Below are positions 1-64,000 of a DNA stretch of 64,000 nucleotides, piece after piece. The translations under genes and the position numbers were made by a program. This DNA comes from Haloferacalesvirus Serpecor1 (taxonomy: Duplodnaviria > Heunggongvirae > Uroviricota > Caudoviricetes > Thumleimavirales > Hafunaviridae): positions 10,197 through 74,196 of IMG/VR virus record IMGVR_UViG_2974801466_000001. The stretch is one strand, 5' to 3'. Each line of letters starts with the position of its first letter. Positions within the stretch are counted from its first letter, which is position 1. Below the pieces are notes generated by a model. The model did not search any database and had not been told where the DNA came from. It saw only the letters and a program-made list of their open reading frames with translations.

Positions 1-2971
1 GCAAGCGTACTTCAACTACGAGGTCGCCAAAGGCTTCCGAATCATCGACGGGAAGGACAACCAAACCCAATCCAGCATTAAGCTCATTAACGAAGCCCGG
101 CACGCGGGGGCGCTCGATAAGGGCGTTCCGGCGGCAGAATACGCTGACGGCGGCCCTCCGGTTCAGGCTCTCCTTCCGTGGGTTCAGCGGAAGATGCAGA
201 GCTTCGACCTCGGTGGAAACGGTAGTGACGGTTCTACCGGCGGAGACGACCCCGACCCATCGGACGTGATTGATGAAGACCGGGCCGAAGACGAAGCGCC
301 CGAAATCATCAGCGACGAACGATTCGACTTCGAGAAGGAGGGCTTCGAGGAAGACATTTCGGCGTCCCGACTCGAAGAAGGAGACGTTCTCGCCCTTCGC
401 GGCGATGGGGTGAACGGTCGGTACGTGGTCACGCACATTACGGGTGACTACATCGACGCGACGAACTACCGAGAGACAATCAACGCCAATCTTGACCAGC
501 GGGTGTTCGGCGGCGGCTACCAGAACCTCCACGCCTACGGTCGTGTGGGCCGCGTCTCCGGCTCGGAGCTTTCCGAGGGGGATACGGTCTACAACAAGAA
601 CGGGCAGATTGGAGTTGTGACTCTGATTGACTCCGACGAGATAATCGTCGAGTTTGAAGATGATGTGGGTCGCTTCGAGAACGCGGTTAAGCGTCCCACC
701 AACGACTTCTACCTTGCCAACCCCGAGCAGGTCGTTGACGACGAAACCGACCCGTTCGACCGGGCGAGCCAGCTTTCCAGTATCACCCTCGATGGGGCGG
801 AGACTGACGGGCTGGACGAGGATACGGCAGAGGCCCTACTCCGGCAGTTCGACAAGGTGATTCGGCAGTACGGCTTCCCGCCCGTGTCGAAAATCGTGAC
901 GGACGATACTCTGGATACGATTGACGACGCGATGCGGCCCGGTGGCGATTCGAGCGTTCTCAGGATTCCGTCCCAACTCATCGAGGCGGGTGGCCGAATT
1001 GAGGGAATCGAGGAAGCAAACGAGAACGTCGATTGGGAGCAGTACCGGCGTGCCTACGGCGCGATGCGGGACAGGAGTGGCGCGGAGTACGCGCTTATGC
1101 ACCAGTACGGAGAGTACCTGTTCGATAATCTCTCCGACGACGCGAAGGCGTACCTCGCGGAGAACAGCAACACCATCAATCTCGTTGATGGAGAGCTTGT
1201 TCCCGACGATGATTCTGTCCCGAACATATGGGGTAAATACTCCCGAATCGCCGGAGAGAGCCTAAAGAGCTACTTCGGTGAGAACTTCGCGGCGCACATC
1301 ATGGACGACAACGAGGTGTTCCGCGAGGATACCTTTACTCGTCGTTCCCGGTTCTTCGAGGTCGCGCTCAGCAACCCCGAGCAGTATTTCGACGTGGACG
1401 TTCCGAGCGATTGGGAGCGACCCGACTACTACCTCGGAGTGGACTACGAAGGCGAGCCGCTACGGGAGTCTGACCTCCCCGATGGATACACTCTCGCGTT
1501 GGACAGGTCGTTCGGTGACATAGACGACTTCCGGCGGGGTGAGGACTTCATCGTTCAGACGAGCGACGGTGAGCTGGTTGAAGCATATGTGTTCGAGCGC
1601 CTTCGAGCGAGGGAACATTCACTTGACCGGCAAGAAGACCTCGTTCGGCTCGATGAGAGAGGTGGCGACCGGAAGTTCTACTACTACGGTGGCGGTGAGA
1701 ACTTCAAAATCGTCGGGCAGAAGACTGGCAACTACGAGTTCGCCCAAATCGACCAAGGTGACTTCGTGATTGTCAAACCGAAGGACGGCTACGACGGCCA
1801 AGGTGAGGTAATCGACACCCACTACGCTCGGGTCAGTAGTCGCCCCGGATACGACGACACGCTCGGTGACTACCTCGGTGAAGCGACCGACTTGGTGACT
1901 GGGGAGACTGTCCAGTTGGACAGATACAGCTTCTACGGTCGTCGTGACACCCACCTCGATGAGTGGATGCGCGACGTGGATACCCTCGAACACACCCCGG
2001 ACTCGGAAATCCCCGAGAGCCTAACGACGAACTTCGACCCGGAACACATCGACCTGAGTTGGCGGTACGCTCACGAAGACCGCGACGGGAACGGCCCTGT
2101 GGTCTACGTGAAAACCAACAACGGTGGAAACGTCTACCCGGCGAAGGTCACGGGTGGGGCCGGTGACAGGCTCGACCTCGAATCCACGGAGGTAGACGAG
2201 TTCGGTAAAACTCAGTCGTGGCGACGGAGAGACGACGGAAGTGGGGACGTTGAAATCTACGCCTACTCCCAAGACTACGAGAACTTCCGTAGCTTGGAGG
2301 AGGGAGACGACATTATCATCGACCCGTCACTTCTGGACGTTGAAGACCACCCGTTCCCCGAGGATACGCTGGCAAGGGCGACCATTTCCAGCGACTTCAA
2401 CGGTGTGTTCGCAAGGCCGTGGGCGACCTCCGGTAATGGAGTGAGAGTCAACCACGATGCGTTCGTGGATATTCGAGAGAACGTCCCCGGTTGGGATGCT
2501 TACAACATCGAGGACGGGTATCGAGTTGAGTTCACCGTCAACGGTGAGACTCATACCGGACTCGTTGACCTTGCTCCGTACAACAAGCGGTATCAGGTGT
2601 CTGAATACAGGGTCTACGACGAGACTGCTGGAACGACTGTTCGAGTGGATGCTCGTGACATTACGGGGTACGAAGATTCGGACTTCAAAAGCCGAGTTGA
2701 AGATGCTCCAAACTTCCTGATTGACGGGACTGATTACGTCAGCCCGCCCGATGAACCGGAACAGGCCGAGAAAGGTGACGAGTACCTGCTATGGTCTTAC
2801 CGGGAAGGGAAATTTGTGAGAGCGCGGGTTCGGTACGTATCCGACGTTCTTGGGGAAGTTAGGTTCGAGGTCATAGACGGCGACGACAAGCCATACGAAT
2901 GGACGGGGAAGAATCCCGAGTACGATAGCTCGCTGTTCCCCGTGAAGCCGATGGGGTACAAGCCGAACTAA
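1..2971 (+). CDS. Large acidic virion-associated protein, 5'-truncated at window edge (frame 2 open from nt 2; the ORF-table Met at 194 is internal)
   Basis: Frame 2 has no stop from nt 2 to 2971, giving >925 aa of acidic halophile-type composition. Lies directly upstream of the tail module. No catalytic motif recognised. Confidence 0.4.
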   Translation, partial: QAYFNYEVAKGFRIIDGKDNQTQSSIKLINEARHAGALDKGVPAAEYADGGPPVQALLPWVQRKMQSFDLGGNGSDGSTGGDDPDPSDVIDEDRAEDEAPEIISDERFDFEKEGFEEDISASRLEEGDVLALRGDGVNGRYVVTHITGDYIDATNYRETINANLDQRVFGGGYQNLHAYGRVGRVSGSELSEGDTVYNKNGQIGVVTLIDSDEIIVEFEDDVGRFENAVKRPTNDFYLANPEQVVDDETDPFDRASQLSSITLDGAETDGLDEDTAEALLRQFDKVIRQYGFPPVSKIVTDDTLDTIDDAMRPGGDSSVLRIPSQLIEAGGRIEGIEEANENVDWEQYRRAYGAMRDRSGAEYALMHQYGEYLFDNLSDDAKAYLAENSNTINLVDGELVPDDDSVPNIWGKYSRIAGESLKSYFGENFAAHIMDDNEVFREDTFTRRSRFFEVALSNPEQYFDVDVPSDWERPDYYLGVDYEGEPLRESDLPDGYTLALDRSFGDIDDFRRGEDFIVQTSDGELVEAYVFERLRAREHSLDRQEDLVRLDERGGDRKFYYYGGGENFKIVGQKTGNYEFAQIDQGDFVIVKPKDGYDGQGEVIDTHYARVSSRPGYDDTLGDYLGEATDLVTGETVQLDRYSFYGRRDTHLDEWMRDVDTLEHTPDSEIPESLTTNFDPEHIDLSWRYAHEDRDGNGPVVYVKTNNGGNVYPAKVTGGAGDRLDLESTEVDEFGKTQSWRRRDDGSGDVEIYAYSQDYENFRSLEEGDDIIIDPSLLDVEDHPFPEDTLARATISSDFNGVFARPWATSGNGVRVNHDAFVDIRENVPGWDAYNIEDGYRVEFTVNGETHTGLVDLAPYNKRYQVSEYRVYDETAGTTVRVDARDITGYEDSDFKSRVEDAPNFLIDGTDYVSPPDEPEQAEKGDEYLLWSYREGKFVRARVRYVSDVLGEVRFEVIDGDDKPYEWTGKNPEYDSSLFPVKPMGYKPN

Positions 2972-2972
2972 C

Positions 2973-3194
2973 ATGGCAAGCGACGAAATTGATTCCCTGA
3001 TGGAGAAGTGGGGCGAGGATAACGTCCGTAAGGCGTTTTGGCTCCAAAATCACATCAAGAATCACGGCGTGAAGGGGATTCACTTCATGCACCCCGGCCC
3101 GGACGGTGGCGATAACGCTGAATCCCATATGCGGCAAGTCGGGCCGATGATGGCGAAACGAATCATCGAGGGTGAGCTGGACGACGTTTACTGA
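2973..3194 (+). CDS. Hypothetical small protein (73 aa)
   Basis: ORF tightly packed after the upstream gene (1-nt spacer), same strand as the module. Confidence 0.3.
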   Translation: MASDEIDSLMEKWGEDNVRKAFWLQNHIKNHGVKGIHFMHPGPDGGDNAESHMRQVGPMMAKRIIEGELDDVY

Positions 3195-3738
3195 AGCGCC
3201 GTATCCCACCCTCTCCCCACTATTTTCTCCTATGTTTCCTAAAGAAGCAGTCACAACTCTAATCACGAAACTGAATGGTCGAATCCCCCCGCCTGTCCAT
3301 ACGGCAGGTATTCAGGAGGAACGCCCGGTTCCTGCGGTCTTAATCGACGGAGTAGACCTACGGAACCGAACTCATCACAACTCGAACTACGCGGGGTCTG
3401 AGTACGATTCGCAGGGACGCGAGACGACTCAAATCAACCGCTACTACTACTCGCTTCGGTTCGACCTCGTTGTTCGAGACGACTCCGAAACGGGAGCCTA
3501 CGAAAATCTCACTCATCTACAAACCGCACTTGCGGAGTTGAGTGACCGCCCGTGGGAATCGTTCCACCCGGACGTGAACGACGCCCGGCCTCTCAGCTCG
3601 GGTTCGGTGAACTACACGTTCAACGAGCCTGCTGAGACTGAAATACACCAAGCCTTCGAGCTTGACTCGTTCTACGAGACGAGCGATTCTGACCTCGATG
3701 TTATTGAATCGGTCGTTGACGCAATCGACATTTCCTAA
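3172..3738 (+). CDS. Hypothetical virion module protein (188 aa; alternative start near 3232, MFPKEAV)
   Basis: ORF in the co-directional structural cluster with acidic composition. Confidence 0.35.
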   Translation: MSWTTFTEAPYPTLSPLFSPMFPKEAVTTLITKLNGRIPPPVHTAGIQEERPVPAVLIDGVDLRNRTHHNSNYAGSEYDSQGRETTQINRYYYSLRFDLVVRDDSETGAYENLTHLQTALAELSDRPWESFHPDVNDARPLSSGSVNYTFNEPAETEIHQAFELDSFYETSDSDLDVIESVVDAIDIS

Positions 3739-3746
3739 ATCTATCT

Positions 3747-5039
3747 ATGGCTGACTACGGCAACACTATTGAACCCGGTATTGTTACGAACGTCAACTCG
3801 GCGCTGGCTGTCACTTCGAGTGGTGGCGCTCCCGCTGATGTTGGACTCGTTGGACAGGCCGACCTCGATGCGGGGACGGCTCAGACGAACGCTGTCTATC
3901 AGGTCACTCGTGCGACCAAGGCCCGCGAGTGGTTCGGTGAAGACAGTCCTCTCACCCGCAACGTTCTCGATGCTCTCACCGAGGGAGCCTACCCGGTCTA
4001 CGCGGTCGCGGTTGACCTCGTGGACGTAACGGGCGAAGACCTCTCCGGTCTTTCCTCGAACAACGGTACGCTGGCCGAGGGGCCGGTGAGCGAGGATGCT
4101 TCCGATGTGGTCTTCACCATCGACGGGGTGGCTCTGGACACCGTTCTCGTCTACGACGACGTGAGCGAGATGACCCCCGGCGCTGGCGAGGTCTACGTCA
4201 ACCCGGCAACGCGAGCGTTCAGCATCGACCCCGACGCGACCGTGGGCAACGCTGGCGACTCCGTGGACTACGCGACCGCCGACTACGACGCGGGCCACGC
4301 GGCTCTGGTTGACGGCGCTGGTGGCGCGGTTGACTTCTTCGTTCCGCTGACCGAGGACGTTTCGGTTACGGAGGATGCTCAGGCGTCCGTCAACGCGATG
4401 GCGGGCGAATACAACCTTGCGCTGGCTATCGTCGGCGCTGTCCCCGGCCTCGACCCGAGTGAGTACGACAACTCCTTCGATGATTCCCGCGTTCAGGTCG
4501 TCTACCCTGCTCGGGACGCCGAGGGTTACTCCACGCTCGGGGCCTACGCTGGCCTTCGCGCGAAGCTCGGTATCACGACTACGCCCATCAACAAGCGCCT
4601 CTCGTCCGTCAAGTCTCTCGGTGTTAGCCTGAACAAGGCACAGCGCGGTGAGCTGATTGACGAGCGCGTTGTTCCGCTCGCTGACGAGAGCGAGGGCGCT
4701 CGGATTGCTGACGACGTGAACTCCGTTAGCGACCAGAACAGCGAAGAAGCGGGTATCCGCTTCGGTTTCACCCGGCTCGTGATGGACTACGTTATCACGA
4801 CCATCCGAGTCAACGAACAGCCCTTCATCGGGCGTCTCAACAGCCGTGCGGTGCGTGCGTCCCTTGAGGGTCTTCTGAGCAACCAGCTCAACACGCTCAA
4901 GCGGTCGAACGCTATCGTGGACTACCGCGTGTCGGTGTCCCGCGTCGATGCGACGGCGGCGGCTGTTGAAATTCAGGTCAAGACCGCGAAGCCCCTCCGG
5001 TTCATCGAGAACACGGTTACGATTGGGACTTCGGCGTAA
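3747..5039 (+). CDS. Tail sheath-like protein (alternatively major capsid protein), 430 aa
   Basis: Sits immediately upstream of a 180-aa tube-like ORF, a chaperone pair and the tape-measure protein, matching the sheath-tube-chaperone-TMP order of contractile tails. No motif-level proof. Confidence 0.3.
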   Translation: MADYGNTIEPGIVTNVNSALAVTSSGGAPADVGLVGQADLDAGTAQTNAVYQVTRATKAREWFGEDSPLTRNVLDALTEGAYPVYAVAVDLVDVTGEDLSGLSSNNGTLAEGPVSEDASDVVFTIDGVALDTVLVYDDVSEMTPGAGEVYVNPATRAFSIDPDATVGNAGDSVDYATADYDAGHAALVDGAGGAVDFFVPLTEDVSVTEDAQASVNAMAGEYNLALAIVGAVPGLDPSEYDNSFDDSRVQVVYPARDAEGYSTLGAYAGLRAKLGITTTPINKRLSSVKSLGVSLNKAQRGELIDERVVPLADESEGARIADDVNSVSDQNSEEAGIRFGFTRLVMDYVITTIRVNEQPFIGRLNSRAVRASLEGLLSNQLNTLKRSNAIVDYRVSVSRVDATAAAVEIQVKTAKPLRFIENTVTIGTSA

Positions 5040-5067
5040 AGACTCAAAACACTTCTTTTAATTCATC

Positions 5068-5610
5068 ATGTCTGCTTCTAACGTTGACCGGATTGAGAGC
5101 GCGGCGAACATCACTCTGAACATCTCGAAGGGTGGCGAACAGGTTACTGAGGGCGACTTCGAGGATACTGACTTCGAGGAGACTGACGGCTTCGATGACG
5201 CGGCTGGCGCGGTCGATGCTGGCACTCTCCGCGTCCCCATCTCGCAGTTGGACACCACGAAGGACATTGAGATTTCCGAGATTCGGGAATCCTCGCTGAA
5301 GGCGACCGGCTATTCGGTCACTTCCATCAGCTACTCCGGCTCGATGATGTTCAAGGGCGAGCGTGTCCACGGCCCCGACAACGAGCCGGTTTCCATCGAG
5401 TCGCTTATCTACGACTCGGAGGGCGTCCCGGTTCCCTGCTCGATTACTCTCACCCACGAGCTGTCGGGCAAGACCGAGACGTTCGAGGACGTTCTCGTGA
5501 CGAGCGATTCCTACGAGGTTCAGGCGGAGTCCGAGACGGAGACGGCCTTCGACTGGATTGCGATGGACAAGTCCTCGAAAGACCCCGAGACGGACTCTCA
5601 GAGTTCGTAA
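5068..5610 (+). CDS. Tail tube-like protein, 180 aa
   Basis: Position between the sheath-like ORF and the chaperone/TMP genes; size typical of tube proteins. Confidence 0.3.
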   Translation: MSASNVDRIESAANITLNISKGGEQVTEGDFEDTDFEETDGFDDAAGAVDAGTLRVPISQLDTTKDIEISEIRESSLKATGYSVTSISYSGSMMFKGERVHGPDNEPVSIESLIYDSEGVPVPCSITLTHELSGKTETFEDVLVTSDSYEVQAESETETAFDWIAMDKSSKDPETDSQSS

Positions 5611-5665
5611 ACCCACCTCTCGCTGAATCGACTTTCGACTAAATTTATTTACACTTAAACCTATT

Positions 5666-6136
5666 ATGACTGAAGAAACCGACAACGACAGTAACGACGT
5701 TAACATCTCGAAGCTCCGCGAACTGGCCCTCCGGGGGAAGAACTACCGGGAGGAGTTTGAGACTACCTACCTCGGTGAGAGTCTGACTCTCTACCTCAAG
5801 CCGCTGACGGACATTGAGTTCCTGCCGATTGCGGCGTTCCTCGAAGAAAAGCTGGACATGGACGCCGACGAAGCGAAGGAACGCATCGAGGAGGAGCGAG
5901 AAGCCGGTGACGACGACTCGATTGACATGGCGAACTTCGACGCGGAGTTCGTCGGCATTATGCAGGAGGCCGCCGCGAAGGGCGTTGACACCACGCAGGG
6001 TGACGCCGAGGGTCTGGACGAGAACTTGGTTCTCGAAACTATCCGCGACCTGATTGGTGGGAAGTCCATCGAGATTGCTGAGAAGGTGTTGGACATTTCC
6101 AGCAACGCGGAGGACGCCAAAAAGTTTCGCAGATAG
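5666..6136 (+). CDS. Tail assembly chaperone-like protein (G-like), 156 aa acidic
   Basis: Small acidic ORF immediately upstream of the TMP. Its 3' end overlaps an alternative-frame ORF that runs up to the TMP start. Confidence 0.35.
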   Translation: MTEETDNDSNDVNISKLRELALRGKNYREEFETTYLGESLTLYLKPLTDIEFLPIAAFLEEKLDMDADEAKERIEEEREAGDDDSIDMANFDAEFVGIMQEAAAKGVDTTQGDAEGLDENLVLETIRDLIGGKSIEIAEKVLDISSNAEDAKKFRR

Positions 6137-6449
6137 CGGTGCGGCAGGCGTAATCTTCGGCCTGAAGTCTGAGATTGGTGCTGGATTCGTCGGTTCAGAC
6201 GACCAGCTTGAAATGACTCCGTTCCAGCGACAGGTGTTCGAGGCCGAGAAGGTACGGGAACACCGCGAGCAGGAACAGCAGATGGAAGCCGCCCGTGCCG
6301 GTAAGATGGGCGGTGGCGGTCGAACACCTAACGCGGCTCACCAAAGCGTTTCTTCGGCTGGTAACACTCGCTCTCGGAGCGAGACGGTACGGTATGTGAA
6401 CGACAGTTCCGACGAGAATCCAGAGGCGAACGTCACGTTCGTTGACTAA
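6054..6449 (+). CDS. Overlapping +1-frame ORF; candidate frameshift extension of the tail chaperone (GT-like)
   Basis: ORF in the +1 frame relative to 5666..6136. It overlaps 6054-6136 and ends 2 nt before the TMP start, the classic G/GT arrangement. Confidence 0.3.
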   Translation: MVGSPSRLLRRCWTFPATRRTPKSFADSGAAGVIFGLKSEIGAGFVGSDDQLEMTPFQRQVFEAEKVREHREQEQQMEAARAGKMGGGGRTPNAAHQSVSSAGNTRSRSETVRYVNDSSDENPEANVTFVD

Positions 6450-6451
6450 TC

Positions 6452-8272
6452 ATGTCTGTTACTATTGACCTCGACATTCGTGCCGAGGACGTAATTGCGA
6501 CTCTTGAAGGCGTTGAGGAACAACTCGACCGCCTCGAAAACGACTTCGACTTTTCGCTCGATGGCGACTTCAAGGCGCAGTTGGACGACATTATGGATTC
6601 GCTCGACAAGCTATCCGGTTCGCTTGTTGACGACCTCGATGAAGTTGCGTCCCGGCTCGAAGACCTCGAAATTGACGTTGGCGCTCCCGTAGGAGGGGGC
6701 GACTCTGGTGGCGACACCGGAAGTGATAGCGGAGATAAATACTTTGCCGACAGCTCCGGTTCCACGATGGGCTGGCGGGAGGTTTTCAACCGGATTGCCG
6801 ATTCCGACTACTCCGGCACGACGATGGACGACCTCTCGGACACGACCTTCGACTTCGAGGTTGACCGAGAGCGGAACATCAAGAAAATCAACGACGCGCT
6901 TTCTGAGACTCTTGGTGACGGTCTTCTCTCTAACTTTGTAACCAGTAACTCCCGGTGGGGTGGCGTTACCTCCGACCGGAGTAAGGGCGTTGCTACGCTT
7001 CTGGACGCGAAGGACATTAGCCCGGACAGTCTCCGCCTCGGTCGGATGGGGAAAATGACCAAGCGCGTTAGCGGTCGTGTCTCGAACCTTCGAGGCATTA
7101 TCCGTAGCGCGATTCCCTCTATGGCGAAGTGGTGGCAACTGATTGCTCTCGCGCTTCCGGCCCTGATTGCGTTCGCTGTTCAGGCGTCCGGGGTTGCTAC
7201 CTCGATGCTCGCTATGGCCGGTGCTGGTGCGGCGTTCATCGGCCTCGGTTTGGTCGGACACGGTAACAGCATGGCCGAGTCGTGGCGGAACGCTCAGCAA
7301 CAGCTCTCCCAACTCAAGGAAGACCTGTACGAGACGTTCCTCCCCTCGATGCAGACCTTCGCTCCGATTCAGGCCGCCTTCTTCGATATGCTCCCGAAGG
7401 AGCTTGGGAAGGTCAACGACGCTCTGAAATCGCTCGCTGGTAGCAGTTACCAGTACGCCCTGTTCGACGGGCTTCGGGGTGTCACGAATTGGGTCGCTGA
7501 ACTGATTTACTCGATGCGCGACCTCGATTCGATTGCCACGCAGGTCACGATGCGGTTCGGTGGCATCATCGGGACGAAGATTATCGAGTTCTTCGAGTGG
7601 GCGACGGTTGAAGCCTACCGGAATCAGGAGAGCCTGATTAAGCTCGGTGGCGTGATTATGTCCGTCATTGAGATTATCTACAATCTCTCCAAGATTTTCG
7701 CTCACCTCGTCCTGATGCTCAGTCCGGTGCTGGATGCGGTGGTTTGGCTGACTCAGGTTCTCAGCCAGCCGATGTACCGGGCGCTCGCGTCGGTTATCGT
7801 GCTGTTCGGAATCATCGGCGTAGTGCTGGCGAAGACGGTCGTGACTATTGCGAAGGTTCGCGTTGCGTTCACGATTCTCGGAATCACGGGTTCGGGCGCG
7901 ATGGCCGGACTCGCTTCGAGCGCGGTCGGTGCGATGGCGACCGTGAAGGCGGCAGTCATGTCGGCGGTCGCGTCTCTCGGTCTTCTCCAAGCGGCGCTAA
8001 TCGCCACGGGAATTGGCGCTCTGGTGGTCGGTGCTGGCTACCTCGCGTACAGCGTGATGAAGCCGGACGGCCCGCCGTCTACGGGAAGCGGCCCGAGTTA
8101 CGGGGGTACTGGTGCTGGTCAGACGGTTATCAACGAGGGAGATACCTACAACTTCAACGTTGACGGTTCGACTGACGGCCCGACGACTCAGAAGATGCTG
8201 GATGTTGCGAAGCTGAACAATTCGACCGATTCCACTCGGTCACTCTCTCTTAACGACGGCGAAGGAACCTAA
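6452..8272 (+). CDS. Tail tape measure protein, 606 aa
   Basis: N-terminal coiled-coil-like acidic heptads, long central Ala/Gly/Leu-rich hydrophobic segments (LIALALPALIAFAVQASGVATSMLAMAGAGAAFIGLGLVGHG) and a Gly-rich C-terminus. Position after the chaperone pair. Confidence 0.55.
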   Translation: MSVTIDLDIRAEDVIATLEGVEEQLDRLENDFDFSLDGDFKAQLDDIMDSLDKLSGSLVDDLDEVASRLEDLEIDVGAPVGGGDSGGDTGSDSGDKYFADSSGSTMGWREVFNRIADSDYSGTTMDDLSDTTFDFEVDRERNIKKINDALSETLGDGLLSNFVTSNSRWGGVTSDRSKGVATLLDAKDISPDSLRLGRMGKMTKRVSGRVSNLRGIIRSAIPSMAKWWQLIALALPALIAFAVQASGVATSMLAMAGAGAAFIGLGLVGHGNSMAESWRNAQQQLSQLKEDLYETFLPSMQTFAPIQAAFFDMLPKELGKVNDALKSLAGSSYQYALFDGLRGVTNWVAELIYSMRDLDSIATQVTMRFGGIIGTKIIEFFEWATVEAYRNQESLIKLGGVIMSVIEIIYNLSKIFAHLVLMLSPVLDAVVWLTQVLSQPMYRALASVIVLFGIIGVVLAKTVVTIAKVRVAFTILGITGSGAMAGLASSAVGAMATVKAAVMSAVASLGLLQAALIATGIGALVVGAGYLAYSVMKPDGPPSTGSGPSYGGTGAGQTVINEGDTYNFNVDGSTDGPTTQKMLDVAKLNNSTDSTRSLSLNDGEGT

Positions 8273-8806
8273 ATGAGTAGTTCTGAATTTAATTTCGATG
8301 AAGACCCAATCTCGGAGGGGCCGAACGAGGCACTCACATTCCGAGTCGTAGCCCTCGGGCATCCCGAGACTGACGATGAAGGCGGTGATGGGTCTGTGAA
8401 CCGTCCAGCTCTTTTCGAGTTCGCGCCGATGTTCTATCCCGACCGATTCACGCAGTCGTTCGACAAAGACCTCCGCCGCGAGGGTCAGCAATGTCGCGGT
8501 GAGGACGTTTCTATCAAGAATCTAAAGAACTCTGAGTTCCACGCTACCGGGGTCGTTCTTGAGGAAAATCTGCGCCGCGTTCAGGCGCTTGCGGAACACG
8601 ATGGCGTGGTCGATATGTTCACTCCGGTTTCCCCGAACGGGGGTATGGAGTGCTACATCAAGGGCGGCGACGTTGGCGAGATAGAGGGCTGGAATCCTGT
8701 TAAGAAACAATGGATGTTCAGCTACACGTTTGATTTCGTCTCTACTGGCCTCGATGAGTTTGGCAACGACACCGAGAACGATATTGTGACCGAGATTATC
8801 GAATGA
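8273..8806 (+). CDS. Tail protein following TMP (177 aa; P2 gpU-like or Mu gp41-like position)
   Basis: Synteny only. Confidence 0.3.
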   Translation: MSSSEFNFDEDPISEGPNEALTFRVVALGHPETDDEGGDGSVNRPALFEFAPMFYPDRFTQSFDKDLRREGQQCRGEDVSIKNLKNSEFHATGVVLEENLRRVQALAEHDGVVDMFTPVSPNGGMECYIKGGDVGEIEGWNPVKKQWMFSYTFDFVSTGLDEFGNDTENDIVTEIIE

Positions 8807-10245
8807 ATTGCGAAGACTCTGAGATTTCCTTTGCGTTCATCGGGGAGGATAATGACCTCAGCAATCCGATTGTTGAGATTCGTCCTCTCACGATGGACTT
8901 CCAGCGGAATATGGGTCAGTTCGATTTCGTTCGCTCGAAGTTCTCTCAGGGTGTGGCCGAACACATCGAGGGGGCTGTCCTCGATGATGATGGAATCCTG
9001 AATCGCCCACGTCCTGTCGTTATCAAGCTCGGCGGGAAGCCGATTCACCGGATGCTCTACCTCCCCGACGCGGTTATGTTCGGGGTGAATAACGTCCACA
9101 TCGAGCTTCACGACGTACAGAAATACCTCGATAGGGGAGTTGTGGACTACCAGCGGCAGAACGTCCGACTCGAAGAAGCGTACCGCTACGTGTTCAACCA
9201 GCGGGACACCTCGGACGGGGAGATGTTCTCCGGCATCCGGTTCTCTGTTCCAGAATCGGCTTTCGAGGAACTAAACAGTCGGTACACACCCGGCTTGGGG
9301 CCGATTACGCTGAAGAACCAGCGGTCTTGGGACAAGATTCGGCAGGCTCGGCGCGACCAAACGGGTGCGTTTGAGCCGAAGCAGGAGGAAGACGTTATCC
9401 GCGACCTCGAAGCTGAGAACGTTCACAACATCATCGACGGGCACTACGCCCTCGACTTCAAGCAGGTGTCTCCGTGGGAGGCTATCCTCGAAATGAACGA
9501 GAAGTTCGGTGTCACGACGTGGGTGGCCCCGGACGGATACCTGTGGGTCGGTAGCCGGGAAGCGACCGGCATCGACCACGTTACGGCTCCCGACGACCCC
9601 CGAGTGTGGAAGCTAATCGACTACAACATTACTCCACCGCGCGACCCGATTATGAAGGTCGTCGTCCGGGGAAAGCAGGTTCACGACCCGAAAGATAGTT
9701 TTGCTGATAACGTCGGGGAGTTCGTGAATCAGAGCCGGAACATCTTGGACTTCCGTATGGAGGGAGTCGCAGAACGTCCCGACCTGAACTACGGTCGGGT
9801 GATTACTCCCGAAGACCTCGATGCGGCGGCTGACGGTCTAAAGGAAATCGCCAAGCGGCGGCTAATCAACGAGCAGAAGAAGCAATGGAGCGGGAACATC
9901 GAGCTTCTTCCGTCCCACTCCGGCGACTCGTGGACTGATATTCGAGACGTTCAGATTGGTGACGGAATCGTAACTATCCCGCCCGAGAACGGCGGTGGGG
10001 AGTGCCGGAACAACATTCAGTTGGAGAAGTTCACGATTACCGGCGTTCACCACACGCTGACGGAAAATGGAGAATGGACGCTCCGCCTCGATGTGGTTCC
10101 GATTGCGGATGGAAGTCTCCACCCGGACAACGTGAAGACCTACAACCGCTACTTCGACCCGACGAGCAAGGAGTACGTGGACGAGGAAACGTATGAAGCT
10201 CGCAAGGAGGCAGACAAAGGCTTCCAACTGAACGACCTAATCTGA
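8803..10245 (+). CDS. Tail/baseplate protein, 480 aa (position of P2 gpD or Mu gpN DNA-circulation-like protein)
   Basis: Synteny after the TMP. Start codon overlaps the stop of the previous gene. Confidence 0.3.
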   Translation: MNCEDSEISFAFIGEDNDLSNPIVEIRPLTMDFQRNMGQFDFVRSKFSQGVAEHIEGAVLDDDGILNRPRPVVIKLGGKPIHRMLYLPDAVMFGVNNVHIELHDVQKYLDRGVVDYQRQNVRLEEAYRYVFNQRDTSDGEMFSGIRFSVPESAFEELNSRYTPGLGPITLKNQRSWDKIRQARRDQTGAFEPKQEEDVIRDLEAENVHNIIDGHYALDFKQVSPWEAILEMNEKFGVTTWVAPDGYLWVGSREATGIDHVTAPDDPRVWKLIDYNITPPRDPIMKVVVRGKQVHDPKDSFADNVGEFVNQSRNILDFRMEGVAERPDLNYGRVITPEDLDAAADGLKEIAKRRLINEQKKQWSGNIELLPSHSGDSWTDIRDVQIGDGIVTIPPENGGGECRNNIQLEKFTITGVHHTLTENGEWTLRLDVVPIADGSLHPDNVKTYNRYFDPTSKEYVDEETYEARKEADKGFQLNDLI

Positions 10246-10246
10246 T

Positions 10247-12130
10247 ATGATTCACGGTATTGTTACAAACACGACGACCAGCTCTGGTATTCTCATTGCG
10301 GATGTTCAGGTGGCACGCGCGGGGGTAACTTACAAAGAAGTGCCAGTTGCTCATCTCCACCCCGGCCACCTTCAGTCGATTACTGAGGGTTCGCGGGTTC
10401 TGATGGAGCGTACAGAGGACAATCTGTGGGTCATTATCGGCGTTCTCGAAACGAACGAGGAGCTTCTGCCCGACGACGTAAGTGGGTACGAGCAGGTTAT
10501 GGCGTTCGATGATGGAACGAAGCTTGAGTTCTCGAAGAACGAGGACGGTAGCTACGATACCCGCCTTACGGCTTCAGACGACCTAACTATCGAGTCGAAC
10601 GGGTGGGGTATGCGTACTGGCCGTGACGGGCATATCCAATTTAAGTCCAACTCGGTGGACTTTGACACGAGCGGGACTACCTTCGAGGATAGCTCGGACG
10701 GCGGTTCGACCTCGGACGGTTCGACTTCTGATGGGGATTCCGGCGGCTCTACCTCAGAGCCTACAAGCATCGAGGAGTCTGACCTCGCCTTCGATACGGC
10801 TACTCAGGCAGAACTTGATGCTCATGCGGGCGACGAAAGCGCACACCACGCCCGGTACACGGACTCGGAAGCTGTCTCGGCTATCGAGTCGGTTGCTGAG
10901 AAACTAAACGCGAGCATTTCCGGTGACGCGGATACGGTCGATGGGATGCACGCCGAAGACCTCGCTGGTGGTGGTGTTTCGAGCCACGGTGAGCTTACCG
11001 GCGTTTCAACCGACGACCACCACGCCCGATACACGGATTCGGAAGCGTTAGAGGCTCTTGAGTCGTTGGCTCGCTCTCTCGATGTGGACATTTCCGGTGA
11101 CGCTGACACAGTTGATGGGAAACACGCCGAGGACTTCGCAGAAGCGAATCACTCTCACAGCGAGTACGCTCCAACAGACCACAACCACGACGGTCGGTAC
11201 GCCGACCGCCAGCACCTACACTTCTCCTTCGATGGGTCGAACGGTTGGTATAGAATCGCCTCGAATGGCCCCGTGACGGATGGAGAACGGGGTGGCGATA
11301 GAGCATCCGGTCTATTTACCGTCTATGATACGGATGGTGGCGACCACCGGCACGTCACGTTCTACGCGAGCGTAGCGTACAACAAGAATCCGACTATCAC
11401 CGTTCTCAATTCTACCGTGTACGGTGGTGGGATTGTAGACCGTCTTCGTCTTGTTCACGGGAATACCTACGAAGGGACTGCCTTAGAGGTCTATCTCGGT
11501 AACGATGCCACCGGGATTGATGTCTATATGTGGCAAAATGTGTGGAGTGACGGATGGACGTTGGAAAATGGACAGGCAGGAAGCGTCCCTTCTGGATTCA
11601 ACACTACTAATTTCGACTTAGTTGGTACGAGCGCGTCCTTTGGGGTTGCGACCAATGGAAACGACAATTCGTTCGTTGTTGACCACTCAGGCCGCACCAC
11701 GGCGAATATCGACCAAATCTTCGTGGCAAACGGTTCAGGGTCTAACCTCAACAGTTCCTCTTGGAATACTATCTCGTGGAACAACACGGAGATTGAGGAC
11801 TCTGCGTACAATTTCAACGGCAGTACCGTCACGATTCAGGAAGACGGGACTTACGAAATTGTCGCGGAAGTAGATTTCAGCAGTACGGGCGCGACTCGGC
11901 AAAATCCGAACATAGGTATCCAAAAGAACGGCGATTGGGCAGGTGTTCTCGGTCGCTCCGGCTACATGAGGGACAGCGAAGGCCACAACAGTTCGAGTGC
12001 CCACGCCCGAGCGGTGATTACTGCGTCCTCTGGTGACACTATTCGCGCACAGGCGAGGGGGGATGGTGATACGAGCGGTAGTATCTCTCCCGCGAGAGGG
12101 CAGTTCTACATCAAGAAGCTCAACCGATGA
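10247..12130 (+). CDS. Baseplate central spike (gpV-like N-terminal OB domain) fused to fibre-like repeat region, 627 aa
   Basis: N-terminus MIHGIVTNT..ILIADVQVARAGVTYKEVPV resembles gpV/gp5 N-terminal domains. Internal duplicated segment DxHHARYTDSEAxxAxESxAxxLxxxISGDADTVDG(M/K)HAEDxA occurs twice. Central region is Ser/Asp/Gly-rich. Confidence 0.4.
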   Translation: MIHGIVTNTTTSSGILIADVQVARAGVTYKEVPVAHLHPGHLQSITEGSRVLMERTEDNLWVIIGVLETNEELLPDDVSGYEQVMAFDDGTKLEFSKNEDGSYDTRLTASDDLTIESNGWGMRTGRDGHIQFKSNSVDFDTSGTTFEDSSDGGSTSDGSTSDGDSGGSTSEPTSIEESDLAFDTATQAELDAHAGDESAHHARYTDSEAVSAIESVAEKLNASISGDADTVDGMHAEDLAGGGVSSHGELTGVSTDDHHARYTDSEALEALESLARSLDVDISGDADTVDGKHAEDFAEANHSHSEYAPTDHNHDGRYADRQHLHFSFDGSNGWYRIASNGPVTDGERGGDRASGLFTVYDTDGGDHRHVTFYASVAYNKNPTITVLNSTVYGGGIVDRLRLVHGNTYEGTALEVYLGNDATGIDVYMWQNVWSDGWTLENGQAGSVPSGFNTTNFDLVGTSASFGVATNGNDNSFVVDHSGRTTANIDQIFVANGSGSNLNSSSWNTISWNNTEIEDSAYNFNGSTVTIQEDGTYEIVAEVDFSSTGATRQNPNIGIQKNGDWAGVLGRSGYMRDSEGHNSSSAHARAVITASSGDTIRAQARGDGDTSGSISPARGQFYIKKLNR

Positions 12131-12498
12131 CTATTGAGATTGCTCTACACGGCTCTGCTTGCGAAGCTGACGGCCACCCGTCGAAGTGCCAATCCACCGT
12201 CTCCGGCGAGACGAAGGACGGTGACGGCGATACCTCCGTGACGATTAACGGAGTGCCTGTCACCGACCACAACGACTCGATGCACTTTCCCTCTCACGCT
12301 CACGCTTACGTTGAAACCGACGACGGCGGCTACTGCGACGACTTCTACTCTCACGACCTCGTTCCCGACCAGTCTCACTCGTTGACGGTGAACGGTCAGC
12401 CCGTCGTTCGGGAAGGTGACTCTACGAGTGACCCCGGAGCGGGAACGGCTACGGTTCTGGATAGCGGCGGGAACAGCGCGGTAACGCACACGGAATAG
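12127..12498 (+). CDS. Small His/Cys-rich protein after the spike (PAAR-like tip candidate)
   Basis: 123 aa with HGSACEADGH, SHAHAY and YCDDFYSHD metal-ligand-like clusters; position after the gpV-like gene. Confidence 0.25.
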   Translation: MTIEIALHGSACEADGHPSKCQSTVSGETKDGDGDTSVTINGVPVTDHNDSMHFPSHAHAYVETDDGGYCDDFYSHDLVPDQSHSLTVNGQPVVREGDSTSDPGAGTATVLDSGGNSAVTHTE

Positions 12499-12562
12499 CT
12501 CACATCATATATAAACCCTTTACCATTAATAGTATTAGAGAACGCCCTTCTCCTCCACTCCT

Positions 12563-12889
12563 ATGCTTGATTTAGCCCTAAATAGTGACTTCTCTGTTTT
12601 TCTGGACGAAAGCGGCGACCTTGCTTCGGTAAGTGGGCGCGAGGAGTTCGAGCAGGCGGTTGTTATTCTCTTGACCGAGTTGATGCGGGACGCCGCTATC
12701 GGTGAATTTGACGAGACGACCATCAAACAGAAGCTCAAGCTCGAAGCGTCCCGAGTCGCGCGAAAACACGATTATCTGTCCAGCGTGGACGGCATCGACG
12801 TTTCTCCGCACGACAGCGACCCGAACAAGTACGTCCTACGTATCAACTACAAATCAAATCACGTTTTCGAGGAAGCGATTAGCGAATGA
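12563..12889 (+). CDS. Baseplate wedge protein gpW/gp25-like, 108 aa
   Basis: N-terminus MLDLALNSDFSVFLDESGDLASVSGREEFEQAVVILLTELMRD matches the gpW/gp25 pattern (D-L-A-L..G-D-L..V.G.E...Q). Followed by a J-like gene. Confidence 0.45.
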   Translation: MLDLALNSDFSVFLDESGDLASVSGREEFEQAVVILLTELMRDAAIGEFDETTIKQKLKLEASRVARKHDYLSSVDGIDVSPHDSDPNKYVLRINYKSNHVFEEAISE

Positions 12890-14121
12890 CAATTAACGAA
12901 GACGGCTCTTTTGACGGCGATTCTGAGGAGGAAATCCTCGATGCGATGATTGCCGACGCGAAGCAGTTTTGGTCGGAGGACATTAAGGAATCTGACCTCG
13001 CTGTAATCCGGCAGTTCTACCGGCCTATCGCTCGGCGTCTTGCTCAGGCACAGAACGATATTGGACTTGTCCTTAGTTCGACTCAGATTGACAACGCAGA
13101 GGGTTCTGCCCTCGGACTACTGACGGCACTCATCGGAGTGACGAGACAGCCAGCGGCCCGCGCTCGCGGCGAGGTGACGTTCTATCGGGAAGACGTAGCC
13201 GAGATGGACTACCACGTTCCTGCGGGGACTGAGGTTCAGACTCGAAGCGACCCCCCGATTGAATACGTCACGACCGAGGGGACGGTTATCGCAGAGGGCA
13301 CTACATCAACCACGGCTCCGATAGTCGCGGTTGAACCCGGCGCTAACGCGAACGTCGGGGCCAATTCGATTACGGCTCTCCCGGTTCCGCTGGCAGGAAT
13401 CAATCGTGTCACGAACGAGCAGGAAACGACGGGCGGCGAGAACCGAGAGTCTGACGAAAATCTCCGTGAGCGAGCGAAGGAGGAGCTGGCCGAGGGTTCG
13501 AGCGCAACCGGCCCGGCTCTTGTGAGCGCGGTTCGGGGAGTGGAGGGAGTGTCCTCGGTTAGCATCCTCATCAACGACAAGAAGGAACACAACGGTCGGG
13601 GCCACAACCTTCCGGCTAACTCCGGCGAGCTTGTCGTGACGGGCGGCGAGGACGCGGATATTGCTCAGGCGATTTTGGAAACGAAGGGGATGGATTCGAC
13701 CCTCGTGGCGGGGGTGAACGGCGTTGCCGTGACGGGAACGCTCGCTGAACTTCCGAACGGTCAGACCCATCCGATTGACTTCTCGCGGGCGAACCCCGTG
13801 ACCATCTACATCGAGGCAGATGTTCAGGTCGATTCTACCTACGAGGACGACACCGAGGTTCTGAACAACATCATCAAATACGTCGGCGGAAAGGACATGG
13901 ACGGGTTCGAGAAGGACGGCGAGCTTGGCGTGACGGACGACGTTCTCCACGGCGAAATCGAGTACCGGATTCGAGAGATTCCCGGCGTCTACGACGTTAC
14001 GAGTCTCAAGATTGGTCGCACCGACCCGCCGACCGAGACGACGAACATCAGCATCGGCGGGATGGAAGAAGCACACACCGACGCTCAGACCGACATTACG
14101 CTCAACGTGAGCGAGGTGTAG
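12886..14121 (+). CDS. Baseplate J-like protein, 411 aa
   Basis: W-J-I order, size, overlapping start with the W-like gene. Confidence 0.4.
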   Translation: MTINEDGSFDGDSEEEILDAMIADAKQFWSEDIKESDLAVIRQFYRPIARRLAQAQNDIGLVLSSTQIDNAEGSALGLLTALIGVTRQPAARARGEVTFYREDVAEMDYHVPAGTEVQTRSDPPIEYVTTEGTVIAEGTTSTTAPIVAVEPGANANVGANSITALPVPLAGINRVTNEQETTGGENRESDENLRERAKEELAEGSSATGPALVSAVRGVEGVSSVSILINDKKEHNGRGHNLPANSGELVVTGGEDADIAQAILETKGMDSTLVAGVNGVAVTGTLAELPNGQTHPIDFSRANPVTIYIEADVQVDSTYEDDTEVLNNIIKYVGGKDMDGFEKDGELGVTDDVLHGEIEYRIREIPGVYDVTSLKIGRTDPPTETTNISIGGMEEAHTDAQTDITLNVSEV

Positions 14122-14125
14122 TCGC

Positions 14126-14776
14126 ATGGCGACGATTCACGAGGAGGTTGAAAAACTGGTCAACTCCCTCCCGTCGTACTACGCTGACGACGACGAGAGT
14201 GGGAATTGGAAACTGCTCGATGCGGTTGGTCGCCAAGTCGTAGACCTCGATGGAGACATTGAGACGCTGGACGACGAGACGACCGTTCAGGAAGCCCTCG
14301 ACGTTGATTCGCTTGAGGAACTTGCTGGTATGGTTCAACTCCGGCGGCGCTCCGGTGAAGGCCGCGACCACTATCGAGCGCGGATTATCGCGGAGTACCA
14401 GCTCAACACGAGTGAGGGAACTATCGAGGACGCTTTCAACTCGATGGCGACCATCCTCTCGTGCGAGGTTGAAGACCTCTGGTTTCAGGATTGGCGGTTC
14501 CTGTTCGGTGAAATCCACGACCGAACGGTATGCTTCCTCCTACCATACGACGACGTACAAAACCTCGACCTTTCGGGAGAGGAAATCTCGAAAATCGTCC
14601 AGAAGCTCGCGCCGGTCGGGACTACGGTAAAGTCTCAGTATAACGGCTCTCTCCGGTACAAGTCCAAGGAGGACTACGAGGAGACGAACTGGAACGGTTA
14701 CGATGGCGGCTATGATGCTCTTGACTCCGAGGGCAACCCGACCGGAGAGGGCGGGACAAAAGGAGGACTTATCTAA
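14126..14776 (+). CDS. Baseplate gpI-like protein, 216 aa
   Basis: Synteny following the J-like gene. Confidence 0.3.
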   Translation: MATIHEEVEKLVNSLPSYYADDDESGNWKLLDAVGRQVVDLDGDIETLDDETTVQEALDVDSLEELAGMVQLRRRSGEGRDHYRARIIAEYQLNTSEGTIEDAFNSMATILSCEVEDLWFQDWRFLFGEIHDRTVCFLLPYDDVQNLDLSGEEISKIVQKLAPVGTTVKSQYNGSLRYKSKEDYEETNWNGYDGGYDALDSEGNPTGEGGTKGGLI

Positions 14777-14779
14777 AAT

Positions 14780-16477
14780 ATGGCGTACACTTCTAAACTC
14801 AAGGAATGGGGAGCCGTCGCTGAGGAGCGGTCGGAGTTCCCCGATGGGTACAGGTACACGAAGGAAAACCCGCCCGTCACGCACTACGACAACTTCCTCG
14901 TTCACAATCTCATCGAGGACGTTCGACACCTCGTTGACCTTACGAACGCAATCGACCCGGACAATGATGGGCAGGTCGCTGACGCCGAGACGATTCAGGG
15001 GAAGTCCCCGTCTCAACTTGGTGGCTTCAAGTTCATTCAGTCGGATAACCCCGACGAGCTGACAAGCGGGACGACTTGGTTCAAGGACTCGAACCACCTC
15101 CTGTTCGTTGCTGACGGGGAGCAGTACGATATTTTCCCCGAGACGGGCTACGACGAGACGAGCGACTTCAGCGGCACGGAAGGCTTCTCGCTGACGCACG
15201 AAACTCCGGCAAGGACTCGCCTCGATGCGGGGAGTCTCAAACTCATCAACGAGCAGGTCGTCGCTGACTTCAACTCCGGTATCTCTCCCGACCACGGTGC
15301 GTGGACGTGGAGCGACACCTCGGGTATCAGTCACGAATCGACGAACGGACGAGCCGAGATTACGTCAACCGGAGACGCAACCACGCCTCAGCTTCAGCGG
15401 GACGTTCCCGTGGCTCAGGACATTGAGTTCTCGTTCGAGGTGGCCGAGGACACGTTGAACATCAACGACGAGTCTATCATCCGGCTGGACGACGAGAACG
15501 GGAATCGTGAGCTGGAAATCCAGTTCAACGACGGTGCGGGGAACGTCTCTCTGAGCGACGGTACGGAACTTCTCCCGTCGTGGACTGCCGGACAGACCTA
15601 CGTGTTCGAGGTTGACCCGGACTTCGACGCTGGAACCCTCGATGTGGTAATCAACGGTCAGACCATCATCGCGGGTCGCCCGATGGACGCTACCGCTATC
15701 TCGAACATCTGGTTCGGCTCGAAGACGATGGACTCCGGTTCTGTCCGTAGCGTGTTCGTGGACGATGTTCACACCGGAGCGCGGGAGTACGGCGAGGTCG
15801 TCGTGTCCTGCCCGGAACCGGATTCACGCATCGAGGGGTGGGACTTGCTCCGGTTCGACCGGACGCTGGCCGGAGAGAGCGTCGTTGTGGACGTGGAGGA
15901 CGAGACGGGTACTACGCTCATCTCTGACATAGACTCGAACGAAGACCTCTCGGCGGCTGTTGACGCGGCGACGAACCCACAGATTCGCGTGAAGTTCACT
16001 CGGGAGGATACGTCGAACAACCCGTCGTTCGATTCGCTGTACCGGCGGTGGGTTCTCCGCCCCGGTGACAACGGCGTGAACATCCGAGCCTTCGGCTCTG
16101 ACGGCGCGGATAACGTTCACGAAATCAACTTCACCGCGCCGGTCACGAAGGACGAGGATGGTCGCGTGACGGTTGACCTCGACCCGAGGTACGTCAACGA
16201 GACGGGCGACTCGATGAGTGGCGACCTCGATGTGAACGCGAGCGTCCAAGTTGGTGATGACCTCGTTCTGGACGATGAAGACGGAGAGCAGTTCGTAGTG
16301 GTCGGGAAGGATTCTGACACGCTCACGATTGCGGAAAAGGGCGGCTCTGCCTTCGAGCAGATGGATGTGAACGCTCGGCAGTTCACGAAGCAGGGACACG
16401 AAGTTTGGCACGAAGGGAATCGGGCCTATCAGGTTCGCAAAAACAACTTCATTAGCACGAAACTTTCGCGGAGATAA
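14780..16477 (+). CDS. Tail fibre protein, 565 aa
   Basis: Follows the baseplate genes; acidic beta-rich repeats and a C-terminal divergent domain. Confidence 0.4.
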   Translation: MAYTSKLKEWGAVAEERSEFPDGYRYTKENPPVTHYDNFLVHNLIEDVRHLVDLTNAIDPDNDGQVADAETIQGKSPSQLGGFKFIQSDNPDELTSGTTWFKDSNHLLFVADGEQYDIFPETGYDETSDFSGTEGFSLTHETPARTRLDAGSLKLINEQVVADFNSGISPDHGAWTWSDTSGISHESTNGRAEITSTGDATTPQLQRDVPVAQDIEFSFEVAEDTLNINDESIIRLDDENGNRELEIQFNDGAGNVSLSDGTELLPSWTAGQTYVFEVDPDFDAGTLDVVINGQTIIAGRPMDATAISNIWFGSKTMDSGSVRSVFVDDVHTGAREYGEVVVSCPEPDSRIEGWDLLRFDRTLAGESVVVDVEDETGTTLISDIDSNEDLSAAVDAATNPQIRVKFTREDTSNNPSFDSLYRRWVLRPGDNGVNIRAFGSDGADNVHEINFTAPVTKDEDGRVTVDLDPRYVNETGDSMSGDLDVNASVQVGDDLVLDDEDGEQFVVVGKDSDTLTIAEKGGSAFEQMDVNARQFTKQGHEVWHEGNRAYQVRKNNFISTKLSRR

Positions 16478-16483
16478 TTAAAA

Positions 16484-17521
16484 ATGAGCAATATTAACTA
16501 CGGTGCTGGTATCAGCGGAGATGTTACTTTCTCCTCTAACGGAACACTCAATCGGTTTTCGAGTTTCCGAAATCTGACTATCAACTCAGGAGTGACTGTT
16601 ACAGCTCCTTTTGGTGCTGTTATTCAGGTATCAGAAAAGCTAACTGTTAACGGGACTCTCAAAGTCAATCACCGCGTCGGTTCTGGTTCTAACGGCTCCG
16701 GTGCGAACGGTGGGGACGCTGGCGGGAGTGTGTTTATTCTCGCTAAGGAAGCAGACGGCGATGGTGTAATTCGAGCGAACGGACAAAACGGAGGGAGTAC
16801 GAACGGAAACGGGAACTCGTACAACAATAATAACAATAGGTCGTCCTCTGCCGCGCCCCCGGCTATTGTAGCCCGCGATACTCAGATGATTTCCAGCGGC
16901 GCTCAGGGAGGCCACGACGCAAGCGAAAATAGTGGAGGCGACAACGGAGGCTCCCGAGAGTCGATTGTGGAAGCAGACCTACTTCCCGTGTGGCTCGAAG
17001 ACTGGCTCGTTTCGGGTGGATATGTGACGCAGACCCCGATGGCGAAGCTCGTCTCGGGCGGCGGGGCCGCTGGTGGAGACGGCGGTTCTGACGATAATAA
17101 CAACAACAGTTACAACCGCCCCGGCGGTGGTGGCGGTGGTGGTGCTGGCGGCTCCTTCGGGGGTCGCGGTGGAAACGGAGGTAACGGCGGAAATGGGGGT
17201 GGCGACAGCAACTCCCACGGTAAAGACGGTGGTGGCGGTGCTGGCGCTGGTGGCCTCATCGTTCTGGTGAGCGAAACTATCAGCGGCAGTCTCACTACCG
17301 AGGCAAAGGGCGGTACGGGAGGTACTGGCGCAAACGCCAACGGTAACGAAGGCTCCGGCGGCTCCGGCGGCGGTGGTGGTGGTGGTGCGATTATCGTTGT
17401 CAGTCCCGGTGATATTCCCGCATCTTACGAAGTTGGCGGTGGGCCGACTGGAAACGTCAGAGGCGGAAACAGCGGCGAGGAAGGCATCTTCGTTCAGTTC
17501 CCACTCTCGGTGATTGGATAA
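16484..17521 (+). CDS. Gly/Asn-rich low-complexity fibre or receptor-binding protein, 345 aa
   Basis: Long runs GGGGGGGAGGSFGGRGGNGGNGGNGGG, NNNNN and SGGSGGGGGGG. Composition is atypical for the otherwise acidic proteome. Last gene of the tail module. Confidence 0.4.
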   Translation: MSNINYGAGISGDVTFSSNGTLNRFSSFRNLTINSGVTVTAPFGAVIQVSEKLTVNGTLKVNHRVGSGSNGSGANGGDAGGSVFILAKEADGDGVIRANGQNGGSTNGNGNSYNNNNNRSSSAAPPAIVARDTQMISSGAQGGHDASENSGGDNGGSRESIVEADLLPVWLEDWLVSGGYVTQTPMAKLVSGGGAAGGDGGSDDNNNNSYNRPGGGGGGGAGGSFGGRGGNGGNGGNGGGDSNSHGKDGGGGAGAGGLIVLVSETISGSLTTEAKGGTGGTGANANGNEGSGGSGGGGGGGAIIVVSPGDIPASYEVGGGPTGNVRGGNSGEEGIFVQFPLSVIG

Positions 17522-17907
17522 TGGCACGAGTAAAATACGTTCTTCACGTTCCTCCGGGCTACGACGGCCCGGTTGACCCGATTGTAGATGAAGTTGAAGT
17601 TGATGAAAGCGTCACAAAGCCCGGCGTAGAAGAAGTCGCCGTGGCTGAGGCCGGTGAGGGCGTTCTCGACCGGAACCTCGTCAACAACAACCGGAAGGCG
17701 CAAGTCTCCGAAGCAATCCAGCAGTACGAATTGGAGAGTGACAAGGCCGAGCCTGATGTTCAGGTTCAATTGGATGCTCTCGAAAAAGCAGTCTCCTATA
17801 TGTGGGACGTTGTGAGCGGCGAAGACATTGGTTCTGAGGCACTTCGTGAAGCAGAACTCGATGCGGCGGAAGCTGACGGCGGCGAAGACGACTCTACCTC
17901 GGCGTAA
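17521..17907 (+). CDS. Hypothetical acidic protein, 128 aa
   Basis: ORF with ATGG overlap to the previous stop. Confidence 0.35.
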   Translation: MARVKYVLHVPPGYDGPVDPIVDEVEVDESVTKPGVEEVAVAEAGEGVLDRNLVNNNRKAQVSEAIQQYELESDKAEPDVQVQLDALEKAVSYMWDVVSGEDIGSEALREAELDAAEADGGEDDSTSA

Positions 17908-17927
17908 GCCGGGGTTCTTTTTTTTCT

Positions 17928-18419
17928 ATGTTCCCGAGATTTCTACTCGATAGTGACGACGATTGGCAGGAGGGAGTACGTGCGTGGCTGTATCCACGTC
18001 TCCATCCGTTCCTAACCCCCTTCGGCGGCTACGGAGTCGGCCATACGGGGGTGAATCAGTACGTCGGTAAATTCTCCGAAGATGAGGAAAGCATCGAGGA
18101 GGAACTGGTCGATGGTGGTTTCCGGCGGAATCCGATTGCGTGCTTCAAGTCGCTCCCCGATGGACGCAAGAGCGAGGGGTCGTGGGTTCTCATTCCAGAG
18201 GACGCTCCCGACCACGTTGCTCCGGGGATGCAACTACACGTAACGATGTTCAAGCGAGCTGACGGGCAGAAAGGCCGCGAGATATACGCCCATTACGAAG
18301 ACGATTGGCGTTCGGCTCCGGTCGCTCATCTCCGAGCAAAGAACTTCAGCGCCGCCGCTGGCGTTGATATTGCTCAGGATTACTTGGACAAGGAAACGTT
18401 CCTTATCCGGCAAGAATAG
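17928..18419 (+). CDS. Hypothetical protein, 163 aa
   Basis: ORF preceded by an oligo-T tract. Confidence 0.35.
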   Translation: MFPRFLLDSDDDWQEGVRAWLYPRLHPFLTPFGGYGVGHTGVNQYVGKFSEDEESIEEELVDGGFRRNPIACFKSLPDGRKSEGSWVLIPEDAPDHVAPGMQLHVTMFKRADGQKGREIYAHYEDDWRSAPVAHLRAKNFSAAAGVDIAQDYLDKETFLIRQE

Positions 18420-18434
18420 TAGTTAATCAATCAG

Positions 18435-19265
18435 CTATTCGTCTACTTCGTTGGGTAGCATCCGCGACCCCTTCTTGTGTTGCCACCGACTGTCGCGGTA
18501 CATCGACTGGTGGGAACTAATCTCGTTCTTAGTTCTACGAATCTCCATGTCTTCTTCTTTGGTCATGGGCCGGGAGGTCGCGTCAGTAAGCATCGAATCT
18601 CGGCGGAACGGAATCACCTGAACGATAGGAGTCCCGGCATCGACAACTCCTTCAAAGTCACCGCCAGTCCACATGAACGGCGCGTTGATGTTGTTGAAGT
18701 AGCTGTCAACGTCAACGATTCCAGAGAACGGAGTGAACGGCTGGCCGGGTCGGTTCATCGGGTTCGTGACGAGTACCGAGTAGCCGTCTGGAACCTTTAT
18801 CGACCAATGGTTGATGAACTTCAGAACCGGCCACTTGTGGTTGGGGAACATATCCCCGCCGACCTGAGACAAGCTGTGGGGTGAAACAAGCTCCCGCTGG
18901 AACTCCCACTCGTACTGTACGTACCCATCTTCCGCATTGAAGTAGATTTCACCAGACAGGGGAACAATAAATCCCATCGTCATGGCCTCCATGAACGGAG
19001 CGCACCGCTTCACGGTTGAACGGGAAACTCCATTTCGCTCGTTAGTGGAGCCAAGCTCTCCCTCGGTGTATTGGCCGAGTTGCTTGTACCAATCCGGCAG
19101 TACCTTGTTCGCAGGAATTGGCTCGGGAATCGCTCCGTACAGTTCTTCTTCGGTCACGAACTCGATGAGCTGGTCTTCTTCCGGTTCTTCTTCTGCTGGT
19201 GAGCCGTCCGGTCGAACCTTCGTAGAGAGGTCACTAACGGCCTCAGTTACACTCGAAAAATCCAT
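18435..19265 (-). CDS. Hypothetical protein, 276 aa (possible cupin or dioxygenase-like fold, unverified)
   Basis: Convergent with the tail module; conserved promoter cassette immediately upstream. Confidence 0.4.
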   Translation of the reverse strand: MDFSSVTEAVSDLSTKVRPDGSPAEEEPEEDQLIEFVTEEELYGAIPEPIPANKVLPDWYKQLGQYTEGELGSTNERNGVSRSTVKRCAPFMEAMTMGFIVPLSGEIYFNAEDGYVQYEWEFQRELVSPHSLSQVGGDMFPNHKWPVLKFINHWSIKVPDGYSVLVTNPMNRPGQPFTPFSGIVDVDSYFNNINAPFMWTGGDFEGVVDAGTPIVQVIPFRRDSMLTDATSRPMTKEEDMEIRRTKNEISSHQSMYRDSRWQHKKGSRMLPNEVDE

Positions 19266-19268
19266 TTG

Positions 19269-19322
19269 TCCTCACCCTATTAGACGTGGGGCAACGACTT
19301 AAAGATTCCTCTTTGAGTCTTT
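19269..19322 (-). promoter_or_regulatory. Conserved promoter cassette copy 1 (leftward), drives 18435..19265
   Basis: Sequence ccTCACCCTATTAGACGtggggcaacGACTTAAAGATtcctcttTGAGTCTTT. Read on the minus strand it gives AAAGACTCA, 10 nt, TTTAAG, then conserved CGTCTAATAGGGTGAGG. Confidence 0.55.
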
Positions 19323-19467
19323 AACTTGAAAACTATATGATACCAGAACTCGCAAGCACCCCACCCCTCGTGGCGTGGATGCTCGGCTTTTTCATGGCAT
19401 TGGCACTCAAACGCGGTCGGGTTCAACAGATACTCGACCAATTCCTCCCGACAGACGACTAACTCCC

Positions 19468-19522
19468 TAAGACTTAATTCGGTATCTTTAAGTCCTTAGT
19501 GGCCGTCTAATAGAGTGAGGAG
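19468..19522 (+). promoter_or_regulatory. Conserved promoter cassette copy 2 (rightward), drives nrdJ
   Basis: TAAGACTTAattcggtatcTTTAAGtccttagtggcCGTCTAATAGAGTGAGGAG. Inverted relative to copy 1, forming a divergent promoter pair. Confidence 0.55.
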
Positions 19523-19561
19523 CTTCGTGACGAACGGAGTGACCCCACTCGAATATCCATA

Positions 19562-19602
19562 CCCCGTATTACCCACTTAGGGTAGTACGGGGTGTTTTTC
19601 AC
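19562..19602 (+). terminator. 13-bp hairpin followed by T5 tract in the nrdJ leader (attenuator or terminator-like)
   Basis: ccccgtattaccc-actta-gggtagtacgggg followed by tgtttttc. Confidence 0.3.
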
Positions 19603-19706
19603 TCTAAGTAAACCGCTTAGGAGAGGGTAGGATAGAAGACAAACCCCTCGATGTAGTGAATCACTCCGAGTAGTCCACCTACTATATTACTATACTATAC
19701 AGCAAA

Positions 19707-22127
19707 ATGTCCGTAGTCACAACTGAAGCAGACGAAACCGAACAGACTCTCGAAACCCCCATCAAGACCGTCAACGATTCTCTCTCCGTAGAAGAACGCC
19801 TGACCGACAACGCTCTCCACGGCATCCTCCCGGCCCGCTATCTCCGCAAAGACTCAGAGGGCAACATCACCGAGGACGCCGACGAGCTGTTCCGACGTGT
19901 CGCTGAGAACGTCGCGGGGGCCGAGGTATCCGACGAGGATTACGAAAAGTGGGCCGACGAGTTCCAGCACCAGATGGAAACCCTCCGGTTCATGCCGAAC
20001 AGCCCGACGCTGATGAACGCGGGAACCGACATGAACCAGCTCTCCGCGTGTTTCGTAATCGAGCCGCGAGACGATATGGAAGACATTTTTGAGACGGCTC
20101 AGCAGGCCGCTCTCATCTTCCAGAGCGGGGGTGGCGTCGGCTATGCCTTCTCCCACCTCCGACCGAAGGGCGCGTTCATCAACTCCACGGGTGGCGAAGC
20201 GAGCGGCCCTGTCTCCTTTATGCGGGTCTTTGACGAAACGTGTAATCAGGTGAAACAGGGCGGGAAGCGCCGGGGAGCGCAGATGGCGATTCTCCGCGCC
20301 GACCACCCCGACGTGGGCCGATTCATCGTGGCGAAGCGGAATGAGGGCGACCTCTCGAACTTCAACATCTCTGTCGCTACGACGGACAACTTCATCGAGG
20401 CAGTTGACGCTCAGGACTCCTACACTCTCCGCGACCCCGAGACGGACTACGACGAGCCGTACACGGTGCGAGAGGCATCCGCTCACTTCTACTCCCCCGA
20501 GTATCAGGACAACCCGCGAGACGCCTTTGACGACGGCGAGGGCGCAACCGTGGACGAGAACCTGTGGCGGGACTACGCCGACGAGATTGAGTGTGAGCTG
20601 TTCGGTGAGCGCGTCTCCCTCCGCGAGAAGTGGGAGGGCCACGAGGGTCTTCGCCTCGAAGTGGGTGAGCCGATGGAGCTTCCCGCCGCGTTCATTTGGG
20701 ACGTGATGATTGACGGCGCGTGGCGGAACGGTGAGCCGGGCCTGTTCAACTTCGAGGAATCCAACCGCCAGCACTCCTTCGACGTGGAGAAGTACCCCGA
20801 GTTCCGCATGAACGCGACTAACCCCTGCGCCGAGCAGATGCTCGTGGAGTACGAAGCGTGCAACCTCGGCCACATCAACCTCAGCCTGATGCTGAAGGAG
20901 GACGCGCCGACCTACGACGAGTTCCTTAGCGATAAGCTGGATTCAATCGCTACGGGCGACCTTTCCACCCGCGAAGTCGTGGAGTGGTACTTCGAGACGG
21001 CGACGAATTTTGAAGACCTGAATCGAACCATCGAGGCTGGTGTCCGATTCCTCGATAACGTGGTCACGCAGTCCGACTTCCCGATTCCCGAGATTACCGA
21101 GCGCGTCAACGGGATGCGGAAAATCGGACTCGGAATCATGGGCTTCGCTCAGATGCTTTTCCAGATGGGGATTCCCTACGGGACGCAGGACTCCTACGAG
21201 ATGGCCCGTGCGGTCATGCGGTACATCGACCGGAAGGGAACGTGGTCGTCGCACAATCTCGCCAAGGAGCGCGGCGTGTTCGACTACTGGGACAAGAGCA
21301 AGTACGCTGACCCGACCGAGTACCCCGAGTGGTTCGCGGCCCGCACCGGGCTTGACCCGAACGACCACGCTGGCGGGTTCTTCATCCGCAACCACAACAT
21401 CACGACTATCGCCCCGACCGGCACGACCTCGATGATTGGGAACACGACGGGCGGGTGCGAGCCTGCCTACAACGTGGCGAACTTCAAGAACGTCTCCGAG
21501 GACATTCAGGGCGACGACCTGCTCGTGGAGTTTGACGACTACTTCCTTCGGACGCTCGAAGCGAACGGCATCGACGTGGACGCCGTGAAGGAGGAAGCGG
21601 AGACGCTGATGCGGAACAACGAGTTTGAGGGAGTCAACGACCTGTCTATCCCCACCGAAATCGCGGAAATCTTTGTGACCACGCAGGACTTGTCCTCTGA
21701 ACAGCACGGGCTGATGCAGAGAGCGTTCCAAGAGTTCTGCGACTCGGGCATCAGCAAGACGGTGAACCTCCCGAACGAGGCGACACACGACGACGTGAGC
21801 GAAGCCTACCAGCTTGCCCTCGATGAAGACCGACGCGGCGCGGTTATCAAGGGCCTCACCGTGTACCGGGACGGCTCCCGTGACGTTCAGGTTCTCACGA
21901 CGCGCGTGGACAACAATCTGGACGACGAGGGCGACCGCGACGACGACCTGCTTGAGCTGTACCTCAAGGGAGAGGTGAGCGAGAAGGCGGCGGTTCAGCT
22001 CGGTATCGTTGGAGAGGACGACGTGGGTTCGGATACGCTCACTTGCCCGGAGTGTGGTGACGGTGAGCTTGAGAAGACGGACGACTGTGCGGTGTGTCCC
22101 GAGTGCTGGTACTCTCCGTGTAAGTAG
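19707..22127 (+). CDS. nrdJ: Ribonucleotide reductase, class II (adenosylcobalamin-dependent), 806 aa with C-terminal zinc ribbon
   Basis: Motifs NSPTLMNAGT, TNPCAEQ and CNLGHINL. C-terminal CPECGDGELEKTDDCAVCPECWYSPC. Confidence 0.9.
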   Translation: MSVVTTEADETEQTLETPIKTVNDSLSVEERLTDNALHGILPARYLRKDSEGNITEDADELFRRVAENVAGAEVSDEDYEKWADEFQHQMETLRFMPNSPTLMNAGTDMNQLSACFVIEPRDDMEDIFETAQQAALIFQSGGGVGYAFSHLRPKGAFINSTGGEASGPVSFMRVFDETCNQVKQGGKRRGAQMAILRADHPDVGRFIVAKRNEGDLSNFNISVATTDNFIEAVDAQDSYTLRDPETDYDEPYTVREASAHFYSPEYQDNPRDAFDDGEGATVDENLWRDYADEIECELFGERVSLREKWEGHEGLRLEVGEPMELPAAFIWDVMIDGAWRNGEPGLFNFEESNRQHSFDVEKYPEFRMNATNPCAEQMLVEYEACNLGHINLSLMLKEDAPTYDEFLSDKLDSIATGDLSTREVVEWYFETATNFEDLNRTIEAGVRFLDNVVTQSDFPIPEITERVNGMRKIGLGIMGFAQMLFQMGIPYGTQDSYEMARAVMRYIDRKGTWSSHNLAKERGVFDYWDKSKYADPTEYPEWFAARTGLDPNDHAGGFFIRNHNITTIAPTGTTSMIGNTTGGCEPAYNVANFKNVSEDIQGDDLLVEFDDYFLRTLEANGIDVDAVKEEAETLMRNNEFEGVNDLSIPTEIAEIFVTTQDLSSEQHGLMQRAFQEFCDSGISKTVNLPNEATHDDVSEAYQLALDEDRRGAVIKGLTVYRDGSRDVQVLTTRVDNNLDDEGDRDDDLLELYLKGEVSEKAAVQLGIVGEDDVGSDTLTCPECGDGELEKTDDCAVCPECWYSPCK

Positions 22128-22224
22128 ACTGAGTTAATCAGTTAGCAAGCTTCCCCATCGGGCTTCACCGCCCGGTGGGGATTTTTTGCGTTTCGGGAGG
22201 GAGAAAGAGCCTCGATGCGTCTGT

Positions 22225-22425
22225 TCACGAGAAGATTTCTTCAGCGGGGACGTTGCCGTTCTGGTGCTGTTGTTTCTCCCACTCGATTTCGCCGGAGACT
22301 TTCCCGTAGAGTTCGGCGGCGAGGTTTCGGTCTTCGTAGTCGCGGTTGGGGTCGTCCTTGATGTGTTCCATTTCGTGTTCGAGGAACGCGAGTTGTTGCG
22401 GGGTCAACTCCATATAAAGAACCAC
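22225..22425 (-). CDS. Hypothetical small protein, 66 aa
   Basis: Clean acidic ORF between nrdJ and the att region. Confidence 0.25.
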   Translation of the reverse strand: MVLYMELTPQQLAFLEHEMEHIKDDPNRDYEDRNLAAELYGKVSGEIEWEKQQHQNGNVPAEEIFS

Positions 22426-22638
22426 ACACCGTGGGTATATAAAACGGGGGGTGTCAGTCAGGGTTTTCTTTCAGCCAGCCCGATTGTGGAAACTTGGTGT
22501 TACAAGTGCGGCATACGGGGCTATACCCCCTATTTATTTATAAGTAGGATTGTTAGTAGGAGGTACAGAGGCACGCAGAAGGGGTTGTTCCCGGCAAGGT
22601 TAGCCGCTTTCAGGGCCGTAGGCCCTCTCGGTAAAGCG

Positions 22639-22685
22639 CGTCCTTGGTAAGGACGAGAGCGGGGGTTCAAATCCCCCCTCAGGCT
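22639..22685 (+). other. 3' portion of a tRNA-Thr(GGT)-like gene (anticodon stem-loop to acceptor 3' strand); candidate attP core
   Basis: cgtcc-ttGGTaa-ggacg anticodon arm, ggggg-ttcaaat-ccccc T arm, ctcaggc acceptor 3' strand. No matching 5' acceptor or D arm upstream. Lies directly upstream of the integrase. Confidence 0.45.
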
Positions 22686-22901
22686 TTCAGCCTTCACGGG
22701 GCTTCTCACCCCATTTTGCGTGCTTCTTGGACACGAAACAATGCGAACCAAGAAAGCACTCTACCCACAAACGGCCACCCCCGCGCCGTCTTGCGATTCC
22801 GTGAACTGTCAGGACACTATAACTCTGAACCCCACGCGAGCGCGTATCCTCAACGGTGGTGTCCCGGCTTGAACCGCAACGACCCACTCGACAGCGTGGA
22901 A

Positions 22902-24065
22902 ATGAGCGCGGCATCCGAGGATATACCACCTGCGCCCGAACCCATCGAGTTTGGCTTCCCCCTCGTCAGCAAACGGTCGCGCGAAGACCTCGAAGCGTTC
23001 GGCTTCAACATGGTAGACGACTACCACGACTTCAAAGAAGAACTACTGACGTGGCTCGGCAACTACGGGAAAAACCCCGAAAAGTACGAAGGACTCGCCC
23101 GCACCACGCTTGAGAGTACCCACTACAAGCTCGAAACAGTCTTCCGCTGGCTATGGAAGTACGAAGACCAATACACCACCAACTTCACGCCCGAACACGC
23201 GGATAAGTTCATCTCGCTGTTGAATCAAGCCGACTCGATGATTGACAGCACCGTACTTCACCACGCGAAGGACATACGCCGGTACTTCCGCTACTGTAAC
23301 CACACGAAGGGCAAGAACTACGATTGGGAACCCGACGTGGAACTAAGCCAATCGAACGGAGGAGACGAGCGAGACTACCTCCGACGCGCCGCGTTCGAGC
23401 CGCTGTATCAAGCCGCGCTCAACCACTCGTCGGTCAAAAGCTACTACTCCTGTTCACCAGAGGAACGCACCGAGCTGAAACGATACATCTCTCAGCTAAA
23501 GAAAATCCCAATGGAAAACATCGGGGCCGAGGAGTTCAAGAAAGCAAACTCGTGGAAGTACCCGTCCATGATAGCCGTGACCTTAGACACAGGACTCCGA
23601 CCCATCGAGGTCGGACGCGCCAAGGTGTCGTGGGTGAACCTCCAAGATAACGAACTGAACATCCCGAAGGACGAGTCCACGAAGAACGAGGGACATTGGA
23701 ACTGCTCGATTCAGGGAACAACCGCAAACGCACTCGAACGGTGGCTGAAAGAGCGAAAAGCGATAGACAAGTACGACGGTCGGGACGAGCTATGGCTCAC
23801 GCAGAAGGCCCGCCCCTACAACTCCGACTCGTGTAACGGCCTGCTTGACCGAATCATCGAGTCTGGGAACGTCCCGATTCCCGAACACCGGGAGGACGAA
23901 GTATCGTGGTACAGCATCCGCCACGGAGTCGCTACGTATTGGGCGAACCACGTCGGCCCCCACCACGCGAAAGAACAGCTCCGGCACAAGTCGGTCACGA
24001 CGACGATGAAATACCTCCACTCAGACCCCGACACCCGAGGGAGCGCGGTCGAACAAATCTGGTAG
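22902..24065 (+). CDS. int: Tyrosine recombinase / integrase (probable start MSAASED at 22902; the ORF-table start 22644 overlaps the tRNA fragment)
   Basis: Catalytic residues: R in GLRPIEVGRAK, R-H in YSIRHGVATYWANH, and RHKSVTTTMKYLH with the Tyr nucleophile. Confidence 0.85.
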   Translation: MSAASEDIPPAPEPIEFGFPLVSKRSREDLEAFGFNMVDDYHDFKEELLTWLGNYGKNPEKYEGLARTTLESTHYKLETVFRWLWKYEDQYTTNFTPEHADKFISLLNQADSMIDSTVLHHAKDIRRYFRYCNHTKGKNYDWEPDVELSQSNGGDERDYLRRAAFEPLYQAALNHSSVKSYYSCSPEERTELKRYISQLKKIPMENIGAEEFKKANSWKYPSMIAVTLDTGLRPIEVGRAKVSWVNLQDNELNIPKDESTKNEGHWNCSIQGTTANALERWLKERKAIDKYDGRDELWLTQKARPYNSDSCNGLLDRIIESGNVPIPEHREDEVSWYSIRHGVATYWANHVGPHHAKEQLRHKSVTTTMKYLHSDPDTRGSAVEQIW

Positions 24066-24067
24066 CG

Positions 24068-24550
24068 TTACGACGCAACCTCCGCGACCGACTTCAGCCC
24101 GCGCTCGTTCAAACGGTACTCCTTCTTTCGACCGTCCGTGTCGTGGGGTCGCTTCTCCATCACGCCCCTCTCCGAAAGCTCCCATAGGATTTGGCTCACG
24201 TCGTCCGGGTCTATCTCGGAGTCTTCATCCAACTCCGCTTTGATTTCCGTCGTCGTGTGCCACTCGTCGCCGTTGTTCTCGTAGAGGAACGTGGCGAGCT
24301 TCCGCGTCCGTGACCCTTCCTCGAAGGTGACTAAATCCATCCCACCCCCATCCGTCTCTCCATTCACCTCAATTTCCTCTCCGGTGATGTATTCCGTGAG
24401 GTCGATTGGGGACTCCGCCTCGATTGTCACCCTGATGTTCTCGATGGATTCGTTGAATCCGACTTCCTCCATGAACGTATTGAACGCATCGAGGGATTGG
24501 TCGCCCGACAGTTCCAGAGTCATAACTCCGTCTGATTGACTTGACGACAT
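24068..24550 (-). CDS. Acidic protein with C-terminal winged-helix DNA-binding domain (candidate lysogeny or transcription regulator), 160 aa
   Basis: C-terminus WHTTTEIKAELDE...ILWELSERGVMEKRPHDTDGRKKEYRLNERG resembles a wHTH. Convergent with the integrase. Confidence 0.4.
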   Translation of the reverse strand: MSSSQSDGVMTLELSGDQSLDAFNTFMEEVGFNESIENIRVTIEAESPIDLTEYITGEEIEVNGETDGGGMDLVTFEEGSRTRKLATFLYENNGDEWHTTTEIKAELDEDSEIDPDDVSQILWELSERGVMEKRPHDTDGRKKEYRLNERGLKSVAEVAS

Positions 24551-24669
24551 AATCCGAGGATTCGCCGCCCCATCTGAAAAAGTCCGTGGCTCGTCACCTT
24601 ACTAAAACAAAAAAGACCCCCGACCACGGGGGGTCGGGGGTGGCAAACACTACTGTATCTTTAGAACCG

Positions 24670-24960
24670 CTACGCCGACGCTGGCTTGTTCTGCTCGCTA
24701 TACTTCCAGAACTCAGTTTCCTCAGAGTGTAACCGAGCGTGGTCAGCCGCCGACATGAGACTCAGATTCGATGGTCGGTTGTCCCACCGAACTCCGTTGA
24801 GGTGGTGAACTTGATTCTGACACACAGCCTCGAAGCCATGCTCCGCGACCATGATTAACCGATGAATCGCAACCTCCTTCTGGACGCCCTCGTACTCGTT
24901 CGTCGCTATCTCGTAGCCGTGATGCCAGCAATGTCCTGCTGGACTTCTATCGGAGGACAC
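24670..24960 (-). CDS. HNH endonuclease, 96 aa
   Basis: HH-LNGVRWDNRPSNL...H-ARLH (HNH signature with the DNRxxNL core). Confidence 0.7.
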   Translation of the reverse strand: MSSDRSPAGHCWHHGYEIATNEYEGVQKEVAIHRLIMVAEHGFEAVCQNQVHHLNGVRWDNRPSNLSLMSAADHARLHSEETEFWKYSEQNKPASA

Positions 24961-24961
24961 G

Positions 24962-26326
24962 TCACTTCTTGAAGTTCATCACGGGCTTGAGGCGGTCAAC
25001 GACCCGCGCCGTGGGTTCCAGATTCTCCTCGATGAGTTCCATCGGCTTGTAGGCTTCCGGCACTTCGTCGCCGGGGACGACCGCCGAGTACGTCCCGTTG
25101 TCGTACATCCGCTTGCGGGTGGCGTCGGCGTCGAACTGCTCGTGCGCCCATCCACGGGAACCGAGTCGGCCCGCACCGTGGGGAGCCGAGTAGTTGTAGT
25201 CGGGGTTCCCGCGTCCCTGACAGAGCAGAGTACCGTCCTCCATGTTCATCGGGATGGCGAACAGCTCACCGTCCTGAGCGCGGGTGGAGCCTTTCCGAAT
25301 CACCATATCCTCGAAGTCCACGTAGTTGTGCGGGGAGTCGAGGAACTTGTTGATAGACGCATCGAGGGTTTCGGCCACCTCCTGAATCATCAGCAGGCGG
25401 TTGAAGCTCGCGTAAGTCTGAGCGAGCATCATATCGTAGTAGTACCCGTAGGCTTCGCGGCCTTCGAGGTAATCGAGGTCTTTGTTCCGGTCGGCGTCCG
25501 GGGAGTAGGACTCAATCTCGGAGCCGATACGTTCGATTTCCTCGCCGTCGTTGTAGAGGCGAATCTTCTCCCAATCCGGGGAGCCGTCGCGGTTCGTGTA
25601 GTGCTTCAACCGCTCGCCCATCTCGCCCCACTTCACGTCGGCGTCACGGTGTTCGGTCGCCTTCGCCTGCCAGTACGCCGCGACCTTCTGACCGAGGTTC
25701 CGCGACCCGGAGTGAACGACTACCCACAGGTCGCCGGACAGCTCGGACTCAGCAATCTCGATGAAGTGATTACCGGAACCGAGCGTGCCGAGGGAACGGA
25801 GCGCGTATCTCTTGCTGATTCCGACGCGCTTGCACATCTTCTCGAAGTAGTCCGGGCGGAACATCCCCTCGTCCCGGTTCTCGTAGTCGAAGTCCATCGC
25901 GTCGTAGAAGTAGAGTAGCTTCTCGTTCACCTTCCACCACGGGAACGACCACTCAAGTTCGACCGGCGGCTCCTTGTGAGCGCGACCCGTCCCCATCGGA
26001 ATCCGGTCGCGTACCTCCTTGTTCACCTCACGGAAGTCGTCTATATCGGATGGGTGGTCGGCGGTCGATACATCGAGGCGGGCCGCCGTCATACCGCACC
26101 CAATGTCGCCCCCGACCGTCTTCGGAATCACGCGGTCGGTCAGCGGCATCGAGAACCCGACGATACACGCAGGCCCGAGGCCCCCGTGACAGTCCGGCAT
26201 GAACTTCACCGGGTTCTGGAACGCCTCGTGGTCAACCATCTCCTGTATCTCGTCACGGAGTCCGTCTTCCACTTCTTCTTCTGGTAGGTGTACCTCTGCT
26301 GTCGTACTGTTTCCTTCTACAATCAT
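24962..26326 (-). CDS. rtcB: RtcB-family RNA 3'-phosphate ligase, 454 aa
   Basis: NYSAPHGAGRLGSRGWA, HNYVDFED, and metal-ligand Cys/His (CHGGLGPACIVGF, GNHFIE). Confidence 0.85.
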   Translation of the reverse strand: MIVEGNSTTAEVHLPEEEVEDGLRDEIQEMVDHEAFQNPVKFMPDCHGGLGPACIVGFSMPLTDRVIPKTVGGDIGCGMTAARLDVSTADHPSDIDDFREVNKEVRDRIPMGTGRAHKEPPVELEWSFPWWKVNEKLLYFYDAMDFDYENRDEGMFRPDYFEKMCKRVGISKRYALRSLGTLGSGNHFIEIAESELSGDLWVVVHSGSRNLGQKVAAYWQAKATEHRDADVKWGEMGERLKHYTNRDGSPDWEKIRLYNDGEEIERIGSEIESYSPDADRNKDLDYLEGREAYGYYYDMMLAQTYASFNRLLMIQEVAETLDASINKFLDSPHNYVDFEDMVIRKGSTRAQDGELFAIPMNMEDGTLLCQGRGNPDYNYSAPHGAGRLGSRGWAHEQFDADATRKRMYDNGTYSAVVPGDEVPEAYKPMELIEENLEPTARVVDRLKPVMNFKK

Positions 26327-26540
26327 TAGGTCTGTTTAGATAGAGTGTATAACTCTGAGTGTTCTACTACGGTACTGTCTTAGTTGAGTGAACAACCCTC
26401 GATGTGGTAAAACTCAAAGTAGGTAACTAACGGTAGTAAACTACTAAGAGTATATATCTAAGATAGATATTTCGCCCGCGTTATGCGCTCGCGCGAGCTA
26501 ATTCGGATGTTTCGTCGTATAGTACCAGACGGTACTATAT

Positions 26541-26567
26541 GACTTAAAGATGCCGATTTAAGTCTTT
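26541..26567 (-). promoter_or_regulatory. Promoter cassette copy 3 (core only), leftward toward rtcB
   Basis: GACTTAAAGATgccgatTTAAGTCTTT. Minus strand reads AAAGACTTA, 10 nt, TTTAAG. Confidence 0.45.
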
Positions 26568-26572
26568 AAGGA

Positions 26573-26785
26573 CTACTGTGGTGGCTTCAAGAACCGGAGC
26601 GGAACCGACCACGAACCCTTCAAGAACCACACGAAGAACCACGGATAGACGAACATCGTCGCCAGCATATTCAGAAGCGAAACCACCAGCACACCATAGA
26701 ACGCTACCTCCAAGAACAGAAGCAGGAACGCCTGAATCGTGAACCCGAGGTAGAACGAGTAGATGTAGGTGTTAGCTGTCTTCAT
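26573..26785 (-). CDS. Small membrane protein, 70 aa (two hydrophobic helices)
   Basis: Hydrophobic stretches FYLGFTIQAFLLLFLEVAFYGVLVVSLLNMLA. Confidence 0.4.
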   Translation of the reverse strand: MKTANTYIYSFYLGFTIQAFLLLFLEVAFYGVLVVSLLNMLATMFVYPWFFVWFLKGSWSVPLRFLKPPQ

Positions 26786-27039
26786 TTATTCCCGAAGTTG
26801 GTGTCGTTCATCGGAACGCAAGAGAGGCCGCCACCTTCGTAAGCGACCGAAGCGTAGCAGACGACACCAGCTTCCCGGTCGATGAATCGGTCAACCGACT
26901 TCTGATTATCCTCGTAGACCTCCGTAGCGTCAGAGGCGTTTGCTTTAATCGGGGACTCCTCAGGCTGTTCAGCAACACAGCCAGCGAGAGTAATAGTCGA
27001 TACAACCGCAAGTATCAGTAGAATCTTTCTAAAGTTCAT
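26782..27039 (-). CDS. Putative secreted lipoprotein, 85 aa
   Basis: Signal peptide MNFRKILLILAVVSTITLAGC with a lipobox-like LAGC. Start overlaps the stop of the upstream gene. Confidence 0.45.
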   Translation of the reverse strand: MNFRKILLILAVVSTITLAGCVAEQPEESPIKANASDATEVYEDNQKSVDRFIDREAGVVCYASVAYEGGGLSCVPMNDTNFGNK

Positions 27040-27218
27040 TCTTCGATTGGTCTGGTGTGGTAGTTAACGCCGTGGTAGCCGGTCGTCGGAATCGGCTGGT
27101 CGATACGCTCGATGAGCGGCCACGGAAGCTCGTACCGCCCGAACAGGTAGCCGCAGACGTTTCCGTTGTGGTCAGTTATCGCTCGAACCTTCGCGTCGTC
27201 GGGAACTTCCAATTCCAT
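27036..27218 (-). CDS. Hypothetical small protein, 60 aa
   Basis: Translationally coupled ORF. Confidence 0.3.
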   Translation of the reverse strand: MELEVPDDAKVRAITDHNGNVCGYLFGRYELPWPLIERIDQPIPTTGYHGVNYHTRPIEE

Positions 27219-27334
27219 CGGTAATCGTTTCGTCTCCGGGGTCTTCGGGGTTCACCGTCCCGAGGTATTCGCCGTTCAATACAACGTCCACCCACTCGTC
27301 GTGGGTTCCCATAACCGGGGGACTCTCTCCCACG

Positions 27335-27547
27335 TCACACCTCGATAACTCCGATTCCAACGTCCACGGTCGGCGGCCAATTGAAATTCTCGTCGTTCTT
27401 CAACCGGACGTAGTGGGCTACGTTGCCCTCTTTTGTCCAGTAAAAGTCCGTCACGTCGTAGTGGTATGACTGGTCTTGGAATAGAGGTGGAAACTCGAAG
27501 TCAGAATCAGACGGCTCCGTGACCACCTCGATGAGTCCTTTCGTCAC
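27335..27547 (-). CDS. Hypothetical small protein, 70 aa
   Basis: ORF, acidic. Confidence 0.3.
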   Translation of the reverse strand: MTKGLIEVVTEPSDSDFEFPPLFQDQSYHYDVTDFYWTKEGNVAHYVRLKNDENFNWPPTVDVGIGVIEV

Positions 27548-27978
27548 GGCTCAACCACGGCACGAGCAAGCCACTCCTTCGCCGTGTCCAGCGCGTCTTC
27601 GTAAGCCCGGTACTCCGACTCCGAGATGTTGAACCGAATCTTCGAGATTGGGTCGTAGGCATCGTAGGTCGTCAACGAACCGCCCAACTCCATCGAGTCA
27701 ACTTCACACCGAGCGAGAACATCCCGCCGGGCTTCGTCCTCCACCTCGTTGCGGATGTTGTAGAGTTCGTGGAACGTCTCCGGGCTGAAGGCGTCGTTGG
27801 GAATCTCCTGAAGGATAGCGTTCAGGTGGCGGGCAAGCCGAACGTCCCGAGAGGGTTCGACCTCAGGAACGAACTGCTTGAGCGTCCCGACCTCGCCGGA
27901 AACGCCGTCGCCGTACACCGCTTCGTCTCCGAGCTTCGTCTGTTCCAGAAGCTCGTGGACTTGCTCAAGCCGATTCAT
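27544..27978 (-). CDS. Hypothetical acidic protein, 144 aa
   Basis: ORF coupled to dcd. Confidence 0.4.
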   Translation of the reverse strand: MNRLEQVHELLEQTKLGDEAVYGDGVSGEVGTLKQFVPEVEPSRDVRLARHLNAILQEIPNDAFSPETFHELYNIRNEVEDEARRDVLARCEVDSMELGGSLTTYDAYDPISKIRFNISESEYRAYEDALDTAKEWLARAVVEP

Positions 27979-28522
27979 CGAAGTCCTCGTACAGCCGGGA
28001 GGGAGTCGCCCCGGTTTGGTCGCTGTATTTGTTCCCGTTCTCCTCCGAGTAGGCCACGTCCGGCGTCGTCTTCATATCGTGAAGTGCGAGCTGGCAAATC
28101 CGCATCCCGTCGCGGAGTCGAATCGGGTACGGGGCCGCGTTGAACAGTTCGAGCGTCACCTGCCCCCGGAAACCGGGGTCGATGAAGCCCGCGTTGTGGA
28201 TGAACAGGCCGAGTCGTCCGACCGAGCTACGCCCGTGGAGGATACCCACCTTGTCGTCGGGGACGGTGATGTTCTCCTCGGTGTGGGCAAGAGCGAACTT
28301 ACCGGGAGAGAGTGATAGCTCGCTCGTTCTTTCGTAGTGGGCCGGGTAGGTGTCGGCGTCGTCCACTTCGACCACTCCCGTAGCGGAAGGAATCCGAAGC
28401 TCCGACCCGAGGTGCAAATCCATCGAGGCGGGTTCGACGGAGAGTTGTTTCCCGTTCCCCCGAGTCGCCCCGAGGTCGCCCCGGCTAATCGCGTGCTGAA
28501 TATCGTGCTGAGACAGAATCAT
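27965..28522 (-). CDS. dcd: dCTP deaminase (likely start MILSQHDI at 28522; the ORF-table start 28594 would overlap thyX)
   Basis: N-terminal MILSQHDIQHAI and GFIDPGFRGQVTLELFN (dCTP deaminase/dUTPase fold motifs). Confidence 0.75.
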   Translation of the reverse strand: MILSQHDIQHAISRGDLGATRGNGKQLSVEPASMDLHLGSELRIPSATGVVEVDDADTYPAHYERTSELSLSPGKFALAHTEENITVPDDKVGILHGRSSVGRLGLFIHNAGFIDPGFRGQVTLELFNAAPYPIRLRDGMRICQLALHDMKTTPDVAYSEENGNKYSDQTGATPSRLYEDFDESA

Positions 28523-29223
28523 GGCGCGATGATGGAGTTGTTGTTCGTGACCTCCTCGTAGGCCGAGAAGACGAGCGGCGACCACTCCATACACTCATCG
28601 AGAACCTTCGTAGCGAACTCGCGGGCCTCCCATTGGGCCTTCATGTTCTTCCGAAGGTCGAAGAAGTGCATCAGCGTCCGAGCGTTCGCGGAGAACGTCA
28701 GGTCAACCTCAACGCCGATGGGGAGAACGAACCGGGCGTCCTCCTTCGCCATCCCCTGCTCGATGAGCCGTTCGTACAGCTCTACGGAGTTTACGAAGTG
28801 GCCCTCGAAGGCGTCCCGTCCGGTGAAGTCCTCAACGGCTCCGTCGTACTGTCCAAGCACCACGTCCTCCGCCGAGGGGTTGTTCTTATCGCCCGGAGGG
28901 ACGACGATGTTCTTCTCGGAGAAGTCGCAGTAGCGTTGGCTCTGAACGTCGAACGACATATGGCGGTGTCGCGTGACCTGAGCCATAGCCGACCGGCTGA
29001 GTCCTTCGACCGCGAAGAACGCTTGGATGTGTTCAAACGGCCCGAAGTGGCCGCGTCGGAGCAGTTCCTTGAGTAGTTCCTCCTGAGTCTTCGAGGTTCC
29101 AGCGAGGGCGTCCTCGACGGTCTTCCCGACGAGGGATTCGCTCATGTAGTCGCCACGAGCGGCCATAACGGGAACGTCGTCGGCGTTCGGGGTGCTGTAT
29201 TCAGTCTTCAGTTCGACTTTCAT
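28519..29223 (-). CDS. thyX: Flavin-dependent thymidylate synthase ThyX, 234 aa
   Basis: ThyX signature RHRHMSFDVQSQRY (RHRxxxxxxxSxR). Confidence 0.85.
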   Translation of the reverse strand: MKVELKTEYSTPNADDVPVMAARGDYMSESLVGKTVEDALAGTSKTQEELLKELLRRGHFGPFEHIQAFFAVEGLSRSAMAQVTRHRHMSFDVQSQRYCDFSEKNIVVPPGDKNNPSAEDVVLGQYDGAVEDFTGRDAFEGHFVNSVELYERLIEQGMAKEDARFVLPIGVEVDLTFSANARTLMHFFDLRKNMKAQWEAREFATKVLDECMEWSPLVFSAYEEVTNNNSIIAP

Positions 29224-29225
29224 TG

Positions 29226-29390
29226 GTGGTAGTAGGTGAGATTGAGGTCGATTTCGGTCATTTCCGGGTGGAAGTGATGGGTTTCGCTAAACCCCTCGAT
29301 GCGGCAGTCTTCTCGTAGTACGTCGCTGAGAACGTCAGCAAGTAGTGATGCAAGTTCGTCTTCGGTGACAGCTTGAAAGCGTCTCATAGA
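29226..29390 (-). CDS. Hypothetical small protein (about 54 aa; below the ORF-table cutoff)
   Basis: ATG at 29390 (minus strand). Reads MRRFQAVTEDELASLLADVLSDVLRE... and ends directly before thyX. Confidence 0.25.
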
Positions 29391-29430
29391 TGTGTCTCTC
29401 TGGTTTAGATTATCGCGCAGAACAGCGGCT

Positions 29431-29483
29431 CCTCACTCTAATAGACGTTGGGCAAGGACTTAAAGACTTCTATCTAAGTCTTT
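29431..29483 (-). promoter_or_regulatory. Promoter cassette copy 4 (leftward), drives the thyX-dcd operon; overlaps the polB 3' end
   Basis: cCTCACTCTAATAGACGttgggcaagGACTTAAAGActtctatctAAGTCTTT. Confidence 0.55.
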
Positions 29484-32073
29484 AGCAGAACGCGGCCAGC
29501 CCGGTCTGACTCTGACCTTCAATCGCGGCGTCCACGTCGATTCCAACGGCGTCCAGAATGTCCACCATCGGGTTCCGAACGAGCGTGTCCTGCATCCGCT
29601 TCACGTCCACGGTGAGGTCGTCTCGGAGGTCGTCCAGTTGCGCCCCCCGTTCGTATCCAATCACATCGAGCGTGTCTTCTCCGAGCGTCGTGTGCTTGAG
29701 GTAGACCCGCTTGACGGTGTTCCCCTTCCCGAAGTTACAGTCCTTGATGAACTTGTTACCGTAGTAGGCCGCTCGGGGCGAAGCGTCCTTCGGCGTCCCG
29801 TTTGTCCACGAGTAGTCTTCAAGCTCCTTGCCAAGACCACCGGGGATTCCGATAAGGTCGAAGTCGGGGTTAGAGGCGTCGATGCGACCGGCCCCTTCCC
29901 GAATAATCCGACGAATATCGTCGCTCGAACTTCCCCGAACGATTGCTTCCAGCGTCTCTCGCTGAACCTCCTTGGTGAGCTGAGCCGTGTTCGCCTTCTT
30001 ACACGGGTAGCCGGAGATAGAGAGCTTACCCTTCCCGTCCTTGATTTGGTCGGAGTAGTCCATCCCCTCATCCCACGTCTTCGTGTAGGCGTAGAACTTC
30101 TTTTGCCCGGACATGAAGAAGTGAGAGGCGTACATCTCAATCTCAATCTCGAACCGGCACGGGTCGGTCGGCATCCCGTACTCGGCGGCGAGGTCAACGT
30201 AGACCTCGTTGTTCAGCTCGCCCGTGATGGATTCGGCTTCGCGGAGGCACTTCTCCTGTCCCCACTCCGGGGGGAACTCGATGTAGTTCGAGTCCGTGTC
30301 GCCATATGCCACATTTGCGACAGTTTCCTCGTTGACGTGCTTTGCCGTGCGCTTGATTACTGCCTGCCCGGTGAGGGTGACAGCGGCGGCAATATCGTCG
30401 TCGTAGAGGAAGAAGCGAACCCATCCAAGAACGCCGTAAATCGAGTTAACTATCGTCTTCCTGACACTATACTCCTCGGCCCACTCAGCCTTCTCGTCGG
30501 CGCTGAGCGAGTCGTCCTTCTTCATTTCGCCCGCGTGTTCCTTGAGGCGGAGTGCTTCGTCCACCAGTTCGCGGAACACGCCGTCGAAGTCGAGCCGGAA
30601 GTAAACGTCGTTGGCCGCCTTCGCCACCGGAACGAGGTCGCCCCCTTCTTCGAGGACAGCGTAGAGGCCGTCGTCGTGTTCCTCCACGTAGAGCGGGTCA
30701 ACCTTCGTCTCCGGGCTGGCGTTCAGCATCCAGATAGCGTTCGGGTACAGCGAAGCGAGGTCGATACCGACCACGTTCTCCTTGAGGCCGTTGAACGCCG
30801 GGAACACGTAGGCTCCGTCGTACTTCTCGGTGTCTTCCGGCGGGTTCGCGGTCGGCCCGGCGTAGCCCTCCTTGTAGAGCTTCCGGCGAATCATCATCTC
30901 GATGAACTCGTTGTTCGCCGTCGTCTGCTCGAAGTCCAGACCGATGGTGTCTCGAAGCGCCTTCTTGAACGCGAGGACGTTCGCGGCTTCGTTGATACCC
31001 ACGGTGAGGGCAACGTCCTTCGTGTTGTAGTTGAGGAACTTTCGAGTGTTCTCCGAGTATAGCTCGTAGAAGCCCTTATCGGAGTGTTCGATTTTCGCGT
31101 CCTCCAACTCCATCTCGGCGGCGTTGTCCAGCGACCCGCTGACCTTCGTGAACTTGGTGTCCTTCCAAGCGTCCATCAGGTCGTAGCAGGTGCGTCCCTG
31201 AATCGTCGGGCCGCCGTATCCGGTGTAGGTGTTCCCGGTGCGAGAGAGGCGGTCGGCGTTGACACCGCGCTCTTTCATCCGCTCGATAACGAACGGGGTG
31301 TCGAACCCGTTGCTGTTCCAGCCAACCACGAGGTCGCTGTCCATCTCGTTGACGTACTTGGCGAACTCCGTGAGCATCTTCCGCTCGCTCGGCTCGAACT
31401 TGAGCTGGTCGAGGTGTTCAAGGCCGAGGTCGCTCGGGTGGCTCACCGCATCGAGGTCGGCGTCGGGGAAGCGGTCGCCAAGGCCGTGACCGTCGAGGTC
31501 GATGAATCCCACGTACTCGTCGGTGTAGTTGTCGTGAGCGACGATGCTCAGGATTCGGGCCTTCCCGTAGTCGGGGAAGCCCTCGCCCCGGTCGTCAGTC
31601 TCAATGTCGAACGTCAGAACGCGGGGCGGCGCGTCCAACTCCACCGGCTCAAGCTCGTCGGGGCTGACCCGACCAGACGGGGCGCGAACGCCGGTCTTAA
31701 TGTTGTAGTCGATTCGGAGCCGGTCGGTGTAGTCCACGTCGGCTTCCCACGACTTCGAGAAGAACGAGGCGACCTCGCCCATCTTCTTCGGGTTGTTGAC
31801 GATTACCTTCGCCAGCTCGTCTCCGTCCACGAGGCCGGTGAAGTCGGTGTCGTCATACCCCTCGATGTAGTCATTATCGAACGGGTCTACCTTCCCTTTC
31901 TCCTCAGCGGGGATGTAGAAGTAGGACGGGAAGTTTTCGACCACGATTGAGTCGTGCTTCCCGGCCTCGGTTCGCCCGAACAGTTCGACTTTCGGGGTGT
32001 AGTCTTCGTAAATCAGTTCGGTGTTCGTGACGTAGATTTCCTTCATTTTAAACGAGACAGGCGCTCCATCCAC
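29482..32073 (-). CDS. polB: Family B DNA polymerase with 3'-5' exonuclease domain, 863 aa
   Basis: Exo I FDIETD, motif A DLASLYPNAI, motif C YGDTDS, and KKRY-like downstream. Confidence 0.9.
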   Translation of the reverse strand: MDGAPVSFKMKEIYVTNTELIYEDYTPKVELFGRTEAGKHDSIVVENFPSYFYIPAEEKGKVDPFDNDYIEGYDDTDFTGLVDGDELAKVIVNNPKKMGEVASFFSKSWEADVDYTDRLRIDYNIKTGVRAPSGRVSPDELEPVELDAPPRVLTFDIETDDRGEGFPDYGKARILSIVAHDNYTDEYVGFIDLDGHGLGDRFPDADLDAVSHPSDLGLEHLDQLKFEPSERKMLTEFAKYVNEMDSDLVVGWNSNGFDTPFVIERMKERGVNADRLSRTGNTYTGYGGPTIQGRTCYDLMDAWKDTKFTKVSGSLDNAAEMELEDAKIEHSDKGFYELYSENTRKFLNYNTKDVALTVGINEAANVLAFKKALRDTIGLDFEQTTANNEFIEMMIRRKLYKEGYAGPTANPPEDTEKYDGAYVFPAFNGLKENVVGIDLASLYPNAIWMLNASPETKVDPLYVEEHDDGLYAVLEEGGDLVPVAKAANDVYFRLDFDGVFRELVDEALRLKEHAGEMKKDDSLSADEKAEWAEEYSVRKTIVNSIYGVLGWVRFFLYDDDIAAAVTLTGQAVIKRTAKHVNEETVANVAYGDTDSNYIEFPPEWGQEKCLREAESITGELNNEVYVDLAAEYGMPTDPCRFEIEIEMYASHFFMSGQKKFYAYTKTWDEGMDYSDQIKDGKGKLSISGYPCKKANTAQLTKEVQRETLEAIVRGSSSDDIRRIIREGAGRIDASNPDFDLIGIPGGLGKELEDYSWTNGTPKDASPRAAYYGNKFIKDCNFGKGNTVKRVYLKHTTLGEDTLDVIGYERGAQLDDLRDDLTVDVKRMQDTLVRNPMVDILDAVGIDVDAAIEGQSQTGLAAFC

Positions 32074-32163
32074 AGTTCAGGCAGGTTCGGCATCCGCCCT
32101 GCGGGGCGATTCGGGGGTTGTTACATCCACACGGTGCGGCTTGCTGGTGACTCTGGTTCTTAC

Positions 32164-32637
32164 TCATCGCTGTTTGGTGATTTTAACCTCAGAACGATTC
32201 CACGTCGTTTTCGCCGTCGCTTCCGGTGCGACGTACTGTATGTCCTCGAAGCCGTCGCGGTTCCGCTCGATGCGGCCCTTTCCTTCGATGATTGTGTTCG
32301 CTTCGGGGTCGTAGGCGACGACCTCTCCATCGGTGAACGCCACCGGGTCGTACTCTACAATCCGAGTGTCGTCTCGCTCCAAGATGAAGATGGAATTGAC
32401 GCCCATCCCGCGAACTTGATTCAGAATGTCCTCGGAGATTGCGTACCCCGCGTATTTGCGGAAGTAGTGCTGGTCGGCTTCGCCCTTCCCGTGACGGTTC
32501 CGAGGGAAGGCGGCAATCCGACCACGGTGAGCATCCTCTCCGAAGTGGCCGATTACTACGTCCGATTTACGTATCGGAGCAACGAGTGTCGTCTTCGGTG
32601 CTGGTGTTTCTGCGTAGTCGTGTAGTGTGCTACTCAT
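32164..32637 (-). CDS. Hypothetical protein, 157 aa
   Basis: ORF downstream of polB on the same strand. Confidence 0.4.
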   Translation of the reverse strand: MSSTLHDYAETPAPKTTLVAPIRKSDVVIGHFGEDAHRGRIAAFPRNRHGKGEADQHYFRKYAGYAISEDILNQVRGMGVNSIFILERDDTRIVEYDPVAFTDGEVVAYDPEANTIIEGKGRIERNRDGFEDIQYVAPEATAKTTWNRSEVKITKQR

Positions 32638-32818
32638 TATCTCGTTGCCGTTCCCTCATTGTCGCGTTCTTTGCTATCTCCAAACAGAAATGGCAGAGCG
32701 ACTTGCCGGGAACAGGCTCTCTATTTTCGCATTTTCGGCATTTGGTCATGTCTCTGGATTCGTGCCGCACCGCCAGCGGATGCTGACGGTGTTTCGACCG
32801 AAACAGAGATACAGAGAA

Positions 32819-33733
32819 TTAGAGATACGCCGGGGACTCGCCCCGGTATTCCTCCTTCCACTCAGGGTAGGAGAGCGTGTCATCGCGGTAGAAATATGCC
32901 CGACCGGGGAACGGATGTTCGTCGTCGGGATGTAGACAAAGCTCGTCACGAGAAGGCGGTCGGGCCTTCCGTTCGTCTTCGAGAAGTGGCGGGGTTTGTG
33001 GGTGTTCGACCTCCCGCCGTCGTCGGTTCAGGAACGCGGAGTCAACGCGGTCGTCCTTGTTCCAAGAGAGTAGAACGTTCTCCATCGACCGCTCGATGCG
33101 GTCGTAGTAGTTGTGGCCGCTCTCACCCCACTTATCGCCCTGCCACACACTCCCGAATTGAGCCGCCTTCAACGGTGAGGCGGTGTCAACGGAGTGGACG
33201 GGGACGTAGTGGGATAACTCGAACTGTCGGTGGGGGCTTCCGCCGAGGATATGAACGCTTCGGCAGTTGCGGTACTCCCATACAGGCCACGGTACACCAC
33301 CAAAGCGGTCTTGAGCGGGGAGTCCGACACGGAAGCGAGAGGGAACGCGGTCGGGCTTGACGCCCTTCGGAACCACGATAACCACCTCTGCGTGGCGACC
33401 GAGACGGTCAGCCTTAGCAAGAGTAGAATCGAGGGAAGACTCGTCTGTAATATCAGGCGCAACAGCATATTTCGGCTGTTCGCGTTTCACCACATCGAGG
33501 TGGGCTTCCCACTTCTGGTCGAACGGAATATCATCTTGAAGGAACGGCCAATCGACGAACTCCACCGGAATTTCCCTCGGTGGTCGGGCTTTCGTACTTT
33601 CCATCCCCACGAGCGAGCCACTACGGTAGGCCGCTCGGGGCATATCTTCTCCGCCGCAGGACGTTACTATAACATCAATTCGGTCGGGTGAGCTGGTGCT
33701 GTCGCTGGTCGATGCGTACTCGGTGAGACTCAT
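32819..33733 (-). CDS. Hypothetical protein, 304 aa (conserved-looking core VIVVPKGVKPDRVP...ILGGSPHRQ; function unknown)
   Basis: Long ORF with non-repetitive sequence, co-oriented within the replication module. Confidence 0.4.
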   Translation of the reverse strand: MSLTEYASTSDSTSSPDRIDVIVTSCGGEDMPRAAYRSGSLVGMESTKARPPREIPVEFVDWPFLQDDIPFDQKWEAHLDVVKREQPKYAVAPDITDESSLDSTLAKADRLGRHAEVVIVVPKGVKPDRVPSRFRVGLPAQDRFGGVPWPVWEYRNCRSVHILGGSPHRQFELSHYVPVHSVDTASPLKAAQFGSVWQGDKWGESGHNYYDRIERSMENVLLSWNKDDRVDSAFLNRRRREVEHPQTPPLLEDERKARPPSRDELCLHPDDEHPFPGRAYFYRDDTLSYPEWKEEYRGESPAYL

Positions 33734-33916
33734 TAGGAATTATCGGCTACTTCAGGGAGTGAGCGTGCTGTGCGTACAGGGAGTTGCGGATTACCTCCGC
33801 GTTCTCCGCTTGGTCGTGCTGTCTCACAACACGCTTCATTTGAGCGTACTCGGTGAGAATCGAGGCGAGGTCATCGAACGATTCGTTGTGTAGGACGAAG
33901 CTGAGGTTTTCTTCGG

Positions 33917-34117
33917 TCATTTTCGGTTATTGTAGATTTGTCGCAGGTAGTCGTAGACGGCTCCAAGCCCGAAGCTCAGGACGAGAACGCCGAGAGGTAT
34001 CAGGCAGAGGCGGAGGAACACTTCCCCGTCACTCATCGAGGCCGAGTTGAGAGGGGATTTTCGTGTTCCCGAACGGGGCGCACCCCTTACAGTAAACGAC
34101 CGAGGCGGTCGCCCCAC
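33917..34117 (-). CDS. Small membrane peptide, 66 aa
   Basis: C-terminal hydrophobic segment LIPLGVLVLSFGLGAVYDYL. Confidence 0.25.
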   Translation of the reverse strand: MGRPPRSFTVRGAPRSGTRKSPLNSASMSDGEVFLRLCLIPLGVLVLSFGLGAVYDYLRQIYNNRK

Positions 34118-34229
34118 GGTAGCGGGCGCTTCTTTTCTGAACCACGTAGTAATCGTCGTTCGACTCGGGGTTCAGGTAGTTGAACTCTTTACCGCATTTC
34201 GTACAGTTGTGAGGTAGATTGAAGTCCAT
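34029..34229 (-). CDS. Small zinc-ribbon protein (start MDFNLPHNCTKCGKEF; about 66 aa)
   Basis: CTKCGK...CKGCAPFG Cys pairs. ATG overlaps the TAA stop of the upstream peptide (TAATG). Confidence 0.35.
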   Translation of the reverse strand: MDFNLPHNCTKCGKEFNYLNPESNDDYYVVQKRSARYRGATASVVYCKGCAPFGNTKIPSQLGLDE

Positions 34230-34231
34230 TA

Positions 34232-34357
34232 GTGAATCCGAACGAGGCCCCAACAGTTGCGGCACTTCGTCGCCCACGTCTCTCCATCGTGGTGAGAGGG
34301 GCTGATTTCCTCCTTGTAGTAGTCTTGCTCCTCCGGGGAGCAGTCGCAATGACTCAT
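34232..34357 (-). CDS. Small Cys-rich peptide (MSHCDCSPEEQ...CRNCWG; about 41 aa)
   Basis: Internal Met of ORF 34229..34483. Its start codon abuts the Cas4-like stop at 34357. Confidence 0.3.
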
Positions 34358-35373
34358 CAGTAGGGATACCAGTTCTTCGTTCGCTTGTGGTTCGTTATCT
34401 CGTCCTTCGGCTTCGTGGAGCCGTCCGGTTCCGCGAATCCGTGGTAGCCTTCGCCGCCCTTCTTCCCCCACGTCGAGGCACACTCATCGTAGAAGAAGCA
34501 CTTGCCGTGACCGTAGTGGCAGAGCGGGCCGGTGTTCAGGTCGTAGTTTTCCTCGGTCGGTTCCATCTGCATCCCGAGGACGGCCTTTCGGATGATGTGT
34601 CGGCGGTCTTCGTCCGGGTAGGGACTGACGACCAGCTCATCCTCTTGCGGATAGTACCCGGCGACCCCGGCGATTTCGTAGTCGAGGTCGTTCTCGAACA
34701 GCCACCCGTAGAACTCACCTTCGAGGTAGATTCCCTTGTGGCGGTACTTCGGGTCTTGAACCTTCCCGGTCTTGTAGTCAACTATGACCACACCTTCGTT
34801 AGCCTCGATGCCGGGGACGGTCGCGGCGTGAAGCAGGGCGTCGGCGTACCCCATCCACGGAAGCTTCCCGATGGGAATATCGTCGCCTTCGAGCCGACCT
34901 TCGACCTCCACCCCGAGGGGGAGCCACGCATCGAGGGCGTACTCCATCACGGTCTTCCCGTCACGGGGGTCGTCCAGAGCGCGGAACTTCGCGGCGGCGT
35001 AGTCGCAGGCCAACTCCCACCGCTTATCCTCGAACTTCCAGAAGTTCGCAATATGGGGGTGGAGCCATTGCGCCCAATCCTCCCACGGCCCCATCAACTC
35101 GGCATACGTCTCGGGACGCTCGCCGTGTTCTTCGACGTACTCGATGAGGTTCAGGTGGAACGTCTCATACGCCCGGTGAATCTGACTCCCCTTCTCCGTG
35201 TGGTAGGAACCGGGCGTCCGGTTGTCCATCCAGTAGGAATATAGAAACTTCCTTGGACATTGGAGGTACGTCTTGACGCGGGACTTCGAGATGTGTTCGA
35301 GGCCGTTCTCAGCGTTCTCGTCGGGAACGGTCAGGTCGATTTCTCGCCCGTCGTCAGTTAGTGCCTTGCTCAT
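34357..35373 (-). CDS. Cas4-like / RecB-family PD-(D/E)XK exonuclease with FeS-type Cys cluster, 338 aa
   Basis: N-terminal LQCPRKFLYSYW, catalytic VVIVDYKTGKV, and C-terminal CHYGHGKCFFYDEC. Confidence 0.75.
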   Translation of the reverse strand: MSKALTDDGREIDLTVPDENAENGLEHISKSRVKTYLQCPRKFLYSYWMDNRTPGSYHTEKGSQIHRAYETFHLNLIEYVEEHGERPETYAELMGPWEDWAQWLHPHIANFWKFEDKRWELACDYAAAKFRALDDPRDGKTVMEYALDAWLPLGVEVEGRLEGDDIPIGKLPWMGYADALLHAATVPGIEANEGVVIVDYKTGKVQDPKYRHKGIYLEGEFYGWLFENDLDYEIAGVAGYYPQEDELVVSPYPDEDRRHIIRKAVLGMQMEPTEENYDLNTGPLCHYGHGKCFFYDECASTWGKKGGEGYHGFAEPDGSTKPKDEITNHKRTKNWYPY

Positions 35374-35587
35374 CTTCCAGTACCTCGACGTGTTCGGTTA
35401 TGTCCATCGCGTGAAGCTCTCCATCTCGTGTTTTGAACTCGATTACCGCGCGGTCTTCCCCGGCGGCCCGGCGGAGAATATCCATCAGAATATCCTTCGT
35501 TTCCTGAGGGAGTCCGACGCTCACGAGAACAGCGCCTCCGCTTGGTTTTTCATCTGACGGGGTTCCGGGCTGAACACCCCCTCCCAT
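35354..35587 (-). CDS. Hypothetical small protein, 77 aa
   Basis: ORF overlapping the Cas4-like start by 20 nt. Confidence 0.3.
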   Translation of the reverse strand: MGGGVQPGTPSDEKPSGGAVLVSVGLPQETKDILMDILRRAAGEDRAVIEFKTRDGELHAMDITEHVEVLEDEQGTN

Positions 35588-35678
35588 TTCTTGTTCGTCG
35601 CTTTCGCTTCCTGTATTGACCGCTCGATTTCGAGTGCGAGCGCGTCAATCTCGTCGTGTAGGTCTTGGTCTTCTTCGT

Positions 35679-36053
35679 TCATCGTAGATTGCTGGCGAGA
35701 TTGACGTAGCCGAGACGGTCACGGTAGTCGTCCTCGTTGTAGTCACCGCCCTGCGCTCGGGCGAGTTTGAACAACGCCATCATCTCCGCCACGTCAGAGG
35801 CGGTTAGTTCCCATTCGAGTCCGTACTGAATCGAGAGGTAGGTTGACCAGTACGCGGCGATTCTATCGAAGGAATCCTCGGGAGCGCCGTGGGTTTCCGA
35901 ACGCCCCTCGATGATTTCCTTCGCTTCTTCGAGCAAGTCTCCGTTATTTATCTCGTCCATGTCGTACCCGGTCGTATTTGATTTCGTCCACGTCCATTCG
36001 AGCGTGGTCGGTCGGTTCTTCACAAACCGGACACTCCATCTCGGTCTGTTCAC
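35679..36053 (-). CDS. Hypothetical acidic protein (likely start at internal MDEINNG, about 93 aa)
   Basis: ORF. The N-terminal part overlaps the upstream gene's 3' end. Confidence 0.35.
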   Translation of the reverse strand: MNRPRWSVRFVKNRPTTLEWTWTKSNTTGYDMDEINNGDLLEEAKEIIEGRSETHGAPEDSFDRIAAYWSTYLSIQYGLEWELTASDVAEMMALFKLARAQGGDYNEDDYRDRLGYVNLASNLR

Positions 36054-36330
36054 CCCTGTCTCGCTGGCTGATTACGTCCGTCTCGAACGCTTGGCACTTG
36101 GAACACCGATACCGGAAGGCGTCCTTGATACCGCGAACTTGTGACCGGACGATTCGACCGCCCTGAATCTGCTTGAGGCCGTTCTCGTAGTAGAACTTGA
36201 CCGTCCCATCAGGGAGGTTCATCACATCGAGGACGTTCTCGTACTCTTTGAAGTTCGAGAGATTGCCGTCGTCGTCAACCTGAGCGAGATGGATGTTATG
36301 GCTGATTCCGTCTGTTCCGAAACTCATCAT
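35944..36330 (-). CDS. Zinc-ribbon protein, 128 aa
   Basis: CSKCQ...CPVCEE Cys pairs. Confidence 0.4.
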   Translation of the reverse strand: MMSFGTDGISHNIHLAQVDDDGNLSNFKEYENVLDVMNLPDGTVKFYYENGLKQIQGGRIVRSQVRGIKDAFRYRCSKCQAFETDVISQRDRGEQTEMECPVCEEPTDHARMDVDEIKYDRVRHGRDK

Positions 36331-36345
36331 TATGGTGGAGGGCGC

Positions 36346-36696
36346 TTACTCGTCGTCCTGTGCGAAGTACCCGGAGTGCTTGCCGTCGCGTTCTCCGAGC
36401 AGTTCGAGGTCGCCGCGCTGAAGTCTGAGGTAGACGCCGAAAGCAGACTCCTTGAGTCCTTCCAGAATCTCGATGAGCTGTTCGTCCTCGTCGCCTTTCG
36501 CCATGAGAATCCGCTCATCGAGGGCGTTGCTCAGCTTGAGTGCCCCCGACTTGTAGGCGTCCAACTCCTGATGGGCCGTCTTAATGTCGCCCACGAGGTC
36601 TGCCAGCGACTCCTCCTCACCGCCGATTTCCACGGTCGTCTCGTTCATCAGGCGTTTCAACTCGGCAGTCTTCTCTGTTGGGTCAGTCATGTCCAT
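36346..36696 (-). CDS. Hypothetical coiled-coil acidic protein, 116 aa
   Basis: ORF. Confidence 0.4.
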   Translation of the reverse strand: MDMTDPTEKTAELKRLMNETTVEIGGEEESLADLVGDIKTAHQELDAYKSGALKLSNALDERILMAKGDEDEQLIEILEGLKESAFGVYLRLQRGDLELLGERDGKHSGYFAQDDE

Positions 36697-36697
36697 A

Positions 36698-37123
36698 TTA
36701 GATACCTCCCGCTTCAGCGTTGACGCGACCCGCCGCTTTGGGGTCGTTCACGATTTCGTATGTCGGTCGCCCTTCGTCGCAGATAAGACCGCACTCGGGA
36801 CACACCGGCTCTCCGGTGTCAATCTTCTTCGCGGCTTCCTCACAGTCCGGGCAGGTGAGGGTTTCCTCCGTCACCTTCTTCTTGAGAACTCGGCCTCTCG
36901 GAGCGTCGTGGGCTACGGGAATGAACTCGTCGTAGTAGCCCTCCATCAGCTCGCCGTTAATCATCCGTCCGGGGTGGTAACAGCGGAGGTGAGTGGGCAT
37001 CCAGTCGTACTCGGTTTCGAGTGCGAACTTGTGAAGCGCCCAGTAGTCGTGGATTTCAGGGCCGCTTTCGATGGTAGTGGTGTCAGCTCTTGGCTTGCCG
37101 AAGAACTCGTCTTTGTTGTCCAT
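36698..37123 (-). CDS. Zinc-ribbon protein, 141 aa
   Basis: CPDCEE...CPECG Cys pairs. Confidence 0.4.
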   Translation of the reverse strand: MDNKDEFFGKPRADTTTIESGPEIHDYWALHKFALETEYDWMPTHLRCYHPGRMINGELMEGYYDEFIPVAHDAPRGRVLKKKVTEETLTCPDCEEAAKKIDTGEPVCPECGLICDEGRPTYEIVNDPKAAGRVNAEAGGI

Positions 37124-37208
37124 TTAATTTCCTGCTGGTGTTACTGCTAAGACTCGTCGGACTATGCTTAACTCTTTGTAAAAGACTCGGCGCTAAGTCT
37201 TCGAGTCT

Positions 37209-38387
37209 TTACGGCTGATACTGAACGTCGTAGAGCCACGTCAGCGGCAGAGAGTCAGAGACGCCGTGAATCGTCGCACCCGGCATCGACCACTCGCTGA
37301 TGGATTCCTCGAAGTCGCCCGGCGGCTTGATGGAACCGGAGCGAATCACGGGAACGTTCATCACGCGGTCAACGCCCTGCGTGTGGTAGTGCCCGGCGTA
37401 GGCAATCTCGAAGTTGTGCTGAAGGAGCCATCCTCTCCAATCTCGCTTCGCCGCCGCCGTCCCGATGTGTTCCGCCGCGTTCTGTCCGTGGCGGATGTGA
37501 GCGCGGTGTCCCCGAATCTCGAAGTTCGTGAACCCGGTGCGCTCGTTGCGGATGAAGGTGATGTTGTCGTACTCCGACGCCCGAACCACCGCATCGAGCA
37601 TCCGGTACACAATATCGTCGCCGTTCGCCTTCTGACTCGAACCGTTAATCCGAATCTCGCCGTGGTTGCCGGTCTGACACACGACCTGAACGGCGTCGAA
37701 GTTCTCCGCGAGCGTCCGAATCTGCTCGAAGTGGACTTGGGCCGCGAGGTCTACCTGCTCGTTGAAGTTCAGTTCGACCTCCCACGCCTGTCCCCAGTAG
37801 ATACCGGAGCCGGTGATAATGTCGCCGCCCATCACGTAGTGAACCGTGTGGAAGTCCCACCCGGCCTTCCGCTGGCGCTCAATCAGTTCGAGCGTCTTCT
37901 GCGTCCGGTAGCGAATCCGCTCAAGAGCGATTTCGGTGTTGAAGACCTCGTTCCCGAACTCGTCTTCGAGAACGTCGCCAATGTGGTCGTCCGTGACGTG
38001 AATCACCACGTCTTCCTCACCACCCTCGGAGAGCGGGACGGCGCTGATAGCGGGTTCCGTGTTGTTCAAGACTTTATCGAGGCGCTTCGAGAGCGACCCG
38101 GCGGCCTTGTTCAGCCGCTTCGTCTTCGTTGCCTTCGTGGTCGAACCGTACTCGCGGGTCTTGTTCTGGTTCGTGGGGTGTTCCTTCTCCGTGTCCCGCA
38201 TATACGCCTCGACCTTCCCCTCGATGCGTCTTTTCGCAAGGGGAGCGCCCTTGCGCTCGATACTGCTGATGTGGTCGCGGGCGGTAGACTCGGAGAAGCC
38301 AAACTCCTCGGAGAGCTGAGCGTAGCCAGCGGGCAGGTGGTCGATGATTTCCAGTTCAGTAGGTGTGAGGTTCTGTTCGTAGTTCAT
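37209..38387 (-). CDS. N-terminal wHTH fused to Mre11/SbcD-like calcineurin-type phosphoesterase, 392 aa
   Basis: Metallophosphatase motifs VIHVTDDHIGD, YVMGGDIITG, CQTGNHGE and YAGHYHTQG. N-terminal LTPTELEIIDHL...STARDHISSIERKG HTH-like segment. Confidence 0.75.
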   Translation of the reverse strand: MNYEQNLTPTELEIIDHLPAGYAQLSEEFGFSESTARDHISSIERKGAPLAKRRIEGKVEAYMRDTEKEHPTNQNKTREYGSTTKATKTKRLNKAAGSLSKRLDKVLNNTEPAISAVPLSEGGEEDVVIHVTDDHIGDVLEDEFGNEVFNTEIALERIRYRTQKTLELIERQRKAGWDFHTVHYVMGGDIITGSGIYWGQAWEVELNFNEQVDLAAQVHFEQIRTLAENFDAVQVVCQTGNHGEIRINGSSQKANGDDIVYRMLDAVVRASEYDNITFIRNERTGFTNFEIRGHRAHIRHGQNAAEHIGTAAAKRDWRGWLLQHNFEIAYAGHYHTQGVDRVMNVPVIRSGSIKPPGDFEESISEWSMPGATIHGVSDSLPLTWLYDVQYQP

Positions 38388-39622
38388 TGAGGTACGTATT
38401 CTTCGTCGTAGATTCGGCAGGATTCGTCCGAGCGGTCATTCATTCCGACACAGAACTCGCCGCCTGCGTCCCATACGTTCTGACAAACGAACGGGCCTTC
38501 GTAGCGAGAGATGAGGTCTTCAACCAGAGAGCGCGTCGTGGACTCGTTATACCCCTCGATGGGGCGAAAGAAGTTCACGATAACTTCGATTGGAACCTTC
38601 TTCTGAATCAGCTCCTTCATCACGTTAATCTCCATCACGCGGCTCTCAGAACCGTAGGAGTAGGAGTCGTCACGCTTGATGAACTCCATGATACAGGGCT
38701 TGTTAGCGACGAGAAGCGGAATGTCGCTGACCTTGATTCGGTCGTTCGATTCTTCCCGGTATTTCTTCACGGCTTTCGGGTCTTTGACCGACCCACGGCG
38801 CTCGCTGTACGTGCCTTCGCCACCGCTGGCGTTCCGCACTTCGAGGGCCACTTCCCGGCGTCCCGCCGCTGAAGGCGACCGTGCCTTGTGGGGAACGGGC
38901 CGGGGGCCGCTGGTAAGTTCGAGATAGTCGTCCGGGGTGAGGTCTACCAGTTCCTCGATTCCAACCGGGACACACCAACTCGTTTCCTCCCGGTGTTCAG
39001 CGCCGGGGTGGGGCGTGTTGGGATGCCGGACGAGTCGGGCGAGGTCGCTTGAGTCAACGTCAACCCACGGGTCGATGTTGATTCCACCAGCGATTTCGTC
39101 CAACTGCTCTATCATCTGGTTGCCGTACTTTTCGAGTCCACGCTTGAACTGAGTGTACGACCCGTTGGCTACGTCCACTTCCTCGAAGTCGAAGAATAGG
39201 TGGATTCCTTTGTGACCGGAGAGGGACGCTCGCCAATGCTGTTCTTTGCCGCCTTCGAGGATTGCCTCAGCGACCAACTGAACGCGAATCAGGAGGTCAC
39301 TCATCGAGCGTTTCCACGCATCGAGGGTTCGGTTCCGTTCGCGGTACTCGGAGTCAGCGGGAACGTCGAAGTCAATGAAGATAGTGTCTATCTTCGGGAT
39401 GTTGTCCCCGTCGTCCGTGTGACCCCGAGGGAAGGAGTAGGTGGATACGAACCCGTCCTTTCCTGCGCGACCGGCCTCAAGAAGACTGCTTACCAACTCT
39501 ACTCGATTGTTCGCCGGTTCCTGTATCCTAAACCGGGTGCTTACCCGACGTGGAGCGTCCGGCCCCACGTCGGGACACCACACTTTCGATGCTTCCCATA
39601 GAAGCTTCTCGTGATTTCCCAT
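38384..39622 (-). CDS. Archaeo-eukaryotic primase (AEP / PriS-like) superfamily protein, 412 aa
   Basis: Motif I IFIDFDVP, motif II SGHKGIHLFFDF, acidic motif III region. Confidence 0.65.
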   Translation of the reverse strand: MGNHEKLLWEASKVWCPDVGPDAPRRVSTRFRIQEPANNRVELVSSLLEAGRAGKDGFVSTYSFPRGHTDDGDNIPKIDTIFIDFDVPADSEYRERNRTLDAWKRSMSDLLIRVQLVAEAILEGGKEQHWRASLSGHKGIHLFFDFEEVDVANGSYTQFKRGLEKYGNQMIEQLDEIAGGINIDPWVDVDSSDLARLVRHPNTPHPGAEHREETSWCVPVGIEELVDLTPDDYLELTSGPRPVPHKARSPSAAGRREVALEVRNASGGEGTYSERRGSVKDPKAVKKYREESNDRIKVSDIPLLVANKPCIMEFIKRDDSYSYGSESRVMEINVMKELIQKKVPIEVIVNFFRPIEGYNESTTRSLVEDLISRYEGPFVCQNVWDAGGEFCVGMNDRSDESCRIYDEEYVPQ

Positions 39623-39637
39623 GTGTTTGAGTGGTCA

Positions 39638-39751
39638 TTAGGTACACCTCTCGGTGAAGCTCGTACAGCCCGCACTCTGACAGCCCGGACAGTATTCTGC
39701 TACGCCGCCGGTACTGGTTTCACAGCACCGGCACGTCCAGCGACCGTTCAT
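39638..39751 (-). CDS. 37-aa Cys-rich zinc-ribbon peptide (MNGRWTCRCCETSTGGVAEYCPGCQSAGCTSFTERCT)
   Basis: ATG overlaps the TGA stop of the upstream 498-aa gene (ATGA). Eight Cys residues. Confidence 0.35.
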   Translation of the reverse strand: MNGRWTCRCCETSTGGVAEYCPGCQSAGCTSFTERCT

Positions 39752-41244
39752 CCGAGCGTGCCACCAGCGAAGGCTTGCTCCGCGCCAGCATCGTCGGTGT
39801 CGTCGGCGTCGTCGGACTCATCGGCGTCGTCGCCTCCGCCGTAGAGGTCTTGGGAGAACACGTCTTCCTCCTGCTCGGTCGCTTCTTCGACCTTTTCTTC
39901 GAGGATGTTGTATTTCGTGATGTTCAGCTTCTCCCCGGTGAAGGGGTGGGTCACGAACAGGCCGTCGCCTTCGCAGTACCGCTCGATGTATTCCTCCGCA
40001 ATGTCGTCGGGGAGGGCCTTTCGAGCGGTTTCCTTCGTGTCCTCCACGATTTCCTCCCAATTGAGGCTCACGTCACGCTTCGCCTGAGCCGCGAACTCGG
40101 ATGCCTTCCACATCACGGGGTTCTCGTTCTGGTCTTTGCGAACGTAGCCCTTCGTGAGCATATTGTTCAGCGCGGAGTGAACGTCCCGGTTCGTGATGTT
40201 GAAGCCACGGTCGCGCATCTCCATCTGAATCTCGGCCTTCGAGTACCCGCTGTTGGATTCTCGAAGCATCGACAGCATCTCGAAGTCAATCTCGCGGAGA
40301 TTGAGCGCCGAGAGAATCATCTGCTCACCGAAGATTCGCATGGCGTACCACACGTCGGCGGGCGTGATTAGGAGAGTCGCCGTCTCCTTCCGGTCAGGAA
40401 GGGCGGGAGTCATGCGGTCTTTGTAGTGGAACAGAGCCACAGACCGGCAGAAGTCCAGCAGGCGCGGGAAGTCCTGTCGGGCCTCGGTGAAGTGCTGAGG
40501 GAGCGGGTTCTGGTTGTTCAGCGCAACCGACACCGGGTTCAGCGTTCCACCGTTCGGGCCGTCGTCGGACGAGAACATCTTGACGGGGATGCCGGAGACG
40601 TACCGGCGAATCTCGTCGCGCTCATCCTCGGTGAAGTTATACTCGACGAGGCCAGCTTCCTGCCGGGCCTGCCGCTCGTTCACCTCCTTGGTCAGCTCCT
40701 CGCTGGCGTCGATGGAGACGACGAGAGCGCGGTTCCGAAGTTCGGGGTAGTCGTTGAGGTCAACCTGCTGGTTGTCCGAAGCGACGAACAGCACGAAGGC
40801 GTCCGGCGGCTTCAGCTCGAACGACTCGGTTTGACCGCTCGTACCGAGAGCGCGAGAGTGGGTAGCCGACTTGCCCTCTCCGTGTCGCTTCATAATCTCC
40901 TCCAAGTGCTGTTTGTCTTGAAGGGTCGCAATGTCCGGGTAACGGTGGACACGGGCCGAGTTCATCTGGTCTTCTTTCATGTAGAGGTCGGTCTTACTGG
41001 TCGAGTCGGGAACCTTGAACACGAAGTCCCCCATCGTACAGTAGTCAGCCGCATCCACCACCATGTCCTTGCCACCTCGTGAGAGGCCGGTCATAGCGAC
41101 GAACCCTCCGTTGAACCACGAGAGGAACACGGTCTGAAGGGTGTCTTCTTCCCCCATCAGCCCGAAATCCTCTTTCATCAGCGTCAGGTCGTACAGGTTC
41201 GGAATGTAGGTTTCTTCCATCTGGTTGAGAACGGGTATGTGCAT
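39748..41244 (-). CDS. P-loop-like NTPase with C-terminal winged-helix and poly-acidic tail, 498 aa (candidate replication initiator or helicase loader)
   Basis: Deviant Walker A TGLSRGGKD, hhhhD stretches (FVLFVASDN, LVVSIDASEE), wH-like EIQMEMRDRGFNITNRDVHSALNNMLTKGYVRK. Positioned upstream of the primase. Confidence 0.45.
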   Translation of the reverse strand: MHIPVLNQMEETYIPNLYDLTLMKEDFGLMGEEDTLQTVFLSWFNGGFVAMTGLSRGGKDMVVDAADYCTMGDFVFKVPDSTSKTDLYMKEDQMNSARVHRYPDIATLQDKQHLEEIMKRHGEGKSATHSRALGTSGQTESFELKPPDAFVLFVASDNQQVDLNDYPELRNRALVVSIDASEELTKEVNERQARQEAGLVEYNFTEDERDEIRRYVSGIPVKMFSSDDGPNGGTLNPVSVALNNQNPLPQHFTEARQDFPRLLDFCRSVALFHYKDRMTPALPDRKETATLLITPADVWYAMRIFGEQMILSALNLREIDFEMLSMLRESNSGYSKAEIQMEMRDRGFNITNRDVHSALNNMLTKGYVRKDQNENPVMWKASEFAAQAKRDVSLNWEEIVEDTKETARKALPDDIAEEYIERYCEGDGLFVTHPFTGEKLNITKYNILEEKVEEATEQEEDVFSQDLYGGGDDADESDDADDTDDAGAEQAFAGGTLG

Positions 41245-41321
41245 TGCGAGCGTAATTTCAGGAACCTATTTCATGGCCTAAGCTCGGGACTATACTACTT
41301 CATCGAGCGGGAGAACAGAGC

Positions 41322-41567
41322 CTACTCGTCCTTTCGGACGTGCTTCTCCCACCGCTCCATGATGCTCCTCTCCGTCGCTTCCCACGCAAGGTCTTCCAGA
41401 GCCTCGATGACTTCCTCCGGGTCGTCAACAGGCTCGCCGTCCTCGTGGGGAATCTCGGCGGTTAGGAACGTGTGGGCCGTCGCAGGTTCGTACTGCCCGA
41501 GTTGTTTCTTCTTGTCCGTACCGACCTGTACCTCCGTCACGTACTGCTTGGCGTCGTCCTTGTCCAT
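41322..41567 (-). CDS. Hypothetical small protein, 81 aa
   Basis: ORF. Confidence 0.35.
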   Translation of the reverse strand: MDKDDAKQYVTEVQVGTDKKKQLGQYEPATAHTFLTAEIPHEDGEPVDDPEEVIEALEDLAWEATERSIMERWEKHVRKDE

Positions 41568-41598
41568 CTTTAAGAGTTAGGGGTGCGTCTCCGAGTCT

Positions 41599-42552
41599 TT
41601 ACATCCGGTTCTCGATTTCCGCAACCACCGCATCGAGGTCGTAGTCGGCGTCACCGACTTCGCCGTTCACGAGCTGTTCGACGTTCTCCGGGTTCGTCTC
41701 GCCCGTGTTCGCCATGAAGTCGATAATCTGGTCGGCGGCCTGCGGGACACCCTCGGGAAGCCCCTCGTCGTCGGAGCCGTCGCCGCCGAGCGAACCACCG
41801 GAGTCACCGGAGGACTCGTCGGCGTCGTCGCTGTCACCGCCGCCGTTGTTGGCGATGGTGATACCGGCCAGCGTCTCGGCGTCGAGAACCTTCGCGTCCG
41901 TGTATTCCACGTAGTCGTCTTCGCTCTCCGCGTCGTCCGGCAGGAAGCCGTCCTTGTAGTAGGAGAGAATCACGCGGCGGCCTTCGAGGTCGTCTCGAAG
42001 TTCGAGAGCATCCTCGTTCAGCCAGTTGTAGTTGTCGTCCTTGTCGTCAACCACGTCGTGACCGGCGGGCGTGATGACCTTGGCGAAGGTGCGGTTCTTC
42101 GTCCCGTTGCTGAGCCACAGCGTACAGTTGCCGAGGCTCACCGGGTCGTCGCCCTCCTTCACCGCCTCGGAGAGTTTGTACGTGAAGTCGTTGCTACCGA
42201 ACTGCTCGTTGTGCCGGGAAGGAACGTCGTCGGCGTCCACATCCTCCGCAAGTGCGCCGTTGTCGTCGGTGGCGAACCAAGTGTCCCACCCGAAGACCTT
42301 GACCGTATCATCGTCCGGGTCGCCGGGCGACCGCTCCATCACGATTCCGTCGATTACCTCCACGTCGTCGGCGTCCACGATGAGGGACTGCCCGTAGGAC
42401 GACCCGGTGTATTCACCGAGACGACCAATCGTGAACGAGATGAAGGCGTAGTTGTTCATCTTGAGCGACAGGCGCTCCTCGAAGTCGCCGCCCGCGCCGC
42501 TGTTGCTGTTGTTGCTACCGCCGCTGTTGTAGTCGGTGTCGAAAAGGCTCAT
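41599..42552 (-). CDS. Hypothetical acidic protein with Gly/Ser/Asp-rich termini (SSB-like acidic tail?), 317 aa
   Basis: First gene of the leftward replication operon. C-terminal GGGDSDDADESSGDSGGSLGGDGSDDEG. Confidence 0.4.
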   Translation of the reverse strand: MSLFDTDYNSGGSNNSNSGAGGDFEERLSLKMNNYAFISFTIGRLGEYTGSSYGQSLIVDADDVEVIDGIVMERSPGDPDDDTVKVFGWDTWFATDDNGALAEDVDADDVPSRHNEQFGSNDFTYKLSEAVKEGDDPVSLGNCTLWLSNGTKNRTFAKVITPAGHDVVDDKDDNYNWLNEDALELRDDLEGRRVILSYYKDGFLPDDAESEDDYVEYTDAKVLDAETLAGITIANNGGGDSDDADESSGDSGGSLGGDGSDDEGLPEGVPQAADQIIDFMANTGETNPENVEQLVNGEVGDADYDLDAVVAEIENRM

Positions 42553-42783
42553 TTGTTGTAGTTGGGTTTCTCTGGTTCTGGTTATCGGTCGGTACGAAGC
42601 CAGCTACGGCATAGGTATTTGCGCCGTAGAAAGTCTGGACGGGCGGAATCGAACCGCCCTTGGGAGGTTTACAGCCTCCGCGTTCGCCTTGAACACGTCC
42701 AGAAATGGCCTATGATTGGGGGTGTCCACACCGCGTGAACGGGAGTGGCTACAAAGGTACGGCCAGCACCTCGCGTAGCCAAG

Positions 42784-42856
42784 CGCCGAGGACAGGACTC
42801 GAACCTGTGACTACGTGGTTAACAGCCACGCGCTCTACCAACTGAGCTACCTCGGC
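42784..42856 (-). tRNA. tRNA-Asn (anticodon GTT)
   Basis: The reverse complement folds canonically: acceptor gccgagg/cctcggc, D arm gctc-agttggta-gagc, anticodon arm cgtgg-ctGTTaa-ccacg, T arm acagg-ttcgagt-cctgt, discriminator g. Confidence 0.9.
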
Positions 42857-42883
42857 AAGAGAAAGGAAGGATTGGGTGCTTGT

Positions 42884-42934
42884 CCCCACTCTATTAGATG
42901 TGGGACTAAGACTTAAAGATACCTATATGAGTCT
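42884..42934 (-). promoter_or_regulatory. Promoter cassette copy 5 (leftward), drives tRNA-Asn
   Basis: cCCCACTCTATTAGATGtgggactaaGACTTAAAGATACCtatatGAGTCTTA. Confidence 0.55.
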
Positions 42935-43019
42935 TAGAAGTCGTCGGGAGGGATACCCCGCTCGATGAAGTTAGTAGCAAGTGGAGAACCACGACCGGGA
43001 GAGATAGACGTAGGAGACA

Positions 43020-43229
43020 TTACTTATCGAGACGGTTAACCCACGTAGAGAGATTCTTCACGGAGAGGCCGTCAGACCGAATATCGTCAGCGAGAGAGTT
43101 GAGAGAATCGAGTAGAGCAGAATCGTTGAGAGAGACGGGATATTCGATAGAGATGATGTCCACCTCGTCTCCGTCACCGAACGGTTCAAGAGTCACTTCG
43201 AGGTCGCCGGAGGTCTGAGTGTAGCTCAC
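43020..43229 (-). CDS. Hypothetical small acidic protein, 69 aa
   Basis: ORF. Confidence 0.35.
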   Translation of the reverse strand: MSYTQTSGDLEVTLEPFGDGDEVDIISIEYPVSLNDSALLDSLNSLADDIRSDGLSVKNLSTWVNRLDK

Positions 43230-43676
43230 TTACTCCTCCGAGAGCGCGTCGAAGTTCGGAACGACCGTGCCGTTCACGCGGTTGCCGGGAACGCTCATCC
43301 CGGTCAGCTCGAACACGTCGGCCACCTTCTCGATACCGAACGCATCGAGTAGGTCGAAGAACTCGGCGGAAGCGTCCTCGATACCATCGGGGAGGTCGAA
43401 CTCCAAGTCAGCCGGGTCGGGGCCGTTCTCCGTGTACGTGGGAATGACCACGTACAGGTCTTCGGTCAGCTCACCCCGGTCGATGAGTCTCGGCTCACCG
43501 AACTGAATCTGAACCTCGAAGCCGGAGTCCGTGCGTTCCGTGATTGCGTTGAAGACCGCCTCCGCCCCGCCGAGGTCGAGGTAGTCGTATTCGTTGTCGT
43601 TACTGCCGAACAGTAGGTTTCGGATGAATCCAAACATAGTTCTCTCTGGTTTCCAGCAGATAACCGTCGCTGGCAC
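43230..43676 (-). CDS. Hypothetical acidic protein, 148 aa
   Basis: ORF coupled to the downstream gene. Confidence 0.4.
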   Translation of the reverse strand: MPATVICWKPERTMFGFIRNLLFGSNDNEYDYLDLGGAEAVFNAITERTDSGFEVQIQFGEPRLIDRGELTEDLYVVIPTYTENGPDPADLEFDLPDGIEDASAEFFDLLDAFGIEKVADVFELTGMSVPGNRVNGTVVPNFDALSEE

Positions 43677-43718
43677 GGCTTAGGTAGCGTAGTACCGAAT
43701 CCCCAATGACTAAGGGGA

Positions 43719-43799
43719 AGCGACCGGCGGGAATCGAACCTCGCCTTGACCCTACCCACGCCCGTCGAGGGGCATGGTCATAGGGCCACCATTGGTCGC
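43719..43799 (-). ncRNA. tRNA-like element (acceptor 6 bp, D-like arm, irregular anticodon arm with 6-nt loop, T-like arm with 8-nt loop GTTCGATT and an A-C mismatch)
   Basis: Reverse complement gcgacc..tggt-ggccctatg-acca..ggcgag-gttcgatt-cccgcc-ggtcgc. Does not satisfy canonical tRNA rules. Confidence 0.3.
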
Positions 43800-43818
43800 A
43801 AAACGCAGAACGAGTGTG

Positions 43819-43953
43819 CTACTCGTTCTTCATTTCGTACATCGTCTCCTCGTGTTCCAACTCAGCCTTTCGTCGGAAGTATCCGAACGCGGCCACCGTG
43901 ATAACCGCCACGAGGAACAGCCACAGAATAATCAAGAAGACGACTTTGAACAT
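43819..43953 (-). CDS. 44-aa single-pass membrane peptide (MFKVVFLIILWLFLVAVITVAAFGYFRRKAELEHEETMYEMKNE), partner of the SPFH protein
   Basis: ATG is 1 nt after the SPFH gene stop. Below the ORF-table cutoff. Confidence 0.35.
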   Translation of the reverse strand: MFKVVFLIILWLFLVAVITVAAFGYFRRKAELEHEETMYEMKNE

Positions 43954-43954
43954 C

Positions 43955-44830
43955 CTACTCGCCTTCTTCGTCAGTCTCCGTCACGAGCGAGGGGGTTTCG
44001 TCACTCGGGAGGTAGATGGTCTTACCATCCGAGTTCTTGATTGCCTCGATGTAGCGAATCTGGATGAGTTCCGGGTTGTTACGAACGGACTGAGCGACAA
44101 TCTCGTTCGACTTCGCCTCACCACGAGCCTTCTCGATTTGGGCACGGGCTTCCTGCTTCGCCACTTCAACCTCGGCCTCAGCCTTCAGCTCTCTCTGTTG
44201 GGCGACCTCCTTCTCCGTAATTGAACGCTCGTAAGACTCGGGGAAGTTCACCTTCGTAATCTGAACGGAGTCCAGAACGAGGCCGGTCTGAGCGAACTTC
44301 TCCTCAAGCTGGCTCCGAGCATCCATCGTGATTTCCGTCTGACCGGCGGAGGTGTAGACCTCGCTCGTCTTCATGCTACCCGTCGTAACGAGCATCTGCT
44401 TGGCGAGCGTCGTCCGAATCATCCGCTTCTCGGCGTTCTCAAGAGTGCGGTAGTCGGTGTAGAAGTCAGTCACCGCCTCCGGGTCGTTCGGAAGCTGGTA
44501 GCGAACGGTCACGTCGAACGTCGCCTCCACACCATCGGCGGTCTTCACCACGATGGGGTCAGCGTATTCTTTCGCTCCCTCTCCGGGGTTCGAGGTCATG
44601 GTGTACGCCTGCTGGCGAGTAGAGAGCGTCACAACGTCGTTCTGGACAGGAGTAATCCAGTTCGCACCGGGCTGAAGAACCTCACCGCTTGCGTCACCCC
44701 ACTCGGTGACGACGCCGACGTTTCCTTCATCAACGGGATTCCATGCCATCGCACCGAGCGAACCGGCGGTGAGAAGCATGAAAGCCATAACAACTCCGAC
44801 AGCTTTCAGTTTGAATGTAGTTAGTTCCAT
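43955..44830 (-). CDS. SPFH / band-7 (stomatin-prohibitin-flotillin-HflK/C) family membrane protein, 291 aa
   Basis: N-terminal TM anchor, then the SPFH core (GNVGVVTEWG...VTLSTRQQ...ADGVEATFDVTVRYQL), then a C-terminal coiled coil (QQRELKAEAEVEVAKQEARAQIEKARGEA). Confidence 0.8.
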   Translation of the reverse strand: MELTTFKLKAVGVVMAFMLLTAGSLGAMAWNPVDEGNVGVVTEWGDASGEVLQPGANWITPVQNDVVTLSTRQQAYTMTSNPGEGAKEYADPIVVKTADGVEATFDVTVRYQLPNDPEAVTDFYTDYRTLENAEKRMIRTTLAKQMLVTTGSMKTSEVYTSAGQTEITMDARSQLEEKFAQTGLVLDSVQITKVNFPESYERSITEKEVAQQRELKAEAEVEVAKQEARAQIEKARGEAKSNEIVAQSVRNNPELIQIRYIEAIKNSDGKTIYLPSDETPSLVTETDEEGE

Positions 44831-44874
44831 TTAGTAGATTTCTCTGGTCTGTTTAATAGAGCGGTACACCGCAT

Positions 44875-44943
44875 CGAGTTGGGAGGAATCGAACCTACCC
44901 ACTACGCTAACCAGCAACTCGGAAAAGCCACCGTAGAGGTGGC
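44875..44943 (-). ncRNA. tRNA-like minihelix (7-bp acceptor-like stem cgagttg/caactcg enclosing a T-arm-like hairpin gtagg-ttcgatt-cctcc) plus adjacent 6-bp hairpin gccacc-gtaga-ggtggc
   Basis: Lacks D and anticodon arms. Located in the leader between promoter cassette 6 and the SPFH gene. Confidence 0.3.
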
Positions 44944-45009
44944 TGGACACCAACGAGTAACAATGGCAGGACTCAGCCAAGCAAACGAGTCAAGGGGGCC
45001 ACCGCGACC

Positions 45010-45063
45010 TCCTCACTCTATTAGACGCGATACTATGACTTAAAGATACCGCTTTGAGTCTTT
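45010..45063 (-). promoter_or_regulatory. Promoter cassette copy 6 (leftward), drives the tRNA-like/SPFH operon
   Basis: cCTCACTCTATTAGACGcgatactatGACTTAAAGATACCgcttTGAGTCTTT. Confidence 0.55.
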
Positions 45064-45119
45064 ACTCCGTGCTACTCAGATAGCAAAGACTTAAGCGAAG
45101 CAACTCCGTCTTTGTAGCT

Positions 45120-45671
45120 ATGGCGAAGACGAAACATAAGAATCAGGAAAAGGTCGTCAAGTGCCCCGTTGAGGGTTGCGACCACGAGGGGTTATCCCGA
45201 GGGATGCACCTTCACGTTCGTCAGTCCAGCGGCAACGGACACGGGCCGAACGGGGATGTACCCGAACACTTAGACTTTAGTAATCTGGAAGTTGTGGGTA
45301 CACGGGAAGTTGAAATGGATTACCCGTCTGAACGCAAAGGCGAGGACGTTGCCCGTCTCTGTCCCTTCTGCCGACGCCCATTCAGCGGGTATCAGGGAGT
45401 TATGATTCACCTCGGTCAGATTCAGGGGAAGGAGAACCACCCTGAGGATGCTACCGATATGGTGGAGAAGGGTGACTGTCCGGTTGCTCACGTCGATGAG
45501 AACCGCAACGTTGTAGAAGTGATTGAGGAAGGCGACCCCGACCTCATGCCGTCCACGGAAGACCGTCGTGAAGGCTCTGTGCCGCGAGCCGACGTGATTG
45601 CCTACATCGAGTGGGCTGAATCCAACGACCACCTCACGGCGGCCAACAAAGCCCGAGAGATGCTACTCTAA
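45120..45671 (+). CDS. Zinc-finger protein, 183 aa
   Basis: KCPVEGCDHEG and CPFCRRPFSG Cys/His pairs. Confidence 0.45.
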   Translation: MAKTKHKNQEKVVKCPVEGCDHEGLSRGMHLHVRQSSGNGHGPNGDVPEHLDFSNLEVVGTREVEMDYPSERKGEDVARLCPFCRRPFSGYQGVMIHLGQIQGKENHPEDATDMVEKGDCPVAHVDENRNVVEVIEEGDPDLMPSTEDRREGSVPRADVIAYIEWAESNDHLTAANKAREMLL

Positions 45672-46189
45672 ATCTCGATTTCGTCACGCCACTTTTCCGA
45701 GAAGAACTCGGGTTCGTACTTCCACTTATTTATCGACGGGTCGTTACGGTACAGTTCGTTTGTGAGCTTCACCATCTCGTAGAACCCCTGTTTCGTCAGG
45801 TAGTCCTTCTCCCGATACGCCGGGAGGATTTCTCCCATGAAGATGGACGCCAGCTCACTCTGCTGAATCAGGTACGGAGCCAGCGGCCCGTAGAATCGCT
45901 CAATTGATTCAGCGTCCGAGATTTTGAACAGCATCGTCGTTCCGCTATCCTTGATTTCCCACCGGACTCCCTGCTCGGAACAGTATTCCTCGAATAGCCC
46001 GAACACGGCGGTCTGTGGGTCGCTACGACTGATTTGAACGTATGGTTCTATCTTGTATCCGGTCTTGAAGTCATCATCCTCGCTGATTTCCACTCGGAAC
46101 CGACCGAGTGAATCGACTACTCCGGCGATGTACGCTACGTCGTCCTCTTTCATACCACCCAGTTTCGGGGTGGCCTGTGATAATGTCAT
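45668..46189 (-). CDS. LAGLIDADG-type homing endonuclease-like protein (single motif, I-CreI-sized), 173 aa
   Basis: N-terminal DVAYIAGVVDSLGRF matches the LAGLIDADG core pattern. Free-standing between two inverted promoter cassettes. Confidence 0.4.
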   Translation of the reverse strand: MTLSQATPKLGGMKEDDVAYIAGVVDSLGRFRVEISEDDDFKTGYKIEPYVQISRSDPQTAVFGLFEEYCSEQGVRWEIKDSGTTMLFKISDAESIERFYGPLAPYLIQQSELASIFMGEILPAYREKDYLTKQGFYEMVKLTNELYRNDPSINKWKYEPEFFSEKWRDEIEI

Positions 46190-46205
46190 TCATTGTTCTG
46201 CTGTC

Positions 46206-46262
46206 AAAGACTTAGAATCGGTATCTTTAAGTCCTTAGTTGCCGTCTATTAGAGTGAGGAGT
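46206..46262 (+). promoter_or_regulatory. Promoter cassette copy 7 (rightward), drives 46443..47383
   Basis: AAAGACTTAgaatcggtatcTTTAAGtccttagttgCCGTCTATTAGAGTGAGGAG. Confidence 0.55.
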
Positions 46263-46442
46263 TCTTCCGGCTCTACTACACAGTATAGTACCTACTACTC
46301 TACTCTAACTACTCTGATAACACCCTGTTAGCTAAAGAGACTCGATGTAGTAAACTACTCTTAGTAATACACTTAGTAGTTATACTCTTAGTTATACTGT
46401 TAGGTCAGTTATCGGGGAACTCTACCTCTGAGATGATTCTAA

Positions 46443-46922
46443 ATGGAAACCCTAACCGAGAAGCAACCACCTGAAGTCATTACTCCCGATACCGAGAACG
46501 CAACGTACTTCGACCCGAGCGAACGAAACACCAATTCTGACAAGTTCAAGCGGCTGATGCTCTACAACCGGGGAACTTGGCTCGGCCCCGGCGAGGAAAA
46601 CAAGAAGGTCACGCACCGACAGGACAACCTCGCTATCCTCGATTCCCTCAGCGGCCAACTCGAACTAACGCCCTTCCAGAAGGGCAAAGCACGACGAATC
46701 TATGACGCTCTCGACCTACAAGACCTCGGTAAACCTGCTTGCCTCGTTGCTTTCGGTGTTTGCGCTCTCGTTGCTAACGACGACGTTCACGACGGGACTC
46801 GCTACTGGCCGACTGCCAACGACACCTGCGACCTGTTCGAGAACATCGCTGGCAACCTCGGGTTCACGGAGAATCAACAGCTCAGCATCATTCTCACTAT
46901 CGACCACCGGAGGCCGGAATGA
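46443..46922 (+). CDS. Hypothetical protein, 159 aa
   Basis: ORF preceded by a long leader carrying the conserved CTCGATGTAGTAAACTAC motif. Confidence 0.45.
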   Translation: METLTEKQPPEVITPDTENATYFDPSERNTNSDKFKRLMLYNRGTWLGPGEENKKVTHRQDNLAILDSLSGQLELTPFQKGKARRIYDALDLQDLGKPACLVAFGVCALVANDDVHDGTRYWPTANDTCDLFENIAGNLGFTENQQLSIILTIDHRRPE

Positions 46923-47383
46923 GCGAGTTTACGATTCTCCGCGACACTCGGGAACACGAGGGCCACGGTTACTGGTTCGAGGACTACCCCGTGGAAGTGA
47001 AGGAGACGAAGCTCCGTACCGGCGACTACGCCGTACAGGAACCGGGCTACTACGGCAAGCACGGAACCTACGTCCCTCCGTTCGCAGTTGAACGCAAGGC
47101 GAAGGGTGACTTCCTTAACTCCATCACTCACGAACGCGACCGCTTCGAGCGGGAGCTGAAGCGAGCCGACGATTGGGAAGCCCCGATGCCGGTCGTGGTC
47201 GAAGCCCCGTGGCTTGACTTCACGCAGGGCAACTACTGGCGGAATATCAATCCCAACTCGATTATTGGGACGGTCGAAAAGTGGCCGGGCTACTACAACG
47301 TTGACTTCTTCTTCAAGCCAACTGTATCCGACTCAGAGAAGTTCACTTACGAGTTCCTCAAGTGGTGGAACAATCGAGAGTGA
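46919..47383 (+). CDS. PD-(D/E)XK nuclease-like protein (possible Holliday-junction resolvase / VRR-NUC-like), 154 aa
   Basis: TGDYAV ... FAVERKAKGD (D ... E-x-K arrangement). Confidence 0.35.
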   Translation: MSEFTILRDTREHEGHGYWFEDYPVEVKETKLRTGDYAVQEPGYYGKHGTYVPPFAVERKAKGDFLNSITHERDRFERELKRADDWEAPMPVVVEAPWLDFTQGNYWRNINPNSIIGTVEKWPGYYNVDFFFKPTVSDSEKFTYEFLKWWNNRE

Positions 47384-47677
47384 ACGCCAACACCTCTGCC
47401 GACGAACTTCTGTTCGAGCGTAATCGAGTTTCGGTGCTGTAAAAGTCGTGTTTGACACTCTATACTACTGTTCGTAACCGTCGATGTGTTTTTCATGGGT
47501 GGATAATTCGACGACTTTCCCAATGTGCAAGATTAGTCGGTCGGTCGAACTCAACTTCTTCGGGAGGTAGAAAAGGGACTGCTTGGGGACTTTCTGGTTC
47601 GTTCCTACTCGGTACTCCTGTCTCACGTTGAACATAGACATTTGGTAATTATTCGTTCTATTCTGAGTGCTGTACCC

Positions 47678-47893
47678 CTACGCTCGAAGAACGTCCGACT
47701 GCGCGGCTTCGAGCGCAGAGACAGCTTCATCGAGATAATCTTCGGCGGCATAACCGGCTACATCATCGTCGTCTCTCGCAAGTTCGAGAGCGTCAATAAC
47801 GTCTGAGAAGAAATCCGCTATGTTTTCAGTATCCTGTTCATCCGCATCGAGTCCTGTGATTTTTGCCTTAACTTCCATTACGACTTCCTTCAA
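47678..47893 (-). CDS. Hypothetical acidic protein, 71 aa
   Basis: ORF. Confidence 0.35.
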   Translation of the reverse strand: MKEVVMEVKAKITGLDADEQDTENIADFFSDVIDALELARDDDDVAGYAAEDYLDEAVSALEAAQSDVLRA

Positions 47894-48051
47894 AGACGCC
47901 TCTCATTTTCGAGTTGCATCTCAAGCTTCTGCTTTTGGTCTTTGGTGCGCTTCTCCGAGATTTCCTTCTGAAGAAGGAACACGGGAAGGAGTACGATAGT
48001 CGAGAGGAATATCACGCCGAAGACGGCGAGGCCGTCCAGTAGGGCGCTCAT
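47890..48051 (-). CDS. Small membrane peptide (MSALLDGLAVFGVIFLSTIVLLPVFLLQKE..., about 53 aa)
   Basis: C-terminal in-frame part of ORF 47890..48444. The remainder of that ORF is Arg/Gly-rich, looks like a GC artefact and overlaps 48048..48386. Confidence 0.3.
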   Translation of the reverse strand: MSALLDGLAVFGVIFLSTIVLLPVFLLQKEISEKRTKDQKQKLEMQLENERRL

Positions 48052-48386
48052 CGGTTTTCCTCCACCCACGAGATTGCCGTAGCGAGGGCGCTCATCATCT
48101 CGATGTACCACGGCCCGGCATACAGAGAGTAGACCGGGTAGCCGTCCTCGATATACTCGTCGGGAGTATCCTCGTTGACTATCTCGAACTCTCGAACGAC
48201 TATGTTGTACCCCTGTTCGGGGTCGTCGTTCTCCGGGTAGACCTCCACCTCCACGCACTTTTCGTAATTGTAGAGCCGGAAGTCCCGAGCGTTCGCTCCG
48301 ATGGGGCAGTATTCCCAATCGTACTTCGTGAGGTCGGGGCCAACGTGGTTGCCGCTCTTGTCGGTTTTGACACCCACTACAACCAC
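48048..48386 (-). CDS. Hypothetical acidic protein, 112 aa
   Basis: ORF. Confidence 0.4.
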   Translation of the reverse strand: MVVVGVKTDKSGNHVGPDLTKYDWEYCPIGANARDFRLYNYEKCVEVEVYPENDDPEQGYNIVVREFEIVNEDTPDEYIEDGYPVYSLYAGPWYIEMMSALATAISWVEENR

Positions 48387-48673
48387 CCGAGGTCTTCCGC
48401 AATATCTCGCCCGACCCTTGACTTTCGTTCAGCGGCGTACTCATCCTCCTCGATGCTTTCGACCGCCGCGAGCCACGCTTGGCGGGCTTTCTCCTCGGGG
48501 ATTACTGAGTGAGCGTTCCCCAAGTCCAGCTCCCGAACGTAGTAGTCGTAAGTCTCTGCTATCTCGGTGGACTCGTCGCCCGTGTTCGGAGCGAAGCCCG
48601 CCGCGACCGCCGGGCAACAGCATCCACCAATCTCGTCCTTTCCGTAAGCGAAGTTCTTGCTTTGCGTACTCAT
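48377..48673 (-). CDS. Hypothetical protein, 98 aa (CCCP motif)
   Basis: ORF. Confidence 0.35.
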   Translation of the reverse strand: MSTQSKNFAYGKDEIGGCCCPAVAAGFAPNTGDESTEIAETYDYYVRELDLGNAHSVIPEEKARQAWLAAVESIEEDEYAAERKSRVGRDIAEDLGWL

Positions 48674-49122
48674 TGTTCGTAGACGACCTCGTATTTGTCA
48701 CCGACCCGAACCCGAACGTATCCGTCACCGTACTCGTTCGGCGGGTCGCAGTCCAGAATCTCGATTTCCTCGAAGTCCGTGATTTCCACGGACACCAGAG
48801 CGTCTTCGTACAACCGCTCGATGAAGCCCCACTCGTTGTGGTAGTCTTCTTCCGACGCGAGGTAGGCCACGTCCGGCTCACCGTCGCGGAGAAGCACGAC
48901 GCGCTCCACGTCGCACCGGAACGACCGCATTTCCTCACATTGCCAGCCCTCCCCGTAACGGCCCTCAGCGTAGTGGCACGACTCGATGAAGACAGCCGCT
49001 CCATCCTCGAAGATGGGGTAGTCGGGGTCACACGGCATCCACTCGTGGTCGTGAGAGCGGTCGGGAGCGTTCCACGGCGCTCGTGGGTCGCCAGCCGACG
49101 TTCCCGGCGGGTAGTTGCTCAC
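48670..49122 (-). CDS. Hypothetical acidic protein, 150 aa
   Basis: ORF. Confidence 0.4.
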   Translation of the reverse strand: MSNYPPGTSAGDPRAPWNAPDRSHDHEWMPCDPDYPIFEDGAAVFIESCHYAEGRYGEGWQCEEMRSFRCDVERVVLLRDGEPDVAYLASEEDYHNEWGFIERLYEDALVSVEITDFEEIEILDCDPPNEYGDGYVRVRVGDKYEVVYEQ

Positions 49123-49454
49123 GCTTCCACCTCCGGTCGCCGGGAAGACGACGGCCCGTAGCTCAGGATAGCCGAGAACGAGAGCGTCTTCCGCTCGCTA
49201 CGGTTCAGGTCGTGTTCTTCGGCGTGCTTTTCCACGATTGCCGCCTGCCTGTCCCCATCGAGGTAGTGGTCGGAGTACCAACCACTCCCGTAGTCGTCGG
49301 GGTTTTCCAGCACATCATCGAAGTCGAGAGGCGGTTCTGCTTCCGCGTACATCTCGCGGAGAACGTCGTTGAGGATTTCTTGTATATTTATCATAGGCTG
49401 AATCGCTCGTTCCACCGGGGGTTGTCCATGAACGTCGTGCCACAGTCGGGACAC
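49119..49454 (-). CDS. Hypothetical acidic protein, 111 aa
   Basis: ORF. Confidence 0.35.
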   Translation of the reverse strand: MSRLWHDVHGQPPVERAIQPMINIQEILNDVLREMYAEAEPPLDFDDVLENPDDYGSGWYSDHYLDGDRQAAIVEKHAEEHDLNRSERKTLSFSAILSYGPSSSRRPEVEA

Positions 49455-49528
49455 TCGAACGTCGTCTCACGTCCGTTCTGTAAGACGGCTGTTCCGGGGC
49501 ACTCCACGCAGTTTCGAGTCTCCGGCAT
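49391..49528 (-). CDS. 45-aa zinc-ribbon peptide (MPETRNCVECPG...FECPDCGTTF)
   Basis: Internal Met of ORF 49391..49804. Its ATG abuts the stop of 49528..49959. Two CxxC pairs. Confidence 0.3.
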   Translation of the reverse strand: MPETRNCVECPGTAVLQNGRETTFECPDCGTTFMDNPRWNERFSL

Positions 49529-49959
49529 CACTCGTCTCCGTGGACGACCGGGGCGATTGCGAGGTACTGCTCGGAGTCCTCGGGCTTCACCACGAGAATG
49601 AAGTTCCACTCGGGGTGGATGAACAGCGCCTCGGGGTTCTCCCGAAGGTTCACGTCGAAGAACTCCTCGGCGTGGTCGAAGTAGGAGAACTGAACGCGGG
49701 TCTTCTTCCCCTCCGCTCCCTCCTCGGGGTAGAGGTCTACGTAGTGCCCGTCGTCCGTTCGCTGAACGTCCACCGGGTGTTCCGACGCGAGCTGGTAGTC
49801 CCACGTAATCCGCTTGTTCTTCTTCCTCAGGTCGTCGCCGTAGGTTCCGAGGCAGACCGTGTTTTCGTCGTTCTCTATCGCTCCTTCGAGAGTGTCGGTG
49901 TTGACGCTCCCGAACAGTTCCTCGAACATCTCCTCATCTGTTGTAGTGGTAACACTCAT
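49528..49959 (-). CDS. Hypothetical acidic protein, 143 aa
   Basis: ORF. Confidence 0.4.
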   Translation of the reverse strand: MSVTTTTDEEMFEELFGSVNTDTLEGAIENDENTVCLGTYGDDLRKKNKRITWDYQLASEHPVDVQRTDDGHYVDLYPEEGAEGKKTRVQFSYFDHAEEFFDVNLRENPEALFIHPEWNFILVVKPEDSEQYLAIAPVVHGDE

Positions 49960-50384
49960 TATTGGTTCTCTGAGTCTTTGCCGTGAATTTCGTACAGCGC
50001 CTCCATGAAATCCGACATTTCATCGAAGCTACTCCGGTCAACCGTCTCGCCGTCGTAGTAGGCTGACTGATTAAGCCGAGCGAGGTCGAGACACCTATCA
50101 CACAGCCCGTTTCGAGGGCCGGGAGTCTCGTTGCCGCAAACCCCGTAGTATTCGCACTCCCAATCCTCCGGCTGAGGTTCAGCCCGAGTGTTGTGGGAGG
50201 TGTGGGTTGTATCGACGCCGAGCTTGTCCATCCAGTAGGAGATTGTCCCGGCGGAACAGCCGAGTTCGTCGCCCATCTCGGACTGGTCAAGCCCTTCGTC
50301 GTGATACAGCTCACGGAGCGTTTCTTTGTCCTTCCACGGGTCTTTGTCGGGGATTTCCGCCCCGAAGTCAGCGAGGGTACTCAT
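49959..50384 (-). CDS. HTH DNA-binding protein (sigma-70 region-4-like / LuxR-like HTH), 141 aa
   Basis: KETLRELYHDEGLDQSEMGDELGCSAGTISYWMDKLGV. Confidence 0.4.
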   Translation of the reverse strand: MSTLADFGAEIPDKDPWKDKETLRELYHDEGLDQSEMGDELGCSAGTISYWMDKLGVDTTHTSHNTRAEPQPEDWECEYYGVCGNETPGPRNGLCDRCLDLARLNQSAYYDGETVDRSSFDEMSDFMEALYEIHGKDSENQ

Positions 50385-50560
50385 TAGTGAATCCTCCGCT
50401 CTTTGAACTCCTCGATGTGGATTTCCTCGAACTGTTCTTCGCCGTCTTCATATCCCACAGAACACCACACGTAGGGATGTTCAGGGGACGGCCCGGCCTT
50501 AACCAGAACGCGACCGTAGCCTTCGAGCGAATACCCGCTACCTTTTGCTGGTGCTTTCAT
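50384..50560 (-). CDS. Hypothetical small protein (start MKAPAKGSGY; the ORF-table N-terminal extension is likely spurious)
   Basis: ATG overlaps the TGA of the upstream zinc-ribbon peptide. Confidence 0.3.
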   Translation of the reverse strand: MKAPAKGSGYSLEGYGRVLVKAGPSPEHPYVWCSVGYEDGEEQFEEIHIEEFKERRIH

Positions 50561-50691
50561 TCTTTTATCGCCTTCATCCCGCATTTGAAGCAGATGTATC
50601 TCGCTTCGCCGTCTTCGTCGTAGCGAAGACCGAACACGACTCCCGCCGAGCCGTTCTCCCGAGCCGATTCTCCGCACTCGTTACACGGCAT
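50557..50691 (-). CDS. 44-aa zinc-ribbon peptide (MPCNECGESARENG...YICFKCGMKAIKE)
   Basis: Two CxxC pairs; ATGA overlap with the downstream gene. Confidence 0.3.
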   Translation of the reverse strand: MPCNECGESARENGSAGVVFGLRYDEDGEARYICFKCGMKAIKE

Positions 50692-50841
50692 TAGTCTAAG
50701 ACGCCGTGTTCATCGGGTTCATCCCCTCGTTCCCCTCCATCCAGTAGATAGGGAAGGGGTGAATCGGGAGTAACAATTCGCCCGGACATACCGAAGCTAA
50801 TTGCTCGGGGTTGATTGCCCGGTCTTTCGGAACGCACCGCC

Positions 50842-51108
50842 TCACCACCAGCCATCGAATCCCATTACCTGCCGGGCGAGGTTGTCTATCGAGTCCCGAC
50901 CGCTCAGGAACAGGACGTTCGACACCATCTGCTTGATAGCATCGAGGCGGGGGAACCGGGCTTCCCGAACCTCCATCCACTTGTTCACCACTTCCCGAAG
51001 GGAGCGGGCCTTGTCGTAGAACGCCGTCACCAGTTCAGCCGAGAACTGTCGGGCGAGGTTCCACGCTTCGAGCTGTTCGAGGTATCGTCCGTGTAGTCCA
51101 TTATCCAT
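50842..51108 (-). CDS. Hypothetical protein, 88 aa
   Basis: ORF. Confidence 0.4.
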   Translation of the reverse strand: MDNGLHGRYLEQLEAWNLARQFSAELVTAFYDKARSLREVVNKWMEVREARFPRLDAIKQMVSNVLFLSGRDSIDNLARQVMGFDGWW

Positions 51109-51506
51109 TATACAGTCACCTCAGCGGCGTGAGCCGGTCGGGTCGAATTGATGCGCCGAACGTCGAACACTTCCAGCATGATTGCCTTGTTGTTGTAGTC
51201 GGCTCGGGTGTACGCTTCGTAGAGGTCGCCGTCCCATAGCGCCGAGAAGAAGTGACCGCCGTAGTGGTCGAAATCCTCAGCGTTCTCCTCCGTCAGCGAC
51301 TCCCACTCGCGGGTGTATTTCTTGACCTCCACGAGAGCGGAGTTGCGGGTGACGGCCTTTCCGTCGCCGCGCTTCCTCTCCATCGAAGTCACGTCGAACG
51401 AGCAGACCTCGATGAGTCGTTCGTCAGCTCCGACCCACCGGAGTAGGCGTCGTTCGTGGTCGGTCAGGTCGGGCGTCGGGTCGGTGAAGTTGGTAAGTTC
51501 TGTCAT
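51108..51506 (-). CDS. Hypothetical protein, 132 aa
   Basis: ORF coupled to the downstream gene. Confidence 0.4.
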   Translation of the reverse strand: MTELTNFTDPTPDLTDHERRLLRWVGADERLIEVCSFDVTSMERKRGDGKAVTRNSALVEVKKYTREWESLTEENAEDFDHYGGHFFSALWDGDLYEAYTRADYNNKAIMLEVFDVRRINSTRPAHAAEVTV

Positions 51507-51556
51507 AGTTTTGTGTTCCTCTAAGACTCGGAGTGATAACTATAAGTCTTTATCGG

Positions 51557-53353
51557 TTATCGCCACGGTGCGGCTTCCGGGTCGCTCCAATGCTCCGGCG
51601 GTTCGTCCCGAATCGCCTCGGTGAACCATCCCGGCGGCTTCGTCCGGTTCATCAGCTTGTTGAACGCCCCGTCGATGACGTAGTACGACGCGGCTTCACT
51701 CGGTTCAGGGCCACGGACGGCTCGCCCCACGGACTGCTGAACGTCGAGGGAGGCCGACTCCATATACCACGTCCAGTCGTTCCGCTCATCGAGCAGGTAG
51801 GACACTCGACTGTCCCCGAGGTACGGGTAGGGAACCTTCAGGAGAACCTGCCAGCGGCAACGGTCGCCGTGGAGGTCAACTCCCTCCATCATCGACGGGG
51901 AGATGAGAATGTCCTTGTCGGAGTTAACCCACTCCTCAATCATCTCCACCTTGTCTTTCTCTTGGTCTTGAACGATAGCGTTCGCGCTCCCAAGAGACTC
52001 CCCAAGCTTCTCTGCTCGCTTGTAGGAGTTGGTGTGAATCAGCCCCTTCTCGCCTTTGTGGTGGCTGTTAATCTCGCGGATGGTGTTCACGACCTTGTTC
52101 CAGTTGCGTTCCTCTCCGTCGCCGCTCATCGAGCCGACGATAGTGTTCGTGTGAATCAGTCGGTGTTCCTCGGGGAACGGCATCGTCCGGCTAATGAGCT
52201 TCGTAGAACCTTCGAGGCCAATCCGGTCGGCCCACTCTGCGATGTTCTCCCGGTAGGGAATCGTAGCCGACGAGATAACGCGCTTCCGGCCACGGCTCCA
52301 AATGAACCGTTCGAGGAACTTGTCCACGTCAACGGGACTGACGACCATCTTCTTCTGCCCGGACTTCCCGAACTTGCTGACGGTGACAGTCCACGGTCGG
52401 TCTTCCTTCACCTCTTGGTGACAGTATTCGACCTTCTTGATGAAGTCCTTACATTGGTCAACCTCGGCCTGCCGGTTCGGGTCTTCGTCGTGGCGGTCAA
52501 CGAAGTTCGTCGCTCGGTCGTAGAGGCTGTTGAGGATGGGCGTAATGTCCTCGAACCGCTCGAAGTCCCACGAGATTCGGTCGCCCGTGTTCCGGTAGAC
52601 CTCGTTCGGGAGAACCCACGGCGAGATAGTGAACCCCGCGAACAACGAGGCGACTTGGCTTTCGAGGCCGTGTCCCTCGTCCACAATCACGAGGTCGCGG
52701 TCGTCAAAGGAAATCTGTTCTTCCTGAACGTCGTTCACCATTATCTTCGTTGGGAGGTAGTTGTCCACGACGAGCATTGCGAACGTGAGCGCCGCCATAT
52801 CGTCGCTCATCGCCCGGTCTTTCGCTCGCCAGTAGGTACATCCCGCAATCGTTCGGCAGGATTCTCCCTCCGTTTCGTCGGCCAGCGTACAGTCCTTACA
52901 GTTGTCGCCGCTGGCTCCGCAGATGTAGTCCTGCCGGGACTTGAGCATCGTGAGATACGCCTGAAGGTCTACGTCCTCGGCAAGCTGATTCCGAAGCTGT
53001 TTCTGAGGGGTCGTGTAGAAGGACTTGCCCGACTCGATGCCGTAAAGCTTGTAGTTGAAATGGTCTTCAAGACGACGCTTGTTCTTTGCGAGGTGAGAGA
53101 AAACGCGACCGAGAGTGACGTTGATAGGAGACTTGCCAATCCCGGTCGGCCCGTCGATTACGACGTTCGTGTGACCCTCGATGAACAGGGCTTCGAGAGC
53201 ATCCTTGAGGATTTCATCTTGGTACTCTCGGTAGCCGGGGAACGGGAACAGTTCGTCAGCGAGGTCGAAAAGGTACTCGCGGAGTCCGTCCCTGTTCTGT
53301 GAGTAGTTGGCTAACGGTTCGACTCTCTGGTTTTGTATTGCTGTTGTTGACAT
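51557..53353 (-). CDS. SF2 helicase of the XPD/Rad3/DinG type with 4-Cys FeS insertion, 598 aa
   Basis: Walker A GPTGIGKSP, 4-Cys cluster CGASGDNCKDCT...CRTIAGC between Walker A and B, DEGH box LVIVDEGHGLE, C-terminal helicase motifs (QSVGRAVRG). Confidence 0.7.
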   Translation of the reverse strand: MSTTAIQNQRVEPLANYSQNRDGLREYLFDLADELFPFPGYREYQDEILKDALEALFIEGHTNVVIDGPTGIGKSPINVTLGRVFSHLAKNKRRLEDHFNYKLYGIESGKSFYTTPQKQLRNQLAEDVDLQAYLTMLKSRQDYICGASGDNCKDCTLADETEGESCRTIAGCTYWRAKDRAMSDDMAALTFAMLVVDNYLPTKIMVNDVQEEQISFDDRDLVIVDEGHGLESQVASLFAGFTISPWVLPNEVYRNTGDRISWDFERFEDITPILNSLYDRATNFVDRHDEDPNRQAEVDQCKDFIKKVEYCHQEVKEDRPWTVTVSKFGKSGQKKMVVSPVDVDKFLERFIWSRGRKRVISSATIPYRENIAEWADRIGLEGSTKLISRTMPFPEEHRLIHTNTIVGSMSGDGEERNWNKVVNTIREINSHHKGEKGLIHTNSYKRAEKLGESLGSANAIVQDQEKDKVEMIEEWVNSDKDILISPSMMEGVDLHGDRCRWQVLLKVPYPYLGDSRVSYLLDERNDWTWYMESASLDVQQSVGRAVRGPEPSEAASYYVIDGAFNKLMNRTKPPGWFTEAIRDEPPEHWSDPEAAPWR

Positions 53354-53618
53354 TTCTTAGAAGGTTCTGGTCAGCTCGTCAATAGCCGGGGCGACCAACT
53401 CCCGACGACGCCCCACCGTAGGGCGTTTCGCCGTTATTCTCGCCACTCCCGCCGCTCTATGTCGATTATCTCAGACACGTCACGGCGGGGCTTCGTCTTT
53501 CCACGACGACGCCAACACGCCTTCCTCCGAAGGGAGTAGAAGTAGTCGTAGTCAGATTGCTCTATCTTCTCAATATCTTCTTCCATAATACCGTAGTGAC
53601 ACCGCAGGATGTTCGCCG

Positions 53619-53828
53619 CTATCGAGTCGTGTAGATTTCTTCGCCCCGTTCTCGGTCGTAGAGTGAGACAATCCCTCGATGGATGTGAACGCCGAGTTGA
53701 TACTCGGTTCCATCCGCCTCGAAGTCCATCTGGAACCAATCACCCTCTGTCTGAGTGTAGAAGGTGGAACGGTTCGGGATTGCGTCCAGAATATCCAGTA
53801 CGTCTCGGGCTTGTAGTTCGTTACTCAT
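53619..53828 (-). CDS. Hypothetical small protein, 69 aa
   Basis: ORF. Confidence 0.35.
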   Translation of the reverse strand: MSNELQARDVLDILDAIPNRSTFYTQTEGDWFQMDFEADGTEYQLGVHIHRGIVSLYDRERGEEIYTTR

Positions 53829-54126
53829 CTTCAGGTTCCTCGTTCGTGATTAGCAGTTCTTCTTCCGTCGCTGTTACCCACACCCACCCGTCTTCCTCGG
53901 TCGGCGTGACCGTCACGGCTTCCTCGTCACCTACCATCACTTCGAGGCCGCCGATACGAACTGAACCGGGCGGAGCTTCGTAGGTGGTTGTGTCGTCTCC
54001 CATATACGTCCCGAGAACACGAACCTTCTCGCCCTCTCGAAAGATACTGACGTGCTGGAAGGTTGCTTTTCCAGTTATCGTCCCGATTGTGTCGTCACCC
54101 ATTAACCGGGTCTTCCACCTCTCCAC
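53821..54126 (-). CDS. Hypothetical protein, 101 aa
   Basis: ORF. Confidence 0.35.
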   Translation of the reverse strand: MERWKTRLMGDDTIGTITGKATFQHVSIFREGEKVRVLGTYMGDDTTTYEAPPGSVRIGGLEVMVGDEEAVTVTPTEEDGWVWVTATEEELLITNEEPEDE

Positions 54127-54469
54127 CTATCAAGGCTTCCTCTGAGACGGCCTCGAACCAGAACTTCACACCAACTCCCTTCCCGGTGAGAGTAGAGAAG
54201 GCGAACTTGAATCCGAACTCCTCCATCGTCTTCCGCTCGCTGTTCATCACGAGGTGGGAACACGGGTCGCCACTACTGTCTACGTAGGGGTGGAACGGAA
54301 TCAGGAGCATCTGAACGTCCCCATCGTTCCCAATTCGGATGTGGCTCAGCTCACGGAACCGCTCGGGAAGCTCATCGAGGATTCGTTCTTCGAGAACATC
54401 GTAGTCCACTTCTTCGGTCGTCGGTTCTTCGGTGCTGGTGCTGTCGCTGGTGCTGGTGGTCGTACTCAT
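54095..54469 (-). CDS. Hypothetical acidic protein, 124 aa
   Basis: ORF. Confidence 0.35.
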   Translation of the reverse strand: MSTTTSTSDSTSTEEPTTEEVDYDVLEERILDELPERFRELSHIRIGNDGDVQMLLIPFHPYVDSSGDPCSHLVMNSERKTMEEFGFKFAFSTLTGKGVGVKFWFEAVSEEALIGGEVEDPVNG

Positions 54470-54476
54470 TTGAGGA

Positions 54477-55130
54477 TTACTCGCTGGTTTCTCGCTCTCG
54501 TTCTCGCCGGGCGCAGATGTTACTGAGGAACAGCTTGAGGGAATACTCGGGAATCTGTCGGTCGGCGTTCCGAACCGCGACTCGTGGGCTGATTACCTCG
54601 AACGGCTCACCGTCCGGGTCGTACATCCGCCACTCTCCTTGCCCGATTGATTCGAGAGTGTACGTCACCGGCTCTTTCGCAGATAGGTTGATGTAGTAGT
54701 CGTACTCGAACCGGACACCACCATCGTAGATGGGGCCTTCGAGCAGGTTTATCGCTTCACCGAGGTCTTCTCGTGTCTCCTCGATAAAGCGAACCCAATT
54801 GAGAACGTCGTTATACAACCCGGCGTGAGCAAGGTCGCTCACCGCATCTTGCTGGTCTTCCGGGTCGTCGTAGTACCGCTCGCCGCCTTCGTTATAGAAG
54901 CCATTATCGCAATGGTAGATGACACACCGCTGGTAATACTGAACCAGCTCGTGATTCTCCACGGCGGCTTCAACGATAGCCCACATCGGAACGTCGTCGG
55001 GAATCTCGTTGGGATTGAACGCAGAGCTTCGGATTTCCTCGGCTCCCTCCATCCCCCAATCGTAGTATTTCTTTGCCGTTGCCTGTACCTCGTTGTTGTA
55101 ACTCTCGAAGGAGTCGTATTTGTTTGTCAT
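54477..55130 (-). CDS. Hypothetical protein, 217 aa
   Basis: ORF. Confidence 0.45.
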   Translation of the reverse strand: MTNKYDSFESYNNEVQATAKKYYDWGMEGAEEIRSSAFNPNEIPDDVPMWAIVEAAVENHELVQYYQRCVIYHCDNGFYNEGGERYYDDPEDQQDAVSDLAHAGLYNDVLNWVRFIEETREDLGEAINLLEGPIYDGGVRFEYDYYINLSAKEPVTYTLESIGQGEWRMYDPDGEPFEVISPRVAVRNADRQIPEYSLKLFLSNICARRERERETSE

Positions 55131-55200
55131 AGGTGGTAGACCTCCGCTCCGATAATCGCCGCGAAAATTAACACCGCACAGAGAAATACAAGAAAGAGGC

Positions 55201-55683
55201 TCACGGTTTCAGCCCCGGAGTATCCACGTACAGCGGGCCGATTAGTTCGGCTACGTCGCTGAAGTTCTCCGGTTCCACGATGAAGCCCCGCCACGCGAGG
55301 CTGAACTTCCCGAGGTCGCGCTCTTTCAGCTCATCGTCAATCACTCGGCAGATGTGTTCGTTGTAGAGTCGGGGAACCACGAAGAACCCCTGAGGGAACT
55401 GCTTAATCTCGAACGTCGTCGGCTTCTCCTTCACCAGCGACCCCCACAAGTGGGACTTCTCCGGGTCGCTCCCGTGTTGGGACACCCACATCTGAGTCAC
55501 GAGGCTACGGTAGCGTTCGTGGAGGTGGAGAGCTTCGAGATTACTCGGTTCCATCAACACATCGAGGCTGTCTATCTCATCGAGGTGGTGCTTGAGGTCG
55601 TCCACCACGAGGGCCTTTGCGATGTTCTGGTTCAACTCCCTCATCGTCCCGTAGAGGGTGTCCGAAGCCCATCCATCCTCCAC
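55201..55683 (-). CDS. Hypothetical protein, 160 aa
   Basis: ORF. Confidence 0.4.
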   Translation of the reverse strand: MEDGWASDTLYGTMRELNQNIAKALVVDDLKHHLDEIDSLDVLMEPSNLEALHLHERYRSLVTQMWVSQHGSDPEKSHLWGSLVKEKPTTFEIKQFPQGFFVVPRLYNEHICRVIDDELKERDLGKFSLAWRGFIVEPENFSDVAELIGPLYVDTPGLKP

Positions 55684-55731
55684 GGTCTGTTCGATTGTCT
55701 CCGGGTCGAGAACGAACCGCCGGTAGTAGGC

Positions 55732-56049
55732 TCACACCGACCCACCGACCGACTCGTAATACTGCTCGATGCGTCCGAACTCCGTCTCCCACACCTTCGG
55801 GTCGTCGTTGGCGGCCTCGAAGTCGGGGCGGTTCTCGGAAATCGTCTTGCTCTTTCCGTTGAAGATTTCCCGAATCCAGAAGTCGTCGTGGAGAGGCTTC
55901 GGGTCGTCCGGGTCGGTTAGTTGGGCCGCCTTCCACACCGGGCTAACCGGGTCGTCGGGCTTCAGTCGGGTTGTCCCGACGTGTTTGTTCTTCTTTAGTT
56001 CGACCAGCGATTCTCCGGCCTTCGTCTCGATAGCAGTTGGAACGCTCAT
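55732..56049 (-). CDS. Hypothetical protein, 105 aa
   Basis: ORF; AAAGACTCAAA immediately precedes the ATG. Confidence 0.4.
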   Translation of the reverse strand: MSVPTAIETKAGESLVELKKNKHVGTTRLKPDDPVSPVWKAAQLTDPDDPKPLHDDFWIREIFNGKSKTISENRPDFEAANDDPKVWETEFGRIEQYYESVGGSV

Positions 56050-56065
56050 TTTGAGTCTTTAGGAG

Positions 56066-56338
56066 TTACCGAACCATTCGCCGCGCCGCCATTCCACCAA
56101 CGAACTTCTGGTGGTGCTGTCCACAGAGGATGAACCGCGCCGTGTCGTCCTCCGCAATCTGACTCCCCTGATACGGGCAGGGGTCGTCGTCGGTCGCTAC
56201 TTCTCGTCCGTGGTGACACATCTCGTCGCCGTGGTAGTGTTCAAAGTCAACCATTAGTGAGTCTCCGCGTAGTGTTGTTCGTGAGTCTTTGCGCTGAACA
56301 TCGGGAGCTTGTCCTGCCACCACCGCTTCCAAAGGCAA
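56066..56338 (-). CDS. Cys/His-rich small protein(s) (may be two coupled peptides: 56257..56430 zinc ribbon and 56066..56255 starting MVDFEHYHG)
   Basis: Table ORF plus an overlapping alternative-frame zinc-ribbon ORF (MEPHDNYPKNCPVCEST...) joined by TAATG. Confidence 0.25.
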   Translation of the reverse strand: MPLEAVVAGQAPDVQRKDSRTTLRGDSLMVDFEHYHGDEMCHHGREVATDDDPCPYQGSQIAEDDTARFILCGQHHQKFVGGMAARRMVR

Positions 56339-56711
56339 CGGAAGTTGCTACACCGGACGCCGTAGGAGCGTTCTTCGACGGTCGATTCACAGACAGGACA
56401 GTTCTTCGGGTAGTTATCGTGGGGTTCCATTACTGAGTCACCTCAATCACACAACTCCGGCAGAAGTATTCCTTCGAGGCTTCCCCGTCGTTCAAGGTCG
56501 CCAGCCGGTATTCACCGTCTTCTTTCACCACCGGAGCGCCGTTCAACCGAAGGCCGCCACACCGCTCACAGTTCACGGCCAAGTTCCTCCCAAGAACTCG
56601 ATGAAGCGGTCTTCGTTGTGGTCGTAGTAGCCCCGAATCTCTCGGTGACAGTCGTTACACCGCCACTTCGCTCGCTTTCCCCGACCGACCAGCCAGCGGC
56701 GGTCTTTATGC

Positions 56712-56981
56712 TCACACATTAATGGTAAGCTCCTGAATCTCGCTGGTTCGGAACGGCTTGCTCGGGTCTTGTCCCTGAACCGTGGACTCGATAACGACCT
56801 CCGCGACCTTCTCGTAAGGGTAGTCCTTGGCGTACACTCCGGCTTCTTCAAGCCTCGATGCGACTTCCCGCCGAGTTTCCAGCGGGAGCTTGTTTGGTCG
56901 GAGGTAGAACATATGTCCACCTCGGGAGTCGTTCTTCGGCCCTGCTCGAACGTCGTGGGTCTTGGTATGGGTTACACTCAT
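56712..56981 (-). CDS. Hypothetical protein, 89 aa
   Basis: ORF. Confidence 0.3.
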   Translation of the reverse strand: MSVTHTKTHDVRAGPKNDSRGGHMFYLRPNKLPLETRREVASRLEEAGVYAKDYPYEKVAEVVIESTVQGQDPSKPFRTSEIQELTINV

Positions 56982-57346
56982 CGGTTCTTGGGGTGGAAGA
57001 TGTGGTTCTCAGGGTAGTCCCGGTCAGCCGACCAGCCGAAGGACTTGAGCCAAACGCTCAGACAGCTCTCACAGAGGTAGACTGTCATATAGCCCCCGGC
57101 GAGTCCTCCGGTGTAGTCGCTCAGCACGCCTTTGTCTCGACCTCCCCGGTTACACTCCGGGCAATGGTTGTCGTGGTGGTATCCCTCGAAGTGAATCCCC
57201 GAAGGCATCGACCGGAAGGGGTTGTCGTCCGAAGCGTGAGGCATCTCGAAGACCTCCGTATCCACGCCCCACGTTTCCACGAGGGCTTCGCGGCGTTCGA
57301 TTCCGATTAACTCTCTATCACCGTCGTCGTTTGTTTCAACACTCAT
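56978..57346 (-). CDS. Zinc-ribbon protein, 122 aa
   Basis: HCPECNRG...CESC Cys pairs. Confidence 0.4.
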   Translation of the reverse strand: MSVETNDDGDRELIGIERREALVETWGVDTEVFEMPHASDDNPFRSMPSGIHFEGYHHDNHCPECNRGGRDKGVLSDYTGGLAGGYMTVYLCESCLSVWLKSFGWSADRDYPENHIFHPKNR

Positions 57347-57364
57347 TATTGTATCTCCGAGTCT

Positions 57365-58033
57365 TTAGACCGAACCAACCAGAGTCAGCTCGTCGTTCAG
57401 GTATTCCTCCTGAAACTCCATCTCGTCCTCCCAATCCTTCTGACAGTCCTCGCAGTAAGCGAAGGGGAAGCTCCGGCCCTTGACCTTCACAACGTGGTCG
57501 TGGTCACAGACCTCGTTCTGATACCGCGCTTCCTCCTCGCGGAGTTCGTCGATGCGCTCCTCGACGGCCCAATGAAGGCCATTTCGGATGGAATCCTCGA
57601 TTTCAGCCTCGTTGACGCCGTTCTCGTAAGCCTCTCGAATCTCCTTCGGGGTTGCCTCGACGGTGAACTCGACAGTCACCGTTCCCCACTTCTCCCCGGT
57701 GTATTCTTCACACCGGAGCTTCGAGCCGCCCCGAGAGCCGTGCTTCATCTCCCACTTCCCTCGGGAGTAGGGAACCACCTGCCAGTTCGGGGAGCAGGAA
57801 TACTTCGCCATCCCCTCGATGTGTCCCTTATGGTCGTAGGTCTTGAGGGTGACGTGGGGAAGCTTCACCCGGAGATGCTTCATATCCCTCGGGTACAGCT
57901 CGAACCAGCGACCCATCCAGCGGGCCTTCCGAACCCGCTTCCACGCTTCTTCGTCGTTAGCGTGGAATCGGTAGTGGTAGTCTCTGCCGTCCGGGTTTCC
58001 CATCCAGTCCTCGGGATAGTCTCTCCACGTCAT
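57365..58033 (-). CDS. Hypothetical protein with C-terminal Cys/His cluster, 222 aa
   Basis: CDHDH...CEDCQ Cys/His cluster. Confidence 0.45.
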   Translation of the reverse strand: MTWRDYPEDWMGNPDGRDYHYRFHANDEEAWKRVRKARWMGRWFELYPRDMKHLRVKLPHVTLKTYDHKGHIEGMAKYSCSPNWQVVPYSRGKWEMKHGSRGGSKLRCEEYTGEKWGTVTVEFTVEATPKEIREAYENGVNEAEIEDSIRNGLHWAVEERIDELREEEARYQNEVCDHDHVVKVKGRSFPFAYCEDCQKDWEDEMEFQEEYLNDELTLVGSV

Positions 58034-58148
58034 TCGTCGTCCTCCGGTAAGAGGTCGCCGTACTTCGTCTTGCTACGCTTGCTCTTTCGCTCGGCTTTCT
58101 CGATGTTGTCCTTCTCGTCGTCGGTGAGGGTATCTTCCAGAGTTGTCA

Positions 58149-58397
58149 TTAGTGTTCGACCTCCTCGATGGGGAGAATCAGCGGCTCGTTCTCGGTGTCA
58201 ATCGGGTCTTCCGACCAGAAGAACACACCAAACGTCTCCGAATCGTATTGGTGAACGTCGTATGCTTCGGTGTAGTTCTCCTCATCATCGAACGACTCAT
58301 CGAAGGTCGTGACTGCCTCAACATCCGACTCGGCAGTAACGATGATTTCGTAGCGGTACTCTCTCATCCCTTGGTCGCTGAGTCCTATTACTGACAT
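58149..58397 (-). CDS. Hypothetical acidic protein, 82 aa
   Basis: ORF flanked by unlisted about 36-47-aa acidic mini-ORFs at 58036..58152, 58400..58510, 58786..58929 and 59117..59260. Confidence 0.35.
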   Translation of the reverse strand: MSVIGLSDQGMREYRYEIIVTAESDVEAVTTFDESFDDEENYTEAYDVHQYDSETFGVFFWSEDPIDTENEPLILPIEEVEH

Positions 58398-58507
58398 TTC
58401 TCACTCCACGATGTAGTGGCCGTTCGGCGTTTCGTAGACCGTTCCGGGCTTCACGTAGTCGTCGTCTTCTGTCATTACCTCGTCAATCGCCATTTCGAGA
58501 ATGTTCA

Positions 58508-58786
58508 TTAGTATCCTGCCTCGTAGACCGCTTCAGCTTGCTCGAACTCCGATTCATCGGCGTCTGTGAATACCTCGATTTCCACTACGGAGCGAGGGTA
58601 TCCCTCGGTATCCACGATGAAGTTCTCGTAGACAATCCACCGCTCACCGAGTCCGAGGTCTTCTTCCAGCAACTCGGTCGCCGCGAAAATCGCATCGAGT
58701 TCGTTCTCCTCATCCACCGCATACTCTGCGGCGAAAACATCCAATCCAGCCTTCAACTCCTCGATGATGTGTTCTTCCAAGCTCAT
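58508..58786 (-). CDS. Hypothetical acidic protein, 92 aa
   Basis: ORF. Confidence 0.35.
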   Translation of the reverse strand: MSLEEHIIEELKAGLDVFAAEYAVDEENELDAIFAATELLEEDLGLGERWIVYENFIVDTEGYPRSVVEIEVFTDADESEFEQAEAVYEAGY

Positions 58787-58922
58787 CCCTTGATGATTTG
58801 GAGTCCACGGTTCGCTTCGAGGACGTGTTCCGCCGCTTCCTTCGAGGGGAACGACTCGATAATCTCGAATATCGCTTCCCCGTTGTCTATCACCGGCTCT
58901 GTCGGGTCGATTAGGTGGTATC

Positions 58923-59117
58923 TCATACTGTTAGGGCCTCAGGCTTCACTTCGTGGCTCGGCTCTCCCGTAGGAGCCATCGAGAGGGTCGGGCCTTCCGG
59001 TTCCTCGTTCACCACCATTACGGCTCCCGCCGCTGGTGGTTCGTCGTCGTCGCTTCCGTCCCTCGGTCGAATCTTCAGGAGAGGATTCGCGTTGCTTTCG
59101 TCGTCGTCGCCGCTCAT
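58923..59117 (-). CDS. Hypothetical small protein, 64 aa
   Basis: ORF. Confidence 0.3.
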   Translation of the reverse strand: MSGDDDESNANPLLKIRPRDGSDDDEPPAAGAVMVVNEEPEGPTLSMAPTGEPSHEVKPEALTV

Positions 59118-59260
59118 AGGTGAGCGACTTTCTCCATCGGGTCGTTGAAACCGTCCAGCTCGTCCATATCGAAGCCGGGAACGTCCCGGTCGTCGTAGCT
59201 TGCTTCGTCGTTCATCTCCGGGTCGTGGAAGTCAGGGTAGTAGTTGTCGTACATCGTTCT

Positions 59261-59617
59261 CTAAAGGGCGTTCAGGGCGTCTTCCAGCTCTCGGTCGAAC
59301 AGCGCCACCAGTTGCTCGATGGACTGTTCCTCTCGCTCGATTGCGTTGAAGGGCCTCCCGTCAACATCGTAGATGATGTAATCAGCCTCGGTCGGCTCAA
59401 TCGCAATCGAACCCCACTCGATTTGCTCGTCGTAGAACTTCGCTACGGAAGCTCGGCGGAGTCGGTACAGGTAGTCTCCGACCTTCAGTTCGAGGTCGGC
59501 TTCGCTTAGGTCGATACGTCGGTCGTCGGTTGGTGATTCTGCTACTGCCATCGGTGTCACTCGGTAGTATGGGCTACCGAAGGCTCTGCTACGGAGTCGA
59601 ACCGTAGTTACCGCCAC
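59261..59617 (-). CDS. Hypothetical acidic protein, 118 aa (start may be MAVAESPTDD at about 59551)
   Basis: ORF. Upstream leader carries the tRNA-like minihelix. Confidence 0.35.
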   Translation of the reverse strand: MAVTTVRLRSRAFGSPYYRVTPMAVAESPTDDRRIDLSEADLELKVGDYLYRLRRASVAKFYDEQIEWGSIAIEPTEADYIIYDVDGRPFNAIEREEQSIEQLVALFDRELEDALNAL

Positions 59618-59655
59618 TCAGAGCAAAGGGTTAAAGTTGCTTACTTGAGTCTTTA
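59563..59655 (-). promoter_or_regulatory. Paralogous leader A: AAAGACTCA, 11 nt, TTTAAC promoter, then tRNA-like minihelix (gctctg-[ctacgg-TTCGACT-ccgtag]-cagagc), then second hairpin, then GTGACACCgATG
   Basis: Minus-strand reading. Minihelix at 59583..59624, second hairpin at 59563..59578. Confidence 0.4.
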
Positions 59656-60072
59656 GGCCGGAGATAGTGCGACTTTCCTCCCGTTCCTCACGTCGGCATC
59701 GAGGTGAACGTGGTTGTGCTGAGTCTCGTTCTTCGTCCCGTCGTCTCGAAGCTCCACGTAGTCAGCGTCGGTTACTGTCCCGGTGTCGTATTCCATCGTG
59801 AAGGCTTCCCTCTCTCGAATCCACGAGAGACAGTCTCCGGTGTCCCACAGGTAGAACAGTCCAGCCTCAATCCGGTCGTCGGGGGCCTCGGAGTCTTCGC
59901 TTAGGTGAAGGACTGTCTCACCATACCCGTCGATGAGTTTGACCTCCCATTCTCCGTAAGCGTTCTTCCAGCTTTTGTACGTCTCGTAGCTCGGTATGTC
60001 GTGGTAGTCCATTATCAGAACCTCAGGTGTCCTTTGCGTCGGTCGGCTCTCTCGGCTCGTTCGAGGTCGCAA
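59653..60072 (-). CDS. Hypothetical protein, 139 aa
   Basis: ORF. Confidence 0.4.
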   Translation of the reverse strand: MRPRTSRESRPTQRTPEVLIMDYHDIPSYETYKSWKNAYGEWEVKLIDGYGETVLHLSEDSEAPDDRIEAGLFYLWDTGDCLSWIREREAFTMEYDTGTVTDADYVELRDDGTKNETQHNHVHLDADVRNGRKVALSPA

Positions 60073-60333
60073 TAGAAGCAGTTACAATCCGGGTTGAAGG
60101 AGTGTGGTCGCTTCATAGGCAATCGCTGTAACCACAGGCTTTACAGCCGAAGGCTGTCAGCGAAGCACCTCCGATGTGTGTTGGCTCATCCTCCCAATAC
60201 GATTCCTCTCCGGCTTCACAGTCGTCGTTGAAGTGGCACATTTGAGTTTAGTGGTTACTCACATCGAGTCGGTGTTACCTCCGAGAAGTTCCTCACTCTC
60301 AAAGACAACGTTTGAGTATTAAGTCTTTGCTGT

Positions 60334-60690
60334 TTACATCCAAGCTCCGGTGTAAGCCGCTCCCGACTTACTCCGAACCTTTCGCTCTCGCTTCTCTCGG
60401 CGGCTCTCTTGCTCTTTGAGCGTCTTGAGCTTCTTCCCGGTTCCCCAGTAAGTCGAAACGATATACTCGGTCTTCGGGTCAATCACTACCGTCATTACAG
60501 CTCCGCTCCATCTCGTTTCCAGCAGGACGTTTCCGCTATGTCCCTGAAAGGCGTCACCTTCCTCGATAGCTTGGTCTATCGCTTCCATCGGTATCCGTCG
60601 CTCTCGTCGCCGGTTCCCACCGTGGGAACGGGGATTGTAGTCGTAGCTCGATGCGTCTCGGCTGAATTGAATCTCGCTCATAGTTGTCAC
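60334..60690 (-). CDS. Hypothetical basic protein, 118 aa
   Basis: ORF. Confidence 0.35.
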   Translation of the reverse strand: MTTMSEIQFSRDASSYDYNPRSHGGNRRRERRIPMEAIDQAIEEGDAFQGHSGNVLLETRWSGAVMTVVIDPKTEYIVSTYWGTGKKLKTLKEQESRREKRERKVRSKSGAAYTGAWM

Positions 60691-61025
60691 TCGCTGTCGT
60701 GGTATTCGGAGTAGCGCCGCCGGTACTTCGCGGCCTTCTTCTTGGCCTCGATTTCCTCGTCAGTTAGGCCGGAGCCTTCGTATTCCTCAGGCTCCGACGT
60801 TTTCTCGTGATGGGGATGAATCTCACTTGGGTCGGGAGTCCATCCCATATACTCGGCCAGCTCCTCTCCTGTAAGGAGTTCTCCCTCGCGTCGTTCCTCA
60901 ACTACCGCTCCGAAGGCTCGATGCCTCTGGTCGATTTTGAGGTCGGCTCGGTGGCTCCATTGGTTTTGCTTCTCGCTGTCGGACTGGGTTACAGTCCCGA
61001 GTTTTGGCGAAAACATTGGTGTCAC
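60687..61025 (-). CDS. Hypothetical protein, 112 aa
   Basis: ORF. Confidence 0.4.
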   Translation of the reverse strand: MTPMFSPKLGTVTQSDSEKQNQWSHRADLKIDQRHRAFGAVVEERREGELLTGEELAEYMGWTPDPSEIHPHHEKTSEPEEYEGSGLTDEEIEAKKKAAKYRRRYSEYHDSE

Positions 61026-61028
61026 TTG

Positions 61029-61112
61029 CCAGTAGCTTACGCTACTGAGGCCCTTCCGGGGAGTCGAACCCCGGAGCCGCCGCTAAGGGTTAAAGTTGCT
61101 TAGATGAGTCTT
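61029..61112 (-). promoter_or_regulatory. Paralogous leader B: AAAGACTCA, 11 nt, TTTAAC promoter, then T-arm-like hairpin ccgggg-TTCGACT-ccccgg, then hairpin cagtagc-gtaa-gctactg, then GTGACACCaATG
   Basis: Same architecture and about 60% identity with leader A. Confidence 0.4.
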
Positions 61113-61119
61113 TGCGTCG

Positions 61120-62109
61120 TTACTCGGAGTTTTCGAGCAACTGCTGAAGGAGTGCGTCCTTCTCGCGCTGGCTCATCTCACTCACGTCGGGAACCTCCGG
61201 CTCGGGAAGCTCGACGTGTTCCTCGTAGTCTTCCCAGTTGAGACTAATCTGGTTCTCCACGATGTGAACCAGAAGTGCCTCACCGTACTTGTTCCCGATA
61301 CCCTTCACTTCCGTAGGGTCGAAAAGGTCGTCGGGAAGACCGAGGCCGGTGTCACTCTCGCCGTCGCTACCGCTACCGTCGCTGTTGTTCGTATCGCTCG
61401 TTTCCACCGTCTCATCGACTTCGATTTCTCCGAAGTAGTCACTCAGTAGCGTCTCAAGGCGGGCCTTTGCTTCCTCGTAAGTCGGGACACTCCCGACCTC
61501 GAAGCCTTCCGTAGCCTCTTGGCGGCCTTCACTTGCCACTACCGGGACAATCGGCTCCCCGTCGCTGTTGATGGGAACCATCACGGTGTCACTTGCCTCG
61601 ATGATTTCCTGCGAGAGCAGTAGCTCACGCTGGAAGTCGTCGGCTTCCGCGAGAGGCATCACACCAAATCCGCCGTTCTCCTCCTTTAAGGAGTCGTACT
61701 TACCAGTAAACTGGTTGTATTCGCTGGCGGTGAAGTCGGTAGCCTTCCAGAAGGCCCGACCAATAGAGCCGTCGCTATCGTTAGCGTCAGTCGGCTCGAT
61801 GATGTTGACCTCTCTCGGAGCTTCACACCACTTAGCGATGTCACTCTCTCCGCCCTTCTTCACAGAATCCTCTCCGAACGCCTTGCGAACTTCGTGGGCA
61901 AGGCTCATCACGGAGTGGTCGTCCTTCTGAAGAAGGTCGTAAAGGTCGCTAACGTGGTTAGCGCCGAGGGTAGTCACCGTGTTCTCAACGAAATCGCCGT
62001 CGCTGTTGACTTTCACAGACATAGTTCGTTGGGTGTCACTTAGTGCTACTTTCCGAGGGGGAAGCACCAAACCCCCCATTCCGACAGATAGGAGGGAGAT
62101 AATTCTCAC
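61120..62109 (-). CDS. Acidic protein with helix-hairpin-helix (GIG) DNA-binding motif, 329 aa (likely start MSVKVNSDGD near 62022); first gene of the long leftward early array
   Basis: HhH motif PTEVKGIGNKYGEALLVHI. Confidence 0.45.
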   Translation of the reverse strand: MRIISLLSVGMGGLVLPPRKVALSDTQRTMSVKVNSDGDFVENTVTTLGANHVSDLYDLLQKDDHSVMSLAHEVRKAFGEDSVKKGGESDIAKWCEAPREVNIIEPTDANDSDGSIGRAFWKATDFTASEYNQFTGKYDSLKEENGGFGVMPLAEADDFQRELLLSQEIIEASDTVMVPINSDGEPIVPVVASEGRQEATEGFEVGSVPTYEEAKARLETLLSDYFGEIEVDETVETSDTNNSDGSGSDGESDTGLGLPDDLFDPTEVKGIGNKYGEALLVHIVENQISLNWEDYEEHVELPEPEVPDVSEMSQREKDALLQQLLENSE

Positions 62110-62629
62110 TCACTACTGTCGTGGTTTACTTAGCGAGGGTCTTAGACCCTCAAAGCATCAATCCTCGTTAATTCGAGGTAGCTTACGCTGGAACCTTTCT
62201 GTCTATCCTTCCCCGCCCCTTACGGGACGGGCCGAACATACTAACGAGCGTTTTAAACGTGACACACATCCCTTTAGGCCGACTGCTATACGCGCCGCTA
62301 TGTGACTGATTCACTATGCGGAACTTCAAGTCTCAAAGAGTCTTTCGCGTTAATCGCTATGAGCTAAGCTCTTGACTACTACGTTCGTCTCCCTACGAAC
62401 CTGTTTATGGCATAGACTTTCGTACCATAGGCTAAGCACCTATTGTTTTAACCGCAACCGCAACCGAAAGTGGGTGGGATTCACGTTTCCATAGATGTAT
62501 CTAATACATCCGGTTCGACAGCTTCGAGACATTAATGCTCGATGCGTCTATTTTCGTCACTCTTTGCCCTAAGGGTCGCTCTTTGTTCGGGCCATACTCC
62601 CCCTGTAACCTGAAAATACACACCGTGGG

Positions 62630-63520
62630 GCCGCCCCACGGTTTCGGGCCAACATACCGGGAAACCGCCCCCACTTTCGCGGGGTTTCCCGTTCGGGCCG
62701 TACTTCAAACGTAACACCGGGAAACACGTATCGGGGCCGGGCAGGGTTTTCACTTAGGGTCACAAACCCTAATGTGCCTAACTACCCGGTGTGTTTCCTT
62801 TGTCGTATCAGGGGCGGGGCCGGGTTTCACGGTTACAAACCGTTTCGCCCGACCGCCCCCTCTTTCCCGCCCCGGCCCCTAAGGGCCGGTAAATCTCCCC
62901 CGTACTAAGACGGGCCTATGTGGTCTTTGGGCCGTTTCGGGACGTTTCCCGGTTATCTCCCCGACCGTGGGGAATTGTCGGTTAATCCGACGTTTCCGTA
63001 CTAACGAACCTACTAAGAATCCCGGCCCCGGTATCCACACCGGGGTTTCCGGCCCCTAAGGGCCGTTTCGCCGTGAAAGACGGGCCGTTTCCGGCCCCGT
63101 CTCCTACATTCCGTAAGGGTCAATTCGGCGTTTGTTCCGTCTCTCGGGGCGGCCCGTAACAGGGGCCGAAACCCGAGAGAACTACCAAACACGTACTTAC
63201 CCGCCCCCGACCGTTCGGGGGGAGATTAGCGGTAATTCCGTTTGAAGGTGGTATCGTACTACGGAAACAGCCAACGGGGGACGCATATGACAACGCCCCC
63301 GGAAAGTGGGAATTAAACCACTTTTCCGGTGTTTCCGGGCCTTTTACGCCGGGGAGTGTATCCCCCGGCCCGTTTCAGGGGGCCGACCGCCCCGGTTAAC
63401 ATCAAACCGGGGCGGGCCGCCTTTCGCCGGGCGACATTCAACCAGAATACCCGGTTTCATATAAACCCGTCGATTCGAGATAGTATATAAAGACGGGAAA
63501 CCCCGGAAACGCCGAACGTG
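62630..63520. repeat. Non-coding array of at least 10 short GTTTCC(C/G)GG / CCGGGAAAC-type repeats with G- and C-strings (ORB/iteron-like), plus two copies of GGCCCCTAAGGGCCG
   Basis: Examples: ACCGGGAAACcgCCCCC, GGGGTTTCCCG, CCGGGAAACacgtatcGGGG, cGTTTCCCGGtt, GGGGTTTCCGGCCCC, GCCGTTTCCGGCCCC, GTGTTTCCGGGCC. No credible ORF. Confidence 0.5.
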
Positions 63521-63620
63521 AAGGGTACAAGCCTCGATGCGGTAAAACACGGTAAACGGAAAAGAGGCAGATATACCGGAATATGGGTAAGGGTAGGGGG
63601 GCGGGGAGACGGGCCGGGAC

Positions 63621-63663
63621 TGGGAGAGACGGGGAGAGACGGACGGACGGGGAGAGACGGACG
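63621..63663. repeat. Tandem GGGAGAGACGG(-ACGG) microsatellite
   Basis: tgggagagacggggagagacggacggacggggagagacggacg. Confidence 0.6.
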
Positions 63664-63790
63664 CATAACGGCCCGTACTTACCGAAACCGGCGTTTTCAG
63701 GGGCCATAGGATACCGGATAACGGCCCGTATGGACGGGCAGGGGGAGACGGCCCGCGCGGGACGAGAGACGGGACGGGCCGGTATCTGGA

Positions 63791-63866
63791 CGGGACGGGA
63801 CGGGACGGGACGGGACACACCGGGGCCGACCGGGGCCGGGGCCGGGACGGGGGCCGACCGGGACAC
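63791..63866. repeat. Tandem (CGGGA)5 followed by (CCGGGG/CCGAC) GC-rich repeats
   Basis: cgggacgggacgggacgggacgggac...ccggggccgaccggggccggggccgggacgggggccgaccgggac. Confidence 0.6.
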
Positions 63867-64000
63867 ACCGAACGGGGACGCGGGCCGCCCGCGCGTAGGG
63901 CGAGCAACAACGCCAATATCCGAGGGTACAAGCCCGAGCGAGGGGGCCGACCGAGGGGCCGGTTAGAACATTGAGTGTCTTTCCGCACGCAGGCTTTAGT

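Follow-up and report, generated by a model that had tools for sequence, protein, structure and literature searches.

Among cultured haloarchaeal tailed viruses, no group is larger than the HF1/HF2-like one, and to our knowledge neither the replication origin nor the packaging signals of its members have been mapped. Replication of HF2 proceeds via concatemers, which undergo site-specific cutting (PMC8707807 introduction, citing J Virol 69:2322), and the class II intergenic-repeat promoter of this virus, which contains the core ATATAAACCC and the 8-bp AT motif TATATAAA, is active in both directions (PMC8707807). A 320-bp TDR has been reported for Serpecor1 (PMC7230728), and a packaging or terminus reading of the genome ends is already published for both HF2 and Serpecor1 (PMC7230728, PMC8707807). 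These two papers cover the direct terminal repeat (DTR), the nick site, and the AT-rich intergenic-repeat promoters; the hairpin array and the covariation reported here are described in neither.

The window, a stretch of 64,000 nucleotides, is a 100% match to Halorubrum virus Serpecor1 (MN901521.1, record 10197-74196), such that a window position equals the record position minus 10196 and window position 64000 is the final base of the linear genome, i.e., its physical right end. The last 2 kb are orthologous to the HF2/HF1 termini (87% identity over the whole 2 kb) and share with them the DTR, the ACTTAC/GTAAGT border motif, and the position beside the early genes. The stretch from 62023 to 64000 is a composite gene-free right-terminal control region of the Haloferacalesvirus genome, with the early genes at the same end, and it comprises four modules: A (62023-62600), B (62601-63500), C (63501-63680), and D (63681-64000). 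Its most distinctive part is the array of hairpins in module B, which is selected for base pairing and not for sequence. The genome annotation bears out an earlier proposal that the region heads the leftward early gene block. The last annotated CDS is HrrSp1_655 (61120-62022, - strand), which had no match in Pfam and whose relatives by tblastn are confined to 41 Haloferacalesvirus records. Scans of IMG/VR and GTDB, using the invariant hairpin described below and the neighbouring protein as queries, recovered sequenced isolates only and no provirus or further relatives.

The initial annotation had also stated that no plausible ORF exists in this region, and this proved correct. Each of the 15 mechanical ORFs in 62110-64000 is intact in at most 7 of 15 relatives, while HrrSp1_655 is intact in all 15, and hidden genes were therefore rejected. 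Since no ORF is conserved here, the ORFs annotated within the region in HRTV-5 and in the HRTV-24/HJTV-2 clade are probably spurious, which would correct the annotation of several deposited genomes that call Pro/Arg-rich ORFs inside it. The gene-free block makes up ~2.5% of the genome and is as conserved as coding DNA, yet it contains no conserved ORF. A higher mean GC content had been suggested as well, but this applies to the outer part only: GC is 0.486 in module A, 0.590 in module B, 0.611 in module C, and 0.706 in the DTR, compared to 0.569 in the rest of the window. A separate candidate, CCTCGATGCGGT as a dispersed regulatory repeat, was discarded because its 18 matches (0.5 expected) are mostly in-frame Leu-Asp-Ala codons that follow the coding strand.

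At the outer end of the region lies the right DTR copy (63681-64000, + strand), 320 bp that are identical to record 1-320 and annotated as an LTR in MN901521.1. It should be noted that the initial annotation did not mention the direct-terminal-repeat nature of these last 320 bp. The putative nick/cut motif ACTTAC (63677-63682, + strand) straddles the inner border of this copy and has an HF2 orthologue at AF222060.2 305-310, which is annotated as "putative nick site in genome replication". The reverse complement of ACTTAC, GTAAGT, marks the inner border of the left repeat (record 318-323). Ten of the 18 genomes in the panel have GTACTTACC at the DTR border. The conserved terminal sequence CGGTTAGAACATTRAG...TTTAGT (63959-64000, + strand) forms the physical end, and all 18 genomes share both GGTTAGAACATT and the final TTTAGT. 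The DTR and its inverted borders bear out the suggested role in packaging or end processing; TerL is encoded at record 3056-4747. The inverted ACTTAC/GTAAGT borders are the putative sites at which concatemers are cut and the repeat is duplicated, as in T7.

The DTR is G-rich on the + strand (GC skew +0.195) and 73-81% identical to its relatives, with 23-93 gapped columns and with hypervariable tracts in which a GGGAC run varies from 1 to 5 and a GGGGCC run from 0 to 5 among isolates. Module C (+ strand) similarly consists of G-rich, strand-biased purine microsatellites (GGGAGAGACGG units) with a GC skew of +0.345, and isolates carry between 0 and 8 copies of GAGAGACGG. Seven of the eight G-quadruplex motifs of the 74-kb genome are located in this terminal region, six of them on the + strand, including 63585-63606 and 63611-63634 in module C as well as 63792-63809 and 63812-63841 in the DTR. 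The microsatellites noted earlier are likewise real. TRF detected a period-10 repeat at 63606-63660 and two 18-nt units at 100% identity at 63628-63663, and these are followed by a period-5 CGGGA repeat of 11.2 copies (63758-63816) and a CCGGGG repeat (63830-63856). Comparison between isolates, a check that had been recommended, showed that repeat copy number differs; the phase variation proposed for these repeats is nevertheless without a target, because nothing in the region codes.

At the inner end, module A (62023-62600, - strand) lies immediately upstream of the first early gene and is AT-richer, ORF-free, and highly conserved. Its identity to 14 relatives is 90-96% (80% to VOLN27B), compared to 85-96% for the adjacent CDS, i.e., it is at least as conserved as that CDS. 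Module A is probably the early promoter and 5' leader. Within it, an invariant TTTTAAA (62251-62257, - strand; conservation 0.99) may serve as TATA box for the first leftward early transcript. In HF2, early transcript F1 was traced at 5 h p.i. to at least HF2 1855-1868, corresponding to ~62126-62139 of the window (PMC8707807 Table S4), and TTTTAAA falls within HF2 1727-1855, the interval bounded by the primer that gave an RT-PCR product and the next primer outward; the HF2 RT-PCR results reach outward to HF2 1855-1868, with the 1712-1727 primer listed without a result. Module A also carries conserved hairpins, and 14 of its 96 strand-shared pairs show at least two Watson-Crick types. The hairpin GAGGGTC-TTA-GACCCTC at 62135-62151 has three genus-wide stem versions (GAGGGTC in Serpecor1, GTCGGTC in VOLN27B, and ACGGGGC in the HSTV-4 clade) around a common C-TTA-G centre. 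Pairing is also kept in the hairpin GATGTA-TCTAA-TACATC (62494-62510), which is GCTGTC...GACAGC in 12 relatives and GCCCCG...CGGGGC in VOLN27B.

Between these two ends, the initial annotation had described a dense GTTTCC/GGAAAC repeat array. The words are indeed enriched: 62023-64000 contains 8 GTTTCC and 5 GGAAAC (~0.7 of each expected from the other 62 kb), 15 GTTTC and 7 GAAAC, and 21 GGGCCG (1.07 expected), most of the GTTTC/GAAAC and GGGCCG copies lying in module B. However, the strict GTTTCC[CG]GG / CC[CG]GGAAAC form is present in only 5 copies, versus 1 in the rest of the window, and the GTTTCC/GGAAAC copies are mostly arms, loops, or 3' tails of module B hairpins rather than iterated boxes. 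The stems that hold them are replaced by other sequences in relatives, which is unlike a sequence-specific protein box. This bears directly on the earlier reading of the words as ORB half sites of an Orc1/Cdc6-type origin, with GGAAAC flanked by G-strings. The enrichment of GGAAAC/GTTTCC and of G/C runs in a long intergenic stretch between divergent transcription units would suit such an origin, but the motif copies turn out to be arms or loops of covarying hairpins. Moreover, the euryarchaeal mini-ORB / ORB consensus, GTTCCAGTGGAAAC(-AAA----GGGGG) (PMC1868953), occurs at chance level: with up to 3 mismatches, mini-ORB GTTCCAGTGGAAAC gave 6 matches in the 64 kb versus 6.1±2.7 expected, and the sole match in the region (62181-62194) has 3 mismatches. 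The genome annotation contains no orc1/cdc6 gene. The 498-aa HrrSp1_370 yielded a sub-threshold HTH_12 winged-helix match only (19.1 vs 21.4 bits) and no AAA+ match. No AT-rich unwinding element was found either, with modules of 49-71% GC and a longest A/T run of 8 nt. With its consensus at chance level and its initiator gene missing, we rejected the Orc/ORB origin, which we consider the least probable of all the readings discussed here. The region may nevertheless contain an origin of some other kind.

What module B, which corresponds to HF2 about 470-1370, contains instead is a set of 29 helices, comprising ~20 local hairpins together with nested or long-range helices. It holds 15 perfect hairpins with stems of at least 7 bp, versus 2.1±2.5 in shuffles, and is the densest hairpin locus of the genome (6-7 per kb vs 1.19 per kb overall). 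Across its 166 pairs, 94.7% of cells are paired, and 63 of the 166 pairs have changed on both sides, compared to 28.1±3.0 in shuffles (0 of 500 reach the observed value) and at most 21 in slid controls, in a set of 12-16 closely related genomes and with the structure derived from the same alignment that was used for scoring. Fold z-scores of module B are -7.5 for + strand RNA, -7.3 for - strand RNA, and -6.5 for + strand DNA, values that are weak evidence when taken alone, as a neighbouring mRNA also reaches -4.3 (only 20 shuffles). Whole stems have been exchanged between viruses at 62623 and 63305, as well as at 62494 in module A. The exact duplicate noted in the initial annotation is also part of this structure. 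Its first copy, CCGGCCCCTAAGGGCCG(G) at 62872-62889 (exact duplicate 62872-62888), is a 7-bp hairpin with a CTAA loop (helix 10), in which 3 of 7 pairs covary and whose HCTV-7 counterpart is TTGACCC-TAAA-GGGTCAA; the second copy, CCGGCCCCTAAGGGCCG at 63049-63065, is helix 16 and corresponds to GTCCCC-TAA-GGGAC in HF2. The strongest hairpin, CCGCCCCGGTT-AACATCA-AACCGGGGCGG (63387-63415, helix 29), behaves differently, as its stem and loop are nearly invariant across the panel and 9 of its 11 pairs never vary.

Particularly informative is a three-way junction at 63265-63334, in which a closing helix (63265-63272 / 63328-63334) encloses two hairpins (63276-63300 and 63305-63322). Pairs changed on both sides number 4 of 7, 3 of 7, and 3 of 5 in its helices 25-27, and the closing helix is TTCCG..CC / GG..CGGAA in HF2 versus AAACA..CC / GG..TGTTT in Serpecor1. 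Thus, the GGAAAC and GTTTCC found here are simply the two arms of one helix. The covarying closing helix implies folding of a single strand, as a duplex cruciform could hardly form such a junction. Because its helices are kept by compensatory substitutions, we conclude that module B acts as a folded single strand and not as a set of duplex protein boxes. These observations argue for an element that folds as RNA or as single-stranded DNA, and against an Orc-type origin.

Two further explanations are addressed by the same data. In an imperfect palindrome, template switching can convert the two arms at the same time, and the region is non-coding, so the palindromes could in principle be products of such quasipalindrome mutation or tolerated junk at a genome end, without any function. 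Against this, the helices are orthologous across 12 aligned close-clade genomes, a long-range helix covaries, unpaired segments and several loops are invariant, sequence identity equals that of coding DNA, the divergent HSTV-4 clade keeps the 62135 hairpin and about 10 hairpins, and a second genus carries an independent array, even within a gene. We therefore regard an absence of function as highly improbable. The other explanation is a checkpoint in DNA entry or packaging, similar to the T5 injection stop, in which the palindrome-dense untranslated end, entering first and packaged last, would cause a pause in DNA transfer or in the packaging motor, or would be bound by a pilot or terminase protein. 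A large untranslated block of inverted repeats that adjoins the terminal repeat at the early-gene end is what such a checkpoint might look like. Nevertheless, no gene would have entered the cell if transfer stopped 0.3-1.4 kb from the end, the variable stem sequences make duplex recognition unlikely, there is no counterpart of the conserved DnaA-box pattern, and the identity of the first-entering end is inferred from gene order alone. We consider a checkpoint quite unlikely, albeit less so than an absence of function.

Whether the single strand is RNA or DNA is a closer question. Our best guess, to which we assign a probability of about 0.4, is that the array acts as RNA rather than as single-stranded DNA. 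Pairing shared by both strands is 93% strict Watson-Crick, with 32 G·T vs 28 A·C among 1952 cells. Such rare and symmetric wobble pairs are unlike typical structured RNAs and fit DNA-level hairpins. At positions inside or abutting supported helices, the - strand has 13 G·U-type pairs and the + strand 4 (composition-matched null 9.0 to 5.1, P about 0.04). This bias and the alifold energy (-532.9 for the - strand vs -503.5 for the + strand) favour an RNA of the - strand, but the bias is marginal and stems mostly from loop-closing positions. Searches of the region for tRNA and tmRNA found none, GNRA/UNCG loops are not enriched in the array, and Rfam 15 at E<=1 returned only a chance mir-615 match (23 bits vs a gathering score of 90). 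The rare symmetric wobble pairs, the marginal size of the strand bias, and the missing Rfam match all count against an RNA, as does the reach of the first early HF2 transcript, which was traced only to HF2 1855-1868, with none on record over HF2 1-1712.

The principal competitor is that the hairpins act as DNA, folding when the end becomes single-stranded (by resection, by strand displacement during repeat duplication as in T7, or as lagging-strand template) or extruding from supercoiled DNA, and serving as priming hairpins, as nuclease or resolvase targets, or as resection or fork barriers in replication and concatemer processing. Besides the nearly strict Watson-Crick pairing, this possibility draws upon the ability of both strands to fold equally well, also with DNA parameters, and upon the position of the array next to the DTR and nick site, including a second, conserved copy of the nick-site octamer GTACTTAC within the array at 63193. 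The virus also encodes a PD-(D/E)XK nuclease, an ERCC4 nuclease, a metallophosphatase, a Rad3-like helicase, and PolB, and the concatemeric replication and specific cut site reported for HF2 (PMC8707807) would be compatible as well. On the other hand, about 29 helices over 900 bp far exceed the needs of priming hairpins, a covarying three-way junction is unusual among known DNA signals, and the wobble bias of the - strand, although weak, runs contrary to it. We judge action as DNA to be possible but somewhat doubtful.

Further evidence for the RNA reading comes from the elements that flank the array. At its outer edge lie twin TATA-like elements (63459-63491; conservation 0.98), ATATAAACCC at 63459-63468 and TATATAAA at 63484-63491, which are candidate promoter(s) for leftward or rightward transcription. 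They resemble the class II promoter of HF2 but are not members of that class, since the unique CCCTTTAC of the 29-bp three-AT-motif repeat is absent from 63459-63491; Serpecor1 has its own class II repeat copy at record about 1057. On its inner side, the array is bounded by a conserved A/T run immediately after the last hairpin. We propose that the array would be transcribed leftward, in the early-gene sense, from the class-II-like TATA pair, and that the transcript, a structured non-coding RNA or a leader, would be about 0.85 kb long and would end near the hairpin at 62623-62641 and the subsequent - strand TATTTT (62618-62613). The first early mRNA would start separately from its own promoter near 62251. 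Such an RNA might stabilise or insulate early transcription, titrate a host or viral factor, or prime replication. The model as a whole, in which promoter and terminator are assigned by sequence resemblance, is tentative.

The same TATA-like element could alternatively direct transcription rightward. In that case, a transcript from TATATAAA (63484-63491) would run into the G-rich non-template strand of module C and the DTR, and an RNA:DNA hybrid or G-quadruplex would prime synthesis across the concatemer or circle junction, with the hairpin array as an accessory. ColE1, T4, and mitochondrial origins are analogues of such a transcription-primed origin. The element is identical to the class II TATA, GC skew is strongly positive just downstream, and the G-quadruplex motifs are concentrated in the terminal region, mostly on the + strand. 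The GC-skew analysis recommended in the initial annotation indeed placed the cumulative minimum of the window here, but this minimum coincides with the switch in gene orientation and hence is not specific evidence for any origin. In addition, only about 490 nt lie downstream on the linear genome, and no part of the region is less conserved than the G-rich tracts. An R-loop origin thus seems unlikely, though not to the same degree as an entry checkpoint.

The sister genus Mincapvirus provides an independent view of the array. At the equivalent position, it carries an independent array of about 22 hairpins that is denser than the Serpecor1 array, has covarying stems, and lies inside a real gene transcribed leftward. 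No homology between this gene and the Serpecor1 array was detected by tblastn or blastn. Its location inside a transcribed gene implies that the Mincapvirus array is RNA in vivo. Its loops are mostly C-TTC-G / C-GAA-G, which favours hairpins acting as DNA, since this loop motif is the one seen in DNA mini-hairpins of exceptional stability, for example d(GCGAAGC). A parallel array over a real gene suggests a family-wide requirement and would be an unusual case of dense nucleic-acid structure constraining protein sequence. We can speculate, with more doubt than attaches to the RNA reading itself, that the Hafunaviridae array is a large multi-helix structured nucleic acid of about 0.85-0.9 kb, just inside the terminal repeat of the early-gene end, that would be non-coding in Haloferacalesvirus but superimposed on a protein gene in Mincapvirus. 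It would be the first viral RNA made after DNA entry and would represent a new class of large structured archaeal viral RNA that is essential for takeover, for priming replication, or for evading defences. The approximately 29 helices, the three-way junction, and the flanking promoter-like elements all offer mutable targets.

Several known systems resemble parts of this region. The ends of T7 share the exact DTRs, the concatemers (reported for HF2), an inverted cut motif at both repeat borders, and non-coding DNA with promoters beside the early genes, although the promoters of Serpecor1 are putative. T7 has a palindrome just inside its right repeat and makes use of transcription across the junction. 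Serpecor1 differs in lacking a viral RNA polymerase, in having a repeat that is a GC-rich microsatellite mosaic, and in having a non-coding block of about 1.7 kb with about 29 helices in place of one palindrome. The herpesvirus 'a' sequence is a terminal direct repeat of a few hundred bp with hypervariable GC-rich tandem repeats and G-quadruplex potential, in which conserved unique elements (pac1/pac2) flank the cleavage sites, and it is served by an HK97-lineage terminase. The Serpecor1 DTR resembles it in build, with no sequence relation and no counterpart of the hairpin array. The T5 iss is a large untranslated cis-acting block of repeats, inverted repeats, and palindromes at the terminal repeat of the first-entering end (bioRxiv 10.1101/866236), and Serpecor1 likewise has extensive untranslated DNA full of direct and inverted repeats and palindromes beside its terminal repeat. 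However, the T5 block lies inside a 10-kb repeat, downstream of the pre-early genes, and has a conserved DnaA-box pattern, whereas the Serpecor1 block lies outside the repeat and ahead of all genes, has covarying stems, and contains no iterated conserved box, its enriched words being hairpin parts. With archaeal oriC, Serpecor1 has in common a long intergenic region, GGAAAC motifs, and G/C runs, but not the ORB consensus, DUE, or adjacent initiator gene. Lastly, the array differs from the large structured non-coding RNAs known from phages and bacteria, such as GOLLD, ROOL, and OLE, in its lack of an Rfam match, its near absence of G·U, and its lack of clear strand asymmetry, and it shares with them a length of hundreds of nt, many covarying helices, a multi-stem junction, conserved unpaired segments, and a viral context.

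The window matches Halorubrum virus Serpecor1 (MN901521.1; 74,196 bp, linear; Haloferacalesvirus, Hafunaviridae) at 100% over record positions 10197-74196. Window positions equal record positions minus 10196, such that the genome physically ends on the right at window position 64000. Minus-strand genes fill the whole right arm leftward from 62022, and this arm is the counterpart of the early "left end" of its relative HF2, whose record has the opposite orientation (PMC8707807). The outermost CDS of the deposited annotation is HrrSp1_655 (gene 655; 61120-62022, minus strand), and the annotation is empty between this gene and an "LTR" at 63681-64000. The same "LTR" is annotated at record 1-320, and the two copies proved identical on sequence comparison. 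We divide the interval, a terminal control region, into modules A (62023-62600), B (62601-63500), C (63501-63680), and D (63681-64000), the last being the direct terminal repeat (DTR). In the later HF2 and Serpecor1 literature (the original HF2 papers were outside our coverage), we found no description of the 1.66 kb separating the first gene from the repeat, including the hairpin array at its core. The mechanical ORFs of the interval are intact in ≤7 of 15 relatives and gene 655 in all 15; thus, the initial annotation of the interval as non-coding stands, and its Pro/Arg-rich ORFs are artefacts. Several deposited genomes annotate hypothetical proteins here, namely HRTV-5 gene 122 (locus L010 2693-3028), HRTV-24 gp131-134, and HJTV-2 gp137-140 (L019/L020 1558-3200), but these calls are probably spurious, because the tested Serpecor1 ORFs of this region are unconserved among close-clade relatives. 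Next to the interval, AAGTGACACC occurs three times within 1 kb (61018-61027, 61585-61594, and 62032-62041, all minus strand; 0.1 expected in the whole window). It may signal translation or transcription of the first early genes, since two copies precede the start codons of the last two genes by a few bases. The intergenic stretch between these genes (61040-61110) contains the tRNA T-arm-like GGAGTCGAACCCCGG, and ARAGORN found no tRNA in it; it corresponds to the HF2 fragment "IRA" (HF2 2880-2937), amplified there for promoter tests.

The terminal region is homologous in 41 records, all Haloferacalesvirus, of which we aligned 15 relatives plus the divergent HSTV-4/HRTV-24/HJTV-2 clade. Identity to Serpecor1 is 85-96% for gene 655, 90-96% for 62023-62600 (80% in VOLN27B), 80-91% for 62601-63500 (68% in HCTV-7), and 73-81% with many indels for the DTR. 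Therefore, the ORF-free DNA is as strongly constrained as coding DNA. The region is also mosaic among relatives: in VOLN27B (L004, ~locus 2640-2860) a ~200-bp AT-rich insertion separates the twin TATA elements from the G-rich module, and the HCTV-7 clade (L017, ~locus 1800-2300) has part of the array replaced (68% identity, 63 gapped columns) with its flanks kept.

The core of the interval is a structure-selected hairpin array. Module B contains 15 perfect local hairpins (stem ≥7 bp, loop 3-14) compared to 2.1±2.5 in dinucleotide shuffles, an enrichment that was not found in modules A and C/D, and it is the densest hairpin locus of the genome, with 6-7 per kb vs. 1.19 per kb overall. In relatives, the orthologous hairpins differ in sequence but remain paired, as seen at 62494 (GATGTA..TACATC, GCTGTC..GACAGC, or GCCCCG..CGGGGC), 62623 (CCGTGGGG..CCCCACGG, CCGGAAAG..TTTCCGG, or CCGAAAC..GTTTCGG), and 63305 (AGTGG/CCACT, AGCGG/CCGCT, ACCGG/CCGGT, or GCCGG/CCGGC). 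The divergent clade has ~10 strong hairpins, among them the 62135 hairpin, whose C-TTA-G centre is unchanged but whose stem has a third sequence. In a sequence-based MAFFT alignment of 12 viruses, we scored only those RNAalifold pairs predicted on both strands (maximum span 70), which yielded 166 pairs in 29 helices. Their cells were paired in 94.7% of cases vs. 86.3% in shuffles and ≤55% in slid registers, both sides had changed at 63 pairs vs. 28.1±3.0 in shuffles (0/500) and ≤21 in slid registers, and the covariation score was 0.224 vs. 0.092. These values come from few, related sequences and from a structure derived from the same alignment used for scoring; the visible stem swaps hold regardless, because they are independent of both. 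Helix 25 pairs 63265-63272 with 63328-63334, enclosing two further covarying hairpins in a three-way junction, and reads AAACA..CC/GG..TGTTT in Serpecor1 and TTCCG..CC/GG..CGGAA in HF2. The GGAAAC and GTTTCC "boxes" highlighted previously are, at this helix, the two arms of one structure; elsewhere, GTTTC is typically a hairpin loop (G-TTTC-C) or 3' tail. A second, AT-rich palindrome cluster lies at ~26454-26570 (record 36650-36766), intergenic and upstream of RtcB (e.g., TATAGTACC-AGAC-GGTACTATA and GACTTAAA...TTTAAGTC), and probably belongs to a class I intergenic-repeat promoter region.

The repeats are truly enriched: the last 2 kb contain 5 copies of the strict 9-mers GTTTCC[CG]GG / CC[CG]GGAAAC vs. 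one in the other 62 kb, along with 8 GTTTCC, 5 GGAAAC, 15 GTTTC, and 7 GAAAC. GGGCCG shows the strongest enrichment of any word (21 copies vs. 1.07 expected), and a reported duplication was found as exact copies of CCGGCCCCTAAGGGCCG at 62872 and 63049. The pentamers CTAAG/CTTAG are over-represented in 62023-64000 (7 + 4 copies vs. ~0.5 expected each), frequently at hairpin centres (CCCTAAGGG three times, GGTCTTAGACC, and GAGCTAAGCTC); since the alpha motif of class I promoter repeats (CTAAAGACTTAGAA) includes the same pentamer, it may be a shared protein-recognition element. The proposed higher GC content applies to module B (0.590), module C (0.611), and the DTR (0.706), but not to module A (0.486), relative to 0.569 elsewhere. 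The initial annotation also likened the repeats to origin recognition box (ORB) half-sites, but this does not hold, as the mini-ORB consensus occurs only at chance level. An ORB/Orc origin fails on every testable point, with no AT-rich unwinding element found in the region and no orc1/cdc6 gene in the genome. Its replication genes comprise PolB, a Rad3-like helicase, and several nucleases, and the 498-aa protein (HrrSp1_370) gave only a sub-threshold winged-helix match.

Our preferred reading, with a probability of roughly 0.4, is that the array acts as a leftward-transcribed structured RNA; single-stranded DNA hairpins used in replication or end processing are a somewhat less probable reading. 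Fold z-scores are similar for both strands (z = -7.5 and -7.3 as RNA, -6.5 with DNA parameters) and are weak evidence, because neighbouring mRNA also scores -4.3 (only 20 shuffles). The strand-shared pairs include few wobble cells, split almost evenly between G·T (32) and A·C (28), vs. 1817 Watson-Crick cells, but this set excludes one-strand wobble pairs by construction. Therefore, we examined positions inside or abutting supported helices, where majority bases formed A·C, i.e., minus-strand G·U, at 13 positions and G·T at 4, compared with 9.0 vs. 5.1 in a composition-matched null (P ~0.04). The A·C excess, which comes mostly from loop-closing positions, hints weakly at folding of the minus strand, the early-transcription sense. 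No Rfam family or tRNA-like element was found in the array; the deposited annotation places a type II hammerhead ribozyme (RF02276) at 53366-53433 (record 63562-63629, minus strand), in the gap that separates the Rad3-like helicase gene from the small gene after it.

RT-PCR in HF2 traced the earliest-positioned early transcript, F1 (the first of the early series), and the late antisense transcript R52 only to HF2 1855-1868 (~62126-62139), and the outermost listed primer, 1712-1727 (~62265-62280), is listed without result (PMC8707807). Between these primer positions lies an invariant TTTTAAA (62251-62257), a candidate TATA box for F1. At its outer edge, the array carries ATATAAACCC (63459-63468) and TATATAAA (63484-63491), both 98% conserved. 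In the class II intergenic-repeat promoter, active in both directions in HF2, identical sequences form the core and the 8-bp AT motif (PMC8707807). The class II signature CCCTTTAC is absent from 63459-63491, and thus the element resembles this class without being a member. At the inner edge, a conserved minus-strand TATTTT (62618-62613) follows the last hairpin (62623-62641). Together, the two edges suggest a discrete leftward transcription unit of ~0.85 kb that would exactly span the array. A further motif, CCTCGATGCGGT (≤1 mismatch), occurs 18 times in the whole window vs. 0.5 expected, its strand following gene direction (e.g., 63532-63543, 31445-31456, and 41627-41638; record 1238, 2734, 36594, and 55074). 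Most copies are in-frame Leu-Asp-Ala codons and thus a codon-usage effect; a few lie in intergenic DNA immediately ahead of transcription units and have an (A)CCC prefix and GAATC-like suffix.

Outside the array, the plus strand is strongly G-rich (GC skew +0.345 in module C and +0.195 in module D), and 7 of the 8 canonical G-quadruplex motifs of the 74-kb genome fall in the terminal region, six on the plus strand (two per repeat copy and another two directly interior to the repeat). The G-rich microsatellites are real, lie where they had been reported, and merit the term hypervariable because unit numbers differ among isolates (GGGAC run 1-5, GAGAGACGG 0-8 times, GGGGCC run 0-5); phase variation has no coding target in the interval. 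The terminal CGGTTAGAACATT...TTTAGT is kept in 18/18 genomes. R-loops classically arise when a G-rich non-template strand follows a promoter, and a promoter-like element precedes modules C/D in this manner; we retain a transcription-primed origin there as an alternative of low probability.

The outer part of the interval is known packaging and end-processing machinery. The initial proposal of a pac/cos region thus applies to the outer 0.3 kb, where it was already known: the 320-bp direct terminal repeat of Serpecor1 has been described (PMC7230728), and HF2 replicates via sequence-specifically cleaved concatemers, with a "putative nick site" marked in its record at the border of the repeat (PMC8707807). 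In Serpecor1 orientation this site is ACTTAC (63677-63682), spanning the start of the right repeat, and its reverse complement GTAAGT spans, at record 318-323, the inner border of the left copy. Thus, in a one-copy concatemer the repeat is flanked by the motif on opposite strands, as expected for a T7-like scheme of staggered nicking and repeat duplication.

A parallel to the array exists in the sister genus Mincapvirus. HRTV-7 (NC_021335.1), whose TerL is 45% identical to that of Serpecor1, has a gene-poor terminal tail of 3.4 kb that carries 31 hairpins (9.2 per kb), whereas HRTV-27 (Minorvirus) has no such tail. Just inside the HRTV-7 terminal region, ~870 bp contain ~22 perfect hairpins of 7-9 bp, in which C-TTC-G / C-GAA-G triloops predominate (locus L030 3000-3870, record ~67500-68370; likewise in L032, L033, and L034). 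Unexpectedly, the hairpins lie inside a genuine, conserved 762-nt gene near the genome end. Its 253-aa product is acidic and contains a Cys-rich, CxxC-type motif; the gene is of equal length in 4 genomes and has 28, 32, and 60 variable sites at codon positions 1, 2, and 3. GAC-GGC-GAA-GCC-GTC, for example, is both a hairpin and codes for D-G-E-A-V, and some stems covary (CAGGCTCC..GGAGCCTG to CGCTCTCC..GGAGAGCG), such that dense nucleic-acid structure is overprinted on coding sequence. We found no sequence homology between the two arrays, and that of Serpecor1 is ORF-free, yet both occupy the same genomic position; independent arrays at one position in two genera argue for a positional function at the nucleic-acid level.
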